DNA of 63,330 nt, the filler included, from Methanobacteriota archaeon (GTDB lineage Archaea; JACRDV01), in NCBI GenBank assembly GCA_024860865.1. It is 5 parts of 5 records of this genome, joined end to end, with 100 filler letters (N's around TTAATTAATTAA, not from the genome) between each part and the next. Parts side by side here need not be neighbours in the genome. Positions count along the whole stretch, not along the records: positions 47,179 to 63,330 come from JACRDV010000038.1; 4 more parts are not named here. One strand, written 5' to 3'. Under the pieces are notes generated by a model. That model was not told the origin of the DNA, searched no databases, and saw only the letters and a program-made list of their open reading frames with translations. Positions 1 through 63,330 of the stretch are shown piece by piece. The number at the start of each line of letters is the position of its first letter. The stretch's first letter is position 1. A program made the translations under genes and the position numbers.

Positions 1-48
1 AAGAAGGTATGGAGCTGAAATAATAAAGTCCTGAAGTCTTCCGAATAA

Positions 49-1164
49 ATGATTCATATGGGAAAGCAATTTATTCCAATCACTAAGCCGATTTTAACTG
101 AAAATGAAACCCAGGCTGTAGCAGAAGTCCTCAGCTCTGGAATATTAGTCCAAGGTCCAAAAGTTCAAGAGTTTGAAAAAAAATTTGCAAAATATTTAGG
201 AGTAAAACATGCTATTGCCGTCAGCTCAGGCACAGCAGCACTTCATTTGGCTTTGCTTGCTGCAGGTATAAAAAAGAATGATGAAGTGATTACAACCCCT
301 TATAGCTTTGTTGCCTCGGCGACAGCTATTTTATTTTGTAATGCAATTCCAGTTTTTATTGATATCGATAAATCTTACAATTTGGACTCGGGTCAAATTA
401 CAGCAGCCATTACCGAAAAAACAAAAGCCATTCTCCCGGTTCATTTATTTGGGCATCCAGCAGATATGCCACAAATTGCAGAAATTGCGAATAGGCGTGA
501 CTTAATAGTTATTGAAGATTGTGCTCAAGCGTTAGGTGCAGAAATTAGTCATAAGAAAGTAGGAACTTTTGGAACTGTTGCTTGCTTTAGCTTTTACCCG
601 AGCAAGGCAATTACAACAGGAGAAGGTGGCTTAATCGCAACAAATGATGGACAAATTGCAGATAAGGCAAGGTTGTTAAGGGATCATGGACAAATTGCAA
701 AATATGAACACATTATATTAGGATACAATCTAAGAATGACAGAAATTGCAGCAGCCATTGGTCTTTGCCAATTAGAAAAGCTTGATGAGTGGAATGAAAA
801 GAGAATTGAAAATGCAGAACAGTATGCTGAGCAATTAAAAAAAATTAAAGACATTGAGCCGCCCTTCGTGGCGCATAATGTTAAACATGTTTTTAATCTA
901 TATGTCTGCCAGACAAAACAAAAACTTCGAAACAAAATTGTTTCATATTTACAAAAAAATGGGATTGACGCAAGAAAAGGTTATCCTAGACCAATTTATC
1001 GCCAATTGTTATTTAAGAACCATAAGTATCGGAAATTGCCTTGCGATAAAACTGAACAAATAATCAATCAAGTTTTGCAACTTCCTATTCACCCATTGCT
1101 ATCCAAATCAGAGATAGAGTATATAGTGACTAAGTTAAAGGAGTCATTTAAGAAATCTGTATAG
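49..1164 (+). CDS. DegT/DnrJ/EryC1/StrS-family sugar aminotransferase
   Basis: SSGTAALHLAL, IEDCAQA, FSFYPSKAITTGEGG (PLP lysine) and GYNLRM motifs. Confidence 0.95.
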   Translation: MIHMGKQFIPITKPILTENETQAVAEVLSSGILVQGPKVQEFEKKFAKYLGVKHAIAVSSGTAALHLALLAAGIKKNDEVITTPYSFVASATAILFCNAIPVFIDIDKSYNLDSGQITAAITEKTKAILPVHLFGHPADMPQIAEIANRRDLIVIEDCAQALGAEISHKKVGTFGTVACFSFYPSKAITTGEGGLIATNDGQIADKARLLRDHGQIAKYEHIILGYNLRMTEIAAAIGLCQLEKLDEWNEKRIENAEQYAEQLKKIKDIEPPFVAHNVKHVFNLYVCQTKQKLRNKIVSYLQKNGIDARKGYPRPIYRQLLFKNHKYRKLPCDKTEQIINQVLQLPIHPLLSKSEIEYIVTKLKESFKKSV

Positions 1165-1171
1165 GCGCCCA

Positions 1172-1783
1172 TTAATACTGATAAACTTCTTGTCCGTTTA
1201 TAGTTGAAGGATATATCTTATTTTTTGATGTAGCTCCATAGCATTTGTGTTCCCAAGTATACTGCTCATTCGGGCGAACAAAATATCTTGTTATATTGAA
1301 TTCCCCTTCTCCAGGTTTTGGCATATTTGGTTGAATCCCATTTCTCGCTTCAAATGCGCCAGCTATTATTTGCCAAGGTCTTTCAGCTTCTATAAAATAG
1401 CCATGATAGAAGGCATTCGGTAGAACTCTATACTCATCATGACAAATAACTTGTACTATCCTTCCATCTTTATCCTTCACTAGCTCTTGTGTGCGAAGGA
1501 CACCTGACCAATATTTCGCTACAAAAGCTGCTTTAGAACCGCATATTTCCGCATCAAAACCAAAACTTTCAGCTGAGGCATTATAGGTTTCTGTACACCA
1601 TGTAATTGCTTTCCCAAAAACATCAGGATTTAAAGAATTTAAAAACTCTACGGATACTTTATCCATGGGACGTTTTTCGTAAGGCGCAGGTTTAGAATAT
1701 TTATCATAAACTAGGTAAGCTACAAAAAAACTTACAAAAACAATAGCTAAGATCAGGACTAAATATGAACTAAATTTTTTCAA
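1172..1783 (-). CDS. hypothetical membrane-anchored/secreted protein
   Basis: 203-aa ORF, basic N-terminus plus hydrophobic helix, GGGGT SD-like motif before TTG; no family recognised. Confidence 0.6.
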   Translation of the reverse strand: MKKFSSYLVLILAIVFVSFFVAYLVYDKYSKPAPYEKRPMDKVSVEFLNSLNPDVFGKAITWCTETYNASAESFGFDAEICGSKAAFVAKYWSGVLRTQELVKDKDGRIVQVICHDEYRVLPNAFYHGYFIEAERPWQIIAGAFEARNGIQPNMPKPGEGEFNITRYFVRPNEQYTWEHKCYGATSKNKIYPSTINGQEVYQY

Positions 1784-2019
1784 TTTTTTACCCCAAGTTA
1801 ATATCCGTTTAACTGGGATGCAACCTATTTAAAGGTAATTTTGAAACGATTGCAGTCATGTAATCTAGAAATCAAATACTGATTTTTAATAGCTGAAAAA
1901 GTTTCAGAATGCTTTCCAACACTTTCAAAAGCTAAGAAAGCTCTTTTATGTATAAGTGTACCTAATTAAATCAGAGAGTTGTAATATAATAATTTGAAAA
2001 CTATCTTCGGATGATATAA

Positions 2020-2913
2020 ATGACTAACATTGTGCTGACAATGGATGTTGAACTTTGGAATTGGAGAGGAAATTTTGCAGAAGATATAGAAAAACCAGTA
2101 TTAAAAACAATAGAATTATTGCAAAAAGAGAATGTTCCAATTACACTTTTTATCTCCCTTTCTGATAAAGGCTTTAAGTGCGAAGATTACTTCTATAGAA
2201 TTACTAATTTTGTTTCTTCATTACCAAAAACAGCTTTAATTGAGATAGGAATCCATACCCATTGTCGCAATTTATCTGTTACCTTCCCAACAAAGAGCGA
2301 TAATTTGAGAGATTATAATCAAAAGCAAATTGAAGAAATAGTAACAATGTATAAAGAGGCTCTTGAGAACGCTTCGAAAAGAAGAATTTATGCCCATAGA
2401 GCAGGGAGTTATGCAATACCGCCTTTAAATGTGTTAGATGAAATCTTTGAGAGGCTAAAAATAACCGTTGATAGCTCAGATATTTCTACATATTACTCAG
2501 AAATAAGAAAGTATGAGAGTTTCTATGAAATACCGCCTGCAACAAATGAGCAACTCTCAAAAAACTTGCGTGTTTTCTCTCCTGACCAAATGAGCTTCAA
2601 TGAAATGATCAAATTTTACAATAAATCAAAATCTTACTCACAAAATTTAGTAATTAATTTACATAGTTTCTCCATATACGGAGAATCAATTATTCGTCCT
2701 AGTTCATTATCAGTTAGATTTTGGTATGGTATTCCCTCTTCTCTACAAAAAATGCTGAGACCTGAAATGAAAATATATCAAAAAATCTATAGGAGATTTA
2801 GAGGTCATGAGCCCAATGAGAATACGGAAGCCTTTGAAACACTGAGAAAAATAATTGTTTTTTTAAAGCAAGATGGATGTAAATTTGTCACATTTGATGA
2901 TTTGGCAAGATAG
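2020..2913 (+). CDS. polysaccharide deacetylase-like (CE4/NodB-fold) protein
   Basis: LTMDVE, EIGIHTH, HRAGSY, INLHS motifs; glycan-locus context. Confidence 0.75.
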   Translation: MTNIVLTMDVELWNWRGNFAEDIEKPVLKTIELLQKENVPITLFISLSDKGFKCEDYFYRITNFVSSLPKTALIEIGIHTHCRNLSVTFPTKSDNLRDYNQKQIEEIVTMYKEALENASKRRIYAHRAGSYAIPPLNVLDEIFERLKITVDSSDISTYYSEIRKYESFYEIPPATNEQLSKNLRVFSPDQMSFNEMIKFYNKSKSYSQNLVINLHSFSIYGESIIRPSSLSVRFWYGIPSSLQKMLRPEMKIYQKIYRRFRGHEPNENTEAFETLRKIIVFLKQDGCKFVTFDDLAR

Positions 2914-2932
2914 AAAGTTTCAGAAGAAATCT

Positions 2933-4021
2933 TCACATAGCAAGGACTTCTCCATAAACTTTTATAACTTCATTTGCTACGGCATCCCAACCGAACTTCT
3001 TCACAAACTTTAATCCACTTTCTGATAATTTTTTTGCCAAATCTGGATTAGATAGTATACTGATAATAGCCCCTGCCAATTCACTTGGATTTTCTGGCTC
3101 AACTATTATACCATTTTCGAAGTTCTTAACAAGTTCTGGAATGCCTCCAACGTTAGTCGCCACCACAGGTTTTCCACTTGCCATAGCTTCGAGTAAAACC
3201 TCTCCTAACCCTTCTGAGCGCGAAGGTAAAACTAGCACGTCAACAGCTGTTAAAATTTGAGGTACATCAGTTCTATATCCTGTAAAGATTGCTGAACCTT
3301 TAAGTTTAGTTGCAAGTTTCTCAAGTTTGCTCTTGAGCGGGCCATCCCCAACTATAACTAATTTCGCATTTTTAAAAGTTTTAGCTACACTTAGAAAAGC
3401 TTGGATAAGTAAGTCTACTCCCTTATTTTCGACTAAACTCCCAACAAATAATACAATTGCTTCATCCTTTAAATTTAGTTCTTTTCTAAAAGAAGTAACT
3501 TGATTTGGAGAAAATTTTTTCAAATCGACGCCATTTGGGATGCAAATCAATTTTTTAGGTTTTATTTTGAGCTCAATGGCTTTCTTTTTTAAAGCCTCAC
3601 TAACAACAATAAACTTGTCTGAATAATTTCCAATTCTCCTTATAAGCTGTCGATAAAAGTAGTTTTTACCAAGTATAAGCAAATCAGTTCCATGAGAGGT
3701 GATTATCAATGGTTTTTTTACAGCTCTTTTTGCGATTGCTCCAACAAGACCTTGTGGCAATACATAATGAGCATGGATTAAGTCAAAGTTGTATCTTTCC
3801 ACGATTTTTTTTGTTAAAGATGAGGCCCCCAACACAAATGAAGAACCCCTCAGAAAAGGAAAATTAATAGTTCTCACACCATGCACGTTGTCATGGGAAA
3901 AACCATATGTCACAATGTGCACTTCGTGCCCAAGATCCGTTAATGCTTTCGAGAGATCTGAAAGATGAGAAGCCACGCCTCCGAGAATTGGCGGATATTC
4001 ACCAATCATACAAATTCGCAA
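2933..4021 (-). CDS. GT4 family glycosyltransferase
   Basis: YPP..GG, IPNGVD, EGLGEVLLEAMASGKPVVATNVGGIPE (EX7E). Confidence 0.95.
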   Translation of the reverse strand: MRICMIGEYPPILGGVASHLSDLSKALTDLGHEVHIVTYGFSHDNVHGVRTINFPFLRGSSFVLGASSLTKKIVERYNFDLIHAHYVLPQGLVGAIAKRAVKKPLIITSHGTDLLILGKNYFYRQLIRRIGNYSDKFIVVSEALKKKAIELKIKPKKLICIPNGVDLKKFSPNQVTSFRKELNLKDEAIVLFVGSLVENKGVDLLIQAFLSVAKTFKNAKLVIVGDGPLKSKLEKLATKLKGSAIFTGYRTDVPQILTAVDVLVLPSRSEGLGEVLLEAMASGKPVVATNVGGIPELVKNFENGIIVEPENPSELAGAIISILSNPDLAKKLSESGLKFVKKFGWDAVANEVIKVYGEVLAM

Positions 4022-4022
4022 A

Positions 4023-5294
4023 TCAAATCACCGCTGCTAGAAATACAAAAATTCCAAAAATAAAGTAAATTATTACAATAAAATCAACCAATCCTGTCTC
4101 TATACCAGTTATAACGAATGCTAGTAAAAGGGCTTGTGTTGCAGCAATGAATCCATCTTTAGTTATTTTTGTAAGTTTATGGCCTATCCCAACAATCCCC
4201 CCTAAAATTACCATTCCAACTATAACCCCAATCAACCCAAAGTCAATCACAATAGGCCCAAGCAAAGTTGAAGTTGTGCTTATATGTTCCCTTCCACCTA
4301 AAAAATGTGTAATTAGTGTTCTAGGCCCAAAAGGCGTGCCTGGGATCCACCTTAAAAATCCGAGAGAGGAAAAGCTAGAAAGATAAACTAAACCATGAGA
4401 AATTCCCGTTAATCCGCCTCTATTTGCTAGGTAGTCAAAGGCTGCTAGAGTCGCACCTATTCTTCCGCCTATAATCGCAGCGGTTACATCTCCTCCTAAC
4501 CATAGCTGCCTTAAGAAGCTCAAACCCAAAGCAATGATAACGATTGAAATAATAAAAATAAAACTTTCAAAGAAACTAAACAGGTCTAAATAAATCGCAA
4601 TAAAAAAAATTCCAAGTAATAAAACTAGAATCTCAGTGCGATAACCAAGCAAACTAACTAAAGCAGTTGAAATTATAGTTAAAAGCAAAATCCAATTTCT
4701 TGCAATTTTTCTGTCTAATTTTTCTCGCTGAACTAAATTGCCAATATGGCCAGCTAAAAATAATGCCCCGGGCACTAACAAAAATGCGAGATATTCATAT
4801 TCTGCACTTAATATTCGCCGCAAACTTGGATTGAATAAAGGAATCCCACTCGCGTGAATAAGACTTATAGATAAAAATACAAGTCCAATAATACTAAGAA
4901 TTGATCCAAATACAGCAGCTACACTTTTTGAAAATAGAGGCCGGTCTTTTAATCGGATTCTACTCATTAATAAAGCAGTTAAAGAAAATACGATTAAAGC
5001 AATGGATATAACTAAAAAACCATATCCAGAAAGGACGTAATTTGATAAGTACATAAATGCTAAAAAAATAAGCAGAAAAAGTACAGCAGGGTGAATCAAC
5101 TTCGGGAATAAGTTAAACTCAAATTTAGGAAGATAATCCAAAAAAGAAAAAATCCTTGATGTAACTTTAAAAGCGCGCAGAAAAATGCTATAACTAAAAG
5201 ATGCGCCAAAAAAGAGCCAAAATCTAGCCAATATATCAAATACCTTGCTTGTTTTAAAGCTTAGCTTTAAAAAGCCAAAGAACTCTGTGAGCAT
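4023..5294 (-). CDS. Wzy-like oligosaccharide repeat-unit polymerase family membrane protein
   Basis: polytopic 423-aa protein with GIPLF..LR, LLGYRT, TSTLLGP..DFG motifs; co-oriented with GT4. Confidence 0.7.
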   Translation of the reverse strand: MLTEFFGFLKLSFKTSKVFDILARFWLFFGASFSYSIFLRAFKVTSRIFSFLDYLPKFEFNLFPKLIHPAVLFLLIFLAFMYLSNYVLSGYGFLVISIALIVFSLTALLMSRIRLKDRPLFSKSVAAVFGSILSIIGLVFLSISLIHASGIPLFNPSLRRILSAEYEYLAFLLVPGALFLAGHIGNLVQREKLDRKIARNWILLLTIISTALVSLLGYRTEILVLLLGIFFIAIYLDLFSFFESFIFIISIVIIALGLSFLRQLWLGGDVTAAIIGGRIGATLAAFDYLANRGGLTGISHGLVYLSSFSSLGFLRWIPGTPFGPRTLITHFLGGREHISTTSTLLGPIVIDFGLIGVIVGMVILGGIVGIGHKLTKITKDGFIAATQALLLAFVITGIETGLVDFIVIIYFIFGIFVFLAAVI

Positions 5295-5295
5295 C

Positions 5296-6162
5296 TCATC
5301 CGCCTAGCGGTTTAAGAACAACATGAATAGCAGAAGATTCAATCTCCGGATTGCCCATAATTTTAAGTTTAATATTATTAGCGTCATTTTTAGAAAGTAA
5401 TTTTTCAGTGCCAATGTATAAGTCTATTGAACTAGTTACTATTTTTTGTGGATACAAATTATGTTGCCTTAAAATTTTATCAATACTAGAGAGATCATTA
5501 TAGCTTAGATGAGTAAAAAGTATCTCAAATCCATTCTCCCTGGTGATTACAGTCATTCCTTTAGCAAAGACTTGATCATAAAGTGCATTGTCTACTTCTT
5601 GACTAACTGCAGGTGATGACTGCATACCTGAAATTTCAATGCCAACTTTAAATGTAGCCAGTATATTATTCGGGGAATACTCTATAAAAGAATCCGCGAG
5701 ATTCTTAATTTTATTTTGTATTTCTTCAAAGGATGAAACAGTTTGACCCTTCATTTTCGCTTGAACAACTGATTTAGATTGACACTTTAAGAAAATCCGA
5801 TCAGCTGCAATGTCTTCAACATAAGAGAGCGGCCCTCCAACAGTAACTTTTCGATGGTTTAATAAAATCACAAATTGGCCGCTTTTCGCATCCACTATTA
5901 GACCTCCACCCGAGAATGGTTGCCTTTCCCCAGTCCACACCCCTTTAATCTCGGCTTTAACTAAAAATCCTTGAGTACTCAAAATAGTGTAAGTACTAAC
6001 TGCCCTATAGATGTCTGAGCCACTAAATTCAAATGTTTCAATAGTATAGCTCACATACCTAAAGGTAAGAAATCCAATTAGGACCAAAATTCCAAGTAAA
6101 ACGATTAGATCAACAAAGTTTATCCCGAATATTTTTCCTTTTTCTCGATCAATTAGTTTCAA
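5296..6162 (-). CDS. membrane-anchored protein with DUF4330-like N-terminus
   Basis: MKLID..GKIFGINFVDL plus TM helix; first gene of GT4/Wzy unit. Confidence 0.55.
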   Translation of the reverse strand: MKLIDREKGKIFGINFVDLIVLLGILVLIGFLTFRYVSYTIETFEFSGSDIYRAVSTYTILSTQGFLVKAEIKGVWTGERQPFSGGGLIVDAKSGQFVILLNHRKVTVGGPLSYVEDIAADRIFLKCQSKSVVQAKMKGQTVSSFEEIQNKIKNLADSFIEYSPNNILATFKVGIEISGMQSSPAVSQEVDNALYDQVFAKGMTVITRENGFEILFTHLSYNDLSSIDKILRQHNLYPQKIVTSSIDLYIGTEKLLSKNDANNIKLKIMGNPEIESSAIHVVLKPLGG

Positions 6163-6389
6163 TATATTACCTTCCAGTGATGTATCTACTCATGGTTTTA
6201 ATTTTTAAGTTTTTAGCTTATCTCTTTGAATCCCAAGCTCAAGTTTATAAATCTCCCGATTGGAATTTAAACCTAAGTTAAAAAGAGCAATTTTATTTAT
6301 TTATCTGTAAACTATATGCTATTTTAAAAACCTGAAGGAAAGATAAGTGGCTGGAAGTATTCGCTACTCTTGCTAATAAGCTATTCCCT

Positions 6390-7241
6390 GTGATTTTAGT
6401 GGAAATTCAATTAAATCAACCATTTAATCTCAAACACACACTAGAATGTGGCCAAGCTTTTCGTTGGCAAAAACTGAATGATTGGTATTTTGGAGTGGTA
6501 AATAATTTTATTATTAAAATCAAGCAAACCTCAGATTCTGAACTAGGATTTTACACATCGCCAGGAAAAGACAATATTGCATTAATAACAAAATATTTTA
6601 GACTAAATGATGATTTGACTCAAATCTTATCCAAGATAAATCGGGATAAGCACATTAAAAAAGCAATCAACCAATTACAAGGTTTGCGACTTCTTAGGCA
6701 AGATCCTTGGGAGTGCTTAATATCATATGTTTGTTCAGCCGCCTCAAATATCCCGCAAATTAGTAAAACAATTAACAAGCTTTCTGAACAATTTGGAGAA
6801 AAACTAGTCCAAGATTATTTTGTAGGTTACACATTTCCCACATCTAAACAACTCGCAAATACAACTGAAAAAGAATTAAGAAAAACTGGAATGGGTTTCA
6901 GAGCTAAATATGTTTCAAAAATAGCAAAAATCATAGAAAATGGAAGTTTCACTCTCGAAGAGATTAAACAACTGGACTATACGGAAGCCAAAAATAAATT
7001 AATGGTATTACTAGGTGTGGGCCACAAAATTGCAGACTGTGTTTTACTATATTCTTTAGATAAACTTGGAGCATTTCCAATTGATAGATGGGTTAGGCGC
7101 ATTATGCATGAACTATATTTCGATAAAAAAGCTTCAGACGAAACTATTGGAAGGTTTGCTCGAGATTACTTTGGCAAATATGCGGGATACGCCCAATTAT
7201 ATCTTTTTTATTATAAGAGATTAAATCAAAAATTTTCTTAA
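6390..7241 (+). CDS. ogg: 8-oxoguanine DNA glycosylase (OGG_N + HhH-GPD)
   Basis: TLECGQAFRW, RQDPWECLISY, GVGHKIADC, FPID, YAGYAQ. Confidence 0.9.
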   Translation: MILVEIQLNQPFNLKHTLECGQAFRWQKLNDWYFGVVNNFIIKIKQTSDSELGFYTSPGKDNIALITKYFRLNDDLTQILSKINRDKHIKKAINQLQGLRLLRQDPWECLISYVCSAASNIPQISKTINKLSEQFGEKLVQDYFVGYTFPTSKQLANTTEKELRKTGMGFRAKYVSKIAKIIENGSFTLEEIKQLDYTEAKNKLMVLLGVGHKIADCVLLYSLDKLGAFPIDRWVRRIMHELYFDKKASDETIGRFARDYFGKYAGYAQLYLFYYKRLNQKFS

Positions 7242-7269
7242 GTGAAATATTTTGGAAATACACAAAAAC

Positions 7270-7470
7270 ATTACTAAAACTTAACAGCTTCAATTGGGCA
7301 TCCACCACTTCGAGAACTCACTCCCTCACCGGAGGCACAGGTTCGCTTAATACTTACGGATGCTTTCGAGGTTGCTGCCTTTACTCGGCTATCAGCTAAA
7401 GCAAATGGTATTCTCGCGAACACCCACAATAATAAAGTAGAGCGTGAATATCGATTACGTGGCGCTTCAA
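7270..7470 (-). pseudogene. degraded VapC/PIN toxin
   Basis: TTG 3 nt after the antitoxin stop reads MKRHVIDIHALLYY (PIN N-terminal pattern), TAG at 7396-7398; later FALADSRVKAAT fragment in another frame; 3' boundary approximate. Confidence 0.6.
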
Positions 7471-7473
7471 AAG

Positions 7474-7710
7474 TTAAACTCCTTTAAAAAGTGTTTTTTT
7501 AGCTCGTTTAATGATTTCACCAAGATCGATACCCTTCCAAGCTTCCTTCATTAAACCTCGTAACTCTCGAGTGGGTAAGCTTGGTTTTAACAATATTCCC
7601 TCTTTATGGGGAATAACACGCAACCTTTGCCCTGGTTTTAAACCATATTTCTCTCGTATCTTTTTGGGGATTACTACCTGCCCCTTTGAAGATACCAAAG
7701 TTTCAGTCAT
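7474..7710 (-). CDS. AbrB/MazE/SpoVT-family antitoxin
   Basis: VSSKGQVVIPKKIREKYGLKPG signature. Confidence 0.9.
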   Translation of the reverse strand: MTETLVSSKGQVVIPKKIREKYGLKPGQRLRVIPHKEGILLKPSLPTRELRGLMKEAWKGIDLGEIIKRAKKTLFKGV

Positions 7711-7816
7711 AATTTATGGTAATACTCTCTTACTTTTAAAATCTTACTATAAATTTTTAGTAAAATAATTCATTTTCGAGTGGTTGTATTTAACTCATCG
7801 AGAGTTCAAAATGAGT

Positions 7817-8503
7817 TTAAGTTTTCTTCACTACTAATTTGATTTCCTTGGCATTCGAGTCTACGTCTTTTAATGAGGAAAGCATTCCAACTACTGTAGT
7901 TTTAATGAAATCCTGAACAAAAGATTTTAATGGAATTTGTTTTTCATTCACTGTTAGTTTAACAACTTTGGTTGATATTTTTGATAATTTATTTTCAATA
8001 ACATTAACTAATCTGCCTATTTCAGTCTCGTGATCAAGTATCTCAACATTTGTTTTTGACTTTAATTGAAGTTTTTCTTCCTCATTCTTTACAATTGGGC
8101 CAGTTACTGCAATTGAATATCCATCAGATAAAATCTCTTGAACTTCTTTTGCATTTGTTCCAACTATCAGCTTTGGTTGCCCTATACTATGCCAACCCTC
8201 AATTATGATAACATCTATATCTCTGAGAAATTCAATTAATTGCTCAAGCTCAGGTTCGGATTGAGATTTAATGAAAGCTGTTTCACCTTTAGCAACGCTG
8301 GCAACTATAGTTGCTCCTGCTCGAGCATGTCTAAAAGTATCTTTACCAGGAGTATCAATTGTAAAGTCTGCTTTATGAGTATGTTTAATTGTTCCAACTT
8401 TATAGCCGCGAGATACAAACTCTTTAACTAAAGCTTCAACCACATCTGTTTTATTTGCCTCTCTGCCCGGGCCTACTACAGAGAAAATTAACAATTCCAT
8501 CAC
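7817..8503 (-). CDS. mobB: molybdopterin-guanine dinucleotide biosynthesis protein B
   Basis: degenerate P-loop, VGTIKH, DTPGKDTFRH..AGA, IIEG, C-terminal FVQDFI domain. Confidence 0.9.
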   Translation of the reverse strand: MMELLIFSVVGPGREANKTDVVEALVKEFVSRGYKVGTIKHTHKADFTIDTPGKDTFRHARAGATIVASVAKGETAFIKSQSEPELEQLIEFLRDIDVIIIEGWHSIGQPKLIVGTNAKEVQEILSDGYSIAVTGPIVKNEEEKLQLKSKTNVEILDHETEIGRLVNVIENKLSKISTKVVKLTVNEKQIPLKSFVQDFIKTTVVGMLSSLKDVDSNAKEIKLVVKKT

Positions 8504-8525
8504 CTATTTTGGATGACAAAATGGT

Positions 8526-9713
8526 TTATTGCATATTCTGTGGTTCGATATATTTTATTATCTTATGTTTAATCGCTAATGCTACAGCGAGCCCTGCAAA
8601 GAATCCAATCGCAATATTTGTTACGATGCTCAGCACAGCTATGAACACTACTACAAACATATTAACGTATTCTCTCATGTCTCGGATGTAAAGACAAAGC
8701 TCTAAACCGGCAAATAGTAGAATTGCTCCAATAATGCTCATCGGCATTGCTCTTATAAATGCTATTATTGAATTGCCAAAGAACAAACCTAAAACCATCA
8801 TTACAACCCCAAGCACAACCATCGACCCACCAGTGCGAGCGCCAAATCGATACTGGCCAGAGATTCCTCCAGCCCCATGGCACATCGGAATCCCCCCAAT
8901 GAATGGAGATAAAATATTTAAAAAACCAACGCTTGTTGCAACTGTACGAGTATTAACCGGTTTTGAAGGAAAAAGATCCCGAGCGATAGCCACAGTAGCG
9001 ATTATTGAATTTCCGATTGTTAATGGAACCTGCGCAATCGCAGCTTTAAAGCCTGCTGTAAAATCATTCACTCCAGGGATGATCGGTGTAGGCATATGGA
9101 AACCTACCGAAAGTTTAGATAGGAGACTTGGAGCTGAAATCATAGCCAATCCAATGCCAAGCCCAAATATAGCAAGTCCTGCTGGAATTTTCCGACTATT
9201 CGCTAGAAAGAAAACCAGTATTATTGCAATAATTCCGACTGCAACGCTATCATATCCAATCCAAGGTGTTCCATTTCCATAGATATATCCTAGACCATTC
9301 ATAGCAAGCGAGATACCAAGACCGAGCTGTACTCCACGAATCACTGGTCTAGGAACATATCTATCAAGAAATTCAATCCCTCCTAATAGCACAATCATTA
9401 GAATTGCCATTCCAGTTACTAGACCAGCAGCCGCAATCTGTTCTGGCGTAAATTTTTCCGCAATTGCTATTGCTCCAATCGCTTTCATTGGCTGCACTGC
9501 CATAGGTATTGCAAACGTTATTCCTGTTATAATATGAAATGCACCAAACATCAACATAATTCCAACTGGGGATACGCCACAAAATACGACTATGCCGATA
9601 AAAAATGGAATGAAAGTCCCCATATCTCCGAGTGATCCGGCAATTTCATGCCTATCATATCGGAAGCCAGAAATCTGTTTTTTAACATCTGCAGCGATGG
9701 ACATAATCCCCAC
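8526..9713 (-). CDS. MOT1-family molybdate transporter
   Basis: GSLGDMGTFIP, PMAVQPMKAI, PMCHGAGG..GQYRFGARTG. Confidence 0.9.
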   Translation of the reverse strand: MGIMSIAADVKKQISGFRYDRHEIAGSLGDMGTFIPFFIGIVVFCGVSPVGIMLMFGAFHIITGITFAIPMAVQPMKAIGAIAIAEKFTPEQIAAAGLVTGMAILMIVLLGGIEFLDRYVPRPVIRGVQLGLGISLAMNGLGYIYGNGTPWIGYDSVAVGIIAIILVFFLANSRKIPAGLAIFGLGIGLAMISAPSLLSKLSVGFHMPTPIIPGVNDFTAGFKAAIAQVPLTIGNSIIATVAIARDLFPSKPVNTRTVATSVGFLNILSPFIGGIPMCHGAGGISGQYRFGARTGGSMVVLGVVMMVLGLFFGNSIIAFIRAMPMSIIGAILLFAGLELCLYIRDMREYVNMFVVVFIAVLSIVTNIAIGFFAGLAVALAIKHKIIKYIEPQNMQ

Positions 9714-10960
9714 TATTCCACTGGTCTAAATAGTTCAACCTCAACTTCTTCTCCTGTTTCTACCCTATCCTTCCCCTCAGGGATAACTAACAATCCATTG
9801 GCTCTTACCATAGAAGAAAGAACTCCAGAACCTTTTTTTAATGGCTCTACAAAAAGCTGACTTTCTTTCTCAAAAACTCGAACTCGAACAAATTCTCTTA
9901 TTTTAAGCATAGAATTAATGTTCTTTACAGCTCTTGCTTTAACAATGGTTTTAATTTCTTTGCTCACTCCAAGCATTTTTCGAATTACAGGCTTGGCAAG
10001 AGTTTCAAATCCAATCATAGCACCAATTGGATAGCCGGATAAAAATACAATCGGTTTATCGCTAACAATACCTAAGCCCGCAACTTTACCCGGCTTTATT
10101 GCAACACCGTGAATGATTATTGAACCAAATTTTTCAATAGCCTTACATACAAAATCATTAGTTCCAGGCCCTGCTCCACCCATTGTAATGATTATATCTG
10201 TCTTTCCAATTCCTTCTTTTATCTTATTTTCAATTTCATCAAGATTATCTCTAGCGATCCCTAGATTGAGCGGTGTTGCTCCAGCTTCAATAACCATTCC
10301 GCTGATTATTGTTCTATTTGTGCTAGCTACTTTGCAAAGTGGAACTGGTTTGCCCGCCTCAACTAATTCATTCCCAGTAGATATCAATGCCACAAGTGGT
10401 TTTTTTATAACCTTAACAGTTGTTTTTTCAAGAGAAATTACAATGCCAAGATCTGCTGGTTTTAAAACCTCTCCCTTTCTAAGTAAAATCTCTCCTGCTG
10501 TAAAATCTTCTCCCCTCTTGGAAACATCTTTTTCCGATGCAATAGGAAATGTAATTTGGATTTCATCATCAGAAATTTTTTTAGTGTGCTCCACTCTAAT
10601 AACAGCATCAGAACCCTTTGGCATTGCTCCTCCAGTTGGAATATATGCAGCTTGATTTTTTTCAAGCATAAATGCTGGAACTTCTCCAATCTCAACGCTT
10701 CTAATTACTTTAAGGATAGCTGGATTTTCTTGTGAAGCCCCAAAAGTATCGCTTGCTCTAACTGCAAATCCGTCCATTGCTGCTCTATCAAAATTAGGAA
10801 CGTCTCTATCTGCTACAATATCCTCGGCTAAAACTCTTCCAAGAGCATCATGAATCGGAATTTCTTCGGGCTCAAGCTGTTTAATCTCTGTAGTCTCGAA
10901 AAATTTTCTTACAGCATCTTGCACGCTTATTCTTTTTAATGCTGAACTTCCTTTACTCAA
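9713..10960 (-). CDS. moeA: molybdopterin molybdotransferase
   Basis: GRVLAED, FDRAAMDGFA, STGNEL, IKPGK, RANG. Confidence 0.95.
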   Translation of the reverse strand: MSKGSSALKRISVQDAVRKFFETTEIKQLEPEEIPIHDALGRVLAEDIVADRDVPNFDRAAMDGFAVRASDTFGASQENPAILKVIRSVEIGEVPAFMLEKNQAAYIPTGGAMPKGSDAVIRVEHTKKISDDEIQITFPIASEKDVSKRGEDFTAGEILLRKGEVLKPADLGIVISLEKTTVKVIKKPLVALISTGNELVEAGKPVPLCKVASTNRTIISGMVIEAGATPLNLGIARDNLDEIENKIKEGIGKTDIIITMGGAGPGTNDFVCKAIEKFGSIIIHGVAIKPGKVAGLGIVSDKPIVFLSGYPIGAMIGFETLAKPVIRKMLGVSKEIKTIVKARAVKNINSMLKIREFVRVRVFEKESQLFVEPLKKGSGVLSSMVRANGLLVIPEGKDRVETGEEVEVELFRPVE

Positions 10961-10981
10961 TCTGAGTTCCTCATCAGTATA

Positions 10982-12172
10982 TTAGAACAAAATAACTTCT
11001 ACTTCATCCCCCTTGTTTAGGTCTCTATCAGTGAGGAAATACCCATCTGCAAAAACACTTGACCTTAGTGTATGTGCAATAATTGATACTTTGTATGGAG
11101 AACCTGGAGCGAATACTTTCAAGGGGGACTTTTCTGATCCAATGGGAATTGCTTCTCCATCCTTGATTTGAGTGAATACCCCATATACGAACCCTTTTTT
11201 TGGCAGCAAAATATCCTCAGAGGTTCTAAATTTTTTTACAACTTTTGGATGATTGCTATCGAAAAATCGTTTTACAATTAACTCCCATGCAATCAAGGTT
11301 CCATTCGGTTTTCCTGGTAAAGCAAAAACTGGCTTTCCATTTATTACTCCAACCGCTAGTGGTTTTCCTGGCCGAGTTTGTACTTTATGAAAAATTAGTT
11401 CACCTAGATCGGAGATTGCCTTTGGCACAAAATCTCTCTCTCCAACAGAAACGCCACCAATTGTGATTATTGCATCATACTTAGCTCCTTCTAATAGCTT
11501 CTGTTTTATCAGCTCAAGATCATCAGGTACTGATTTTAGATCCGTGGGAGCACAATTTACCTCTTTTAGAAAGGCAATAACCATCGGTGCATTAGTGTTC
11601 GTGGTCAAATTATTGTGAATTTCACTGCCAGTTGAAATTATTGCTACAGTATGTTTTTTAAAAACAAATATTTGAGAGAGCCCAAGTTTATGGAGAATAC
11701 CTATGTCTTGAGCTCTAATCCGATGGCCTGGTTTAAATATGGTTTCTCCTTCTTCAAAATCGGTTCCGGCACGAAGCACATTCTCAAATTGTTTCATCTT
11801 TTTACCGAATAACAAATTACCTTCTATTTGTGCATCCTCAATCTTGAGAACAGCATCTGCGCCTTCAGGCAGCAAAGCACCGGTAGCTACATACATTGTT
11901 TCTCCATTTTGGATCTCTTTACTAGAATCATCGCCAGCGTAAATTTTCCCTATTAAACGCAATGGATATTGATCAGATGATTTGAGAGCATATCCATCGA
12001 ACGTAGATTTATGGCGAGATGGTGATCTGAACTGTGCCGTTATCGGTTCTGCAAGTTCTCTGTCCAGCGCATCATCTATATTAATGCGTTCTGTAGTTCT
12101 TCTTGATTGAAACTTCTCTCTAAGTTGGTCAATTATTGATTTGGCTTGAGCAAGTGGTATCATATTTAACAT
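10982..12172 (-). CDS. moeA: second molybdopterin molybdotransferase paralog
   Basis: STFDGYA, TGALLPEGADAV, GGVSVGERD, RPGKP, LPGKP. Confidence 0.9.
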   Translation of the reverse strand: MLNMIPLAQAKSIIDQLREKFQSRRTTERINIDDALDRELAEPITAQFRSPSRHKSTFDGYALKSSDQYPLRLIGKIYAGDDSSKEIQNGETMYVATGALLPEGADAVLKIEDAQIEGNLLFGKKMKQFENVLRAGTDFEEGETIFKPGHRIRAQDIGILHKLGLSQIFVFKKHTVAIISTGSEIHNNLTTNTNAPMVIAFLKEVNCAPTDLKSVPDDLELIKQKLLEGAKYDAIITIGGVSVGERDFVPKAISDLGELIFHKVQTRPGKPLAVGVINGKPVFALPGKPNGTLIAWELIVKRFFDSNHPKVVKKFRTSEDILLPKKGFVYGVFTQIKDGEAIPIGSEKSPLKVFAPGSPYKVSIIAHTLRSSVFADGYFLTDRDLNKGDEVEVILF

Positions 12173-12176
12173 TAGA

Positions 12177-13343
12177 TCACCATCTGATTTCTAAGCGTCT
12201 ATGCGCAGCTTCTATTAGTCCAACTGTACCAGCCATCATAACATCCCCTCCTGGGCTTGCAAAATGAAATTTTAAATGCGTTTTATTGAAAATTGATCTT
12301 TTTGGACCTGTTACAAGGATGGCTTTGAGACTGCCAAATCCTAATGAGTTCAAAACGTAAACTCCATGCCCGCCATCATCAAGTACCTCTTTGTTTGTGA
12401 GACTTCCATTTGCAAATCTAACCAAAAATCCTTCAAGTTTATTTGGAGATAGCAATCCAGTATGGTGCTCAAAAATCCCATCAATCTTGCCATCTGAGAT
12501 AAGAGCTGCTGTAGTGTGACCATTGCCAACATTGACTGCCATCAAATTTCCAATATAATTAGCTCTTGGATCTTTTAAACATCCTAAAAATGCAGCTGGA
12601 GCGGTATCCATTACTATTACTTTAGCATTAGGCAAGTCTCTTTTTACAGCTTTAACTGCTGACCTCATTCTGACGAAATAGCGGGGTATTTCGTTTTCTT
12701 TAAAAGCAAATGATTCGAGCCTTTGATTTTTCTTTAACAAATCTTTGATTTTCTCGAATCTAAACACTCTATCGCTTATGCCCTTAGGACTAACTCCATG
12801 GTCTTGAACAGCAATGGCCACAACCCTAAGATCACTTAAATCTTCTCCAATTTTTTCAAAAAAGTTTTTCAGCTCTCCGAGATCTATTTCCTTTATAATT
12901 AGTTTAATTCCATCAAAATTCACAGGTTCTTTTCCAACTATTTCTATCCCTAAGTTTCTCACTTGATCTAAGTCATTTCTAACTGTATAAGCAGCGTTCT
13001 CGGTCATTAAAACTTTGTAACCTTTCTCTACATGTTTTTTCAATGCAAATGCAAAAGCTCCTCCCCCTATCACATCGCCATCTATAAAAATGTGTTTTCT
13101 ATTTCGAGTAGCCTTTTGAACCTGTTTGGCAAAAACTATTGAAGGGGAAGGCAGTACCATTTTTGTACAATTTTCAAGGTTTTTTCTTTTATCATAAAGA
13201 AGAATATCTAAAGTTCCAGAGCCAACATCTAAAGCTAATATTTTTTTGGCAGCATTAATATCCAAGTTAAATTTTTCCTTGCAGCGTGGACAAAAATTTT
13301 CTTTTTTGGTTTTTTTTCTAGATTTAGATTGTGGGTGATTCAA
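12177..13343 (-). CDS. DUF1786-family protein (actin/ASKHA-like phosphate-1 motif)
   Basis: ILALDVGSGTLD, KMVLPSPS, AVQDHG, NVGNGHT, FEHHT, P.GDVMM.G. Confidence 0.8.
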   Translation of the reverse strand: MNHPQSKSRKKTKKENFCPRCKEKFNLDINAAKKILALDVGSGTLDILLYDKRKNLENCTKMVLPSPSIVFAKQVQKATRNRKHIFIDGDVIGGGAFAFALKKHVEKGYKVLMTENAAYTVRNDLDQVRNLGIEIVGKEPVNFDGIKLIIKEIDLGELKNFFEKIGEDLSDLRVVAIAVQDHGVSPKGISDRVFRFEKIKDLLKKNQRLESFAFKENEIPRYFVRMRSAVKAVKRDLPNAKVIVMDTAPAAFLGCLKDPRANYIGNLMAVNVGNGHTTAALISDGKIDGIFEHHTGLLSPNKLEGFLVRFANGSLTNKEVLDDGGHGVYVLNSLGFGSLKAILVTGPKRSIFNKTHLKFHFASPGGDVMMAGTVGLIEAAHRRLEIRW

Positions 13344-13744
13344 CTAATATGCACATCTCCCTTTGAAGTTATTATAATGTCAAATGGTTCGATAACACGA
13401 CGGCCATCAAGTTTTGCAGATTCTTTTGTGCTTATCATTTCAACAATCTTTGTTGCATTTTCACGCACATGAATGCCTTTAGTATTGGCAACATTAAGCA
13501 CTAATCCCGGAACTTCAAAAACATCTGTTCCCGGCTTGACTGTAACATGAACTGGAGATTCAAATTTTTCAATTAATCTAAGCGTTTCGCGAGCGGCTTC
13601 AATTTTTTGGCGTGCTCTTCGCTCCATAATAGTTATGTTAACTCTAGTAGTTTTAAGGCGCTTTGCTATTTCTTCTTGTGTTAGACCTTGAACTCTCAAG
13701 CGAAGGACTTCAAATTGTTTTTTAGTAAGTAGACCACGTTTCAT
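13340..13744 (-). CDS. tfx: Tfx-family DNA-binding protein
   Basis: LTKKQFEVLRLRVQGLTQEEIAKRLKTTRVNITIMERRA HTH plus Tfx C-terminal GTDVFEVP region. Confidence 0.85.
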   Translation of the reverse strand: MKRGLLTKKQFEVLRLRVQGLTQEEIAKRLKTTRVNITIMERRARQKIEAARETLRLIEKFESPVHVTVKPGTDVFEVPGLVLNVANTKGIHVRENATKIVEMISTKESAKLDGRRVIEPFDIIITSKGDVHIS

Positions 13745-13778
13745 AGTAATCGATTATGATTACTAATTATATATAAAG
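13744..13778 (-). promoter_or_regulatory. leaderless promoter (TTTATATA) with palindrome TAGTAATC-N6-GATTACTA
   Basis: 8-bp perfect inverted repeat at 13744-13765 between the TATA box (~13770-13777) and the tfx ATG. Confidence 0.55.
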
Positions 13779-13819
13779 TAAACGTTGCCATTTACCTTTG
13801 GTAAAATTAAAATTAACAT

Positions 13820-14081
13820 AGGGTAACTTCTGATCCAGCGAATTCTTATGAACCATCGATCGCTTTGATTCAAACGGAAATGTACGCATCGCATGGTATG
13901 ATATAGAGATGGAAATTTTGAGATTTATTATAAAAGGAGCACTGCACCGCTGGTACCTGAATTTCCAGAGCCTATGTGGATAGCGATAATGGCCCCATGT
14001 GTATACTCTATTCTTTATTATAAGTTTGCTATGCTCTACAATTTGAACCAGAATACATCAAAAGTAAAGTTAAACAAATGA
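13820..14081 (+). pseudogene. frameshifted remnant of a beta-propeller surface protein with PEF-CTERM
   Basis: fragments RVTSDPANSYEPSIA / DSNGNVRIAWYD / RDGNFEIYYKRS..VPEFPE plus hydrophobic tail, separated by frameshifts. Confidence 0.6.
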
Positions 14082-14133
14082 AATTAATAGTTAAGCTTAA
14101 AACTCAAGATATTTTAAAATTTCTTCTTAGTTT

Positions 14134-15264
14134 TTAATGAGCCATAAAAGTAGAAAGAGATTCTATTAACTCTTTCTCTTTTTTACAGGAAAGACACAAA
14201 TTTTCTCCTTTTTGGCTAATGTAAGAGTTTCCACATTTTGAGCATTTTGATTTCTCAAGCTGAATCAACACCTTCCTCTTATCATCAAGGAGATCATGTG
14301 GATTAACATACGATGAATGTTTTATTACCCCCTCTGGGCAAACCTCTGAACATAAACCGCATTTAGTGCAATATGCCAACTTGATACAAATGATGGCTTT
14401 GTCTTCATTATCATATCTACTCAATGCGCCTGTTGGACATAAAATTACACACAAATCACAGCCTTTGCAACTCTTATCTATCTCTACTTTAGAGAATGGT
14501 AATTCATCAACATTAATTTTATCTGTAACCGGTTTCCCGAGCTCTTTAAAAAGTTTTAGTAAAAGTGCTCGCTTCTCTGGCAACCTTGGAATAAATCTTT
14601 TCTTAGTAAAATCTTTAATTGGAACTTCAGCAATCAGGGCTTCCGTTACAGTTGTGGTTATATTAGAGGCTACATTGGTCGCTTCCTCTCTGAGATAGGA
14701 GAAAAATTCTCTCCTTGAGTAACCATCCACTAAGTTATTAGCTTCGGAAGATACAAAGATCTTTTTTTCTTTACCAAAGATATCTAGAATTTCATTTGCA
14801 TTTTTAACGCTTTTCAAAGCTACATTTAACCCTAATTTGAATTCACATCCTTTACATTGGCTTGCATTTAACCAAATATTCTCTACACCTGAAAGAGCAG
14901 CTCCTACCAAAACAGTCTCATTTAAAAAGCCAAGACAAGGAACCTCTATATTGCCCCTAGAATTCGGCGATAAAGAACACGCGAATACCGCCATTTTTCT
15001 ATTCCTCATTTTCTGAAGGAGGCGCTCAAAAGATAATTTCCTTAACTCAAATGCTCCGGTAGGGCATAAATTAGTACAAATGCCGCAACCGTTGCATATA
15101 GAATTAACTTTAAGAGGATCGTTTAAAGTAATAGCTTTGAGCGGGCAATTTTCTATGCAGAGTTTGCACTTAGAATTTTTATACCGAAATTTCAAACATA
15201 AGTTTGGCTGGAAATTCACCAGAGGTTGCGATAAAATCTTACCTACTATATCTAGCTCAACCAT
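14134..15264 (-). CDS. polyferredoxin (multiple 4Fe-4S clusters)
   Basis: several CxxCxxCxxxCP motifs; follows TorD-like gene. Confidence 0.85.
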   Translation of the reverse strand: MVELDIVGKILSQPLVNFQPNLCLKFRYKNSKCKLCIENCPLKAITLNDPLKVNSICNGCGICTNLCPTGAFELRKLSFERLLQKMRNRKMAVFACSLSPNSRGNIEVPCLGFLNETVLVGAALSGVENIWLNASQCKGCEFKLGLNVALKSVKNANEILDIFGKEKKIFVSSEANNLVDGYSRREFFSYLREEATNVASNITTTVTEALIAEVPIKDFTKKRFIPRLPEKRALLLKLFKELGKPVTDKINVDELPFSKVEIDKSCKGCDLCVILCPTGALSRYDNEDKAIICIKLAYCTKCGLCSEVCPEGVIKHSSYVNPHDLLDDKRKVLIQLEKSKCSKCGNSYISQKGENLCLSCKKEKELIESLSTFMAH

Positions 15265-15284
15265 TGAATTGACCTGAAGATAAT

Positions 15285-16040
15285 CTATAGAATTAATTTA
15301 ATTTTAAGAGACTTTTTGGCCTCTTCTATTAATAAATCCATTTCTTTATGCTCTAACTCAATATATTCTTTTGTCAACTTTGCAATTGTTTTATAAAATA
15401 TATGTTTTGAAGATTCTTTAACTTTACTACAAAATTTTGGAGCCCATGTTATCAGATGTTCAGTAAGAAATTCCTTTTGCATCTCTAAGAATTTTATTGC
15501 ACTATCTTTATCCCTAGATTTCCAGGCTTCAAATTCCTTGTTAGTTAAATAATGCATAAACTCTAATTCTAGGCCAATGTGATCTGGCAAATCTTTGCAA
15601 TTTTCTGAAATTTTTACGCCAGCTTTTCTATATTTTTCTTTTACAGCTACTGTAGATTTGCCATAAAGTAAACCTTCAACAACTTCTGTCTTTGGAGATA
15701 ATCCTGCTTCTGGAACGCCAGAATATTCAATAGTCCATTTATCTTTGTATACTGATTCATATGGCGGAACATAATCCAAACCCGGTGCTGTGAACAAACG
15801 AGTATATTCAATTTCAAGCTCATTGAGCAGAGTATTCAGCTCTGAATTTTCAATAAACTTTGAAAGAGAAGCAAATATCGAACCTGAAAAACTTCTAAGT
15901 GCTAATAAAAAATTTTTGTCCTTTATTTTCTCTACAAATTCTTTTGAAGGTTTAAAAGAATAAATTAATGAAAAAAAATTATATATATTGCTTCTAGCTT
16001 CAGCTAATTCTTCAAAGTCTTTAAAATTTTTCTCACTCAT
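15285..16040 (-). CDS. TorD/DmsD-family molybdoenzyme chaperone
   Basis: EYTRLF, PPYESVY, PDHIGLELEFM, FLTEHL..W; start re-called at ATG 16040. Confidence 0.9.
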   Translation of the reverse strand: MSEKNFKDFEELAEARSNIYNFFSLIYSFKPSKEFVEKIKDKNFLLALRSFSGSIFASLSKFIENSELNTLLNELEIEYTRLFTAPGLDYVPPYESVYKDKWTIEYSGVPEAGLSPKTEVVEGLLYGKSTVAVKEKYRKAGVKISENCKDLPDHIGLELEFMHYLTNKEFEAWKSRDKDSAIKFLEMQKEFLTEHLITWAPKFCSKVKESSKHIFYKTIAKLTKEYIELEHKEMDLLIEEAKKSLKIKLIL

Positions 16041-16248
16041 AGTTTTATTTTTTGACAATATCAATAATATAGTTATTGGCTTAAGCCTATCAAAGAATTT
16101 ATTTCCATAAAAAATGGTTCTGAGCCTTCCAATTAATATAAGAAAGCCATTTTTAAATAACAATATTTGGGAAGCTAGGAATAGAACTACAGATTTCCTT
16201 GAGGTACCCAAAACTAAAATTGGAGAAAAGAAAAAATAAAAAATTTTT

Positions 16249-16677
16249 TCACATATTTTTTCTGTACTTTCTGTATAGACTATATAGCAAAACAGGTAGT
16301 ATAGCAACTACCACTATTGCGGTTGGCCCACATATAGGTTTCTTTTCTTCTTTAGGAGGAGCTGGAGTTGGAGCAACTAAAGAGTGAATATTTATTTTGC
16401 CCAGAAGATTGCCCCTATCAGCATGGCACCCATTGCAGATCTCAGGAGTAGGTCTCGTCATCTTTGTGTGTACAGTACCCATTTGCTCAGTGCCCCTATG
16501 GCATACAAAGCACTCAGTGCCCTCTTTACTATGTTTGCTTGCCTTCCAATCTTCTACAATTTTTGGCGTTGTTCCCGTGTGGCATTTTACGCAATCCTCA
16601 AATTTTTCTTGCGCCGATACAGTTTGGATAAGAAATATAGTTACAAGAACTAATGATATCGCAATTAGTTTTTTCAT
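16249..16677 (-). CDS. secreted tri-heme c-type cytochrome with CGP-CTERM anchor
   Basis: signal peptide; CVKCH, CFVCH, CNGCH; Pro-rich linker, KKPICGP, TM helix, basic tail. Confidence 0.85.
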   Translation of the reverse strand: MKKLIAISLVLVTIFLIQTVSAQEKFEDCVKCHTGTTPKIVEDWKASKHSKEGTECFVCHRGTEQMGTVHTKMTRPTPEICNGCHADRGNLLGKINIHSLVAPTPAPPKEEKKPICGPTAIVVVAILPVLLYSLYRKYRKNM

Positions 16678-16690
16678 CTCTTTCACCACC

Positions 16691-17614
16691 TTATGCCTTC
16701 ACAAGCTTTACTTTAGTATCATAGAAAACTGCACTTCCGCCAGTTAGATCTGAGAGACACGTGTTTTTAAGATGAGGATCAACTAACATTGCTGCATTAG
16801 CATGAATGCCTCTACCCCTGCGTTCATCTCCTTTGACAACAACTCCATCAACACTTATATCCCGGCTCCCAGTAGCCCAGTTACCAAAGCCAAGTGAAAA
16901 GGCAATTACTCCAGGTGCGATGGCTTGAGAAACTTTAACTTTGCCCACCATTGGTAGTTTTCCTCCTGCTTTAAGGTCCCATGTGCCTTCAGGATTAGAT
17001 GGTGAAACAACCTTTGTTTTATCCCCATCTTTTAATCCTAACCTATCTGCATCCTTTTTATTTATCAAGATGAAATTCTCTGAGAGTACGGCTAAGAGCC
17101 AATAGTCGACACACGTCCTCGATTTTGTCTGGGTTACTTCTCTATGGGTAATCAGCTGAAGATCATACTCTGGATCAAATTTGATCTCATTGCCCAAAGA
17201 ATCTGTTAAAGGCATATATGCTGGCAAACCATAGAAGTACTTTCCAGTTCTGGAATTTTTAGTAGTAGCTGTCTTCTCTTGGTACATGTTGATTAAGTTC
17301 TGACCAGATTTCTTGTAAGTGTGAACAATCCAACCAGGTTGTTTGCCTTTCTTTCCCTCTTCAAAGTCCTCAAAGGCTCCCCCACGATTGAGCGCATACA
17401 CTGTTTTTCTCCAATTATCTCCTGCAATCTTTTTCCATCTTTCAACATCGAAAACTGTCTTTGAAAGGTGTCTTCGTGCTTTTGTAAAAAGTTCTATCTC
17501 TTCATCGCTTGCATCAGGCACTTTAGCATCCACTGCAACATTCGCAGCTTGCCTTACATAATAATCATCTGGCTTTTTAAGATCTACGCCTTTCTCAAAT
17601 CCATCTGGGCCAAA
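16691..17614 (-). CDS. molybdopterin oxidoreductase catalytic subunit, TtrA-like (5'-truncated by contig end)
   Basis: ALNRGG.FE, molybdopterin dinucleotide-binding C-terminal domain (INKKDA..LGLKDGD, PGVIA...GFG), DLTGGSAVFYDTKV; frame open to the contig edge. Confidence 0.8.
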   Translation of the reverse strand, partial: FGPDGFEKGVDLKKPDDYYVRQAANVAVDAKVPDASDEEIELFTKARRHLSKTVFDVERWKKIAGDNWRKTVYALNRGGAFEDFEEGKKGKQPGWIVHTYKKSGQNLINMYQEKTATTKNSRTGKYFYGLPAYMPLTDSLGNEIKFDPEYDLQLITHREVTQTKSRTCVDYWLLAVLSENFILINKKDADRLGLKDGDKTKVVSPSNPEGTWDLKAGGKLPMVGKVKVSQAIAPGVIAFSLGFGNWATGSRDISVDGVVVKGDERRGRGIHANAAMLVDPHLKNTCLSDLTGGSAVFYDTKVKLVKA

Positions 17615-17615
17615 A

Positions 17616-17715
17616 NNNNNNNNNNNNNNNNNNNNNNNNNNNNNNNNNNNNNNNNNNNNTTAATTAATTAANNNNNNNNNNNNNNNNNNNNNNNNNNNNN
17701 NNNNNNNNNNNNNNN
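17616..17715. other. artificial contig linker
   Basis: N run + TTAATTAATTAA + N run. Confidence 0.98.
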
Positions 17716-18168
17716 AACTTTTGCTTTCTTAACTATATCAAAAGCAGTTGCCTCTGCATCTCTCGAGTGAATAACTAGCGGTAAATTAAACTTATTTGCA
17801 AGAAAAATAAACTTTTCAAAAACTTCTTTTTGTCTGTGGCGCCCAATTGAATCCTTAACATGGTAATAATCCAACCCAGTTTCTCCTATTCCAACAATTT
17901 TTGTTTTATATTGCTCTACGAATATTAATGCTTGATCGACATCTTTTGGCTCTGAGGTAACAACTTGAGTTGGATGGTAGCCTAATGTTGCAAAAATAAA
18001 ACCAGGATATTGATCAACGAGGTCAATTGTCTTGCGGTTGCCACCTAAACTTGCACCGGAATTGATTAATGCAACTAAACCTGCTTTTTGTGCTCTTGCT
18101 ATTACTTCACTTCTATCCCTTTGAAAATTTTTAAAATCTAAATGGATATGGGTATCAATTAGTTTCAT
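17716..18168 (-). CDS. tatD: TatD-family DNase (3'-truncated)
   Basis: IDTHIHLD, GYHP, GIGETGLDY, LVIHSRDA. Confidence 0.92.
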
Positions 18169-18282
18169 GTTTATCAGTATTTTTAATCAGTATTAAGTCA
18201 TATTTGTTTTACCCAATTTAATACTAGATACTCAAATTCACTGAAAAATTTTTCGTGAATATGCAAATAGTAGTAAAACAGA

Positions 18283-18603
18283 TTATTTTCTAATTCTTAT
18301 GTAAAAATTCTTCATATCTTCTTCCAAATCCTTTATATCATATTGAGCAGGAACCCTCCTTTGCTTAAGATATCCCATCATTTCTCTAACAGAAAACCCT
18401 GCCTCTAAGGCTGCTCTTTCCAGAGTTAATTTGTTTTCTGCATAGAGCCTGGCTACATATTCTTTTTTCCAGTCTGTTATAGCTTTGGCTAATAGTTTTC
18501 CCAAAACAGTTGAGCGATCCGACTGCTCAATTTTTTCTATCCTCACTATATCTGATATCAAAGCCTTTGGCAACCTTGTTGCCACCAATTCTTCTTTTTT
18601 CAT
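18283..18603 (-). CDS. UPF0175-family putative antitoxin
   Basis: RHH-like N-terminus plus LY...KLTLERAA..AG.SV.EM. Confidence 0.75.
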   Translation of the reverse strand: MKKEELVATRLPKALISDIVRIEKIEQSDRSTVLGKLLAKAITDWKKEYVARLYAENKLTLERAALEAGFSVREMMGYLKQRRVPAQYDIKDLEEDMKNFYIRIRK

Positions 18604-18785
18604 CTCCTCACCTTTTTTATTATTTCAGTTATAACATCAGTTGAAATCCACATGATTTTGCTCGCTTCCGTTAAAGCTTCTATTAATTCATCATAGCTAA
18701 TCAATTTTTTAACAAAAGCCTCGTATAAAACCATAACAGTGCTTGACTTCATCATAGACAATACAAGAAAAGTATGAAAACACAT
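18600..18785 (-). pseudogene. C-terminal remnant of a DUF3368-like PIN protein
   Basis: STVMVLYEAFVKKLIS...MWIS..V resembles the DUF3368 C-terminus; PIN core absent; abuts the UPF0175 gene. Confidence 0.5.
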
Positions 18786-18970
18786 TTTAAATCATCTTAT
18801 TTTAGATAAACGGCATTTTTAAGACAAATTCTCAATTTTAAGAGATAATACTTCCACGGCACTTATTACCCCCTAAAATTTTAAATAAATTGAAACCAGT
18901 CTTTAAGTATTTCAATATAATTACTAAAAAAATTATTTGTTATTTGCAACTATTTGCTAAAGGCGATCTT

Positions 18971-20260
18971 ATGGTAGAAATCCTTCCATTTAAAGGGATC
19001 AGATACAATTCTAAGAAAATAGGTAATTTGAAGAAAGTAGTAGCTCCACCTTATGATATAATATCTAACGAGGCCAAAAAGAGATACTATGAAAAGCATG
19101 AATGTAATGTAATTCGCCTCATTTTAGGAAAAGAATTTTCAAGCGATAATCCAAAAAATAATAGATACACAAGGGCTGCTAGTTACTTCAATTCCTGGTT
19201 AAAAGATGGAATACTGGCACAGGACTCTAAACCATCGATTTATGTTTATGAGCAAAAATACTTCCACAAAGGAAAAAGAGAAACTCTGATAGGATTTATT
19301 GCTTTAGTAAAACTTGAAGAATTTGATAAAGGCATAATCCTTCCCCATGAAGAGACTCTCTCTGAGCCAATTGAAGATAGATTAAAACTTATGAGAACAT
19401 GCAAAGCAAATTTTGACCAAATATTCACATTGTATTCGGATCCAGACAAAACTATAGATCAACTATTAAAAATCAAGATGAACTATAAACCAGTTTTAGG
19501 TATAATAGATGAAAACGGAATAATGCATAGTGTCTGGAAAATAAGCAAAATAGATGTAATAAAGAAAGTAGCGGAAGAGATGAAGAGCAAAATTCTTTTT
19601 ATTGCAGACGGCCACCATAGGTATGTAACTGCACTAAAATTTAGAGATGAAATGCGCAAAAAAATTAGAAAATATTCTGGTAAAGAACTATTTAATTACA
19701 GATTGGCATATCTCACAAACATGGATAACAAAGGAATTACAATTTTACCCGCGCATAGACTAGTTCGCAATATTCGGGAATTTAACATTTCTAAATTAAA
19801 GAGCGCCATTAGGCAATATTTCCATTTGGAAAAAGTGAAAAAGAAAAAAATGTTTGAACAAATGGAAAAACTAAATGGTCTTAAGCACATTTTTGGAATG
19901 TATTACCAACATGAATTTTATCTTCTGACCTTAAAAGATGAAAAAATCCTTGATGAAATAATAAAAGCTGATGTATCTAAAGAGTGGAAAAGACTAGATG
20001 TATCAATATTGCATGCCTTTGTATTAGAACACATTATGGGTATGAAAAACTATGAAGATAACATAGCATATGAAATAGATGAAAAAAAGGCAATACAATT
20101 AGTCAACAATGAAGAATATCAACTTGCGTTTTTCCTTAATCCTACAAAAGTAGAACAAGTTAGAGATATAGCACTAGCTCGGGAAAAAATGCCGGGCAAA
20201 GCCACATATTTCTATCCGAAGCTTCTAACTGGGCTAGTTATGAGTAAAAACTACCTATAG
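18971..20260 (+). CDS. DUF1015-family protein
   Basis: PFKGIRY, PPYDII, PHEET, IADGHHRY, MPGKATYFYPKL. Confidence 0.9.
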   Translation: MVEILPFKGIRYNSKKIGNLKKVVAPPYDIISNEAKKRYYEKHECNVIRLILGKEFSSDNPKNNRYTRAASYFNSWLKDGILAQDSKPSIYVYEQKYFHKGKRETLIGFIALVKLEEFDKGIILPHEETLSEPIEDRLKLMRTCKANFDQIFTLYSDPDKTIDQLLKIKMNYKPVLGIIDENGIMHSVWKISKIDVIKKVAEEMKSKILFIADGHHRYVTALKFRDEMRKKIRKYSGKELFNYRLAYLTNMDNKGITILPAHRLVRNIREFNISKLKSAIRQYFHLEKVKKKKMFEQMEKLNGLKHIFGMYYQHEFYLLTLKDEKILDEIIKADVSKEWKRLDVSILHAFVLEHIMGMKNYEDNIAYEIDEKKAIQLVNNEEYQLAFFLNPTKVEQVRDIALAREKMPGKATYFYPKLLTGLVMSKNYL

Positions 20261-20320
20261 GCTAAAAACTCAAACAATACTCGGTTTTGATAAAATAAAA
20301 AGATAAAAAGTATTTATTAA

Positions 20321-21112
20321 TTATCGACCGAATCTGCGCTCCCGCCTCTGAAATGTCCTAATCGCTCTAAGAAAATCTATTTTCCTAAATTCCGGCCAGT
20401 AGGCATCAGTGAAGAAAAATTCACTATAAGCCGACTGCCATAACAAAAATCCGCTTAGCCTTTCTTCTCCGCTAGTCCTAATAATCAAATCAGGATCTGG
20501 GAGACCAGCGGTATAGAGATGCTCATGTACAACTTTCTCATCGATTTTTTCTTTGTCAAGTTCTCCTTTTTGCACTTTATCAGCAATTTTTTGAAAGGCT
20601 TCAACTAATTCTTCTCTGCCAGTATAACCAAGTGCAACATTTAATATACGACCATTGTAACTGGCAGTAGAAATCTCTGCAGCTCGTATTGCCCTTTGAA
20701 CATTTTCAGGCAACAAATCGATTCTTCCAATTGCTCGAAATCGAATTTTATGTTTATGAACCCGTTCATTGGAAACTATATCCAAAAATTTCTTTTCGAA
20801 TAACTTCATTAATTCCTTTACTTCAGGACTTGGGCGGTTGAAATTTTCCTTTGAAAAAGCATAAACAGTTATTATTTTAATATCAAGGTCAAGACACCAA
20901 TCAAGAACTTCTTCTAATTTGTCAGCCCCAAACTTATGCCCATCCCAAGGCACCAACCCTTTAGTAGTAGCAAACCGTCTGTTTCCATCCATTATTACTC
21001 CAACATGTTTTGGCCTTATCTCTCTTTTTACATGATTGGTGAGAATATACTCATATGCCTTGTAAACTGGCTTTAGCAGAGCTCCTAATAGCCAATTAAC
21101 GAACTTTTGCAC
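20321..21112 (-). CDS. uppS: cis-prenyltransferase (polyprenyl diphosphate synthase)
   Basis: IMDGNRR, YAFSKENF.R, DPDLIIRTSGEERLSGFL, RRFGR. Confidence 0.95.
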   Translation of the reverse strand: MQKFVNWLLGALLKPVYKAYEYILTNHVKREIRPKHVGVIMDGNRRFATTKGLVPWDGHKFGADKLEEVLDWCLDLDIKIITVYAFSKENFNRPSPEVKELMKLFEKKFLDIVSNERVHKHKIRFRAIGRIDLLPENVQRAIRAAEISTASYNGRILNVALGYTGREELVEAFQKIADKVQKGELDKEKIDEKVVHEHLYTAGLPDPDLIIRTSGEERLSGFLLWQSAYSEFFFTDAYWPEFRKIDFLRAIRTFQRRERRFGR

Positions 21113-21269
21113 TTAAATGCCTCTCAATAAGTCTATTACGCTCCTTTGCTTAAAACTTTCCAAAATTATATTTCTGCCGAAATAAACAGGTTTTAACCTT
21201 TAAAAATTTCAGTTAATAAAACCTAAACTATTTTAATGTTGACGATCCTAATGAACAGTTGGAGGGTTA

Positions 21270-21563
21270 ATAATTCCAGAAGAAATTGTTAGGACTATAA
21301 CTCAAACGATACCTTACGAAGAAAAGGCATCGAGAGTAGAATTACTCGTACGAATTGTTCTCTGTTTTGCAATCGGAATTATTTTAGGAATTTGGGGCAT
21401 CTGGGTTTCTATTTGTATATTGATACAGTTTTTCTATATTCTCATACAAGGTAAGAGATGGGTTTATGGGTTTGATCAAGTCTATAAATATCTCAACTAC
21501 TTTTACTCGGTATTGCCCTATTTTTATATCATGGTAGATAAAAGGCCAAGTATAATCCCATAA
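21270..21563 (+). CDS. DUF4389-family small membrane protein with no ATG/GTG/TTG start
   Basis: read manually: IIPEEIVRTITQTIPYEEKASRVELLVRIV..GKR..YFYIMVDKRPSIIP*; GGAGGG SD at 21261-21266; in-frame TGA at 21252. Confidence 0.7.
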   Translation: MIPEEIVRTITQTIPYEEKASRVELLVRIVLCFAIGIILGIWGIWVSICILIQFFYILIQGKRWVYGFDQVYKYLNYFYSVLPYFYIMVDKRPSIIP

Positions 21564-21568
21564 GAAAA

Positions 21569-22318
21569 TTATTTTGCCAAAAGTTCAGTTATTAAAGTTA
21601 CTAATCTTTCGACAACCTTATTTACGATTTTTTCGCCTTTTTCAATTGAAGCTTTAGTAGGGTCGCCAATAACTCCGGACCCTGAAACCTTTTTAACATT
21701 TGGCCAAGCTACTCTAGCTCTAGGTTCTCCTGCAGCAAAATCATATTTAATAAATTTTGAAAGCGCGCTAGGAATTTGCTTTACTGCTTTGCTTAAATCA
21801 ACAGAACTTAAATCAAGGGCCAACATAATTGAAGTTTCAAGTTCACATGCGTGCCATATCGGAGAGGTTTTTATTTTCATAACTTCGTCAGAAGCAATTG
21901 TCCACCAGTCAACAAGTGCTACAAAAGCTTGTGTTTCTTGGTGAATTTCATTGGCAGCTGTTTGAAGGATGTGAGTGTTACCGCCGTGTGCATTTAAAAT
22001 GATGATTTTTTTAAATCCATGCCTTACCAAACTTTTTGCAACATCTTTAATTAAACTGACTAAAGTCGAAGAATTGATGCTGATTGTACCTGGGAAGTCC
22101 AAGTGATGGCTGGACTCTCCATAAAAAATTGGTGGTGTAACAACAACAGGAACTTTTTGAGCCGCTAATTTAGCCAGCTCATATGCAATAAAAGCATCTG
22201 TTTTAAGAGGTAGGTGCAAACCATGTTGCTCAGTTGAACCAACCGGTATTATTGCAACATCAGTTTGTTTTTTAATTTCCTCGACTTCTGGCCAAGACAT
22301 TTCAGATAGTTGCTTCAA
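21569..22318 (-). CDS. creatininase-family amidohydrolase
   Basis: PVGSTEQHGLHLP..TD, NAHGGN, HACELETS, GVIGDP. Confidence 0.92.
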   Translation of the reverse strand: MKQLSEMSWPEVEEIKKQTDVAIIPVGSTEQHGLHLPLKTDAFIAYELAKLAAQKVPVVVTPPIFYGESSHHLDFPGTISINSSTLVSLIKDVAKSLVRHGFKKIIILNAHGGNTHILQTAANEIHQETQAFVALVDWWTIASDEVMKIKTSPIWHACELETSIMLALDLSSVDLSKAVKQIPSALSKFIKYDFAAGEPRARVAWPNVKKVSGSGVIGDPTKASIEKGEKIVNKVVERLVTLITELLAK

Positions 22319-22324
22319 AATTAA

Positions 22325-23389
22325 TCACAAACCAAAAAATCTAGGCGCAAGCTGAACTGCATTTAAACAGATTTTTACTGCATTTTCAGCATCTTCCAAG
22401 CTAATTACCTCGACCGGCGAGTGAGCATATCTAGTTGGAATTGAAATTACCCCGGCTGGAATACCTTCTCTTGATAGCTGGATTGCGGTTGCATCAGTAG
22501 TTCCACCCTCCATTACCTCTAGTTGGTAAGGTATCTCTTCTTTCTCGGCAGCCTTTATTAGGAGCTCTCTAACTTTTGGGTGAGCAACCAATCCTCCACC
22601 TAGGCTTTCTTTTCTTCCGTCAACGATCTTAATGGCAGGTCCATGTCCAATTTTAATTGGGGATTCAAATTCTTTAATTCCTGGATAATCCCCAGCAGAT
22701 GTTATATCAAGTGCAATCGCAAGATTTGGATTGAGTTTAAAGGCAGAAACTGTTGCTCCCCTTAAACCAATTTCTTCTTGAACAGTGAAAACTGCATACA
22801 CAGTTGCTTCAGTCTTTGGAAGCCGTTTCATAGTTTCAATTAAAATCGCACAGCCAGCTCTATCATCGAGTGCTTTTCCAGTAACTAGCTTATTTCTGAG
22901 CTCAACTAAGCCCCTTTCAAAAGTGATTGGATTTCCAATTCTAACTCCAAGTTTTTCGGCATCTTCTTTTGATGTTGTGCCCACATCAATAAACATGTCT
23001 TCGAATTCAACAATTTTTTTGCGCTCTTCTTCTTTCATCAAATGTGGCGGTTTAGCCCCAATTATTCCAACTATACTTCCTTTTTCAGTATGGATTTTCA
23101 CTCGTTGGCTTAATAGCGGTTGATCGACTACTCCACCTACTTTTGCAAATTTAATGAAACCTTTCTCATCGATATATTTTACCATCAACCCAACTTCATC
23201 CATATGGGCAGCAAACATAACTGTTGGTTTACCCAATGTTCCGATTTTTTTTGTAATCAGATTTCCGAGGTTGTCAGTAAACATTTCACCAACATGGCCT
23301 TGTAATTCTTTCTTTATCACTTCGCGCACAGAATCTTCGGCTCCGGGAATACCGGAGGCTTCAACAAGCTTAGCGAGTAGTTCTTTCAT
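22325..23389 (-). CDS. M42 (TET-like) aminopeptidase
   Basis: AHMDEVG, KALDDR, QEEIG, GTTDA, RYAHS. Confidence 0.95.
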   Translation of the reverse strand: MKELLAKLVEASGIPGAEDSVREVIKKELQGHVGEMFTDNLGNLITKKIGTLGKPTVMFAAHMDEVGLMVKYIDEKGFIKFAKVGGVVDQPLLSQRVKIHTEKGSIVGIIGAKPPHLMKEEERKKIVEFEDMFIDVGTTSKEDAEKLGVRIGNPITFERGLVELRNKLVTGKALDDRAGCAILIETMKRLPKTEATVYAVFTVQEEIGLRGATVSAFKLNPNLAIALDITSAGDYPGIKEFESPIKIGHGPAIKIVDGRKESLGGGLVAHPKVRELLIKAAEKEEIPYQLEVMEGGTTDATAIQLSREGIPAGVISIPTRYAHSPVEVISLEDAENAVKICLNAVQLAPRFFGL

Positions 23390-23391
23390 AT

Positions 23392-24693
23392 CTATTCCCC
23401 TGGCAGACCATTGTCCATGACTAATTTGTCATCGACAAACAATTTTCCATTTTTCCCCTTCATTATTTTAATCATGTCTTGATGTGAACTTGAACGGTTC
23501 TTTCCATGATATGCGCCAGTATTGCTCCCAATAGCAATATGAATTGAACCGAATATTTTCTCATCAACTATAGTTTCTCCTATAAACTTTGCAGCCGGAT
23601 TCGTGCCAATACCTAACTCACCAATTCGATCTTTTTCACCAGTATTTGAATCGAGGAATTTTTTGAATAGTTTTTTTCCTTCCATATCTGCATTAAACCA
23701 AATAACCTTTCCATTTTTGAATTTAATTTCCAAATTTTTCACTAGGCCGAAACCATGAATACATACATAATCGAAAAGGATATAACCATTTGCAGAATGC
23801 TCTAAAGGAGCAACAAAAACTTCGCCATCCGGTATGTTTAACCCTACATCTCCTTTTGCTACGTCTTCCTGATCAATAATGCCATCAGCCACGAGGATTG
23901 GGCGACCTTTAATACCAAAAGTTAAATCAGTGCCATCATCAGCAGTAATCTTAATAACATTTCCATTGGCTAAGGCTTTTTTATAATAATTACAAAGCTG
24001 CTTAACTTTTGGTGTAAATGTTTGCTCTATTGATTGCAAAAATATTCTTCTATAATCATATTTATTTACAAAATATTGTTTTCTTGGGACGGGCCAACCG
24101 AATAAACACCATCTTGTTTTTTTTCTATCCATTATTTCGTGTAATTTCTGTGATACTGGTGCTCCTAACTTTTGTTTGTATTCAAGCCCTCTAATCCAAT
24201 TTAAGTCTTCATCACCACCTAAGAATATTCGTGCATCACAAGCTTCTGCCATTAACTTGGATACTAAAGGGAGTTCAGTAGCAGTTTCATCGGGTATTAG
24301 CTGCAAATGTTTTCTTGACTCGGCAGAGCTATAAGTTAAAAATACTACATGAGCTCCTTGCTTCCAACACTCTTCTTTAATTAATTTTGCTAATTTTATA
24401 CATTCAGGGTCCACATCAGAATAAACCAATTTAACACATTCGCCTACTTTGGTTTTAGCTTGATATTTGCCATTCTTTTCTATTATTAGTGGGCCGTAAA
24501 CAGGATCCTTTAATTTTTCAATTATATTTTTTTCATTTTGTTTGAGTTCTTTCGCGGTAAATTGTTCCATTTTTAAAATTTTTTCAACAGCTTTTCCAAA
24601 CTTTTTTCTAGCTAAATTTATGCCCGGATTTGGTTTTTGTCCTATTAACATCGATTTTTTAACAAGATCTTTGGCAATATTTTCTAAGTTCAT
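23392..24693 (-). CDS. M29 thermophilic aminopeptidase
   Basis: NIPDGEVF, GELGIGTN, DEKI.G.IHIAIG, SSHQD. Confidence 0.88.
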   Translation of the reverse strand: MNLENIAKDLVKKSMLIGQKPNPGINLARKKFGKAVEKILKMEQFTAKELKQNEKNIIEKLKDPVYGPLIIEKNGKYQAKTKVGECVKLVYSDVDPECIKLAKLIKEECWKQGAHVVFLTYSSAESRKHLQLIPDETATELPLVSKLMAEACDARIFLGGDEDLNWIRGLEYKQKLGAPVSQKLHEIMDRKKTRWCLFGWPVPRKQYFVNKYDYRRIFLQSIEQTFTPKVKQLCNYYKKALANGNVIKITADDGTDLTFGIKGRPILVADGIIDQEDVAKGDVGLNIPDGEVFVAPLEHSANGYILFDYVCIHGFGLVKNLEIKFKNGKVIWFNADMEGKKLFKKFLDSNTGEKDRIGELGIGTNPAAKFIGETIVDEKIFGSIHIAIGSNTGAYHGKNRSSSHQDMIKIMKGKNGKLFVDDKLVMDNGLPGE

Positions 24694-24816
24694 TAAGCAT
24701 GACCCTGACTTGTTTCTATTAAAATTTTTATTTATTATTTGTTTAGTTTAACAAATATATTAACTCTAACTTGTGCTTCTATTTTTGTGATTATGAATAC
24801 CAAAAACAAATAAACT

Positions 24817-25443
24817 CTAGAAATTGAAAAAGTGCAAGTCTTGTTTCAATAATGACAAGGGGCTATATTTGTTTTTAAAAAAGGTGTAAAGAGCTTCAGT
24901 TTGTTTTAAATCTTTCTTGCAATGTTCAATGATTTTGCTATATTTGCCCTGCTCATACCATAAAGGAATTAATTTATTTTCTCTTTTTTGTGAAAGCAAA
25001 TTTCTCCTTCCTATAATTTTCATCCAATCATTTAATGAAACATACTCTTTTTTAAACCCAAATTCATTCATAAATTCGTGCCCATTAAAAATATATCTCC
25101 ATTGGAAAATGTCAACTATATTTAAATCATAAGTTAAATTTATTGATCTATCAATTAATTCTAAAATTCTTCTTTGAAGGAACGGCATATCAAATCTTAG
25201 AATATTATACCCAATGAATCTATATTCACAAACTTCTTTATGTTTAAAAACTAAAACCTTTCTCATAAACTTTTGTAAAATTGCTTTTTCATCATGTTCC
25301 CATTCTTTTAAGAATTCGAATTCGCCATCTTTTAATAAGCCAATTAAAATTACTTTTGACCCGTGTAGATTAGGGTAAAGAGCGCCAATTTCTCCCTTTC
25401 CATAGGTCTCTATATCAATATAATACTCTTCCACAGTTACCAA
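24817..25443 (-). CDS. stand-alone DEDD/RNase H-fold 3'-5' exonuclease
   Basis: YIDIET (ExoI), GYNILRFDMPFL (ExoII), HCKKDL (ExoIII). Confidence 0.75.
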   Translation of the reverse strand: MVTVEEYYIDIETYGKGEIGALYPNLHGSKVILIGLLKDGEFEFLKEWEHDEKAILQKFMRKVLVFKHKEVCEYRFIGYNILRFDMPFLQRRILELIDRSINLTYDLNIVDIFQWRYIFNGHEFMNEFGFKKEYVSLNDWMKIIGRRNLLSQKRENKLIPLWYEQGKYSKIIEHCKKDLKQTEALYTFFKNKYSPLSLLKQDLHFFNF

Positions 25444-25619
25444 CTAAAAAATAATTCTACTAAAACGCTCTGTTTTAAGAAATGGAGCTTATTTAAGGTT
25501 TTTTAACGGGGTGAGGGAGTATTCCGAAAGTATTAAATTAGAAAAAGGTTTGAACTTAGTTGGTTAAAAAATACTCTTATATATTTTTAAGCTGACTCTA
25601 ATGTAGTCTGGGCGGTTTA

Positions 25620-26846
25620 ATGCGGCGGCTAATAGTTTTATGGTTGATATTGGTTATAGCAACTGCATCCAATTTAGTAGTTGCTCAGAAAATATCTAAT
25701 ACTGCTTATTTAGTGACATCAGAAAATTTTCCTGACGCTTTAGTTGTTGGTGTGCTAGCAGCTAAAACTAACTCCTTAGTTTTTGTTACTCCATCTGGTA
25801 CACTCGATAAAGATGTGCTAGACTTATTGACTAACCTTAGTATAACCAATGTTGTAATAGTAGGCGAAAAGCAAGCAATCTCATTTGCTGTCGAACAAAC
25901 TTTGAAAAACAAAGGATTTTCTGTTACAAGAGTTGGAGGAGTCGACCGCCAAGAAACCTCAGCAAAGCTCGCAAGTTTAGATAGCTTTGCTTCAACAATT
26001 ATTTTAGTTGAGGGTGGGGATTATCCAGATCTCTGCGCAGCTACTGCTCTTGCTATAGTAAAGGATGCAAAAATTTTGCTTATCTATAAAGATCGCCTTG
26101 GCAACGCTACCATTGATTTGATTAAAAAGTTCAAAGAACGCGCTCCACCTAAAGTTTATATTGTAGGAGGCCCTGAAGCAATTTCAGCTAATTTAGACAA
26201 ACAAATCGAGCAATTAGTCTACTCTCCTCCTATCCGAATAAGCGGCAAGGATGCATTTGAAACAAGTTATGCGATTGCAAAAGAGGCTGCAACTGCATAT
26301 ATTAACAAGGCAATCAGAGCTCAACATGCATTTCTAGTTCCAATAGCAGATTTCACTCAGAGTTTAAATATTGTAAGTTATGCGAAAATAAAGCAGGCCT
26401 TGATTTTGCCCTCAGATAGAGATAGTTTGCGTCCAGATACTGAAGCTGCGCTAAAGTCACTTAACATCACATTGGTCACTGAAATTGGAGATTTTGACAC
26501 TAAAGTTGAAACTTCAATTTCTAAAACTGGAGCAAAAGTTGAATTAATTAGGGAGATTGGATTAATTGATGCCTCGCTTAAACTCCAGCGAAAAATACTG
26601 AGCGATTACTATCAGATAAGAATTTCTATAGATGATGCGATTACATTTACTAAGGCTCATCCAGTATATGAAGGCAAAGCAATAACTGGTGTTAGATCAG
26701 TTAAGCTATTTTACCATGAAGAGACGCCTTGTTGGAGAGTTATTGGAACTCTTGAAACTGAGCAAGGAACTACCAAGGGATTTGAGATTCTGGTTTATAC
26801 AAGTGTTGGTACAATTGTGCGCGCTCAGGAGATATATAACTGGTAA
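25620..26846 (+). CDS. secreted cell-wall-binding-2 repeat protein with PepSY-like tail
   Basis: signal peptide; NFPDAL, RVGGVDRQETS, VYIVGGPEAIS, RISGKDAFETS repeats. Confidence 0.75.
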   Translation: MRRLIVLWLILVIATASNLVVAQKISNTAYLVTSENFPDALVVGVLAAKTNSLVFVTPSGTLDKDVLDLLTNLSITNVVIVGEKQAISFAVEQTLKNKGFSVTRVGGVDRQETSAKLASLDSFASTIILVEGGDYPDLCAATALAIVKDAKILLIYKDRLGNATIDLIKKFKERAPPKVYIVGGPEAISANLDKQIEQLVYSPPIRISGKDAFETSYAIAKEAATAYINKAIRAQHAFLVPIADFTQSLNIVSYAKIKQALILPSDRDSLRPDTEAALKSLNITLVTEIGDFDTKVETSISKTGAKVELIREIGLIDASLKLQRKILSDYYQIRISIDDAITFTKAHPVYEGKAITGVRSVKLFYHEETPCWRVIGTLETEQGTTKGFEILVYTSVGTIVRAQEIYNW

Positions 26847-27108
26847 AAAAAGAGAAGCCGCATTTTTAAATTGTATTAAAAATACAAATTCTAATTTTAT
26901 TCAAAAGTTTTAAGCTTGTTAAGTTGGCTAAAAAAATAAATTGTGCAAATTTCTGGTTTGAAAATCAAACTGTAAGATAATTAAATCGAGTTAAAAGTTA
27001 CTTTTTAACTCATTGTCCGACATACGTCTTAACCAAATTTAAGTATTGCAATTAGTCTAACAAATATTAGGTTATCAAGTAAAAGTAAATTTTTAATGGG
27101 GTGATTTG

Positions 27109-27285
27109 ATGAAAATACTGAAGGACCAGAAAGGACAAGGTGCGCTTGAATACTTGCTAATGATTGCAGCTGCTCTAGCAATTGTTGCAATAGTTGCATG
27201 GTACTTAAGAGGCTATGCTCAAAGAGGCGGGAACTTATCCACGCAAAAGCTAAATGCATCTCTTAGGAACATCTCAAGAATCTAA
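27109..27285 (+). CDS. class III signal-peptide (type IV) pilin, 58 aa, not in ORF track
   Basis: MKILKDQKG|QGALEYLLMIAAALAIVAIVAWY..; Q at +1, E at +5; GGGGTGA SD; sequons NLS, NAS, NIS. Confidence 0.85.
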   Translation: MKILKDQKGQGALEYLLMIAAALAIVAIVAWYLRGYAQRGGNLSTQKLNASLRNISRI

Positions 27286-27307
27286 AGCAAAATTTCAACA
27301 TGCCATC

Positions 27308-27563
27308 AATTTTAAAAAATTAATTTCGCTCATGTTAAGAAAGTTGTGGCTGAAGATTAAAAGTTTCAAAAAATGAAACAATTAAAAAACTGTTAAAGCA
27401 GAATTTTCTTCAGATAGAATAAATTTCAGATAAGAACCCTATTTAAGAAAAATTTTAACTAAATTCACAAAATTAGTTAGCTTTTCTAAGAATTAGAGCT
27501 TTTAACTAATTGTATTTCTCAGCCACAATCTTCGTTACAAGAGCGATTAATTTTTTAGAATTT
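27308..27563 (+). repeat. long imperfect inverted repeat enclosing three inner hairpins (structured RNA or MITE-like)
   Basis: TTGTGGCTGA/TCAGCCACAA, TCGCTC/GAGCGA, AAAAAATTAAT/ATTAATTTTTT arms. Confidence 0.7.
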
Positions 27564-27593
27564 TATTTTTATCTACATTTCTCTATTCCACTT

Positions 27594-28441
27594 TAGAAAT
27601 CTAAACTAGCTATTCTCCGCAAGCTTTGCTCCTTTTTAGCAGCATGTGTCAACTGAATGAAAGCTTTACATGAAAATTTATTACTTATAATTTGTCCAAT
27701 TGTCTTATGAGAAAATTCTATATTTTTCCGATTTAAACTCAAGTAATTCGTTTTTAGTTTAACAGAGCTCAACTGCTTTTCTTTTCTAAAAATAGATCAA
27801 TAAAAAGAATTGATAAAAGTAACCTTCACTTTTCGATAATTAGTTAACTTTATTGCGCTTTGCAGCTATTTCTTATTGGCTAATTACTGCCGGTTATTTT
27901 TAAATATTTCATATTTGTTAATAGCACATTCACCGAAGAACGATGAAAAGAAGGAAAGAAAAATGGAAAGAAGTTTAATTGAGACTTTTTTAGGAAAAAC
28001 TCCAATCGTAAAAGTGCTAAACTTTTTGGCAATACATCAAGACTGGGACTACTCAAAGACTGAAATAGCTAGGCATTCAAATGTAGGATGGGCCACTTTG
28101 TTTAGGATTTGGTCAACCCTGGAGGAGTTCCAGATAGTACAACCAACCCGAATGATCGGCAGAGCGCAATTATATAAACTAAATAAAGACTCGCCCGTAG
28201 TTAAGAGATTTATCGCTTTTGCTGATGAACTAGCTTTGTTCAACGCTGAAAGGATCATAGCAGAAGAAGCTGTGAAGGAAGAAATGAAAAAGCCGAAGGC
28301 TGAGAAAGTAGAAGCCGCACGTGCATAGAAACATTTATCATCCAAAAATGTTAGTTTAACTTCTTCCCTTTTTTGTTTCGTAGAAATCTAAACTAGCTAT
28401 TCTCCGCAAAGCTTCTTCAATTCGCTCCTTTTTAGTAGCAT
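27594..28441. repeat. ~50-bp direct repeat pair (27594-27645, 28381-28441) duplicating an aminotransferase 3' end
   Basis: identical 29-mer TAGAAATCTAAACTAGCTATTCTCCGCAA plus GCTCCTTTTTAGYAGCAT. Confidence 0.85.
27963..28328 (+). CDS. winged-HTH protein
   Basis: DYSKTEIARHSNVGWATL...L.EF.IV..TR.IGRAQLYKLN. Confidence 0.75.
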   Translation: MERSLIETFLGKTPIVKVLNFLAIHQDWDYSKTEIARHSNVGWATLFRIWSTLEEFQIVQPTRMIGRAQLYKLNKDSPVVKRFIAFADELALFNAERIIAEEAVKEEMKKPKAEKVEAARA

Positions 28442-28562
28442 ACGTAAATCTTAGATAACCTTCGCCATTTTCTCCAAAGGCAGAACCGGCTGTACTAACA
28501 ACTTTCACTTTCTCAAGTAACGACATTGCAATCTCGTTTGAAGGTTTTCCAAGCTTTGAAAT
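28356..28562 (-). CDS. class I/II aminotransferase C-terminus (5'-truncated by contig end)
   Basis: read manually: LLEKVKVVSTAGSAFGENGEGYLRFTYATKKERIEEALRRIASLDFYETKKGRS*. Confidence 0.85.
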   Translation of the reverse strand: MSKLGKPSNEIAMSLLEKVKVVSTAGSAFGENGEGYLRFTYATKKERIEEALRRIASLDFYETKKGRS

Positions 28563-28564
28563 AT

Positions 28565-28664
28565 NNNNNNNNNNNNNNNNNNNNNNNNNNNNNNNNNNNN
28601 NNNNNNNNTTAATTAATTAANNNNNNNNNNNNNNNNNNNNNNNNNNNNNNNNNNNNNNNNNNNN
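28565..28664. other. artificial contig linker
   Basis: N run + TTAATTAATTAA + N run. Confidence 0.98.
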
Positions 28665-28694
28665 CTTAATCATTACAAAAGTGCGCTCGTTCAT
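28665..28694 (-). CDS. ndk: nucleoside diphosphate kinase N-terminus (truncated)
   Basis: MNERTFVMIK, ATGA overlap with rpl24e stop; conserved archaeal gene order. Confidence 0.85.
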
Positions 28695-28885
28695 TTTTTC
28701 GCCAGTTTTGCCTTATAAAAAGAAGTCCACTTTACCTTTCGAGGAACACGCCTAAGCTTCAGCAAGTTGCACTCACATTTTCCAGAACAAAAAAAGAAAA
28801 CAGTTCCATCTCTTTTAGCAAAAAGTTTTCCTGTTCCAGGTTCAATTTTTTCTCCGCAAAAAGAACATTTATGGAACTCTGGCAC
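28691..28885 (-). CDS. rpl24e: 50S ribosomal protein eL24
   Basis: CSFCGEKIEPGTG..FCSGKC..PRKVKWT; GTG start after AGGTG. Confidence 0.95.
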   Translation of the reverse strand: MPEFHKCSFCGEKIEPGTGKLFAKRDGTVFFFCSGKCECNLLKLRRVPRKVKWTSFYKAKLAKK

Positions 28886-28895
28886 ATTCAAACAC

Positions 28896-29153
28896 CTAAG
28901 GAGCAACCAATTTACGAGCTTCGCGAGCAGTTTCTCTAAGCATGAGCGTGTCACCAAGTCTCACTGGGCCTTTAACATTTCTTGTCATAATTCTACCTTT
29001 ATCTCTGCCTTCTAATATTCTGCATTTAACTTGAATGACTTCACCCGTCATTCCTGTACGACCTATGAGTTCAATAACTTCAGCAGGTGTAGCAGGTTCT
29101 TCTTCTCGCCTTTCTCGTGCTTCTCGCTCACGTTTTACTTCTTTCTCTGGCAA
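28896..29153 (-). CDS. rps28e: 30S ribosomal protein eS28
   Basis: [33 protein letters not shown]. Confidence 0.95.
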
Positions 29154-29163
29154 ACATGAACCC

Positions 29164-29535
29164 TTACTTCTTGATATCTTTCAGCTTTTCAATAATTTCT
29201 TTTATGCTCTCTTCAGCATCACCCGGTTTTACTATACAAGCTGCAGCTGAAGAGATTTCAATACCTGCGGCAGCTCCAAGCTCTTGCTTGCTTGGAACAA
29301 AAATGTATGGAATATTTTTTTCGTCGCATAATGCTGGCAAGTGAGCAATGACTTCTGGAGGGTCAACATCCTCTGCGATTACTACTAGCTTAGCTTCACC
29401 ACGTTCAACTGACTTAGTTGTTTCATTCGTGCCTTTCTTTACTTTTCCAGTATTACGAGCTACTTCTAAAGCCTCATATGCTTTCTCAACTAAATCCTTC
29501 GGCACCTCGTACTTTGCATAAGGTGACTTCGGCAT
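29164..29535 (-). CDS. rpl7ae: ribosomal/K-turn-binding protein L7Ae
   Basis: [27 protein letters not shown]. Confidence 0.97.
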
Positions 29536-29688
29536 AATTCCTTCCTCCTTTGGGAAAATTCCCTTCATTGTTCATTCTAGAATAAGTAATGGAAAAAGAT
29601 TGGTTTATACTTTTAGATTTTTCGGTTGCCGGAACCCGGTTATCTAACTGGATATCAATTTTCAAAGCGTTGGAAGTATTCTATTTTG

Positions 29689-31392
29689 CTAGCGATGGGC
29701 ATAAAAAGCGACAATTTTGCCATTTTTTTGGTCGACTCTCACAAATGCAAAGCGCTCGAATTGAACTATTTGTCCTACTTCTAGCTTAGTGCAATCTGGC
29801 TCGCCAAATCCAATTTTTCTTGTACAATCTGGCATTATTACATCTATTTCTAGGTCTTTTTTTGGTATCCAATGGATGATTGGTGCGCCCTTTTCGTAAG
29901 CAATCTCAAAAGGCTCGCTGTGGAATTTAGCTTTGACCTCTCCATTAATAGAGATAACCTCAAAATTGCAAAAGTCTTTTAAACGAGCAAAAGTACCTAC
30001 ATTAAAAGTTTGTGCATCAGCTTTTGTAATATAAACTTCTACTTGTCTATTGATCGCCTTTACTTCAATTGTTCTATAGCCGCGCTCAGTATGGTCAGGA
30101 TGTATTGGAATTTTAGAAGTAAACTTTGGCTTTGGAAAATTTTGAATAACAAGTTTAATTGGATTCCAAACAAAAAAGTAGCGATTTGCTTTGTCATCAA
30201 TTAAATCTTTGTTGTGAGCATATAAACTATCCCAGCTAAAGAGAACTTCAACTGGTTTTGGACCTACTTCAATCATTGCTCTTCTAACTGCCTCAGGTTG
30301 AATTCCTCTCCTCCTCAAAGCCCTTAAAGTTCCTAGCCGCGGATCATCCCATCCAATGAAAATTCCTTTTTTAATTCCCTCTTTAATCCTTGATGTTTTC
30401 AATACAGCTTCTTCCGTAAACAAAGTTCCATAGTGAATATATTCAGGTCTTTTCCAGCCAAAATACTCGAAAACAAACCTTTGGCGTTCAGTATTGACTA
30501 TATGATCCTTTCCTCGAAGGACATGCGTTAAATCCATTAAATGGTCATCAATTGCAACTGCGAAGTTCATCATGGGCCAAACTCTGTATTTCTTCCCAAC
30601 TCTAGGGTGAGGATCTTCAACTATTCTTAGAGCAGGCCAGTCTCTTACTGCAGGATTTGGATGCTTCATATCAGTTTTAATCCTAACAGTAGCTTCCTCT
30701 TGTTTGTAAGTCCCATTAAGCATTCTCTCGAATTTTCGTATAGAGTTGCCAGCTGTTCTGCAATCACAAGCTTGGCTTAAAATGCGAAGCTCTTTTACTT
30801 TATCTGGAGAGCAGGTGCAAACATAGGCAGCATCCATTTCAATCATTTTTCTAGCATATTCATAATAAATTTCTAAACGATCAGATTGGATGTATTCTTC
30901 GTGCCATTTTGTATTAAGCCATTCTAAGTCTTCTCTAACTGCATCGTATCCATCAGGATCAACTCTTCGTGGATCAGTATCTTCAAAGCGCAAAATTAAT
31001 TTACCTTTATAAGTTTTTGCATATTCATCGTTTAAAACAGCTGCTCTAGCATGCCCAACATGAAGCGGACCTGACGGATTTGGTGCAAAACGCATGATTA
31101 CTTTCTCTGTATAACCAAGAAGAGGAGGTAACTTTAGCTCTTTTTTTACCTTTACTTTTAGAGCTTCAAGCATTTCTGGAGCAATTTCATTTAACTTTTT
31201 TTTCTGGTCCTCTAAAGATAACCGGTTTACTTCCTGAATGGTCTCATTTACAACAGGCATTATTTCTTTGATTTGACCCTTTAACTCAGGTTTTTCAAAA
31301 ATCAGTTTGCTTACAACTGCTTTAGCATCAGCTTTACCATCATGGAGAATAGCATTAACTAAAGCATGCTTAAAAGTAAGCTCCTTAACCAA
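29689..31392 (-). CDS. gltX: glutamyl-tRNA synthetase
   Basis: RFAPNPSGPLHVGH, RFEDTDP, HVLRGKDH, QFERF. Confidence 0.96.
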   Translation of the reverse strand: MVKELTFKHALVNAILHDGKADAKAVVSKLIFEKPELKGQIKEIMPVVNETIQEVNRLSLEDQKKKLNEIAPEMLEALKVKVKKELKLPPLLGYTEKVIMRFAPNPSGPLHVGHARAAVLNDEYAKTYKGKLILRFEDTDPRRVDPDGYDAVREDLEWLNTKWHEEYIQSDRLEIYYEYARKMIEMDAAYVCTCSPDKVKELRILSQACDCRTAGNSIRKFERMLNGTYKQEEATVRIKTDMKHPNPAVRDWPALRIVEDPHPRVGKKYRVWPMMNFAVAIDDHLMDLTHVLRGKDHIVNTERQRFVFEYFGWKRPEYIHYGTLFTEEAVLKTSRIKEGIKKGIFIGWDDPRLGTLRALRRRGIQPEAVRRAMIEVGPKPVEVLFSWDSLYAHNKDLIDDKANRYFFVWNPIKLVIQNFPKPKFTSKIPIHPDHTERGYRTIEVKAINRQVEVYITKADAQTFNVGTFARLKDFCNFEVISINGEVKAKFHSEPFEIAYEKGAPIIHWIPKKDLEIDVIMPDCTRKIGFGEPDCTKLEVGQIVQFERFAFVRVDQKNGKIVAFYAHR

Positions 31393-31432
31393 AATTTAAA
31401 CCTCAATTGTGAGCAACGAAGGAAGCATTGAT

Positions 31433-31975
31433 TTAAAACTCTCTTTTAGCCATAAATTCGGCAAAATCTGAAAGTATTTTGCATGTTTCAGCAGGTAAAT
31501 TACTAACAGCTCCTTTTGCTTGAGCGAGTAAAAAATCGATCTTTCTTTGAGCATAATCGAAAGCATCGTACTTTTTAAACAATTCGATACCCCAACTTAT
31601 ATCTGCTTTTGTAGTTTCTTCGTGACCTTTTCTCAAGATTTCTAAAAGTTTATTTTTTTCTTCTTTCGTGCATTTTGAAAGAACATAAACTACGAATATA
31701 CTTTTTTTTCCTTCTCGGATATCGCAGCCAATTTCTTCTCGACCTTTTCCTTTTGTTAGATCGAGCATATCATCTCTAATTTGAAATAGCGGACCAACAA
31801 ACTTCCCGTATTCCACCAATGAGTGAATTATTTCATCTTGAACATTGGCAATGATTGCTCCGCCTATCATAGAAACAGCTAAATAATATCCTGTTTTCTT
31901 GGTTATAATTTCCATGTATTCCTCTTCAGTAATTTCATCTTTTTTGCGGGCATTAATATCCATTGTTTGTCCTTC
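31433..31975 (-). CDS. trans-polyprenyl (GGPP) synthase C-terminus (truncated)
   Basis: EGQTMD, KKT, FQIRDDMLD, DIREGKK. Confidence 0.88.
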   Translation of the reverse strand, partial: EGQTMDINARKKDEITEEEYMEIITKKTGYYLAVSMIGGAIIANVQDEIIHSLVEYGKFVGPLFQIRDDMLDLTKGKGREEIGCDIREGKKSIFVVYVLSKCTKEEKNKLLEILRKGHEETTKADISWGIELFKKYDAFDYAQRKIDFLLAQAKGAVSNLPAETCKILSDFAEFMAKREF

Positions 31976-31976
31976 A

Positions 31977-32076
31977 NNNNNNNNNNNNNNNNNNNNNNNN
32001 NNNNNNNNNNNNNNNNNNNNTTAATTAATTAANNNNNNNNNNNNNNNNNNNNNNNNNNNNNNNNNNNNNNNNNNNN
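31977..32076. other. artificial contig linker
   Basis: N run + TTAATTAATTAA + N run. Confidence 0.98.
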
Positions 32077-32077
32077 A

Positions 32078-32338
32078 AATCTACTAGTAACAATTCAATT
32101 AACTGTTGATCCCACAAAGTTCGAAGAAATAATCCCTAAGTTAATTGAATATCCTCAGTTGGTTCAGGTAACAGCAACATCAGGAGAATATAACCTGTTG
32201 GTCAATGGAGTCTTCGATAATCAAGCTCAGTTGGTAGAATTTCTTAGCAGTCAACTTTTTAAAATGAATGGAGTATTAAAAACAAATATAATTACTTGGC
32301 TTAAAGAGTATAAAAACAGCTGGAAAATTAGCCTCTAA
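32078..32338 (+). CDS. Lrp/AsnC regulator C-terminal (RAM) domain, truncated
   Basis: read manually: ..YPQLVQVTATSGEYNLLV...LVEFLSSQLFKMNGVLKTNIIT.LKEYK. Confidence 0.75.
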   Translation, partial: NLLVTIQLTVDPTKFEEIIPKLIEYPQLVQVTATSGEYNLLVNGVFDNQAQLVEFLSSQLFKMNGVLKTNIITWLKEYKNSWKISL

Positions 32339-32362
32339 CTTTTTTGATTTTAGTTTTTAGCC

Positions 32363-34738
32363 TCAGCCATATCTCAAAGCCTCAACAGGTTTTAATCTGG
32401 CTGCTTTCCAAGCCGGATGGATGCCGAAAATCAAAGTTAATAAAACAGCAAAAAAGAACGAGCCCAATATTAGTTTCCAAGTTATTATAACATTCAATGT
32501 TGCACTTATTTCTTTGCTCAAAAAAGCATTAAGTTCTTCTGCACCAACAATTCCAAGAATTATTCCAACAACACCACTGAGAATACCAAGCAATAAACAT
32601 TCCTGTAAGAAAATTTTCATAACCTGCCAATTTTTTGCTCCAACCGCTTTTAATATTCCAATTTCTCGAGTGCGCTCACTAACAGACATAGTCATTGTAT
32701 TTTCGATGCTTAACCCAGCTATAACAATAGCCAAGGCCGCTATGCCAATAAAAAAGGCCCAAAAAGTTTGAACAGCCATTGCAGCAGTTTGAAGGATTTG
32801 ACCAACTGTAACAATATCAGCTTTTTTGCCTAAAACTAATTTTACTTTTTCAACAGTTACATTGATTTTTGTCAGGTCCTCCACTTTAACAAAAATAGCA
32901 GTAGCTTTACTTTCTTTATCAAAAATTTTTTGTGCTGTAGTTAAAGGAATCCAAACAGTTCCCTTGAGTTCGCTACCCGGCGGCGCAAACATGGCTTCAG
33001 TACTTATTCCTACCACAACAAATTCTTTAGTACCAGCAGGCGTATCAATTTTAACTTTATCGCCAATATCAGCATTAAGAGTCCTTTCAGCTAGAGCCTT
33101 CGATAATACAATTGCATATTCATCTGTTTTCTCTAAAAATCGCCCTTTTAGAATGTCAACTTTTCCTCCAACTGCTCGGAATGTATCCGGTTCAACACCA
33201 GAGAGAAGGACTAGTGCATTGCTTAAAAAGATTGGGCGCCTAAAAACGGGCGAAACATTTTCAATGTTTGGCATTTTCCTAATTGCTTCTGAAATTGAAA
33301 TCGGAATTTCACCTGTAAATCCGCCTTCTATAACAATAAAATCTGCTCCAATCATCCCTTTGATTTGGCCTGTTATGTAGGTTTGCAAGCCTTGTCCTGC
33401 TGCCCAAAGAGCAACAACTGTGCCAATACTAATAGCAATTCCCAATGTTGTTAATGCAGTTCTTAATTTTCTTCTTGACAAATTTCTAGAAGCGATTGGA
33501 GCAATTTTAGCAATAAGTAGCTTGGAAGGATAGATTAACTTCAAAAGAACGTGATAAAACAATTCAAAAATTTTACTTTTAAATGGGATTTCATAGCTAG
33601 GTCTAATAATTTCAAGCGGTCTTACTCTTGATGCCCTCCACGCTGGATATAACCCAAAGGTTAGTGCTAAAGCTAAACCAATCCCTACAGAATAACCTAT
33701 GACTCTGAGTGGAATCGAAATTGGGATCATAAAGTCAAGTAACCTAGGAACAATAAATTGCACAACTTGCAAAAAGAAAGCCGCCAAAAACAGACCAGCT
33801 AAACTCCCTAAAACACCAATTATAATCGTTTCTATTAAAAACATCCTCAAAATTTGAAAATTTGACCCACCAATTGCTTTCATTATTGCAATTTCGTGCA
33901 ATCGCTGAGTTACCGACATAATCATTGTGTTGATAATTAAAAAGCCCGCAACTATAATCGAAATACTTGCAATTATAATAACAAAATACTCTAGAGCCGT
34001 TATTATGCTGGTAGCTGAAGCAATTGTTTCTTTAGCAGTGTGGATTGTAACCTTATTGCCCAAAGCACGCTGCAAATGGCTAATAACTTGATCGATTTTT
34101 TCTGGATCTCTAAGTCGCACTAAAATTATTGAAATTTTATCTTTTTTACCTGACAACTCTTGTGCAGTGCTCAATAAAATATAGCCTGAGTGCCCAACGT
34201 TGTTCATATCGTCACAAATACCGATAACTGAAAATTCTTTCTCACCAGCTGGCGTTGAAAGTCGAACTTTATCTCCAACATCTACGTTCATGTGTATTTT
34301 GCCTGCATAGTGACTAGCCAAAACGATACCAAATGCATCACCAGGGGATAAATCACGGCCCTTTACTATCTTAAGCAATCCAAGCTTGCGGTTCTCTCTA
34401 GGTTCAACTCCATATACTGCGAGAGCATATCCGCGAGCTCTTGCCTCTGGTATAATCCAAAATAATTGCGGTTCAACGCTTTCAATCTCTGGTAATTTTT
34501 TAATAGTATCCATTAGGGCTATTGGAAATTCCGAAAGCGAGCTGCTCGTTATGTAAAAATCAGCATTAATTGTTTCTTTAACATATTTTGTAACCTCAAC
34601 TTGCATGCTCTCTCCTATTGAAATCAAACTAACTATGGCGGCAATGCCGATAGCAATTCCAGATACAGTAAGAGCAGTCCAAAGCTTTCTGCGACTGATA
34701 TTACGGATAGCTAGCGAAAAATAGACCAAACTTTGCAC
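32363..34738 (-). CDS. MacB/FtsX-type ABC permease, internally duplicated
   Basis: two repeats of RN..RRKL.TALT..GIAI and NTM.MSV..R..EI...KA.G. Confidence 0.9.
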   Translation of the reverse strand: MQSLVYFSLAIRNISRRKLWTALTVSGIAIGIAAIVSLISIGESMQVEVTKYVKETINADFYITSSSLSEFPIALMDTIKKLPEIESVEPQLFWIIPEARARGYALAVYGVEPRENRKLGLLKIVKGRDLSPGDAFGIVLASHYAGKIHMNVDVGDKVRLSTPAGEKEFSVIGICDDMNNVGHSGYILLSTAQELSGKKDKISIILVRLRDPEKIDQVISHLQRALGNKVTIHTAKETIASATSIITALEYFVIIIASISIIVAGFLIINTMIMSVTQRLHEIAIMKAIGGSNFQILRMFLIETIIIGVLGSLAGLFLAAFFLQVVQFIVPRLLDFMIPISIPLRVIGYSVGIGLALALTFGLYPAWRASRVRPLEIIRPSYEIPFKSKIFELFYHVLLKLIYPSKLLIAKIAPIASRNLSRRKLRTALTTLGIAISIGTVVALWAAGQGLQTYITGQIKGMIGADFIVIEGGFTGEIPISISEAIRKMPNIENVSPVFRRPIFLSNALVLLSGVEPDTFRAVGGKVDILKGRFLEKTDEYAIVLSKALAERTLNADIGDKVKIDTPAGTKEFVVVGISTEAMFAPPGSELKGTVWIPLTTAQKIFDKESKATAIFVKVEDLTKINVTVEKVKLVLGKKADIVTVGQILQTAAMAVQTFWAFFIGIAALAIVIAGLSIENTMTMSVSERTREIGILKAVGAKNWQVMKIFLQECLLLGILSGVVGIILGIVGAEELNAFLSKEISATLNVIITWKLILGSFFFAVLLTLIFGIHPAWKAARLKPVEALRYG

Positions 34739-34883
34739 CAGAAAATTGCAATTTACTCTACCAATATTACATTATATCACAAGCTCATAAATAACTTAGT
34801 CTCTTTTAGATAATTTTGCCAAATATCAAGGTTAGAACAAAGTTAATTAATTTTCACACTAGAAAATCAGTTAAAGCTTAACA

Positions 34884-36395
34884 CTACCGAAAGGGCGCAC
34901 CAGCATTATCGAGATTAATTTCACCCAACAATAATTTTTGAAGAACATTAGCTAACTCAGAAATTTTTACCCTGACTTGTCGAGTACTATCACGATCACG
35001 CACTGTTACCGTTTGATCTTTAATTGTGTCATAGTCAGCAGTAATTGAGTAAGGCGTTCCTATCTCATCAGCTCTTGCATATCTTCGACCTATTGAGCCA
35101 GACTCATCATAATTAGTTATAAATCCAGCAATGCGGAGTATGCGATCAACTTCTTGAGCTTTCTCCGGCAAACCATTTTTACTCACTAATGGAAAAACTC
35201 CAACTCGAACAGGGGCAATCGACTTTGGAAAAGCTAAATAGGTCCGTTTAGAATCCTCTCTATAAGCTTGCTCAAGCGTACAGTAAACAATTCGGTCAAT
35301 ACCATATGAAGGTTCAATTACATGAGGAATAACATTTTCACCGCCAACTTTAACTGAAAAATCAGTTTTGCTCAGCTTCGCATGCGCTTTAACATCATAA
35401 TCAGTGCGATCTGCAATACCAGTGACTTCAATCCAACCAAAGCGGTCTGTTTTAACTTCGACATCCCAGCAATCTATTGCGTAATGGGCAAGTTCATTTG
35501 GCATGTGTTGGCGGGCCCTAATTGCATCATTTGGGATTCCTAAGCTTTCAAGAAACTGTTTGGTACGAACAATATAGTAAGCAAGTTGTTCATGCAACAC
35601 ATAACCATTTTTTACAGCTTCCCTTGCAGTTATTTCAAGCATCTTTCCATTTTTAAACTGTTCATTTTTTGGATACCACGCTAACTTTTCATTTGCCACT
35701 TCAGCAAACCTCGGGTGCGATTTATCCTTTGGATTGACAAAAATTTCTGCCTCAGCAATAGTAAACTCCCTCAAGCGCAAAATTCCTTGTCTTGGTGAAA
35801 TTTCATTTCTATAAACTCTGCCAATTTGTATTACGCCAAATGGAAATTGCTCTCTATAAAAGCGGAGCATCCTATTAAAAAGAATAAAAATTCCCTGGGC
35901 AGTTTCAGGGCGCATAAATCCAATCCGTTTTGAACCGGGGCCAATTGTTGTCTTAAACATTAAGTTGTAGTATTCAGCATCTTTTAAATTTCCACCGCAA
36001 TCTGGACATCGGAGTTTGTTTTCTCGAATTATTTTTGTAAGCTCTTCAATTTTTTTACCGCCAACAGCAATTCCAAGAGTGCCAGCTATTAGATGATCGG
36101 CTCTAAATCCTTCACCACACTTTTCACATTGAGTTATTGGGTCAACAAAATGCGCAGTATGTCCAGAAGCGATGAATACTGGTTCAGGGGTTAGCGTCGT
36201 AGTTTCAACTTCGTAAAATCCTTCTTGAATTAAGTATAGCTCTCTCCATTTTTGCTCGATATTGTGTTTTAATATACTTCCCAGCGGTCCAAAATCAAAA
36301 AGGCCTGCTACGCTTCCGTATATTTCTGCAGAAGGCCAGAGAAAACCCCTTCTGCGGGCAATCTCCATGATCTTTTCATATTTGTCCTTTTTCAT
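34884..36395 (-). CDS. glyS: glycyl-tRNA synthetase (alpha2 type)
   Basis: RPETAQG, RNEISPRQG..RLREF, EPSYGIDR, GRRYARADEIG. Confidence 0.96.
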   Translation of the reverse strand: MKKDKYEKIMEIARRRGFLWPSAEIYGSVAGLFDFGPLGSILKHNIEQKWRELYLIQEGFYEVETTTLTPEPVFIASGHTAHFVDPITQCEKCGEGFRADHLIAGTLGIAVGGKKIEELTKIIRENKLRCPDCGGNLKDAEYYNLMFKTTIGPGSKRIGFMRPETAQGIFILFNRMLRFYREQFPFGVIQIGRVYRNEISPRQGILRLREFTIAEAEIFVNPKDKSHPRFAEVANEKLAWYPKNEQFKNGKMLEITAREAVKNGYVLHEQLAYYIVRTKQFLESLGIPNDAIRARQHMPNELAHYAIDCWDVEVKTDRFGWIEVTGIADRTDYDVKAHAKLSKTDFSVKVGGENVIPHVIEPSYGIDRIVYCTLEQAYREDSKRTYLAFPKSIAPVRVGVFPLVSKNGLPEKAQEVDRILRIAGFITNYDESGSIGRRYARADEIGTPYSITADYDTIKDQTVTVRDRDSTRQVRVKISELANVLQKLLLGEINLDNAGAPFR

Positions 36396-36485
36396 TAACC
36401 TCACAAATTAGTAAGACCTGAATTTTTAATGGGGCAATCTCAAAACTAGAGGGGGCTTAGCATTCAATTATTTATCGCCAGGTGA

Positions 36486-37322
36486 TTATTTAACTAGCAC
36501 TTTGAGCAAGTCAATGTTACGAGCAATACCAATAACATTGCCCTCAGCATCAATTACTGGAATTTGTTCAATGCTTTTTCGTCGCATTTTTTTAGCACAT
36601 TCACTAACACTAGTCCTTCTGGTTCCGGTTACCAAATCAGTTACCATAATGTCCTCTACTTTTTTGTCGGGAAGTTTAAGGGTTTTTTTTGTGATATACA
36701 ACATCATTTTGCTTTCCCAAGCCCAGCGATCACCTTCTGTTCCTGAGGATAAGGAAGATACTTCTGTTTCCGAAACTACTTCGCTAATATCGATTAAATC
36801 AGATTCTGTTACTATTCCACAAAGCTTTCCCTCATAATCAAGGACCAATAGTGCCCTCGCCTTTGATAGTTGCATGATTTTTAGAGCAACTTGAAGTGGC
36901 GTATCCTGCCAAATCGATGTAACTTTATTATCAATAAATTTTTCAGCAGGTTCTTTTATATCCATTTCAGCAATGGCACGGTAAACAATATCGTTAACAG
37001 TAACAATCCCAGTCAATTGATTTTCTTCTATCACAGGCAATCTTCCAATGTCTTTTTCTAATAAGATTTTTGTCGCTTCTTCAACCGTTGCATGAGGTGG
37101 AATTGAGATTGGATTGCGTTTCATGATCAAAGCAGTTTGATCTTCTTCTGGATACTCAGCTAGATCACTTCGAGTTACTATACCAACTAATTCCTTCGTG
37201 CCTTTTTTTACAACCGGCACACCAGAGATTTTTTCTTTGTGAAATAGATCTAATATCTCTTTTCTGCTACCAGGTACTTCAGCACACGTAGGATTTGGTG
37301 TCATTATGTCTTTTACTAACAT
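36486..37322 (-). CDS. tandem CBS-domain protein
   Basis: four CBS repeats (VKDIMT, SGVPVV, GIVT..D). Confidence 0.9.
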   Translation of the reverse strand: MLVKDIMTPNPTCAEVPGSRKEILDLFHKEKISGVPVVKKGTKELVGIVTRSDLAEYPEEDQTALIMKRNPISIPPHATVEEATKILLEKDIGRLPVIEENQLTGIVTVNDIVYRAIAEMDIKEPAEKFIDNKVTSIWQDTPLQVALKIMQLSKARALLVLDYEGKLCGIVTESDLIDISEVVSETEVSSLSSGTEGDRWAWESKMMLYITKKTLKLPDKKVEDIMVTDLVTGTRRTSVSECAKKMRRKSIEQIPVIDAEGNVIGIARNIDLLKVLVK

Positions 37323-37414
37323 TACTTTCACCTTACCATACACTAGGTTTTGATGAGTTTATATTTAAAAACAGAAATGATTCTTAAATAAAACTTTGCA
37401 ATTAAACTTAATAT

Positions 37415-37855
37415 CTATGTCTTTCTGCGAACCACCATAACAGGACAGGGAGCTCCGCGAACAACTTTTTCTGCAACACTTCCCAATAAAAATCTATTAA
37501 AGCCTGTTTTTCCCGCCGTGCCCATTATTATGATATCGGCATCTTCATTTTTAGCAACTTCAACAATTTTATCAGCTGGAGATCCTTCCTCTATAGTGGT
37601 TGATGCTTCTATACCTTCTTTCTCTGTAATTTCTTTCGCTCGGGCTACAGCTCTCTTGCCCTCTTCTTGCAAAAGCTTTCGCATATTCTCCCAAACACCA
37701 CCAGCAGGAATGCCTGCAAATGCAGAAGTATCCACAACGTATAAAGTAGTTATTTTTGCACCAGTGGATTTTGCAATTGTAATAGCATGTGGAATAGCGA
37801 GCTCGCTATACTCCGAACCGTCGGTCGGAACCAAAATGTTTTTATAAACTTTCAC
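37415..37855 (-). CDS. universal stress protein
   Basis: ILVPTDGS, G.AG..G...FLLGSVAEKVVR.APCPV. Confidence 0.93.
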   Translation of the reverse strand: MKVYKNILVPTDGSEYSELAIPHAITIAKSTGAKITTLYVVDTSAFAGIPAGGVWENMRKLLQEEGKRAVARAKEITEKEGIEASTTIEEGSPADKIVEVAKNEDADIIIMGTAGKTGFNRFLLGSVAEKVVRGAPCPVMVVRRKT

Positions 37856-37865
37856 AAATTTCACC

Positions 37866-39083
37866 TCAACCGAATGCAATCTCACCATCAATCATAACAA
37901 ATTGAATGTTTTCTGGGCGAACTCTGTGTATAATAGTTGCTGCTGGATTTTTGACTGGATAAAGATTTTTGGATCGAATATTTATTGCTATAATGTCTGC
38001 ATTTTTATCTTTTTCTATAGTACCACCATACTTATCAATTTTCAATGCTTTAGCAGCATTTAAAGTCGTCATTTTGAGAATTTCAATTGGATCTAAAAAG
38101 TTAGGATCTCTAGTTAATGCACGTAACATTTTCGAAGTATATTCCATTTCTCGGAATAAATCTGGCGAATTTAACATAATGTTATCTGTTCCTAACGCAA
38201 CTGGAATTTTCCTCTCTATAAAAGCCTTAATAGGAGGAAATCCCAGCCCAAGCACGCTATTTGACCGAGGGCAACAAACTACTGGCACTTTTTCTCTCTC
38301 GAGCAAGTTTAAATCATTGCTATTTGGATGGGTACAATGAACAAGAAAAAATGGTTTAAGCGCAAGAGAGCGCTCAATTTCGGATTTTTTAGTGTTTTCA
38401 ATTGATTTTATTTGAGCTGATTTATCTTCAGCAGCATGCAATGCCACAATTTTATCCATCAAATGGCATCTTTCTGCGATTTGGATAATAGCTGGGTCCG
38501 TAAAGTTCGAAGGAGCGCTAAATCCAAATCCATCGCAAAGTTTTAATAAAGTATCAAGTTCAGCTAGCTCTTTAGAATTAAGTTTCATTTCATTTTTTAG
38601 CAGTTCGGAACCAGCAAAGTAAAATTCTAATCTTCATAGAATATATCTTTTAATCGGCAATCCAGTCAAAGCTGTTTTTAACTGATTTACTCCAACAATG
38701 CCCCCCTCCCTAAAATCAGCAAAACAAGTGATTCCGGATTCAAGCATATCTTCAGCTGTTAAGCGCATGTTCTCAATAAGATCGCTTTCTGAAGTAACTT
38801 GTAAAATTTTATGTTTTATGCTGAACGGAGGTTCAACAGCCTCCTTTAAAGATTTGCCAAGAGCAGCCTCCTTAGCAATTGAATCTCCAATGTGAGTGTG
38901 AGCATTAATTAAGCCGGGTAAAACAATTGCTTTTTTAGCATCTATTTTCCTCCCAACTGGAGCAGACCCTGAACCAATCTCTTGGATTTTTCCATTTTTG
39001 ATTTCGATAAAACCCTCGATAATATTAAACTCTGGTCCAGCAAATATCGTTGCGTTTTCAATTATTGTTCTCATATTTTGCAC
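37866..39083 (-). pseudogene. amidohydrolase/deaminase family gene interrupted by one in-frame TGA (38634-38636)
   Basis: ORFs 38634..39083 and 37866..38588 share a frame: NAHTHIGD..DFREGG..RYIL*RLEF..HAAE..VHCT..LGTDN. Confidence 0.8.
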
Positions 39084-39087
39084 TCAG

Positions 39088-39378
39088 TCAATTGAAAGGG
39101 CACTCACAAGGGCTCTTATTACATTTAGGACAATTATTTCCGTATTTTGAGACGGCTGCTTCTTCAAGGTCTATATCTAATAAATTACACAAGCTTAATA
39201 ACCAGGCTAATACATCGCTAGTCTCATTTTTTATAGCTTCTTTATCTTGGTCAAGCATAGCTTTACCTAACTCACCCACTTCCTGTGTGAACCAAATGTA
39301 AGTTTTTTCAATACCTCTTTTTGAATCTTTATAATAGTAAAGCCGTTTCATATGGTTCTGAAACTCTTGAATATGCAC
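39088..39378 (-). CDS. MazG-like nucleotide pyrophosphohydrolase
   Basis: EVGEL..A, E..DVLAWL.SL.N, KY...CPKC..PC.C. Confidence 0.88.
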   Translation of the reverse strand: MHIQEFQNHMKRLYYYKDSKRGIEKTYIWFTQEVGELGKAMLDQDKEAIKNETSDVLAWLLSLCNLLDIDLEEAAVSKYGNNCPKCNKSPCECPFN

Positions 39379-39605
39379 TATTTACCACCTCAAAATCTAA
39401 TATTAAATGAATTTGATTTTTATATCGATTTAATCTTCTAGCTAATCCTTGATGATTTTGTTTTGATTTATCATAAACTTCTATTGCGAGCACATAAAGC
39501 TATAAAGTCCTAAATATTGATGAACTGACATGTAGAGGCACTAAATCCCTGTTTTGTGGCTTACATCAAGCATAAATTTTAAGCCAACGATTTTGAAATA
39601 TAAAT

Positions 39606-39794
39606 GTGGTAGCTATGGTTTCCAAAAAGGAGAGAAAAACGCAACTTCCGACGTCATCAGCTGGATTAGTTAGATACATGGAAGAAGAGCGCACTAAAGT
39701 TTGGATGAAACCCCATATTGTGTTGGCTTTAGCTATAGCCATTATAGTAATAATGGTGTTAGTTCATTATTATGGTCCGCAACCCGCGACTTGA
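39606..39794 (+). CDS. secG: preprotein translocase Sec61beta subunit
   Basis: SSAGLVRYMEEE...KP plus TM helix. Confidence 0.88.
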   Translation: MVAMVSKKERKTQLPTSSAGLVRYMEEERTKVWMKPHIVLALAIAIIVIMVLVHYYGPQPAT

Positions 39795-39803
39795 GGCTGT
39801 TTT

Positions 39804-40412
39804 TTGGGGAACAGATCACCGCCAGCCATTATTTTTGTTGGGCGGTCTAATGTTGGCAAATCTAGTTTAATTAGGTTGTTAACAGGAAAGAAAGTTCGAA
39901 TTGGGCGCAGACCCGGCACAACTTTAAAACCCTCTGTTTATGAGCTAGAGGATTTATCCTTAATTGACATGCCAGGCTTTGGCTTTATGGAAGGTATATC
40001 AAAAGAAAGGCAAGAGAAAATCAAAACAACAATTGTCCAGTACATTGAGAAAAACAGAAAAAATTTTTTGTTTGCTGTTGAGGTTTTAGATGCAAAAGCG
40101 TTTCCAGAAATTGTTGAGAGATGGTACAAACGGGGAGAAATACCAATTGACATTGAGATGTTTGATTTTTTAAGAGAACTAGGACTTAATCCAATTGTGG
40201 TGGCAAATAAAGTTGACAAGATCGGAGATAGAGACCAGCAATTGAATAAAATATGTGAGCTTCTTGGGCTAGCATTACCTTGGCGGCAATGGCTTGATAC
40301 AATAGTTCCTTTGTCCGCTAAAACTGGTGAAGGTTACCAACACTTAAGAACAGTAATCAGATTACGTTTAAAAGAGTTAAATAAAGAAAAGCTAATAAAA
40401 AATTTTCGATAG
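39804..40412 (+). CDS. engB: GTP-binding protein EngB
   Basis: GRSNVGKS, DMPGFG, NKVD, SAK. Confidence 0.92.
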   Translation: MGNRSPPAIIFVGRSNVGKSSLIRLLTGKKVRIGRRPGTTLKPSVYELEDLSLIDMPGFGFMEGISKERQEKIKTTIVQYIEKNRKNFLFAVEVLDAKAFPEIVERWYKRGEIPIDIEMFDFLRELGLNPIVVANKVDKIGDRDQQLNKICELLGLALPWRQWLDTIVPLSAKTGEGYQHLRTVIRLRLKELNKEKLIKNFR

Positions 40413-49572: not shown

Positions 49573-51993
49573 TCAGAATAACTTTGCCTGGCGAGTGGTC
49601 GATTTAAGATCAGCTTCGGTATATCCTAAGGCGCTCATCACTCTCATGACAGCGGGCAATACTTGATTATCAATGTAATAGTTAGGATCATAATCTTCAA
49701 TTTTTGCTTCTTCAGCTGGAACAGCCCTTTTGCTCAGCATTTCAGGTCCCTTTCTTATCATGTAACCAATTATTGAGCCTACTGCTACTGGCCTTCCCTT
49801 GGTTCTTGCAATTTTTGCAGCTGTTACATGTGCTTCCTCAACTTCATATCTTGCAATCTCTCTTGTAAGTTGAGTGTAGATTATCATATCTTCAAGCATA
49901 ACATTGCGTGCAATGATATTGGCAATTGTTTGCCTGATTATACCTGCTGCCTTCTCTGAATTTCCTTCCCTTAAAATTGCCTCTAAAACCAATCTTTGTG
50001 TCTTTTTTGCAATTGGAGCCCAATCTCTCCTAACAACTTCAAGGCCGCGGGCTGTTATCCTCCCATCTTCACCAGCCAAAGCATACCGTTTTTTAGTAAC
50101 TAGTAAACCTCTTGGGTAGAATCCTTGGAACTCAAGTTGGATTATCCCTGGCAGCGATTTGTTTACTTCCTCAATAAAAGCAAATGCTTTTTCCTTAGGG
50201 TTATTTTCAACTGTGGTGAAAAGCGAATCGGTATCAGCGTAAATCGCATGAAGCCCAAATTTTTCCGCAAGATCAATAGTTTTTGTTATGTAATATCGGC
50301 CATATGCAGTGACGCTGGCAGCAGCTTCTTTGCAATACCATCTAAAGCGGGAATAGGCCAGAGTCCCATAAAATGCATTTGAGGCGACCTTAATCGCTTC
50401 TTGCTGAACATTTAACATGCGAAATTCAATTGAATCTATTGGTAAAGTTTTCATTTTCTTTTTAATTTCCATCCTGCGATTAATTAGCTCTTCTAAAATT
50501 GTCGGAAAAAATCCTCTGCGCTTAGCACAGAATTTAAAGCCAACTTCAGGCGCAAGATGGGCTTTTTCATTTGTGCAACATACACAGTTAATAGTGGAAG
50601 GATCAATATTGTGACTCACTATTACTGTAGGATACATGCTCTTAAAATCGAAAACCAGAATGTTTTTATGCAGTCCCCTTTCAGGTTCTTTCACATATGC
50701 TCCAACAATTGGGGCCTCGGACTCTCTGCGTAAAACTTCTTCTCTCCTTGGCTTGTTTGGGATTAACTCCTCAATCTCATAAGCTTTAGCCATTAACAAA
50801 TATTCAACAATTTGACCGGCTGTTACCCTTGCAACATCGAAAAGTGGTTGCCTAATCAATCTCGCAAGTTCGATTTTTTGCGGTAAAAGTTTCTCTCCAA
50901 GTTCAAGTGTTACTTCAACATCGCTTAGAGAATATTCAATTAGCTCAAGAAGTTTTTCTCCGCCTTCTTCCCAATACCTCCAGATTTCATACCCAGGTAT
51001 CTCTGGTTTTTCTCTTCCTAAAAGTTCGTGTGCAACTACATCTAAAGTATAATTAGCAAGTCTAATTGCCCTTCTAACCGAAGGGAATATATCAATATTA
51101 ATTCTACCTTTAATCTTGGCCCGAGGTGCCATCCCCCCTCTTCTGAACCTGAGTGCAGCAGGCTCTCTACCTAACAAAAATGGAATTCTATTATAGTCAA
51201 GTCTATCTCTCAGGTACGGTATGTCGAATGAATCCGAGTTAAAACCTAGCAAAATTTCTGGATCCCTCTCTTCAATGATTTTAAGAAAACGTTGGAGCAA
51301 TTCTTTTTCATTTTTCAATATTTCAACATAATCTGGTTGAGTTGGAAGAGTTTTAGCTTGTTTGCTATAAAAAGTGAGGGCCTTTTGAAAACCTTTGTTA
51401 TCAAGTAAACTAATCACAATAATTGGATCTCTTTTGGGTCTTGGCGTACCTTCTGGATTATACACTTCAAGATCGAAAGCTAGAACATCTAGTTTTGGAA
51501 ATTCTGGCTTAACAATCGGTCTTGGCGAAGAAGTCGCTTCAATAACTTGGTCAACTAATAATTTTCCTCTTTCTACTTCCTTTCCTTCAACTTGGACCCA
51601 TGTAAAGGGAATTAATCCTTTTTCAATTATGTATTTTTTCTCAAAGGGGATATCGTACTCTCGGGGTTCTTTTACCGTAGGCATTATCCTAACTTGGTCC
51701 CGCACTTCTTGAACATGTTGCGGATGAAAAGTAACTATTTTGATTACTTCAATTGGATTGCCATAGATTGTTCTGGTTACAACCTCAGTTCTCTTAACAT
51801 TTGACAAATTAGCTAATCTTTCAGCGAGCTCTTTTGCTAAAATATTTTTTGGAATTGCATAAAAATAAGGCTCGAAATTAGGATCATGGATCGCAACGAT
51901 TTTTTCATCAAAAGTTTTAAGATAAAGCCTTATAACAGCTTCTTTTTCGCTCTTTGAAAGATGGTCGATATCAAAGAATAACCCTTCAACCGT
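49573..51993 (-). CDS. polB: family B DNA polymerase, intein-free, probable ACG start
   Basis: FDLE, NSDSFD, DFKSMYP, K..SNAFYG, YADTDS, KKRY; open frame with PolB N-terminal motifs runs 62 codons past the TTG at 51807. Confidence 0.95.
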   Translation of the reverse strand, partial: TVEGLFFDIDHLSKSEKEAVIRLYLKTFDEKIVAIHDPNFEPYFYAIPKNILAKELAERLANLSNVKRTEVVTRTIYGNPIEVIKIVTFHPQHVQEVRDQVRIMPTVKEPREYDIPFEKKYIIEKGLIPFTWVQVEGKEVERGKLLVDQVIEATSSPRPIVKPEFPKLDVLAFDLEVYNPEGTPRPKRDPIIVISLLDNKGFQKALTFYSKQAKTLPTQPDYVEILKNEKELLQRFLKIIEERDPEILLGFNSDSFDIPYLRDRLDYNRIPFLLGREPAALRFRRGGMAPRAKIKGRINIDIFPSVRRAIRLANYTLDVVAHELLGREKPEIPGYEIWRYWEEGGEKLLELIEYSLSDVEVTLELGEKLLPQKIELARLIRQPLFDVARVTAGQIVEYLLMAKAYEIEELIPNKPRREEVLRRESEAPIVGAYVKEPERGLHKNILVFDFKSMYPTVIVSHNIDPSTINCVCCTNEKAHLAPEVGFKFCAKRRGFFPTILEELINRRMEIKKKMKTLPIDSIEFRMLNVQQEAIKVASNAFYGTLAYSRFRWYCKEAAASVTAYGRYYITKTIDLAEKFGLHAIYADTDSLFTTVENNPKEKAFAFIEEVNKSLPGIIQLEFQGFYPRGLLVTKKRYALAGEDGRITARGLEVVRRDWAPIAKKTQRLVLEAILREGNSEKAAGIIRQTIANIIARNVMLEDMIIYTQLTREIARYEVEEAHVTAAKIARTKGRPVAVGSIIGYMIRKGPEMLSKRAVPAEEAKIEDYDPNYYIDNQVLPAVMRVMSALGYTEADLKSTTRQAKLF

Positions 51994-52068
51994 TTAAATC
52001 CCTTCTTAGCTTTTAGTTATGCCTACGTTAGAAAAAACTTTAACTACTAGTAAATAAGTTAAACTAAT

Positions 52069-52185
52069 TGGGGTAAAATGACTACAAATATTGAATACTT
52101 GCTTCTAGTAGTAATTTTGCTTATTTTGTTATAAGTAGTCATCCCCATCGTCCGTTTTCTCTTCGGCTTTCCGGAGTTGATTTTT
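52069..52185 (+). promoter_or_regulatory. putative attenuator/translational-control leader RNA
   Basis: TGGGG+ATGACTAC complementary to GTAGTCAT+CCCCA; hairpin CTTCGG-CTTT-CCGGAG over the leuA SD; U-rich tract 52155-52163. Confidence 0.6.
52078..52134 (+). CDS. putative BCAA leader peptide MTTNIEYLLLVVILLILL
   Basis: GGGGT SD, ATG..TAA, 11 consecutive Leu/Val/Ile codons, directly upstream of leuA. Confidence 0.7.
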   Translation: MTTNIEYLLLVVILLILL

Positions 52186-53742
52186 ATGGTTTCTGAAGAG
52201 ACCTTTTATGTAAGTCAATTGGTAAAAAAATCTGTTCCGAAGGTTGGCAGGATCAAGGTATTTGATACCACGCTCAGAGATGGTGAGCAAACACCTGGCG
52301 TTTCATTAACGCCTGAAGAAAAGCTCGAAATAGCCACCCAACTGGATAAACTGGGAGTTGACATAATTGAAGCCGGTTTTCCAATTACCTCGGATGGTGA
52401 AAAAAAAGCAGTTAAATTGATCGCAAAAGCAGGGCTAAAATCTGAGATTTGCGGGCTGGCAAGAGTAACTCAAACTGACTTAGATGCTGCAATTAACTGC
52501 GATGTCCCATATGTTCATACTTTCGTTGGGACTTCTGAAATCCACATGAAAGTTAAGCTGAAAATGATGCCGGAGCAAATTTTAGAAAAAGCAGTTTGGG
52601 CCGTAGATTATGTAAAAAATCATGGATTAATTTGTGAATTCTCACCGGAGGATGCAACTAGAACTGATATGGCTTTCCTAAAGAAAATTTGTAAAGCAGT
52701 TCAAGAGGCAAAAGTTGACAAGATTAATATTCCAGATACAGTTGGGGTAATGGTTCCAACTGTTATGAAAAACTTCATTTCAGAGTTAAAAAAAGTGATA
52801 AAAGTTCCAATTAGCGTTCACTGCCACAACGACCTTGGATTAGCAGTTGCAAATTCTATAGCTGCTGTTGAAGGTGGCGCAACACAAGTTCATGCCACTA
52901 TTAATGGACTAGGTGAACGAGCTGGCAATGCAGCATTAGAAGAGGTTGTGATGGGATTAATTGCATTTTATGATGCTCAAACAAATATCAATACTAAACT
53001 AATTGCGGAAACTTCTGAATTAGTTGCTAGATTAACAGGAATTCGCCCTCAACCAAATAAAGCCATAGTTGGCGAAAATGCATTTGCACACGAAGCTGGT
53101 ATCCATGTGCATGGGGTCTTAACCTCTCCAGCTACTTATGAACCAATTACTCCTGAGATGGTTGGCCATAAAAGAAGATTGGTTTTGGGAAAACATGTAG
53201 GTTCCCATGGAGTGAAAGCTGCACTAGATGAGCTTAATATACAGACAACTCCTGAACAACTCCAAGAGATAGTCACTAGGATTAAAGCAATTGGCGATAA
53301 AGGTAAAACAGTAACTGATGCGGATTTAAGAGCAATTGCTGAAGCAATTGTTGGAGAACTTACCAAAGAAGAAAAAATAGTAACACTTGATGAACTTGCA
53401 GTAGTTACTGGAAACAGAGTAATTCCAACAGCATCTGTCAAGTTAGTTGTTGAGGGCAAAGAAAGAATAGCCTCAGCTACGGGAGTTGGACCGGTCGATG
53501 CTGCTCTCAACGCAATTCAAAAAGTATTGGAGCTCCAAGATATTAGACTTAGAGAATATAGATTAGAAGCAATAACCGGCGGATCTGATGCAATAGCTGA
53601 GGTAATGATAAAAATTGAAGATAAATTTAGAAACATAGTTTCAGCAAAAGCAGCGCGCGAAGACATAGTTATGGCATCAGTTGAAGCTATGGTTAATGCA
53701 ATTAATAGAATCCTGCTCAAACGCAGGGCAATAGCTGGTTAA
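52186..53742 (+). CDS. leuA: 2-isopropylmalate synthase
   Basis: [33 protein letters not shown], regulatory domain GVGPVDA. Confidence 0.85.
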   Translation: MVSEETFYVSQLVKKSVPKVGRIKVFDTTLRDGEQTPGVSLTPEEKLEIATQLDKLGVDIIEAGFPITSDGEKKAVKLIAKAGLKSEICGLARVTQTDLDAAINCDVPYVHTFVGTSEIHMKVKLKMMPEQILEKAVWAVDYVKNHGLICEFSPEDATRTDMAFLKKICKAVQEAKVDKINIPDTVGVMVPTVMKNFISELKKVIKVPISVHCHNDLGLAVANSIAAVEGGATQVHATINGLGERAGNAALEEVVMGLIAFYDAQTNINTKLIAETSELVARLTGIRPQPNKAIVGENAFAHEAGIHVHGVLTSPATYEPITPEMVGHKRRLVLGKHVGSHGVKAALDELNIQTTPEQLQEIVTRIKAIGDKGKTVTDADLRAIAEAIVGELTKEEKIVTLDELAVVTGNRVIPTASVKLVVEGKERIASATGVGPVDAALNAIQKVLELQDIRLREYRLEAITGGSDAIAEVMIKIEDKFRNIVSAKAAREDIVMASVEAMVNAINRILLKRRAIAG

Positions 53743-53801
53743 GTTCTTAGCAAAATTAATAAATCATTTCCAATAATTGCACAATACCCTTGGTGTAAAA
53801 A

Positions 53802-55304
53802 ATGTCAACAAAGTTGCCTACAAAAATAAGAGTACTCGATACTACGCTCAGAGATGGTGAACAAACACCTGGCGTTTCATTAACGCCTGAAGAAAAATTA
53901 AGAACTGCAAGAAGATTAGATGAGCTTGGCATAGATATAATCGAAGCAGGTTCTGCCATTACATCTGAAGGAGAACGCCAAGCTATCAAATTAATTGCAA
54001 ATGCCGGCTTAAATGCTGAAATATGCAGTTTTTCTCGCCCTATTCAGAGCGATATAGATTTAGCATTAGCTTGTGATGTTGACTCAATTCATTTAGTGGT
54101 TCCCACTTCAGATATTCATCTTCAATATAAACTTAAGAAAACTCGAGAGCAAGTTAATGAAATGGCGATTAAAGCTATTGAGTATGCTAAAGCTCATGGG
54201 TTGATCGTTGAACTTTCAGCTGAAGATGCTTCTCGGACTAATATTTCTCATTTAAAAGAATTTTATAAAGCTGGAATTGAGGCAAAGGCTGATCGTTGCT
54301 GCTTTTGTGATACAGTTGGAGTAATGACACCAGAAAATACGACTCAAATCTTCCAAGAACTTAAAAAAGAAATTAAAGTTCCAGTTGCAGCTCACTGTCA
54401 TGATGATTTTGGTTTAGCTGTAGCTAATACACTCGCTTCTCTTAGAGGTGGAGCTGAAGAATTCCATGCAACAATAAACGGAATCGGCGAGCGTGCTGGT
54501 AATGCTTCCCTCGAAGAGATAGTTATGTCTCTAATTTCGTTCTATGGAACCAAACTAAATATTAAGACCGAACTTTTAGTTGAAACCTCAAAACTTGTCG
54601 AAAGATTAACTGGCATACCAGTACCCCCGAACAAAGCAATAGTTGGGGAGCATGCATTCGCACACGAAGCTGGGATTCATACTCATGGAGTTTTAGCATA
54701 TCCCGGGACCTATGAGCCAATTACCCCTGAGATGGTTGGGCACCGTAGACGGTTCATTCTTGGAAAAGATGTCGGCTCTCATGCAATTAAAGTAATGTTA
54801 AAGGAGGTTGGTCTAGAACCAACCGAAGATGAACTAAAGCAAGTTGTAAATAGAGTTAAAGAGCTTGGTGACAAAGGGAAGAAAATTACGGATGCTGATT
54901 TGCAGTCAATTGCTGAGTCAGTTATGGGGGTTATAGGAGAAAAATTTGTTGAGTTAAATGAACTAACTGTTGTAACTGGGAATAGAGTGACCCCAACAGC
55001 ATCTGTTAGGCTAAAAATAAGGGACCAAGAATTCTTGCAGTCAGCTACGGGAGTTGGGCCGGTCGATGCTGCTCTCAATGCAATTCAAAAAGTATTGGGT
55101 GAGCTCGCAGATGTTAATTTAGATCAATATAGAGTTGAAGCAATTACTGGAGGAACTGATGCATTAGTTGAAGTTCATGTTAAGCTACGAAGGAATAATC
55201 AAATTGTAACTGCCAGAGGATCTGCTAGCGACATAGTTATGGCTAGTGTTGAGGCGATGCTAGCGGGTATTAATAGATTGCTTACAAGATATCCTAAGAA
55301 GTGA
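53802..55304 (+). CDS. cimA: (R)-citramalate synthase
   Basis: [36 protein letters not shown] typical of methanogen-type CimA. Confidence 0.85.
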
Positions 55305-56992
55305 GTTACATGGTTAAAATGACGGGTGGCAAAGCAATTTTAGAATCCTTAAAAAGGCATGGGGTAAAAGTAATATTTGGATTGCCTGGTGGAGCAATTC
55401 TCCCACTTTATGATGACATTTACAAAGATAAAGATATCAGGCATATTTTAGTTAGGCATGAGCAAGTGGCGGCGCACGCTAGTGATGGTTTTGCTCGAGC
55501 CAGTGGTAAGCCTGGAATTTGTATGGCAACTTCTGGCCCAGGAGCAACAAATCTTACCACTGGAATTGCAAATGCTTATATGGATTCAAGTCCTGTAATT
55601 GCTTTTACTGGGCAAGTTGCTAGACCATTAATTGGAAATGATGCGTTCCAAGAAACAGATGCGTGCGGTATTACCCTTCCAATCACTAAACATAATTTTA
55701 AAATAATGAAAACAAAGGAAATCCCACAAATTATTAAAATGGCTTTTAAAATCGCTACAACTGGCAGACCTGGTCCAGTTCACATTGATTTACCTAGAGA
55801 TGTTCAATCTGAGGAAACTGATTTTGACTTTGAAGCTGAACCAGAAATGCCGGGCTACAAGCCAACTATTGAAGGGCATCCTCTTCAAATAAAGAGAGCA
55901 GCCGAAATTATCAGTGAAGCTGAGCGCCCAATTGTTTTGGCTGGCGGAGGAGTGATTCATTCAAATGCATCGCCAGAATTATCAGTATTTGCTGAAATGC
56001 TTGGCTCGCCCGTAACAACAACATTTATGGGAAAGAGCTCTTTTCCAGAAAACCATCCGCTTGCCCTTGGAACAATTGGGATGCATGGTAAAAAGGCAGC
56101 TAATAAAGCAGTTACTGAGAGCGATGTTTTAATTGCTATTGGATGTAGATTTTCAGATAGATCAACTGGTAACGTCCAGTATTTTGCACAAAATGCAAAA
56201 ATTATTCACATAGATATTGACCCGGCCGAAATTGGGAAAAATATAAAAATTTTTGTTCCAATCGTTGGGGATGCGAAAAGAGTTCTAAAATCATTGATCG
56301 AACGGCTCAAAGAGATTTATAAAAAAGGTAAAACCACAGCTTGGGTTGAGAAAATTAATCAATTTAAAAAAGAGTTCCAACCAAAAATGGACTACGATGA
56401 AATACCAATTAAACCCCAGAGGGTTATGAAAGAGCTAAATTCAATAATTGATTCGAATACAATTATAACAACGGAAGTTGGGCAAAACCAAATGTGGGCA
56501 GGACATTTTCTAGAAGTCCATCATCCTAGGCAGTTTATTTCATCGGGAGGACTCGGAACAATGGGATTTGGATTCCCAGCCGCAATTGGAGCAAAGGTTG
56601 CGCGACCAGAAGCTACAGTTATTGATGTTGCTGGAGATGGTTCATTCTTAATGGTTGAACAAGATTTAGCAACTTGTGTGCTTGAAAAAATTCCAGTTAT
56701 AGTTTTAATTCTTGACAACAGACGATTAGGGATGGTCTCACAATGGCAAGAACTTTTTTACGGGGGAAGGCTTTCTGCTACTTTATTGGGCGAGTCTCCA
56801 GATTTTGTTAAACTCACGGAAGCGTATGGAGCGAAAGCTGAATATGTTACCAGACCAAATGAAATTCGGCCAGCACTAGAGAGGGCAATAAAATCAAATG
56901 AGCCATATGTGTTAGATGTTATAGTTGATCCAAAGGAGCACGTATTGCCGATGGTTCCACCAGGTGGTCGACTCGATCAAATGATTGGGTGA
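55301..56992 (+). CDS. ilvB: acetolactate synthase large subunit
   Basis: [31 protein letters not shown]. Confidence 0.96.
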
Positions 56993-57506
56993 ATTAAAAG
57001 TGGAAAGAGAGCACGTTCTGGTAGCATTGGTTGAGAATAAACCAGGTGTTATGCAAAGAATTTCTGGAATGTTTGCTAAAAGAGGGTTCAATATTGAAAC
57101 TATAACAGTTGGACCGACTGAGAGTCAAGAGCTATCTAGGATGACATTAGTTGTTAAAGGCGATGAAAGAGTTCTGGAGCAGGTTCAAAAACAACTGAAT
57201 AAACTGGTTGAAGTAATAAAAGTAAGCGATGTTGATCCAAACGAGAGCGTTATACGAGAGCTCTGCCTAATAAAGGTACATACTCCTGACCAACATGCCC
57301 GTGCTCAAGTTGTACAATATGCCCACATATTTCGGGCACATGTTGTTGATGTAAGCCCAGAATCTCTTATGATAGAGCTCACTGGTGATTCAGACAAGAT
57401 CAATGCTTTTATTGAATTGATGCGCGGATTTGGGATTAAAGAATTGGCCCGCACGGGAACAACTGCCATGCAGAGAGGGGCAAAGATAATAGAACCCAAA
57501 AAATAG
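56985..57506 (+). CDS. ilvH: acetolactate synthase regulatory subunit
   Basis: VENKPGV, KRGFNI, KQLNKL, ELARTG. Confidence 0.95.
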
Positions 57507-57616
57507 TTAAAACATCTTGTTTGATTTTGTTTAAAGCAGTTTTAGCAAAAATTTCACAATTAAATTTAAGTTTTATGAGTTATTTTATTGCTACTTCAAA
57601 TTGGGAGGGGTAAAAC

Positions 57617-58606
57617 TTGGCTAAAATATACTATGAGCAAGATGCCGACCTTGAAATTTTGAAAGAAAAAACAATTGCTGTCATTGGTTATGGTTCTCAA
57701 GGCTCTGCTCAAGCAAACAATATGAAAGACTCTGGGCTGAAAGTTATTATTGGACTTAGACCTGAGGGAGCTTCAGCTGAAAGAGCCAAACAAGATGGAT
57801 TCGAAGTTTTCCCGATATCTGAAGCAGCCGCCAAGGCTGACATTATTCATGTTTTAATTCCAGATGAGGTACAAGCAGATGTTTATAATTCTGAAATTGC
57901 TCAGCAATTAAAGCCTGGCAAAGCTCTTGGTTTTTCTCACGGTTTCAATATTAGATTTAAACAAATTGTCCCTCCAAACTTTGTCGACATAATAATGATT
58001 GCCCCAAAAGGCCCGGGCTTAATTGTTAGAAAATTATACAAAGAAGGATTTGGCGTTCCGGCATTAATTGCAGTTGAACAAGATTACACAGGGAAAGCAA
58101 AGCAGATAGCGCTTGGGATGGCAAAAGCAATTGGTTCAACTAAAGTTGGTGTAATTGAAACAACTTTTGCAGAAGAATGTGAAACAGATCTATTTGGAGA
58201 ACAAGTTGACCTTTGTGGTGGAGTGACTGAGCTAATTAAAGCAAGCTTTGAGACTTTAGTTGAAGCTGGTTATCAACATGAAATTGCTTATTTCGAAACC
58301 CTCCATGAACTAAAATTGATCGTTGATCTAATTTACTCACGAGGGTTGTATGGGATGTGGTCGGCAGTTTCTAACACAGCAAAGTATGGTGGATTAACTA
58401 GAGGAAAAAAAATCGTCAGCAAAGCATCTCGAAGGTCAATGAAGAAGATACTTGAGTACGTTAAAAGCGGCAAGTTCGCTGAAGAGTGGATGAAAGAAAA
58501 TAAAAAAGGTCGACCTAAACTTAATGCATTGTTAGAGCAGGAGAAAGGGCATTTAATTGAAAAAGTTGGAAAAGAAATCAGAAAAATGGCCGGTATAGAG
58601 AAATAA
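57617..58606 (+). CDS. ilvC: ketol-acid reductoisomerase
   Basis: [27 protein letters not shown]. Confidence 0.97.
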
Positions 58607-58776
58607 TCTAATCCCCAAATGCTAATTCTCACTTTTTTGTTATTTTTTCTTCTTAGTTTTTTGAGCCTGCTGCACGGCTTTGGCATTAATTTTATATTAA
58701 TTTCATATTAAAAATTAAAAATTAATATGGTTTGTTGGATAATTATGATGTATTTTATAAATTTTTATACTGATAC

Positions 58777-59655
58777 ATGCCAAACTATAAGAAAATTAAG
58801 ATTTGGGAACTGCCCAGTTTTAGGTTTAGCATATATGTTTTCATTTGCGCAGGGATGCTCAGTCTTATTTGGGCTAATTTTTATCAATCTGAAATAAATG
58901 CGCTGAAAAGCGATAAGGAGCATGTAATTTCCGGAGCAGAACAACCAAATAATGCGAATGTACTGAATAGCACGCCAGATAAATTAGGGTTTGAGAAGGA
59001 AGAACCTACAAAAAAAACGATATTTGAGACAAAAAATACGAGTGTTCAATCAAACTCACAAATGACAGTAACCCAAGCAAATTTGATTGAAACTAACACC
59101 AATTCAACTAAAGTTATCAAACTTGATGTATGGAAATACTATTATGATACACGACCAAATGAAATGACAAAATATCTTTTTGCTAATGATTTAGCAGACT
59201 CTTGGAACAAATCGGTTTATGATCTAGCTCAAAAATTAAGAAATTATACTAGTATTAATCAAACTCTATCTAATTACTATTACTATGTTCGCTATAAAAT
59301 CTATTATCCAAAATTCTATTGGCAAGGCCATCTTATCCAAGATGGAATCGATATTAACACTAATTTAGAACAATCCGAACTAAATGATGTTTTATATAAA
59401 ACATATCCAGCAAGTTTAACTTTACAAAAGGGTTATGGACTTTGTGATGAAAAAGCGGTTCTCTTTGTTGCTTTAGCCAGAGCTAATGGTATGCCAGCTC
59501 GCATAGCTGCTGGAGCCACAGATTATCCAAATCTTTTCCATTGGTGGGTTGAAGTTTGGAATGGAAATTGCTGGCAAGAAATTGATCCCACTTTTTGGTA
59601 TCATTTTAATGAAATCAAATCAAACTATCATAAACTTAAGATAATTGAATTATAA
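58777..59655 (+). CDS. membrane-anchored transglutaminase-like protein
   Basis: GLCDEKA, HWWVEVW, IDPT (Cys-His-Asp triad); N-terminal TM. Confidence 0.8.
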   Translation: MPNYKKIKIWELPSFRFSIYVFICAGMLSLIWANFYQSEINALKSDKEHVISGAEQPNNANVLNSTPDKLGFEKEEPTKKTIFETKNTSVQSNSQMTVTQANLIETNTNSTKVIKLDVWKYYYDTRPNEMTKYLFANDLADSWNKSVYDLAQKLRNYTSINQTLSNYYYYVRYKIYYPKFYWQGHLIQDGIDINTNLEQSELNDVLYKTYPASLTLQKGYGLCDEKAVLFVALARANGMPARIAAGATDYPNLFHWWVEVWNGNCWQEIDPTFWYHFNEIKSNYHKLKIIEL

Positions 59656-59699
59656 TTCATAATTCAGTCTAAAGGTGAATTAAAGTTAAAGAAGAGCCT

Positions 59700-60938
59700 T
59701 TAAGCTCCAAACTTCTTAGCCCTCCCCATTAAATCGAGCAAAATTGGCATAAAATCTGAGCCGCGAATTCGATTAAGCCCACCTAAGACTACTGTATTTT
59801 CATTAAAGGCTTGAACTCCATCTTTCCTGACTTCAGGGCCACAAATTGTAATCGGAACTGGATCGGCTGTGTGATCCTTAACTGAAATTGGAGTTGTATG
59901 ATCGCTTAAAATTACAACATATGTCTCTTCTAAATTAATTTGATCCAAAATTTTGCCAATCATTGAATCAATTCGTTCAATAATTTTAATCTTAGCCTCA
60001 AGCATGCCTTCGTGGCTTACCTCATCTGAGCCTTCTACATGGATTATGGCAAAGTCATGATTTTTTAGCGCCTCAACTGCGGCTTGGCCTTTTGCATCCA
60101 CGTCAGTATCAATATATCCAGTTGCACCCGGTACTTCAATTACATCAAATCCCATTAATTTAAAAACTCCTTTAATTAAACCACATCCAGCTATGCACGC
60201 ACCTGTTAGACCATATTTTTTAGAAAAGGATTCCATATTTTTTGAAAGTTTTCCTCCCCCTCTAATCAAAATTACATTAGCCGGAAGCTTTCCCTCTTGT
60301 ATCCGTGCTTGGTTAATTGGATGAGCTTTTAGCATTTCATGTGATTTTTTTAAAAATTCGTTTAAAATCCGGGCAGTTTTATATGCTGTCTTAGTTCTAT
60401 TTATTGGACGAATTTCTTTAATCGGTTCTCCAGTTCGTGGATAACAATCAGCAACTTTTGGAGAAAGACCTCTTCCCCTCAAAACAAGGGCTGCTCGATA
60501 GTCTGCAGAAACTTTGAAGATCAATTGCACTCCCTTAGCAGATTCAAGTTGAAGTTTGTTCAATGCTTGAGCGAGCTCTTCGTTCCCTTCCCTAATAAAG
60601 CCTGCAGTTCGATCAAGTAGGTTAAAATTGTTATCTGCAGTCGCAAAGTTACATCGAAATGCCACGTCATTCTGCCTGAGCTCAATTCCGGCGCCAATTG
60701 CTTCAATAGGCCCCCTTCCAGTATAGACTTCGAATGGATCATAGCCAAAAATTGAAAGATGAGCTATATCAGAGCCGGCTCTAATTCCGGGAGCCACTGG
60801 GTCCATTAACCCAGAAATTCCCATTTGAGCGAGCTTATTCATATTTGGAATATTCGCAACCTCTAATGGAGTCTTCCCATTCAATTCAGGAATAGGTCGG
60901 TCAGCAATTCCATCTCCAACTATTACTAAAGCTTTCAT
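59700..60938 (-). CDS. apgM: archaeal 2,3-BPG-independent phosphoglycerate mutase
   Basis: DGIADRP, TPLE.A, GSDIAH, YTGRGP.EA, SDH.TP. Confidence 0.92.
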   Translation of the reverse strand: MKALVIVGDGIADRPIPELNGKTPLEVANIPNMNKLAQMGISGLMDPVAPGIRAGSDIAHLSIFGYDPFEVYTGRGPIEAIGAGIELRQNDVAFRCNFATADNNFNLLDRTAGFIREGNEELAQALNKLQLESAKGVQLIFKVSADYRAALVLRGRGLSPKVADCYPRTGEPIKEIRPINRTKTAYKTARILNEFLKKSHEMLKAHPINQARIQEGKLPANVILIRGGGKLSKNMESFSKKYGLTGACIAGCGLIKGVFKLMGFDVIEVPGATGYIDTDVDAKGQAAVEALKNHDFAIIHVEGSDEVSHEGMLEAKIKIIERIDSMIGKILDQINLEETYVVILSDHTTPISVKDHTADPVPITICGPEVRKDGVQAFNENTVVLGGLNRIRGSDFMPILLDLMGRAKKFGA

Positions 60939-61026
60939 CAGTATTCCCCTAAAGTGCTATTGCTATTGGTACTAGGATTAAACCTATCTTATGTTCTTTA
61001 GTGTGAAATTAATAAAGGCCTTTTTA

Positions 61027-61689
61027 TTAAACTCCTTTAAAAAAATTCTTAAGTGAAATACAAGCGGCTGCTCTAGCCCCTTCTTCCGCCTTCTTAATTG
61101 TTGAAGCTGAACCAATTATAACCGCATCGTTTTCTTCAAGCTTAAATTCCTTAAAAATCTGTTTAACAACATTCGGGAAACTTGTCTTTATGTTAGAAGG
61201 ATCATAAGGCAAAAGTAATTTATTGTTTTTAAAAACCAATGTAGTTGCTCCCTCAGCTCCAACCATAATTGCTGCATCCCGCTGTTCAAGGCCCATTTTT
61301 ATCTTATTAGCAATTTTTCTCACCTGGATGGCTATATCATACTTTCCAACAGTCAAATTTCCAGCATCAATAAGCTTTGGCCGAGAAATTTTCTGCTCTA
61401 AAATTTTCAATGATCTCTTTCCCTTATTTGTAAGTATGGTACCTCGTGGCTGGATTTTAACTACCCCATCGTCCTCTAGCCTTGCTAATAAGGTTCTTAC
61501 TGACCCTTCACCTAAAGATAAAAAGTTTCCTAGCTTTTGTCTGCTAATCGGTGTTTTAGCATCAGCTAAAATTTCAATCGTTTTGATGACATGATGCGCC
61601 GAAAAACCGGGAATTGGAGCCTGTTTTTTTGGTTTGCTCAGCTTTTCAATCAATTTATTAACCATCATAATCCTTTCTGAATCATTCAT
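61027..61689 (-). CDS. wHTH protein of DUF4443-like family
   Basis: SR..L...LSLGEGSVRT, GLEQRDAAI..GA.GA. Confidence 0.7.
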   Translation of the reverse strand: MNDSERIMMVNKLIEKLSKPKKQAPIPGFSAHHVIKTIEILADAKTPISRQKLGNFLSLGEGSVRTLLARLEDDGVVKIQPRGTILTNKGKRSLKILEQKISRPKLIDAGNLTVGKYDIAIQVRKIANKIKMGLEQRDAAIMVGAEGATTLVFKNNKLLLPYDPSNIKTSFPNVVKQIFKEFKLEENDAVIIGSASTIKKAEEGARAAACISLKNFFKGV

Positions 61690-61708
61690 ATGCTAAAATT
61701 TAAATTTT

Positions 61709-62233
61709 GTGAGTGAATATTTGGTTCACGTGAGAAAAAGAACAATTATTATTATAGCTTTAGCAGCTGTTATTGTAAGTGTTGTAATTTATTTCTATTT
61801 AGAAAAATCCATATTAGCTCCTAAAACGGCCCCTACTACTACAGCTCCAATTTTTCAACCAGTTACTGTGCCACTTGGTCCAGTAGCAGAATCTACTATT
61901 GAAGAATGGGTAAACAAAAATCCATTTTTCTTTAAGGGGTTAGAGAAAGGAGCAATTATTGAACTTCATATTGCGAAAAGTGCAGGTGAAGTTTTCGTTC
62001 TTGAGATGGTTGATAATACTGTAAGTGTTAGAGCTGGTACAACTACAAATAAGGATATTGAGCTATGGATTGACAGAGATGGTTTTACCCTACTTTTGGG
62101 TTCAACTGATGCGAGAGCGGCTGCAAAGCAACTCTATCAAACCGGATCAATTACTTACAAAAAAATTGCAAGCATATTAACTCTCTACAGAAAAGGTTAT
62201 TTCGGCTGGGCCAAAAACAATGGGTTTGTTTAA
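61709..62233 (+). CDS. hypothetical membrane-anchored protein
   Basis: N-terminal TM, Thr/Pro linker; family not recognised. Confidence 0.6.
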   Translation: MSEYLVHVRKRTIIIIALAAVIVSVVIYFYLEKSILAPKTAPTTTAPIFQPVTVPLGPVAESTIEEWVNKNPFFFKGLEKGAIIELHIAKSAGEVFVLEMVDNTVSVRAGTTTNKDIELWIDRDGFTLLLGSTDARAAAKQLYQTGSITYKKIASILTLYRKGYFGWAKNNGFV

Positions 62234-62271
62234 AACTTGCTTTCAACAGCTCTGTGAAATAAAAAGAAAAA

Positions 62272-62487
62272 TTAAGCTCTGCAAACTGCTTTAGCAGCTA
62301 GCTTAACATCTTCACCAGTAACAGTTTTTCTCCCAGCATGTTTTGCCATGTTAGATGCTTCACGAGCAATTGCAGTTGTGCAACCTTCTAAAACTTCAAT
62401 TAAGGTTTTAACAGCATCAGCAGAAACTCTTTCACAACCAGCTTTACGCATTAACCTATCCAAAGGCGCGGCAGGTAGCTCGGCCAT
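62272..62487 (-). CDS. archaeal histone (HMf-like)
   Basis: MAELPAAPLDRLMRKAG.ERVS..A...HAGRKTV...D; GGAGG SD. Confidence 0.95.
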   Translation of the reverse strand: MAELPAAPLDRLMRKAGCERVSADAVKTLIEVLEGCTTAIAREASNMAKHAGRKTVTGEDVKLAAKAVCRA

Positions 62488-62659
62488 TAAATCGCCTCCC
62501 AAGAGAGAATTCCAACTTCTCTTCATTTTTTAACTCCTTATATACTTTTTCCGTTTTTCGGTGCGGAACTAAAAACAAACAGGCAAAATGTACTAAATCA
62601 TAAATCACACAAATAATTTATGAAAATGCATTATTTGGGCGAAATATCTGGTTTTTAAT

Positions 62660-63301
62660 ATGAAAGCAATCGTTGGCATTGACCTTGCAGGCAATCCGAA
62701 GAATCCAACTGGCTTTGCTGCTATTAAACCTAGCCTCACTGTCGAAGTTTGTTTAGTTTTTAATAATGAGGATATAATAAAAAAAGTTGAAAGGACCGAT
62801 CCAAGTTTAGTCGCTATCGATGCCCCATTAACTTTGCCAAAAGGAAGGTGTTGTTTTAAACTAAGTTGCAATTGCAAAACTCGTGGAGCAAATTTAAGAG
62901 TTGCAGACCGAGAGATGATTAAACTTGGCTATAGAATTTTCCCTCCAGCTTTTGGCGGAATGAGAACTTTAACTATGCGCGGAATAGAGCTATCAAAAAT
63001 TTTACATACAAAAAATTTTAAGGTAATTGAAGTCCATCCTAGATCTTCTAAACTTGCACTAAAATTACCAATTGAGAACTCGCAAAAGCTTCAAAATAAA
63101 TTGATAAAACTGGGACTAAAAGGAGAAATTCTGAAGCGAAAATTAAGCGATGATGAATTGGATGCGATAATTGCCGCTCTAACCGGATATCTCAACCTTA
63201 AAAATCAAACTGAAAAGATTGGAGAACCAGATGAGGGGCAAATAATCATTCCTAAAACAAATGCAAAGCTTAAGTATGCCAAATTTTCCAAATTATTTTG
63301 A
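62660..63301 (+). CDS. DUF429-family predicted RNase H-like nuclease
   Basis: VGIDLAG, AIDAPL, IEVHP, DELDA..AA. Confidence 0.85.
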   Translation: MKAIVGIDLAGNPKNPTGFAAIKPSLTVEVCLVFNNEDIIKKVERTDPSLVAIDAPLTLPKGRCCFKLSCNCKTRGANLRVADREMIKLGYRIFPPAFGGMRTLTMRGIELSKILHTKNFKVIEVHPRSSKLALKLPIENSQKLQNKLIKLGLKGEILKRKLSDDELDAIIAALTGYLNLKNQTEKIGEPDEGQIIIPKTNAKLKYAKFSKLF

Positions 63302-63330
63302 TATTTTTCCTCCGAAAATAGTCCTCATTA

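Follow-up and report, generated by a model that had tools for sequence, protein, structure and literature searches.

Leader-peptide attenuation is a bacterial mechanism that needs ribosomes close behind RNA polymerase, and archaeal termination signals differ from bacterial ones. The bacterial ilvL, ivbL and leuL attenuators, considered here by their general design and with no sequence compared, resemble the archaeal locus described below in that their mixed Leu/Ile/Val codons suit an operon for all three amino acids. A second likeness, proposed here, is that the position of the ribosome selects the RNA structure. The locus differs from them in its archaeal host and in showing no G+C-rich terminator hairpin with a U run, no antiterminator and no Rfam leader match.

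Two further bacterial systems offer points of comparison. The sections on mycobacterial Ms5788A in bioRxiv 10.1101/834739 describe a polycysteine leaderless short ORF with its sensing codons at the 3' end. In that account, nearly the whole leader forms one long duplex, and translation of the next gene is controlled without a terminator. As far as the description goes, Ms5788A is closely matched by ilvB leaders of Bathyarchaeia, in which the codon run pairs with the SD, whereas at the present locus the codon run pairs poorly with the leuA SD (-6.1 kcal/mol) and the stem pairs the start site of the leader with the bases that follow the leader's stop. [quoted passage not shown] Set against that part of the description, the present locus is alike in having a base stem that involves the SD and no obvious terminator, and different in having no such pseudoknot (the sequences themselves were not compared). 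A full-text literature search found no paper on leader-peptide attenuation of amino acid operons in archaea.

Here, we analyzed a short ORF in a window from Methanobacteriota archaeon JACRDV01, the window being the whole stretch of 63,330 nucleotides under study. This ORF is probably translated into a leader peptide through which the operon leuA-cimA-ilvBNC senses how much charged Leu, Ile and Val tRNA is available. The locus came from a first-stage scan over very many windows, so rare coincidences are expected to turn up.

Probable leader ORF and operon

The ORF and the genes that follow it are arranged as follows.

52078..52134, + strand: leader ORF MTTNIEYLLLVVILLILL, with ATG at 52078, 18 codons and TAA at 52132-34
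52099..52131, + strand: uninterrupted run of 11 Leu/Ile/Val codons, proposed to do the sensing (residues 8-18)
52070..52080, + strand: ribosome-binding site and start codon of the leader ORF, GGGGTAAAATG (pattern GG[GT]GTAAA)
52186..53742, + strand: leuA-like gene of the 2-isopropylmalate synthase family, first of the operon (NF002085, 730.9 bits)
53802..58606, + strand: second leuA/cimA-like gene, then ilvB, ilvN and ilvC

A sequence-only reading had described a Leu/Ile/Val-rich ORF of 18 codons with its own SD, and its coordinates, codon counts and gap to the next gene all proved correct. Read from the sequence, 7 Leu, 3 Ile and 2 Val account for 12 of the 18 codons, and 51 nt separate the stop from the leuA ATG at 52186. 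Among the called genes of the window, these three amino acids make up 26% of residues. In a six-frame translation of all 63,330 bases, the leader ORF holds the sole Leu/Ile/Val run of at least 8 (1 of 1), and runs of at least 7 number five. That the only run of this length stands so shortly before the operon for these same amino acids counts for a leader peptide.

The ribosome-binding site points in the same direction. Its pattern, GG[GT]GTAAA, occurs eight times in the window: once at the leader, four times at gene starts and three times inside genes. The four gene-start sites lie 0-3 nt before ORFs of 203-500 aa (the cimA-like gene, ilvC, and the genes at 41677 and 1794, both on the minus strand), and the identical 11-mer GGGGTAAAATG is found again at the 425-aa gene at 41677 (minus). 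That the leader shares its exact site with a real gene, and the type of site with cimA and ilvC of the operon, also counts for a leader peptide. As in classical attenuators, the locus has a short ORF in which codons for the regulating amino acids are clustered, and its translation is predicted from the ribosome-binding site.

The start assigned to leuA (ATG 52186) is supported by its N-terminal extension MVSEETFYVS, which resembles MSDEEFYMS of locus L017. The L017 mini-ORF was considered as a relative of the leader ORF and rejected, as it is not conserved as an ORF within its order. A Pfam scan of 20 window proteins revealed no further amino acid operon.

RNA structure around the short ORF

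Four elements were considered in the RNA between the leader SD and the leuA start.

52069..52085, + strand: 5' arm of stem P1, spanning the SD and AUG of the leader (present in the MFE fold and in the centroid)
52135..52147, + strand: 3' arm of stem P1, beginning at the first base past the stop codon (folds and shuffle test)
52155..52164, + strand: T4 and pyrimidine tract TTTTCTCTTC, read from the sequence and weak as a candidate for termination
52161..52176, + strand: hairpin P2 (CTTCGG 52161-66 / CCGGAG 52171-76), predicted by folding, which contains the leuA SD GGAG at 52173-76

The complementarity previously noted between the leader's SD and start and the bases after its stop was confirmed, with a 4-nt bulge: TGGGG at 52069-73 and ATGACTAC at 52078-85 pair with GTAGTCAT at 52135-42 and CCCCA at 52143-47. 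Stem P1 is far beyond chance. Its 13 bp give a duplex of -19.0 kcal/mol, a stability that 0 of 2,000 dinucleotide shuffles reach and that is matched at 9 of 8,927 places of equal geometry in the window. For the fold of the 85-nt leader module, z is -2.79 (1 of 200 shuffles equally stable); folded over its full 161 nt, the region does not differ significantly from shuffles (z -1.20, 23 of 200 equally stable).

The second hairpin had been proposed to bury the leuA SD. Its bases are at the positions given for it, and the leuA start-region module is no better than shuffles (z -1.66, 14 of 200). The CTTCGG of P2 pairs elsewhere once more downstream sequence is folded, and the leuA SD has an unpaired probability of 0.13-0.24 in free RNA, with a pairing partner that varies with the length folded.

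The same reading had also supposed that stalling switches leuA translation or termination at the U tract, and this part found no support in the folds, which contain neither a clean switch nor a canonical terminator. The T4-pyrimidine tract is weak and starts 7 nt after the end of P1 (52147 to 52155), so P1 is no canonical terminator, and the folds show no terminator hairpin with a directly adjoining U run between the leader and leuA. No mutually exclusive antiterminator appeared in folds with a ribosome block at five positions or with either arm blocked. With the block at the five positions, the unpaired probability stays at 0.12-0.13 for the leuA SD and at 0.15-0.35 for its AUG. Folding of longer windows gave no clean ribosome-dependent switch, and thermodynamic switch models for leuA were set aside, none having emerged from the blocked or the longer folds. 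The Leu/Ile/Val run pairs weakly with the leuA start region (-6.1 kcal/mol), and a freeing of the SD by a stalled ribosome, as in translational attenuators of the erm/cat type, was not found. An Rfam search of the window region returned four weak matches only (E 3.7-8.4), to unrelated families and far below gathering scores.

Similar short ORFs in other archaea

Relatives of the window copy itself were sought in several collections. A genome-contig scan with a single LeuA protein found no close relative, and the scan with a LeuA alignment yielded 80 loci from both archaea and bacteria, including 4 from Bathyarchaeia. The best LeuA identity in a scan of the class (401 genomes) was 69%, and a metagenome scan added three loci at 50-53% LeuA identity. 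In the best LeuA relatives (63-69% identity) the gene order differs from that of the window and leuA follows leuB, so the immediate leuA upstream region is uninformative there. A strain about 98.5% identical, found in contigs of four sequencing runs, keeps the whole leader ORF and its TAA and is too close to inform. At least seven sequencing runs contain the stretch, and among those listed none is registered as RNA.

Comparable ORFs were found before ilvB in Bathyarchaeia. Of 100 loci fetched, 83 had usable ilvB upstream regions, with sequence element V1 in 34, V2 in 32 and neither in 17. A short ORF of 20-32 codons ending in a Leu/Ile/Val run is present in 8 of the 83, all among the 17 regions without V1 or V2. 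The run is 8-12 long in seven of these ORFs and 5 long in one, the stop follows directly, and the distance from stop to ilvB is 66-68 nt in six of the eight. The runs in the leader ORFs consist almost purely of L, I and V and lack the F, A, G and M expected in membrane helices. A comparison with background, suggested together with the original reading and run here on the Bathyarchaeia loci, showed that runs are enriched in ilvB spacers over other spacers: runs of at least 8 occur in 6 of 75 ilvB spacers, 0 of 24 leuA spacers, 0 of 35 cimA spacers and 1 of 482 other spacers of at least 60 nt (L223, which has no called neighbour gene, was left out).

The ilvB leader family comprises loci L169, L198, L211, L223, L225, L242 and L274, with L196 and L163 as diverged members. 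Its ORFs keep T as the second codon base, with the first and third bases varying, and gaps within the ORF in the alignment are of 3 or 9 nt. An 11-bp stem pairs the leader start region with the distal part of the ORF, and one of its pairs is changed on both sides in two of seven sequences. The Leu/Ile/Val codons are able to pair with the ilvB SD (-5.6 to -16.6 kcal/mol), and the leader ATG is preceded, at 38-40 nt, by a conserved CCTTATAGG box (counted by eye). An Rfam scan of three Bathyarchaeia loci found no family, and a quick look at the conserved ilvB 5' element revealed no covariation.

This family and the window leader share a Leu/Ile/Val run of at least 8 with the stop immediately after it, a stem that closes the leader start site, a TATA-like box 38-40 nt before the ATG and a location just ahead of the first BCAA gene. 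They differ in ORF length (20-32 versus 18 codons), in the spacer (66-68 versus 51 nt) and in the downstream gene (ilvB versus leuA). Covariance model R1, which covers the ORF end, spacer and SD of the ilvB family, gave six unrelated hits with filters off at E<=10, none of them at 52078-52188; thus, common descent with the Bathyarchaeia family is not established.

A second group is formed by Methanomassiliicoccales, in which an ORF of 12-14 codons is present at 28 of 30 leuA loci. At 24 of the 30, it ends 31-39 nt before leuA with at least three consecutive Leu/Ile, and a TATA box is located upstream of the leader ORF. The enclosing stem is weak in per-locus shuffle tests, with at most 2 of 200 shuffles as stable in 4 of 27 loci.

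The similar tiny genes in these two groups suggest that archaea, too, use the ribosome stalling known from bacteria. On balance, we lean towards ribosome-mediated BCAA attenuation by short ORFs that end in runs of Leu/Ile/Val or Leu codons, present in three or more lineages of archaea: the organism studied here, a subclade of Bathyarchaeia (at ilvB) and Methanomassiliicoccales (at leuA). Their common plan would be a long stem over the leader start, so that the signal is read only by a co-transcriptionally loaded ribosome; in Bathyarchaeia, this would be an alternative to a widespread, unnamed conserved ilvB 5' element.

Promoter context and alternative explanations

Whether the leader ORF is transcribed together with leuA depends on the promoter, for which one candidate was read upstream of the ORF.

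52039..52044, + strand: TTTAAC, candidate TATA box for a transcript that would include the leader ORF

TTTAAC begins 39 nt before the ATG at 52078, with an A run just ahead of it at 52032-37, and the similar spacing of the CCTTATAGG box before the Bathyarchaeia ilvB leader ATG makes it a candidate TATA box. Another such sequence, TTATAA at 52129-34, overlaps the stop of the leader ORF. According to the main rival explanation, the latter is the leuA promoter, transcription starts near 52158, AT-rich DNA happens to read as Leu/Ile codons, and the ORF lies outside the leuA mRNA. A comparable arrangement is seen in a different order of Bathyarchaeia, that of G001, where 29 further loci besides L084 carry a conserved block ending in GCTTATAAC about 44 nt before leuA and an SD about 10 nt before the leuA start. 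The mini-ORF MQSMLPILLIINVVG of L084 is kept in its three closest genomes only, with unrelated short ORFs in the rest. The window has TTGCTT..TTATAA at a similar position, and by eye a TATA-like box stands near the ATG of several first genes of the window. However, TTATAA is also what results when the most frequent Leu codon, TTA, stands before the most frequent stop, TAA (which ends 25 of the 58 called genes). A promoter at this position would leave unexplained the T at the second position of 11 of 11 codons, the ribosome-binding site of gene type, stem P1 and the recurrence of C-terminal-run ORFs before BCAA genes in two archaeal groups. In those groups, moreover, the TATA precedes the ORF, and none is conserved in the spacer. 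We consider this explanation quite improbable.

It is very unlikely that the ORF has no part in amino acid control and encodes a small hydrophobic peptide or preserves the N-terminal remnant of a membrane protein. A stretch of eleven hydrophobic residues is too short for a membrane span, and the run consists solely of L, I and V; F, A, G, M and W are all missing from it. The run also ends at the C-terminus, like the ilvB and leuA leaders of other archaea, and ORFs of this kind are enriched ahead of BCAA genes (6 of 75 ilvB spacers versus 1 of 482 others). These features outweigh the good ribosome-binding site with a hydrophobic tail, the continuation of the frame into leuA with T second in 12 of the 17 codons between TAA and ATG, and the 15-long Leu/Ile/Val run in one non-BCAA spacer of the fetched loci (L158), all of which agree with a peptide of this kind.

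Control at the DNA level, with the P1 arms and ACTAC/GTAGT words as regulator sites in the polB-leuA divergent promoter region and the ORF incidental, is the least probable explanation and hardly credible, for although CTAGTAGTAA-type words occur as direct and inverted repeats at 52043-53, 52105-14 and 52129-39, and a conserved inverted repeat lies beside the leuA TATA in another Bathyarchaeia order, the arms are 49 nt apart and bracket the ORF exactly from SD to stop, as expected of an RNA stem, a comparable RNA stem, which shows a compensatory change, is found in the ilvB leader family, and the codon run would go unexplained.

Proposed mechanism and implications

The reading that we prefer is, then, that of a translated leader peptide. 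The core idea of the sequence-only reading, a codon-sensing leader, is supported by the gene-type ribosome-binding site and the like ORFs in two archaeal groups; its output step is not. We infer transcription through the leader ORF, its translation, the stalling and the effect on leuA. The transcript would begin about 10 nt before the leader ORF, and a ribosome would load on GGGGTAAAATG during ongoing RNA synthesis. When Leu, Ile and Val are plentiful, the ribosome would pass the 11 codons and leave at the TAA; after its departure, P1 would form across the start site of the leader itself, leaving the leader region folded. When one of the three is scarce, the ribosome would stall within what would become the P1 loop and block P1, and expression of leuA and the downstream genes would go up.

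Three forms of the output step can be envisaged. Control of the leuA translation start, as suggested by the two conserved archaeal families, may have a little less than an even chance. Something else, such as an effect on RNA stability, is possible but doubtful, and early termination at the T/pyrimidine tract after P1 appears rather unlikely.

If the archaeal ORFs work as proposed, sensing of tRNA charging based on coupling would extend to a second domain of life. The ORFs would also provide a handle on the interplay of archaeal translation starts and RNA structure, and the short ORF, the cognate codon run and the enclosing stem would serve as simple sequence markers by which further controls of this kind could be found in uncultured archaea. 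Some members of the Methanomassiliicoccales family are in culture, so the idea can be tested directly.

The probable leader ORF and its setting in the window

The short ORF that precedes the leuA-cimA-ilvBNC operon is probably a leader peptide. All the elements that the sequence-only reading had listed were found in place when the sequence was read directly.

52078 (ATG) to 52132-52134 (TAA), + strand: leader ORF, 18 codons, encoding MTTNIEYLLLVVILLILL

Every one of residues 8 to 18 is Leu, Ile or Val. Between the stop and the ATG of the first operon gene, which is leuA-like, lie 51 nt, and downstream of this gene come a second leuA/cimA-like gene, ilvB, ilvN and ilvC; the upstream neighbour is a family B DNA polymerase gene in the opposite direction. 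A six-frame translation of the full window gave a single Leu/Ile/Val run of at least eight residues, that of the leader ORF, and five runs that reach seven. The sequence before the leader ATG, GGGGTAAAATG, is an 11-mer found unchanged where a 425-aa gene begins (41677, minus strand). The pattern GG[GT]GTAAA occurs eight times in the window: four times at the starts of ORFs of 203 to 500 aa, including cimA and ilvC of the branched-chain amino acid (BCAA) operon, once at the leader ORF and three times inside genes. A TTTAAC box lies 39 nt upstream of the leader ATG. Since TAA is the most frequent stop in the window (25 of 58 called genes), that of the leader can be taken as a real stop. The leader ORF and leuA share a reading frame. 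Between the leader TAA and the leuA ATG (52135-52185), 12 of 17 codons have T as second base, and an apparently hydrophobic coding character persists beyond the leader stop.

RNA structure and proposed control of leuA

The leader start region (TGGGG..ATGACTAC, 52069-52085) pairs with the bases after the leader stop (GTAGTCATCCCCA, 52135-52147) in a stem, P1, of -19.0 kcal/mol. This energy was matched by none of 2,000 dinucleotide shuffles and at 9 of 8,927 window positions with the same geometry. Folding of the leader module gave a z score of -2.79; neither the structure of the leuA start region (z -1.66) nor the folding of the entire 161-nt region (z -1.20) was significant versus chance.

The proposed sensing step, suggested by the leader design, would be ribosome stalling on the Leu/Ile/Val codons, which the sequence-only reading had coupled to a switch in leuA translation or to termination at a U tract. 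The translation switch did not appear in the folds. With a ribosome blocked at five positions of the ORF, the leuA SD and AUG paired about as in the free RNA, the codon run paired weakly with the leuA start region, and when more downstream sequence was folded, the SD region took other partners with no clear switch. P1 is not a canonical terminator. By analogy, control of translation start would be our first choice for the output at leuA, held at low confidence, because two conserved archaeal families point to it.

Leader-like ORFs in other archaea

We gathered 100 Bathyarchaeia loci around leuA, with 83 usable ilvB upstream regions; the typical gene order is cimA, then ilvB-ilvN-ilvC-leuC-leuD-leuB-leuA. 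A conserved element upstream of ilvB takes the form V1 in 34 regions and V2 in 32, and 17 have neither. Eight of these 17 hold a short ORF ending in a Leu/Ile/Val run and an immediate stop (for example, MSGVQLRTDYLPKLLRNLRLPVVLIVIVVILV in L211 and MSSMKLKKQLVTIQLVILLVVVVLLV in L225), and the stop lies 66 to 68 nt before ilvB in six of the eight. Scanning 151 genomes with a model gave 5 hits and added a ninth member. This ilvB leader family occurs only where the V1/V2 element is missing.

Features upstream of BCAA genes in comparison loci from other genomes (L-numbers)
About 160-190 nt upstream of ilvB; L151-L170, L191-L270 (e.g., L155, L160, L153): V1/V2 element, strongly conserved
Upstream of ilvB; L169, L196, L198, L211, L223, L225, L242, L274, L163: ilvB leader family, ORFs of 20-32 codons
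31-39 nt upstream of leuA; L276, L279-L307, also L011 (2791-2853): Methanomassiliicoccales leuA leader

A TATA-like box precedes the element in V1 loci. The element matched no Rfam family in the three loci scanned, showed no covariation in a quick alifold and has no match in the window at up to three mismatches; a new cis-regulatory RNA and a small RNA gene are both possible.

The background rate of BCAA-rich ORFs, a check proposed from the sequence alone, favored the ilvB spacers: runs of at least eight Leu/Ile/Val codons were found in 6 of 75, versus 1 of 482 other spacers of at least 60 nt, counts that carry no clean probability because the loci are related. There were none in 24 leuA and 35 cimA spacers. 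The count covers loci L151-L270, leaving out L223, which has no called neighbour gene. The sole run among the 482 controls belongs to L158, where a 31-codon ORF with a 15-long run lies upstream of a 76-aa ORF (17684-17914), in a spacer that adjoins no recognised BCAA gene.

The ilvB leader runs consist almost exclusively of L, I and V; their second codon base is constantly T, the first and third vary, and alignment gaps within the ORFs are of 3 or 9 nt. Such codon and gap patterns are typical of selection on the encoded residues and not on a DNA motif. An 11-bp stem, in which the start region pairs with the run codons, closes the leader start site, and one of its pairs is altered on both sides in two of seven sequences. 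A hairpin follows the stop, and the codon run is also able to pair with the ilvB SD. A conserved CCTTATAGG box, found by eye 38 to 40 nt before the leader ATG, is as far from its ATG as TTTAAC is from that of the window ORF.

In two Methanomassiliicoccales loci, a first scan had revealed a run of five Leu codons immediately ahead of leuA. LeuA was matched in 97 of 101 genomes, from which thirty loci of this order were then examined; 28 of them have an ORF of 12 to 14 codons ahead of leuA. In 24 of the 30, it ends 31 to 39 nt before leuA with at least three consecutive Leu/Ile among its last seven residues (for example, MICNAFIGLLLLLE and MIFTDSADLLLLE); the terminal stretch spans 3 to 5 codons, and the Leu and Ile codons differ among loci. 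Upstream of the ORF is a TATA box. The bases just before the ORF are complementary to those just before the leuA SD (CCGTC/GACGG in 16 loci, CCGTTC/GAACGG in 6, CCGTTC/GACGG in 3 and other pairs in 2), a bracketing pairing for which a per-locus shuffle test was weak (4 of 27 loci pass).

Like both families, the window has a short ORF whose last codons form the presumed sensing run, whose start site is closed by a stem, and which lies directly ahead of the first BCAA gene. By sequence it does not belong to the ilvB family, as the covariance model of that family has no match at the window leader. Multivalent bacterial ilv/leu leaders are among the nearest bacterial designs to the window ORF. The actinobacterial LEU element (PMC1262725) is also among them. 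The closest design to the ilvB family is a mycobacterial polycysteine short ORF, in which the codon tract and the SD pair (bioRxiv 10.1101/834739). Among the papers searched, which take in few subscription journals, none describes amino acid leader peptides for archaea, and an earlier report is possible.

Promoter DNA as an alternative

It is possible that the leader ORF is promoter DNA that reads as codons, since a TTATAA 57 nt before leuA spans the stop codon of the ORF. A precedent comes from another Bathyarchaeia order, in which locus L017 has a 15-codon Ile/Leu/Val-rich ORF 21 nt before leuA. Among 29 further loci of that order, this type of ORF is preserved in the three closest genomes only, and what is conserved instead is a DNA block with GCTTATAAC at its end, some 44 nt before the leuA start, and an SD behind it. 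This block is the predicted promoter, and the L017 ORF was rejected as a relative of the window leader on these grounds. For the window, however, such a by-product would need three coincidences, namely, the codon run, a gene-type ribosome-binding site and P1.

In the order of comparison genome G001 (L084, L119-L147), a conserved promoter block about 44 to 75 nt upstream of leuA carries a GTAAC..GTTGC inverted repeat that adjoins GCTTATAAC; from their sequence, the two look like an operator and TATA box of the leuA-leuC-leuD-leuB operon.

Relatives of the organism

The closest LeuA relatives share 63 to 69% identity, and the named ones are all Bathyarchaeia, which makes the organism a thinly sampled archaeon near that class. 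Scans of contigs, class genomes and metagenomes found no LeuA relative above 69%. A search for sequencing runs containing the stretch gave none of RNA. A strain about 98.5% identical was seen in contigs of other sequencing runs. Its spacer has three changes (a 3-nt insertion behind 51990, a 1-nt deletion at 52025 and C52153T) and none between 52026 and 52152, a pattern compatible with constraint, with too few changes expected for it to count.

The insertion is in-frame, exactly at the 5' end of the DNA polymerase B frame. This frame (minus strand) reaches about 51993. Near its 5' end there is no ATG, GTG or TTG, the first of these codons being at 51807 (region 51807-51996); the start codon may be non-canonical. 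Paired 44-base N runs, 12 bases apart, are found at 17616-17715, 28565-28664, 31977-32076 and 47079-47178 and are masked stretches.
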